Notes under the pieces: model-generated
What the model was told of the DNA's origin: nothing
Seen by the model: only the letters and a program-made list of their open reading frames with translations
Database searches by the model: none
From: an uncultured archaeon
GTDB taxonomy: Archaea > Thermoplasmatota > Penumbrarchaeia > JASLWR01
Assembly: GCA_964342815.1 (NCBI GenBank)
Contig: CAYFHS010000018.1
Coordinates: 65,517-77,077 of the forward strand
Reading direction: 5' to 3'
Length of the DNA: 11,561 nt
Made by a program: the position numbers and the translations under genes
Shown: in pieces, positions 1 through 11,561 of the stretch
Position numbering within the stretch: the stretch's first letter is position 1
Layout: each line of letters begins with the position of its first letter

Positions 1-974
1 AGTACCCACAATCAGGGGGACAATACCCACCTCAACAAGAGCAACTGTCTGGAAGTCAAATGGGTGTGCCAGGAAAGCAGGGTAAACAGAGAAGCCCTGC
101 CATCTGGGGCCTTCTTTCAATTACCCCCATTGTTTTGGTTTGGGCATATTTTGTCTGGAAGGAAATAAAGGAATACAAAAATGACCCAAAAATCAACCCC
201 ATCAAGCAAGTTATTCTGCTCGTTGCAGTGTTTTTGTTACCCATGGTGTTTGGATCCATATTTGTGAGTATATTTTTAACAATACTCCCCTCTTTAATTT
301 TGGTTTATATCCTGGGAATTCTGATCAGTATAATTCCTGGAGTGGCTTTTTTCCTGTACCGGAATATGTTCAACCATGTCAGAGATATGCAGGTCTCCAG
401 CGGAACCTCTGAGGAAAATACTCTCAAGGCAACCAAACTTTCGGCGCTGATAGCCCTCCCGGTTGTTGTTCAAGGTGCTGTAAATGGAATCTTGGTGTTA
501 TTGGTCTGGATAACGGGATTGAGCATCCTTTCTTTGATTGGCCTTATTTTATTCATACTCTGGTTTGTTCCGGCATACGGCGTGTTCCTTGGACAGGCAA
601 GGCTCAACCAGATATGGGTGAACCTGGGTCAGAAACGCATGAAAGACAAGCTTGGAAAGAAGATCATAAAGATCCTTGGCGACGCGGCGGGGGATCTTGT
701 TGAAGATGCCACCGGTTCAAAGAAACTGGGGAAGAAAATTGACAAGGGCGTGACCAAGGGACTCAAGAAGGAGCAGAAGAGCCACAAACCCCATCACCCT
801 TCGCCGGACCAGCATTGGCCGCCGGAACCGTATCCACCCCAACAAGGCCAATATCCTCCTCAGCAAGAGCCAGTGGGATCGTATCCACCACATCAAGCCC
901 AATATCCTCCTCAGCAAGAGCCAGTGGGATCGTATCCACCACATCAAGCCCAATATCCTCCACCTCCATACTAG
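1..974 (+). CDS. Polytopic membrane protein of unknown function with Pro/Gln/Tyr-rich low-complexity repeats; 5' end lies outside the window
   Basis: The ORF track starts at ATG 60, but the same frame has no stop back to base 3 (YPQSGGQYPPQQEQLSGSQ-M), so the gene probably starts upstream of the window. There are about 5 hydrophobic segments (one of ~20 aa and two ~50-aa stretches), then a Lys-rich helical region and a YPPQQ-rich tail ending YPPPPY. Stop is TAG 972-974. Confidence 0.85.
   Translation, partial: YPQSGGQYPPQQEQLSGSQMGVPGKQGKQRSPAIWGLLSITPIVLVWAYFVWKEIKEYKNDPKINPIKQVILLVAVFLLPMVFGSIFVSIFLTILPSLILVYILGILISIIPGVAFFLYRNMFNHVRDMQVSSGTSEENTLKATKLSALIALPVVVQGAVNGILVLLVWITGLSILSLIGLILFILWFVPAYGVFLGQARLNQIWVNLGQKRMKDKLGKKIIKILGDAAGDLVEDATGSKKLGKKIDKGVTKGLKKEQKSHKPHHPSPDQHWPPEPYPPQQGQYPPQQEPVGSYPPHQAQYPPQQEPVGSYPPHQAQYPPPPY
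848..961 (+). repeat. Perfect in-frame 51-bp tandem repeat (~2.2 copies) encoding QYPPQQEPVGSYPPHQA
   Basis: The unit ccaatatcctcctcagcaagagccagtgggatcgtatccaccacatcaagc starts at 848 and 899, with a partial third copy at 950-961. Confidence 0.95.
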
Positions 975-1044
975 GGTATCTGTAAATGAGTAAATTAATT
1001 CTGTAACCCGATCGAGATTATTATTCTGTACATTATTAATTCTA

Positions 1045-1052
1045 TTTATAAT
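1045..1052 (+). promoter_or_regulatory. Candidate archaeal TATA box for the PDZ gene
   Basis: TTTATAAT in the AT-rich spacer 975-1127, about 90 bp upstream of ATG 1140. The same octamer occurs at 8429-8436 ahead of cdc48. Confidence 0.4.
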
Positions 1053-1139
1053 AAACAAGATCCAGTAGTGGGTCGACATTATATGCTGGGATACATCCCA
1101 TGACAAGTTTTTTATCATTGTCTGTAATTGTCATCTCGG

Positions 1140-1652
1140 ATGTACTCAAAACGATTCAACGACCCCTTCGTTTTCTTTTTAATTATCTCAATTCTACTCC
1201 TCGTCACCACACTTACGGGTTGTATATCGGACCCCGGCAAGGCAAAGATATTGGAAGTAAAAAAGGGGTCTCCAGCCCAGGAGAACGGTCTTAAAAAAGG
1301 AATGATAATAAACTACATAAGTTATGGCGATGGAGACAATTTCACAATTGAAACTGTGAAACGATATGACGAGGTGGGAGATATCATCTCCTCTTTACCG
1401 CCGGGGGAGCTTATAACTATTGGAGTACTTTACGAAAAAAAAGATTTGGTTTTCGAAAACATTGAACTTGCCGAGAACTCAGATCAGAAAGGATATCTCG
1501 GGATCGAAACAGGTCCAAGCTCGGGACTGATCTTGAGTGTGAATCACATAATAGTATACTTTTTTGTAATCATAACAATTTCAATTCTTATTTATGTTAC
1601 CAGCGCAGTGGAGAAGTGGATCGAAAGAAGAAAAAATGAACCCGACCGATAA
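1140..1652 (+). CDS. Membrane-anchored PDZ-domain protein, putative lipoprotein (S2P/HtrA-type circularly permuted PDZ)
   Basis: ATG 1140 preferred over TTG 1128. The signal-like N-terminus ends in LTGC (1212-1223). The PDZ signature is ILEVKKGSPAQENGLKKGMII...LPPGELITI...KGYLGI. A C-terminal hydrophobic helix (IIVYFFVIITISILIYV) is followed by a basic stop-transfer (RRK). Stop is TAA 1650-1652. Confidence 0.8.
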   Translation: MYSKRFNDPFVFFLIISILLLVTTLTGCISDPGKAKILEVKKGSPAQENGLKKGMIINYISYGDGDNFTIETVKRYDEVGDIISSLPPGELITIGVLYEKKDLVFENIELAENSDQKGYLGIETGPSSGLILSVNHIIVYFFVIITISILIYVTSAVEKWIERRKNEPDR

Positions 1653-1671
1653 TAATTATGACGAAATTCTG

Positions 1672-4600
1672 TTAATCGTCCCAATCCGCCACAAATTCTT
1701 TGTCATTCCGAATTGCTTTCACCCCTTTTTTCCGTTTTTTCTTGAGCTTTTTTTTGGTAAGGGGGACTTTGGATCTCATCTCTTCCGGTGTTTCTTCGAT
1801 TATTTCGAAAAAATCCTCGGCATCGTCCTCATCCCATGAAGCGACGGCATCACCAGCCTCGCTGTAACTGTCATAGACCTCGAATACGGCTTCAGCGTAA
1901 CTCCTTTCCTCGTCTATATCTTCATCCGATAATACGAAGGTATCCCGGATCTCATAATCATCATCATCCCATATATCGTCATCGTCATCCCTGACAATTT
2001 CATCTGCATCCAACCATTGGAACGATTTTCCACCGCTTTCCTCGTCACTATCCCTTTCTCCTTCAGAACTGCTTTCCTCCTCACCATCCCATATCCCAAC
2101 GGCACTGCTTTCCTCCTCACCATCCCATATCCCTTCAGCACTGCTTCCCTCGTCACTATCCCATATCCCTGCACTGCTTTCCTCATCATCATCCCATATC
2201 CCTTCACCTCCAACCGAGTCATCCCCAAATGATTCCATCACGTAATCAGCTTCGTGGGATTCCTCGGCATCCTCCAGTATACCGGCCTGGACATGATCGG
2301 TATAATCTTCCCTGAGGGATTCGTCTATCTCTTCGTCTTCGTCGTGGTCTTCCTTGATTCCATCTTCATTCGATTTCTCTGTATGCAATTCCCTATGCTT
2401 GACCTGGTCTTCTTCATCTTCCCTTTCACCCACAATCTTGGCGAGCTCCATTTCAAAAAAATCTTCCTCCTCAACTTCATCGTCGTTTGCCTCTACGGGA
2501 TAATCATCCGGTCGTTTGAAAATCAATTTGGGCTTTCCTTCATCTTCCTTTTCTTTTTTCTTTAGAGTGCGTTTCCTCGTTCTCCTACGAGGCTCGGGTT
2601 TCTTGTATTTTAGGGTAGGTTCTTTCTCTATGGTAAAATCAACTATTTCGGGAGCGTCCTCTATTACCTTCTTTGTTTTCTTACGCCCAAGCTTTATCTT
2701 GCAGTATGGACATTTGATCTCCTTGGAACTGACTTTGCTATAGCAACCCGGGCAAGTTCTCGTTTCTGGGTAATCGTCTTTCTTCTTGTAGATGTTGCTT
2801 CGCTTTGACAGACGGTAATCGCAATTTGGACATACCGTCTCGTATTTTCCGATATCAGCTTTGCATACCGGACAGGAGTGTGTGGAAGACAATTTTTTCT
2901 CCTGTTCCTTTTCCTGTTGTCTCCTCTTTTTTCGTCTGAAAACAGACACCATGATAATAACGAGAAGAGTGAGGAGTAGAACAAATCCAAGTACGATCCA
3001 TTGGAGATACTCGGCCATCAATCCTTTCGTATCTTCTTCATCTTGGTCCACTTCTTCGTTGCTCTGTGTGCTGTTGATATAAATATAGTGAGTAGGGCTC
3101 TTGTAAACAGAATTCTCATTACTGCCGCTATCATCTTTACATTCAAAATAGTAGCTGTGATTTCCAGCCTTAAGCGTACCCTTATACTGGTAGACCAACC
3201 CCACATCATAGGAAAACGCATCGCTGTTGATCTCCGTCATGTTGAACGATTCGTTATCGATATAAACACGAACATATTCCGGTTCCCCATCTTCCTCATC
3301 AAGATAGACTGCTGTAAAATAGAACCGTGTTGATTCATTTCCCCTCTTTGGTGTTACCGAGATATTCAGGAGCATAGGGGCAAGGTTCAACCGAACTATT
3401 TCAAGATTGAACGAAATGGTCACAGTTAGGGAAATCCCATCGGTAATGTCCACGGTAATCTCATGGCGCCCCATATCCCGGTATGCAGGGGTGAATCTTA
3501 TCTCACCGGTATCCCTGCCAATATTGAATTTCGGATTAGCAGATGAGAATGTAAGAGTGTCGTTCTCCTTATCTATTGCCTCAATTGTGAAATTAAACTC
3601 TATATCCACGTATGCCGTAAGATTTCCCGGAATGGCTACTACAGGCGGGTTATTTGGCAGCACCGTGAGATTGAATCCATTCCAGATCACTTCATTCCAA
3701 TCGCCAACACCGATCCAGACAAAGTGTTTCCCCACATCATCCAGACCCGGGGTAAAAGAGAAAGCCCCAGTGACAATGTCGATATCGAAAAGGTTTGAAT
3801 TATCGAAAAAAAACAGAGGATCGTTATTCGGATCTATTGCTTGAACAGTATAGTTCAACTGATGACCTGCAAAAACCTCAAGGTCCGGTATGGAGAATTT
3901 CGGTGGGGAGTTGGGTGAGTGAACCGTGGGCCCCTGGATCATTGGAGTTGAGATGTCGTCGAACAGGTTACGCGTGTTGAAACGGTAGCTGTGATTCCCC
4001 GGGTGGAGAAGGACATTCACCGAATAGTTCTTCCCGTCCAAGAGATTTTTATCCCAATCCTCGAGAGGAGTCATGGCTATGAAAGTATCATCGAGAACCA
4101 ATCCAACATATTCAGGCTCGTCATTCTCCAGATCGGTGTAGGTGACGTTGAATGTGAATAATGTATCGTTAAACCCGCTTTCAGGAAAAATCGAGTAAGA
4201 ATGAAGTTCAGGGGCCGTGTTATTGAAATTCCCCGTGATCTTGATGAAATCCAGTGCAACCCCTCTGGATTGGGTGGTAATATCTCTGTCTACGATATGC
4301 CAGCTAATACGAATAACTTTCCCCGAAAAATCCGATAGGTCCACCTTCAAACGCATCCATTCGTTTTCCATAGGAAGAGTACTGTGATTATAAGTTGCAA
4401 TGGTGGTATAGCTTTTATCGTATGCTTCCAGGATCAACTCATCGAACACCTGATCACCGGGTTCTGCCCCCTGGTAACCAGTAAGGTTCGCCCACATGTA
4501 AAAGGAGAGTTCAGGTACCTTCGCCCGTGTAAGGTCTATAGGAGGTGATATTATTCTCGAATCGACGCCTGGCGTGTAGTTGCTGTCGGCCCCTGTGCTG

Positions 4601-7600
4601 ATGAAAAAATCGTTCGGAAACGTCTGACCGGATAAACTGAGAGGCGGAAATGTTGTGGAATTCCTCTCCGTCAATTCCCAGATGTTCTGACTTCCTGGAA
4701 AAGACCAATTTAATATGTCGCGTTCCAGGTTATCGTGGAAATAAATATTCAACTCATGATAACCACTAAAGGGGTAGGTCATTATGTTCCCTACAATATC
4801 AGCAACTACGATCCTGTAATATATATTACCTGGTGGTCCTTCCACATGGGCGATATTAAGATCCTGACTCATCTTACTGAACTTGCTACGCATTACTCGA
4901 GACTCATCCAGAGTGCTATCGAAGGTGTATTCTACCGAAAAGGAAGACCTGTTAAGGGCTACATTGTCCCAGGCATTTGCATAGAATGTATAGTTATCGA
5001 CGTAGAGAACATCGAACTTGGGTTCGTGTACTATGAAAGGAGGTTCAATGTCGTTGGCAAAGACCTTGAACCGGTTCCATGTATCCATGTTACCAAGTGA
5101 CATGTCCGCAGGATGAAAACCCCTGCATTTCCTTCCATTCTGTGCCATGATATAGTAATATACTGTAGCATTTTCCGGTTGAGCCGGTACGTTTCCCGAA
5201 TATATGCCTTCGGTAGGGGAATAAACCATAGGAACCGTCTTCTCATTTGTTCCGTCTATTGAGTAAACCAAGTAAGCAAATTCCACAGGTTTCCCGGATT
5301 CCACACTCATCTCAACAATGTATGGGTCAGTGAGATCCACGGTGTTCTCAAGAGAGTCGTGGGAAATAAGCAAATTCGGCGAGAGAAACTCAAGAATTCT
5401 TGCCATAATCGTATTTCGATGTATATCCTGGCTTATCTCCTCGAAAGGGAATGAAAGATAGACCGCTCTGTAATCTTCCTCGTCAATCCTGAAACCAACA
5501 TCGAAATTCTTTTCCGGTACGTTAAATATAACCTCCGTACCATCGGAAACGCTGTAGTTGCACATGAAACGATCTCTTGAATCACTGCTCCGATTACTCA
5601 GTGTGATGGAGATATTGTCACCAATTCTATCGTCCTCGACCCCATAAACCGACTGGGGACCTGTATAATTGACCGCCCCTTCGTAATCCATATGTAAATA
5701 GTTAGAAAAAAAGATATCATAGCGAATTTCCAAACCGATGAAACTGCCACTGAGGAAAAGATTTCCTCCCTGGTCCAAATACTCTGAAAGAGAGACTAAA
5801 TCGATATTAGTTAGGGTACGACCCGATTCGGGCTCTGTCATGTAATCCCCCCATTCATCACCGGTCTCCCATATCACGGTGTCGTACCGGTTCAGAATGG
5901 TTGCGTTGGGCCCATCCTCAACGGGAGGTACTCTATAGCTATCGAAAGCGAGACCCGTATAGTTGAGTGCATCCCGGTACCAGTTATCAAAAGAAGTGTA
6001 ATTCCCTGCCTCGTCGTCATCAACGAGAAGTACTCCGGCAGGAACCAGAACTCTGAAGGAAAAATAATCAGCAACCGGCAAGCGGGCGGCATTGGGAATC
6101 ATGTAACTGTCCCTGGCAGTGAAATAATAATAAATAGATTCTCCCATTGGGATCACCGGGATATATGCCTTGAACTGGTCGGGCACTCCCGTGGATTCCA
6201 TTTTCAACTGTTGAAAGGCCGGTGAAGAAGTTCTATTATAAAATAGTGATATGGAATCAAGATCGAGAAACCAATCATCAGTTACCTTTAAAATGATCTC
6301 AAAAGGACCGTTGAACACCGTATCCACCAGTGGAAGATGCTGAATAACGGGAGGAGTGTAGTCCGGGATAACCATAAAGGAGTGTACAGTTGAGTTATCA
6401 AGAGGATTCGCCACGAAAGGGGAAGTTGTTATGTTCATATCCGCATCTGCAGCGCTGAGATAATAGAAGATAGTAACGTTTTCGGATGGTCCTGGGATCA
6501 TTGCTGAATAATCATCATTCCCCACATTGTTCAGCATTAATTCGGTGTAGTACCGACTACCATTCTTGTTGAAATACAACCTCAAAGAGCTGACATTCAA
6601 ATTGTAATCAGGGTCCACGATGGTTGCATTTATATTGTGAGGTCCATTGATATTGTTGTTATTCTCCAGTGGTTCATGTATTATCAACGGTTTATTTGAG
6701 GTGTCAGCAGTGAAACTGTACGAAACTTTTCCGGATCCTGAGGATACACACGCTACCACTATCACCATGTCCGTGTAGGTTGGACCGAACCCTAATATCC
6801 CGAAGTCCCCGTCCTGTTTGGAATCTAGTTTCAATTCCTCGACATCCGTTCCTCCAGGTCCCTCTTTAATAATCATTAGAGCAAAACTGGCGCCGTCGTT
6901 ACCATTAAAAGAGAACTCGAGCATTCCTATCCCGTCGGTGAAACGGTAATAATCAGCCGCCCAGTGATTCACGTTTCGGTTAGTCTTGCCCAGAGGATAA
7001 TGTGTATAATTGTATGAGCCGGTATCGGGTATCCTTAGCGTGATGTTCTTGTAATTGTATACGCCTCCGGCAACGGAGGGATTATCCAGTTTGTTGGCTA
7101 CGGTCCAGTTCTTGAAAACCTCGGTAAATCTTTCTTTGTAGCCATAAGCGGCAAGAACCCTGTTTACCCCGTTTATCGAATTGGAATTTTCATCGACAAG
7201 GGATTTTATGAACGATTCACCTCCATAATGCTCCTCGAGATAATCCAAAAATGCTGCCGATGCGCCGTAATCCTGATTCGTCTGGCCCCAGACGGTAAGA
7301 TCCTTATCATGATTGTTCTTGAAACTGTTAACATGACCGGAAACACCGGTGGAAAATCCGTAATTCTTGATTATCGCCAGGTCCGAGCATCCCTCGTTGA
7401 TCCAGGCGTTTTCATTGAAGTCCCCGTTATAATGAATCATATGTTGGAACTCATGTGCCGCGATTTGCTTTCCCCATGTGGAAAGGTCTGCGAGATCGAT
7501 ATAGAATATTTCCATGTGATTGGAATATGGATAGTTGGGAGAATTCGGATTAACGATCTCATTGATTGACGTAAAATATCCCCCCGTACCCCATGCACCG

Positions 7601-8211
7601 TCCATGTTGTACAGAAAAATAGTAATCTGGTGTATTCCGTCCACGTCCGGTTCAGGACCGAAAACAGAGGTATCGGTGGGATAGATGGTTTTATTGAATT
7701 CATTCTCCAGGTTATCGATCTGTCCCTGATTGTAATTTGCACCAGTCTCGACGTAAATGAAAGAATGCTCACCCACACTTCTGCATGTTGCGCTTTTCCG
7801 CTGCCATCGTCCGTTGTCGTAATTGATCGCCCAGAGATTTTTCCGGTCACCTACGTTATCCCTTCCGGCCCTTGGAACGCGGGCGTTCACCGGAGGGGCT
7901 GAGGCTTTGAGACCACATTCGGCAAGATATTGCGTAGCGTCTACCCAGGTACCGTTATTACCTTCATGGAAATCCGGAAGTGGGCCAATATCAAGGAAAG
8001 CCTCACTATTACGGTGTTTAATAATCGAATCATCTTTAATTTTATCATCCATATCACTGCGATCCAATTCGGGAATGGAGTTCTTTGGATATTTCTCGTC
8101 GAAAACGATTTCATCTCTGCTAACAGCTCTTGATACCGGGCTTACCTGCCACATATTAAGAAGAATGAATCCTGCGGTTAGAAAAATCAATACCTGTCTG
8201 GGAGATGCCAT
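1672..8211 (-). CDS. Giant (~2180 aa) single-pass cell-surface zinc metalloprotease, M30/hyicolysin-like gluzincin domain plus multidomain stalk, TM helix, double zinc ribbon and acidic cytoplasmic tail
   Basis: One uninterrupted 6.5-kb ORF. ATG 8211 (MASPRQVLIFLTAGFILL, signal peptide) is preceded by GGCGG and is preferred over TTG 8247. HEFQH lies at 7441-7455 with a downstream NEG third-ligand motif at 7390-7398. The TM helix is at ~2938-3000, followed by RRKKRR. Two CxxC-x10-CxxC ribbons lie at 2701-2874. Stop is TAA 1672-1674. Confidence 0.92.
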   Translation of the reverse strand: MASPRQVLIFLTAGFILLNMWQVSPVSRAVSRDEIVFDEKYPKNSIPELDRSDMDDKIKDDSIIKHRNSEAFLDIGPLPDFHEGNNGTWVDATQYLAECGLKASAPPVNARVPRAGRDNVGDRKNLWAINYDNGRWQRKSATCRSVGEHSFIYVETGANYNQGQIDNLENEFNKTIYPTDTSVFGPEPDVDGIHQITIFLYNMDGAWGTGGYFTSINEIVNPNSPNYPYSNHMEIFYIDLADLSTWGKQIAAHEFQHMIHYNGDFNENAWINEGCSDLAIIKNYGFSTGVSGHVNSFKNNHDKDLTVWGQTNQDYGASAAFLDYLEEHYGGESFIKSLVDENSNSINGVNRVLAAYGYKERFTEVFKNWTVANKLDNPSVAGGVYNYKNITLRIPDTGSYNYTHYPLGKTNRNVNHWAADYYRFTDGIGMLEFSFNGNDGASFALMIIKEGPGGTDVEELKLDSKQDGDFGILGFGPTYTDMVIVVACVSSGSGKVSYSFTADTSNKPLIIHEPLENNNNINGPHNINATIVDPDYNLNVSSLRLYFNKNGSRYYTELMLNNVGNDDYSAMIPGPSENVTIFYYLSAADADMNITTSPFVANPLDNSTVHSFMVIPDYTPPVIQHLPLVDTVFNGPFEIILKVTDDWFLDLDSISLFYNRTSSPAFQQLKMESTGVPDQFKAYIPVIPMGESIYYYFTARDSYMIPNAARLPVADYFSFRVLVPAGVLLVDDDEAGNYTSFDNWYRDALNYTGLAFDSYRVPPVEDGPNATILNRYDTVIWETGDEWGDYMTEPESGRTLTNIDLVSLSEYLDQGGNLFLSGSFIGLEIRYDIFFSNYLHMDYEGAVNYTGPQSVYGVEDDRIGDNISITLSNRSSDSRDRFMCNYSVSDGTEVIFNVPEKNFDVGFRIDEEDYRAVYLSFPFEEISQDIHRNTIMARILEFLSPNLLISHDSLENTVDLTDPYIVEMSVESGKPVEFAYLVYSIDGTNEKTVPMVYSPTEGIYSGNVPAQPENATVYYYIMAQNGRKCRGFHPADMSLGNMDTWNRFKVFANDIEPPFIVHEPKFDVLYVDNYTFYANAWDNVALNRSSFSVEYTFDSTLDESRVMRSKFSKMSQDLNIAHVEGPPGNIYYRIVVADIVGNIMTYPFSGYHELNIYFHDNLERDILNWSFPGSQNIWELTERNSTTFPPLSLSGQTFPNDFFISTGADSNYTPGVDSRIISPPIDLTRAKVPELSFYMWANLTGYQGAEPGDQVFDELILEAYDKSYTTIATYNHSTLPMENEWMRLKVDLSDFSGKVIRISWHIVDRDITTQSRGVALDFIKITGNFNNTAPELHSYSIFPESGFNDTLFTFNVTYTDLENDEPEYVGLVLDDTFIAMTPLEDWDKNLLDGKNYSVNVLLHPGNHSYRFNTRNLFDDISTPMIQGPTVHSPNSPPKFSIPDLEVFAGHQLNYTVQAIDPNNDPLFFFDNSNLFDIDIVTGAFSFTPGLDDVGKHFVWIGVGDWNEVIWNGFNLTVLPNNPPVVAIPGNLTAYVDIEFNFTIEAIDKENDTLTFSSANPKFNIGRDTGEIRFTPAYRDMGRHEITVDITDGISLTVTISFNLEIVRLNLAPMLLNISVTPKRGNESTRFYFTAVYLDEEDGEPEYVRVYIDNESFNMTEINSDAFSYDVGLVYQYKGTLKAGNHSYYFECKDDSGSNENSVYKSPTHYIYINSTQSNEEVDQDEEDTKGLMAEYLQWIVLGFVLLLTLLVIIMVSVFRRKKRRQQEKEQEKKLSSTHSCPVCKADIGKYETVCPNCDYRLSKRSNIYKKKDDYPETRTCPGCYSKVSSKEIKCPYCKIKLGRKKTKKVIEDAPEIVDFTIEKEPTLKYKKPEPRRRTRKRTLKKKEKEDEGKPKLIFKRPDDYPVEANDDEVEEEDFFEMELAKIVGEREDEEDQVKHRELHTEKSNEDGIKEDHDEDEEIDESLREDYTDHVQAGILEDAEESHEADYVMESFGDDSVGGEGIWDDDEESSAGIWDSDEGSSAEGIWDGEEESSAVGIWDGEEESSSEGERDSDEESGGKSFQWLDADEIVRDDDDDIWDDDDYEIRDTFVLSDEDIDEERSYAEAVFEVYDSYSEAGDAVASWDEDDAEDFFEIIEETPEEMRSKVPLTKKKLKKKRKKGVKAIRNDKEFVADWDD
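2035..2205 (-). repeat. In-frame 33-36-bp tandem repeat (5 units) encoding G(I/E)(W/R)DxxEESS(A/S)x in the acidic tail
   Basis: On the + strand, units begin gct(t/c)... at 2035, 2071, 2107, 2143 and 2176. They encode GIWDDDEESSA, GIWDSDEGSSAE, GIWDGEEESSAV, GIWDGEEESSSE and GERDSDEES. Confidence 0.92.
2701..2874 (-). other. Double zinc-ribbon module on the predicted cytoplasmic side of the protease
   Basis: CPVCKADIGKYETVCPNC and CPGCYSKVSSKEIKCPYC, each with two CxxC pairs, about 20 aa after the TM helix. Confidence 0.85.
3391..3912 (-). other. Two tandem cadherin-like/Ig-like (He_PIG-type) repeats in the protease stalk
   Basis: NSPPKF...VQAIDPNNDPLFF...IDIVTGAFSFTP and NNPPVV...IEAIDKENDTLTF...IGRDTGEIRFTP. 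Both show the NxPP and AxDxDxD-like motifs typical of this fold. Confidence 0.75.
6691..7860 (-). other. Catalytic region of the gluzincin-type metallopeptidase (M30-like) plus adjoining beta domain
   Basis: ATCRSVGEHSFIYVE...FGPEPDVDG...GGYF...YSNHMEIFYID...AAHEFQHMIH...WINEGCS...YGASAAFLDYLEEHYG. The HExxH motif and downstream Glu ligand are intact. Boundaries are approximate. Confidence 0.8.
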
Positions 8212-8273
8212 ATAACCGCCCTGTCTATTAAAAGTAAACGCAACCAAGGTGAAAAGTCATTTTTTTCATCTTA

Positions 8274-8299
8274 TTTATATATCTCACATTATTATATAA
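8274..8299. promoter_or_regulatory. TATA-box candidates in the divergent promoter region, probably serving the protease gene
   Basis: TTTATATA at 8274-8281 (TATATAAA on the minus strand) and the self-complementary TTATATAA at 8292-8299, about 60-85 bp upstream of ATG 8211. Confidence 0.5.
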
Positions 8300-8402
8300 T
8301 CAAACAGTCGTAATATAATGGAACCAATCGCTTTAAAAGTTTTCCCTATTCTATGGGTATTGATAAATAATCATAAAAAGACAAAATACCGAAAGAAACC
8401 CG

Positions 8403-8436
8403 TTGATAATCAGCGGTCATTATCAATATTTATAAT
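8403..8436 (+). promoter_or_regulatory. Perfect 8-8-8 dyad TTGATAAT-cagcggtc-ATTATCAA immediately upstream of a TATA box (TTTATAAT); putative operator
   Basis: The inverted repeat is at 8403-8426 and the TATA-like octamer at 8429-8436. The dyad covers the position where a BRE would sit. Confidence 0.65.
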
Positions 8437-8561
8437 CACAATTGCGTTCATCATCTGAAACTCAGCTAATGATATCAGTCCTTGGTATAACCGAGGATAG
8501 ACGCTTGGGAACATTTTTAATCTTCTTTACTATAATATATGTTAATATTCTCTATTTCAGG

Positions 8562-10805
8562 ATGATGATTGACATGGATGGAAAAGACATTTCGTCACTT
8601 CAACCCGCTGGTTTGAACCTCAGGGTCGAGGGAATTTATACACCGGATATCGGAAGGGGTATTACTTACGTTGATGTGGAATCCATGCGAAAGCTCAAGA
8701 TCGCACCCGGGGATGTCATCGCTATAAGCGGCACCAAGACCACACCTGCAAGATGCTACCCCGACAGGAAAGGGAAGGGTAATTTTATTCGGTTGGATCC
8801 TATAACCAGGCTAAATGCAGGTTTGGGACGGGAAATGGTTGTGAAAGTGGCAAAAGCAGGGTTCAAGGAGGCTCAGAAGATTGTTCTTGCACCCGATTCG
8901 GATACCTTTCTCGAGGGGGGGCCAAACATGGCCAAGAGACTGCTCAACGGTAGGGTTTTCAAAAAAGAGGACATGGTGGAGGTATATATTGGTAAGGGGA
9001 TCGGGAAGAATAGTGTCCGATGGCATGTTCTCAGTACCCTTCCATCCGCAGGATTCCTGAAATTTACAACTGAAACCGAACTTAAGATCAGAAAGAAACC
9101 CGACGAAATGGCGGCTGAAAAAGCCCAGGGCATCTCATATGATGACATTGGCGGACTTGACGATATTCTGCGCCAGATACGTGAGATGGTGGAACTCCCC
9201 TTTACATGCCCGGAAGTATTCGAAAAAGCGGGTATCGAACCTCCCCGAGGTCTTCTGCTTCACGGTCCTCCCGGTGCGGGAAAAACGTTGATCGCAAAAG
9301 CTATAGCCAATCAGACCGGAGCATATTACACATCAATAAGGGGTCCGGAGATCATAAGCAAATGGGCCGGCGAGAGTGAGAGCAACTTGAGAAAGATATT
9401 CTCGGAAGCATCTGAAAATTCCCCATCAATTATCTTCATCGATGAGATTGATTCCATTGCTGCCAGAAGAGACTCCGATGATGCAAAGGAACTTGGAAAA
9501 CGCCTGGTGGGCCAGCTTCTCACATTGATGGACGGACTTCAATCCCGTGATAAGGTTATTGTCATTGCTGCCACGAACCGTCCCAACTCCCTCGATCCGG
9601 CTCTCAGGAGACCAGGCCGATTCGATCGTGAGATAGAAATACAAGTACCGAATCAGGCGGGAAGAAGGGAGATACTTGATATATATCTCAAAAACATGCC
9701 ACTCGCCGAGGACGTTGATCCCGTTGAGCTCGCCAAATTGTCCCCTGGTTATACAGGTGCGGATATCTACACTCTGTGCAAGGAAGCGGCCATAGAGGCC
9801 ATAAACAAATACCTTCCCAAGGACCCGAAACAGGCGCTCGATCCCACAGCATTCCAGGACCTGCAGGTTAGTAACGAAGATTTCATGAACGCTCTGAAAA
9901 AGATAACTCCCTCCGAACTGCGGGAGATCCCCTCGGACGTGTCACGTATTCAGTGGGATGAAATAATCGGCATGGAGGACATAAAAGAACGGCTGAAGGA
10001 GATTGTTTGCTGGCCGCTTATACATCCTAAATTATTCCAGTACATGAAGGCAAAACCACCCCGGGGAATTCTGTTGTACGGCCCGGCGGGTTCCGGCAAG
10101 ACCCTGCTGGGAAAGGCGTTATCCGAGGCAAGCAACAGCAACCTTATATACATGAGCTCATCGGAAATAATCAACCGATGGCAGGGAGAGAGTGAGAGTA
10201 CAATTAGGAAAATATTTCAGAAAGCGAAGAGAACGGCACCGTGCATAGTCTTCCTTGATGAGCTTGATGTAATAACAAGCGTTCACGGGGGTATAACGGA
10301 TGATCTTAACCGGCGAATAATAACGCAGTTGAACGCCGAGTTCGACAAGCTGAGCGATTACAATAACGTCGTGGTTGTGGGGGCAACGAGAAGCATCGAT
10401 CTCATGGACCCGGCTCTCATCAGTCCCGGCAGACTGGAAAGGTTGGTGGAGGTGACCCTCCCCGATATCGGGACTAGAAAATCCATAATCGAGGATCAGC
10501 TGAAGGGAAGACCTCTTGCAGGTGACATCTCTTATGACAAGGTGGCGAAAATGTGTCCCGATTTTTCTGTTTCGCAGTTGAAAGCTCTATGCGAGGATGC
10601 GTCTCTTGTGGGAATTAAAAAATATCTTAAGAACGTAAAAGAGGTGGATCCCGGCAGCGAGAAGTTCCCGACTCAGGGACCGCTCATAGACATGGAAAGT
10701 CTGAAGACAGCCATCAAGGGTATCATACACCACAAGGAAGCATTAAAGAAGAAATTCAAGGGAAAGGAAAAGACAATAGAGCGGTCCAGTGCCATGTATA
10801 TGTAA
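8562..10805 (+). CDS. cdc48: Cdc48/VCP/VAT-family AAA+ ATPase, divergent paralogue with degenerate D2 ring and C-terminal HbYX motif
   Basis: The N domain is a double-psi barrel (LRVEGIYTPDIGRGITYVD...IRLDPITRLNAG). D1 has YDDIGGL, GPPGAGKT, IIFIDEID and AATNRPNSLDPALRRPGRFDREI. D2 has GPAGSGKT, IVFLDELD and GATRSIDLMDPALISPGRLER. The protein ends SSAMYM, with TAA at 10803-10805. The start is uncertain: ATG 8562, 8565 or 8574 match the usual family length, but the frame is open back to ATG 8469 and TTG 8442. Confidence 0.93.
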   Translation: MMIDMDGKDISSLQPAGLNLRVEGIYTPDIGRGITYVDVESMRKLKIAPGDVIAISGTKTTPARCYPDRKGKGNFIRLDPITRLNAGLGREMVVKVAKAGFKEAQKIVLAPDSDTFLEGGPNMAKRLLNGRVFKKEDMVEVYIGKGIGKNSVRWHVLSTLPSAGFLKFTTETELKIRKKPDEMAAEKAQGISYDDIGGLDDILRQIREMVELPFTCPEVFEKAGIEPPRGLLLHGPPGAGKTLIAKAIANQTGAYYTSIRGPEIISKWAGESESNLRKIFSEASENSPSIIFIDEIDSIAARRDSDDAKELGKRLVGQLLTLMDGLQSRDKVIVIAATNRPNSLDPALRRPGRFDREIEIQVPNQAGRREILDIYLKNMPLAEDVDPVELAKLSPGYTGADIYTLCKEAAIEAINKYLPKDPKQALDPTAFQDLQVSNEDFMNALKKITPSELREIPSDVSRIQWDEIIGMEDIKERLKEIVCWPLIHPKLFQYMKAKPPRGILLYGPAGSGKTLLGKALSEASNSNLIYMSSSEIINRWQGESESTIRKIFQKAKRTAPCIVFLDELDVITSVHGGITDDLNRRIITQLNAEFDKLSDYNNVVVVGATRSIDLMDPALISPGRLERLVEVTLPDIGTRKSIIEDQLKGRPLAGDISYDKVAKMCPDFSVSQLKALCEDASLVGIKKYLKNVKEVDPGSEKFPTQGPLIDMESLKTAIKGIIHHKEALKKKFKGKEKTIERSSAMYM

Positions 10806-10838
10806 ACAGCACAAGTCGTTTAACCGGGATTTGGCAGG

Positions 10839-10888
10839 GAAGTTCTCTTTCTCTCTTTCCTTAAGACCGGGTTTGTCCTTTTTTTCCG
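10839..10888 (+). terminator. Candidate archaeal pyrimidine/oligo-T terminator after cdc48
   Basis: A pyrimidine tract ttctctttctctctttcctt and a T7 run (ctttttttcc) lie 35-80 bp after the stop codon. Confidence 0.45.
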
Positions 10889-10985
10889 ATATTGATTATT
10901 TTTACAGAAAATGATGGATGATTTTCATCAAATGGTCTCTTTTCCGGAAATCACTGCTTGTTTTCATCGTTTGCTATCATTATTC

Positions 10986-11480
10986 GATATTATTTCCGAC
11001 AATCAGCAATAATTATCATCATTGGGAATTGGACTAACATTTTTCGGTGATCCGTTCTCGCAGACAAAAATATCATTTTTTCAAAATTACCCTTTATTGG
11101 TTCATATAATAATGATTCATAATCACTACCGAATATTTTTTCCGGTAATCACCGTTAATTATCATCTATTAGAATTACCCGCCGCGATTTTTCGGCATTT
11201 AATTTTACTTTAGGACTTCGAACCTTTTTTCTGAGGGTGTAGCTTTCGAACCTTATAACAACGATTCATACTCACGGGAAAATATTTTCTGCGGTAATCA
11301 CAATTAATTATCATCTCCGGGAATTAGCAGCTTCGTTCTAATTCGGTGATTTACTTTTCACATAGGATTTCGGATCCAATTTCAATGGCGGGCTTGATCT
11401 CGAACCTTATAACAACGATTCATACTCACGGGAAAATATTTTTTCCGATAATCACCGTTAATTATCATAACCGGGAATTA
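10986..11480. repeat. Degenerate non-coding tandem array, four ~50-80-bp cores with 146-154-bp period
   Basis: The core (a/g)atattttttccgataatcaccgttaattatcat..gggaatt occurs with anchors at 10986, 11132, 11281 and 11435. The last two copies share an identical 43-bp block (11246-11288 = 11400-11442). A weaker partial copy is at ~10940-10968. Confidence 0.85.
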
Positions 11481-11561
11481 TGGAGCCTAATATCTCACAG
11501 TAATTCTTTTCATCATATAGGAAATACAGACCATGCCTACTTTGTTCCGCAGAATCAGAGA

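Follow-up and report, generated by a model that had tools for sequence, protein, structure and literature searches.

In a 4.35-Mb archaeal MAG (G000; 89% complete, 45% GC), which judging by the nearest relatives of its Cdc48 and wHTH proteins probably belongs to Thermoplasmata, a 21-bp AT-rich dyad stands both upstream of a gene for an atypical Cdc48-family AAA ATPase and repeatedly downstream of it. From its likeness to the element before the archaellin promoters of this archaeon and to the published CsmR motif, the dyad is probably a transcription-factor binding site. We give a probability of roughly 0.5 to the reading that the sites are clusters of operators for a small wHTH regulator, either CsmR-like or a paralogue, and tie the atypical Cdc48 to archaellin-family genes. 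The window, that is, the whole stretch of 11,561 nucleotides that was analysed, lies on contig C18, and its features are collected in Table 1.

Table 1. Features of the window (G000:C18:65517-77077; the right edge is the contig end). Positions are those of the window.
Feature	Position	Strand	Basis or remark
Giant secreted protein gene, ~2180 aa	1672..8211	-	ORF list and N-terminal signal-like sequence
Intergenic region, 350 bp	between giant gene and cdc48		shared by the divergent genes
Perfect 8+8 palindrome TTGATAAT-cagcggtc-ATTATCAA (N8 spacer)	8403..8426	.	read directly
Three octamers in 13-bp phase: GATAATCA, CATTATCA, TATAATCA	8405..8438 (starts 8405, 8418, 8431)	+	
Distal TATA-like box TTTATAAT	8429..8436	+	overlaps third octamer; sequence only
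Proximal TATA-like box	8531..8539	+	~27 nt before ATG at 8562; sequence
Cdc48-family AAA ATPase gene, atypical paralogue	8562..10805	+	Pfam CDC48_N and two AAA domains
Array unit 1, most decayed	10972..11035	+	21-mer core 10998-11018
Array unit 2, five 13-bp-phased elements	11118..11181	+	core 11144-11164, then AGAATT
Array unit 3	11267..11330	+	core 11293-11313, then GGAATT
Array unit 4	11421..11484	+	core 11447-11467, then GGAATT
Left end of multi-copy IS/MITE, interrupts array and ends contig	11504..11561	+	58-nt end at at least 8 other places

The Cdc48 of the window scored 708 bits against TIGR01243, under the cut-off of 802. Only about seven close orthologues were found, at 70-76% identity, and the next matches fell to 46%; a search of genome contigs gave nothing but distant paralogues with at most 46% identity. 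The paralogue and its orthologues (P0022-P0029) form a small clade that is sharply set apart. In three genomes the gene stands amid archaellin and ArlD/E modules, and a toxin-antitoxin pair is often inserted directly downstream of it. As for its expression, the proximal TATA-like box is the likelier cdc48 promoter, from which the mRNA would be leaderless or carry a short leader. A Pfam search with the product of the neighbouring giant gene returned no match; the gene contains five copies of a 36-bp repeat at 2031-2206, and in the first ORF of the window, at 829-961, a 51-bp unit is repeated in tandem (2.6 copies, 96% matches). The mcrA gene was absent from the MAG at its 89% completeness.

A preliminary description of this DNA had placed the dyad at five sites, one upstream of cdc48 and four downstream, and all five were found where it had put them. 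The perfect palindrome that it had reported next to a TATA box upstream of cdc48 was likewise confirmed by direct reading, as the palindrome is followed by TTTATAAT. The description had further noted the stretch taatcacaatt as common to 8433-8443 and 11295-11305; at 8433-8443 this stretch is the third of three octamers in 13-bp phase, each of which opens a degenerate WATCA-N4-TNAT element. The octamer cluster is positioned 125-160 bp before the cdc48 start codon and abuts the distal TATA-like box. An extra element, TGATAAATAATCA, was seen in phase at 8361-8373, 39 bp (3 x 13) before the first octamer.

The sites are far more frequent in the window than expected from its composition, since a search for GRTAATCA-N6-ATTATCA, allowing one mismatch, gave six matches against 0.01 expected (200 shuffles). 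Without mismatch the pattern occurs five times in the 4.35-Mb genome, namely four times in the window and once on contig C49, and three related genomes contained no exact match. When a matrix was derived from the array only (leave-one-out) and run over 8.7 million genome positions, the cdc48-upstream site came out with 22.6 bits as rank 1 of all non-array positions. This site is 2.6 kb away from the array, and the chance of such proximity is about 0.002.

Downstream of cdc48, the window holds 756 nt of non-coding DNA, in which the four units, spaced 146, 149, and 154 bp apart and all pointing in one direction, form a direct repeat. The arrangement of one dyad upstream and four downstream is real, but the four downstream copies cannot be counted as independent occurrences, because they are units of a single ~150-bp direct repeat. 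The pairwise identity among the units is 85% in the 21-mer core vs. 41-52% in the heads and tails, and therefore the core has been held while the remainder of the unit drifts. The units contain five 13-bp-phased elements, e.g., CATAATCA, GAATATTT, GGTAATCA, AATTATCA, and GGGAATTA. The autocorrelation of the sites is high at lags of 13 and 26, but it is also high at lags of 10, 16, and 19, so that by itself it does not decide for a 13-bp periodicity. Each site is better read as a set of 13-bp-phased WATCA elements than as a simple dyad. BLAST of the array against the genome gave no relatives besides the C49 unit and the IS end, and in DNA searches of 40 relatives the array was found nowhere else.

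The array is broken off by an IS whose 58-nt end also terminates many other contigs of the assembly. The terminus of contig C49 is the right end of the same IS, and miniature copies on contigs C6 and C3 carry both ends. About 85 nt from the IS right end, in the same orientation, C49 carries a fifth unit, GGTAATCACGGTTAATTATCA, whose distance of 140 bp (57+83) keeps the phase of the array. Some 660 bp beyond this unit follow genes for an archaellin (PF01917) and for ArlD/E (PF04659); between the last array unit and the conserved promoter of this archaellin gene there are ~560 nt. In G003, a genome of another genus in the same family, the genes for the orthologues of Cdc48 (72%) and of the archaellin (78%) share a contig, and their order and orientation are those of G000; there cdc48 is also preceded by an ArlD/E-like gene and a gene for a 667-aa archaellin-domain protein. 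The ENA contig ERZ24794666 (13,658 bp), with a 76% Cdc48 orthologue, reads giant gene (- strand), cdc48, kinase, 254-aa archaellin, and ArlD/E, and has spacers of 856 and 1150 nt. From the matching IS ends, the in-phase fifth unit, and the cdc48-archaellin order in G003 and the ENA contig, we conclude that C18, the IS, and the reverse-complemented C49 are contiguous. As a consequence, the downstream sites fill the spacer between cdc48 and the archaellin module. The gap at the IS itself remains, because a look-up with the 766-aa form of Cdc48 returned the same contig, just 64 nt longer, and did not span the IS; an exact-protein look-up with the start codon chosen here gave no match.

Further copies of the IS are present on C43, C21, C23, C2 (two copies), C16, and C5, and MITE-like derivatives of 330-390 bp are located at C6:45456-45844 and C3:137660-137988. 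The first ORF of the IS starts at 11525 (MPTLFRRIR...). When the IS ends were compared with the array units, the two were found to be unrelated, and the units were on this ground rejected as part of the IS.

The layout of the array unit (21-mer, 6 nt, GGAATT) matches the upstream part of a set of archaellin-type promoters, which read AATCA-N4-TGAT(A/T)A, 9 nt, GGAATTGAAC, CGTG, and TTTTATATA (TATA). This layout defines six promoters in three genomes: two on contig C14 and the third promoter on C49 in G000, two in G001, a genome of the same genus, and a single one in G003. The C49 promoter has a 15.1-bit dyad match at the equal relative position. A composite unit/promoter pattern had no matches in the genome other than the five units and the pair of promoters on C14, in a scan that is circular because the pattern was designed after both sets had been seen. 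Cross-scans with separate matrices are less circular and point the same way. With a promoter-only matrix, over 8.7 million positions, the archaellin promoter on contig C24 ranked 5th, array units 56th, 90th, and 110th, and the cdc48-upstream site 418th. With a 38-nt array-only matrix, the cdc48-upstream site ranked 6th and the C24 archaellin promoter 7th.

The top matches of the dyad matrix in G000 are confined to the cdc48 locus and C24, which are also the only places with more than 20 bits. The C24 match (C24:13119-13140) lies ~150-190 nt upstream of a stand-alone archaellin gene, and the promoter there consists of two palindromes of the TATCA-N4-TGATA type that overlap with a shift of 13 bp, which accounts for the 13-bp phase of the elements. 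Beyond the known sites, 16% of the next 100 matrix matches were intergenic vs. 22 ± 5% in column-shuffled controls. These matches are background-like, and therefore there is no wide regulon; the regulon is small. The preliminary description had called for such a genome-wide matrix scan, looking for promoter bias and for conservation in relatives: the bias did not extend beyond a handful of sites, but positional conservation in relatives was found.

This conservation is partial. In G003, a 20.8-bit site is located 355 nt after cdc48, and three of the 25 near-matches in the whole genome fall on the 25-kb contig with this gene. The site sits between convergent genes, where a promoter is not needed, and further ATTATCA pairs, 26 bp apart, occur after the second archaellin gene of G003. 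Upstream of the G003 cdc48, only the 9-mer TGATTATCA is shared, and the 21-mer is not conserved there. At locus L128, which encodes a 72% Cdc48 orthologue, at least four exact 13-bp repeats of TCATCAGTTATTG end ~150 nt before the cdc48 start, as in G000, with a TATA-like box at equal distance before ATGATGAT. The locus was not found in G001, although this genome belongs to the genus of G000, and the archaellin promoter of an orthologous archaellin and wHTH gene pair (L123) has no such motif. A pattern scan of metagenomes yielded 13 single matches, which is about the chance expectation; four of the 13 were set aside as unrelated 11-13-bp minisatellites in gene-poor contigs of one sample. The corresponding scan of viral sequences gave one chance match.

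The regulator class can be approached through the archaellin promoters. CsmR (HVO_1209) of Haloferax volcanii is a winged-helix protein of ~112 aa (~13 kDa) whose gene lies directly upstream of archaellin genes, and ChIP-seq assigned to it a 34-bp promoter-proximal motif with the core TATCA(N4)TGATA (PLoS Genet 2026, PMC13286277). The G of TGATA is found in 48 of the 50 published CsmR sites, and the TATA box follows ~13 nt downstream of the core (PMC13286277). In G000 there are 13 perfect TATCA-N4-TGATA cores, six of them intergenic compared with an intergenic share of 15% of the genome. Two of these six are at archaellin-family promoters, one on C24 and one on C20, where the core is upstream of an ArlD/E-like gene and a gene for a 632-aa archaellin-domain protein. 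Both C14 archaellin promoters match the core at 9/10 positions. The six sites of the window match it at 7/10 (TAATCA-N4-T(C/A)ATTA) and lack the near-invariant G, which places them outside the core as published; they keep the WATCA half, while the other half reads TCATT or TAATT. They are thus a variant of the CsmR core and possibly the target of a paralogue. The core alone is not specific, as a perfect AATCA-N4-TGATT palindrome, TTAATCACGGGTGATTAA, was found at C2:271103-271116 (L131 ~2604) in the promoter of an RHH and PIN toxin-antitoxin pair.

The resemblance to the CsmR operator consists of an ATCA-N4-TGAT core with a 4-nt spacer that is promoter-proximal and tied to archaellin genes. A small wHTH gene beside an archaellin gene is also common to both systems, although here it is a candidate only. 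On the other hand, the window sites are 13-bp-phased direct WATCA elements, they flank a cdc48 paralogue and form an array with a 150-bp period, and the host is not a haloarchaeon. The distance from the core to the TATA box differs as well, being 6 nt at cdc48 (8429) and 23 nt in the archaellin-type promoters vs. 13 nt in Haloferax. The preliminary description had proposed the operator of an undescribed regulator. An operator is still the best reading of the sites, but the class of the regulator is probably a described one, given the match of the promoter element to the published CsmR motif.

A candidate for the regulator is encoded directly downstream of the C24 archaellin gene. The wHTH gene there (C24:11869-12195) has a 109-aa product and five paralogues in G000, on C6, C65, C7, C23, and C5, and the pair of archaellin and wHTH (109-147 aa) genes recurs in a metagenomic relative. 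The protein was modelled with a pLDDT of 87 as a winged helix with a small beta domain. Phr (TM 0.57) and PH1932 were among its best fold matches, a likeness that is generic, and the protein atlas and fold search indicated only a generic ArsR/MarR/Phr-like winged helix. The Phr operator at a Pyrococcus AAA+ (cdc48-like) gene offers a parallel, as there the promoter of a Cdc48-type ATPase gene is the target of a wHTH protein, but the fold match to Phr is one common to winged helices, and the Phr heat-shock site is not known to be related in sequence to the sites described here. Another known regulator, EarA of Methanococcus and Thermococcales, is a wHTH activator that recognizes one to four short repeated elements placed directly before the BRE/TATA of the first archaellin gene, with the consensus TACATA or A(C/G)(C/G)TACA(T/C) upstream of arl operons (PMC5512572, PMC10665913). 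The sites here resemble those of EarA as short repeated elements upstream of an archaellin BRE/TATA, but the consensus is unrelated in sequence, and TACATA-type repeats were absent from the sites.

In the reading that we prefer, the dyad would be the binding site of a sequence-specific regulator and would belong to the same element family as that upstream of the archaellin-type promoters. In the window the element occurs as sites that overlap in 13-bp phase; their WATCA half is intact and the other half is degenerate, an arrangement that yields the outer GATAAT-N8-ATTATC dyad. A CsmR-like or paralogous small wHTH protein may bind them cooperatively and so couple the expression of the cdc48 paralogue with that of archaellin-family genes. 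The array of five clusters could serve as an upstream region with multiple sites, as a sink for the regulator, or as a series of weak promoters that depend on the factor, and the IS insertion now divides the cdc48-archaellin spacer that holds them. The analysis shows the sites, their statistics, the common layout, the synteny, and the partial conservation; that a protein binds, its identity, and its role as activator or repressor are inferred. Several of the results above speak against this reading, namely the 7/10 match to the CsmR core, the unequal distances to the TATA box, the poor TATA boxes of the array units, the ~560 nt to the archaellin promoter, the position of the G003 site between convergent genes, the missing site at L123, and the missing 21-mer upstream of the G003 cdc48.

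The main rival is that the array arose by tandem duplication of a piece of an archaellin promoter and is decaying without a function, with the upstream palindrome as a sixth relic or a chance match. The units are indeed homologous copies with a gradient of divergence, and no good TATA box is present in them at the canonical place. Moreover, the locus is under rearrangement, as seen from the IS insertion and from a truncated archaellin on C49 that has kept an intact promoter, and its failure to turn up in G001 fits as well. However, the difference in identity between core and flanks speaks for selection on the core. The upstream site has no flanks in common with the array units, yet it is the best match genome-wide and a perfect palindrome, and similar sites or 13-bp repeats stand at the same places in two other genera. 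We consider this explanation unlikely.

Still less probable is that each 150-bp unit is a tandem sRNA gene, in which a TATA-like head ~40 nt before the dyad would serve as promoter and the dyad would be an operator at +10 to +30 or an RNA hairpin. The heads before units 2-4 do read (C/T)TATAA, T-runs lie between the units, and the G/A variation at position 2 preserves G-U or A-U pairing with U19. However, unit 1 has no head, and conservation does not extend to the tails of the units. When the five units were folded to a consensus RNA, a 6-bp dyad hairpin of -2.5 kcal/mol was the only structure, with neither covariation nor compensatory change, and an Rfam scan of 8200-11561 returned a single sub-threshold chance match.

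The preliminary description had also suggested looping across cdc48, or recombination or architectural sites bracketing the gene. The sites do occur on both sides of cdc48, 2.6 kb apart, and oligomerisation could be favoured by the presence of several sites in phase. Nevertheless, a bracket on the downstream side of the gene was not upheld, as the array continues past the window and the IS toward the archaellin and arlD/E gene pair, and the orthologous cdc48 locus L128 has only 10 nt present after the gene. Neither an integrase or recombinase gene nearby nor att-like evidence was found. Bracketing of any of these kinds is in our opinion very improbable.

TGATAAT is the half-site of Fur, and with their half-site letters GATAAT and ATTATC the sites are identical in this respect to Fur/Zur/PerR boxes (7-1-7, TGATAATnATTATCA); moreover, G000 has a Fur-family gene, and the repeated phased elements look like iterons of a replication origin or partition system. 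Both identities are nonetheless largely refuted. The Fur/Zur/PerR box was rejected because the spacer is 8 nt here and not 1, because no metal-uptake genes are among the matrix matches and a metal regulon is absent, and because the sole Fur-family gene has its own canonical 7-1-7 box, TGGTAATCATTACAA, upstream (C12 ~119575-119590); the preliminary description had been right to dismiss Fur. That box resembles a Zur- or PerR-type autoregulatory site. A replication origin (ORB) was rejected because orc1/cdc6 genes are on contigs C29 and C1 and the array units all point in one direction, and a phage or plasmid element because viral or plasmid relatives were not found.

A bolder form of the preferred operator reading would be a CsmR-type motility regulon outside haloarchaea that also controls an atypical Cdc48 amid archaellin/ArlD/E modules, with the five-unit, 150-bp-period array of half-sites as an enhancer-like or decoy element. 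We put this forward tentatively and regard it as rather doubtful. To our knowledge, few archaeal motility regulators are known, namely EarA, the Arn network, and, since 2026, CsmR, and we know of no phased half-site operator array of this kind described in archaea. If true, the CsmR-type element would not be restricted to haloarchaea, and a small regulon would join archaellin-family genes and a specialised Cdc48 paralogue, hinting at a role of the unfoldase in the biogenesis or turnover of filaments. Operator modules that are arrayed in tandem and have no gene belonging to them would also be unusual as a regulatory architecture in archaea.

Some further features of the archaellin loci were observed. 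On C49 (L006), from 15184 downward on the minus strand, an archaellin gene is truncated: behind a perfect archaellin-type promoter and 5' leader, no more than ~23 of its codons are left (MNRDRAKARIRTDEEAEMGVGTL), which run into the 3' end of a convergent gene for a 1876-aa Laminin_G and protein-kinase protein. Tandem repeats are located directly upstream of the archaellin-type promoters, with 24-25-bp units of TTCATATAATCTATTGAAAACCAC in G000 (L006 ~15210-15290, minus strand) and ~50-bp units in the G003 counterpart (L011 ~17540-17740). Between the two genera, the arlB promoter with its ~105-nt leader shows 78% identity across 173 nt (L006 17226-17119, minus strand; L011 ~15560-15675), and the leader has complementary ends, GAGAG...CTCTC, and may be a structured 5' UTR.
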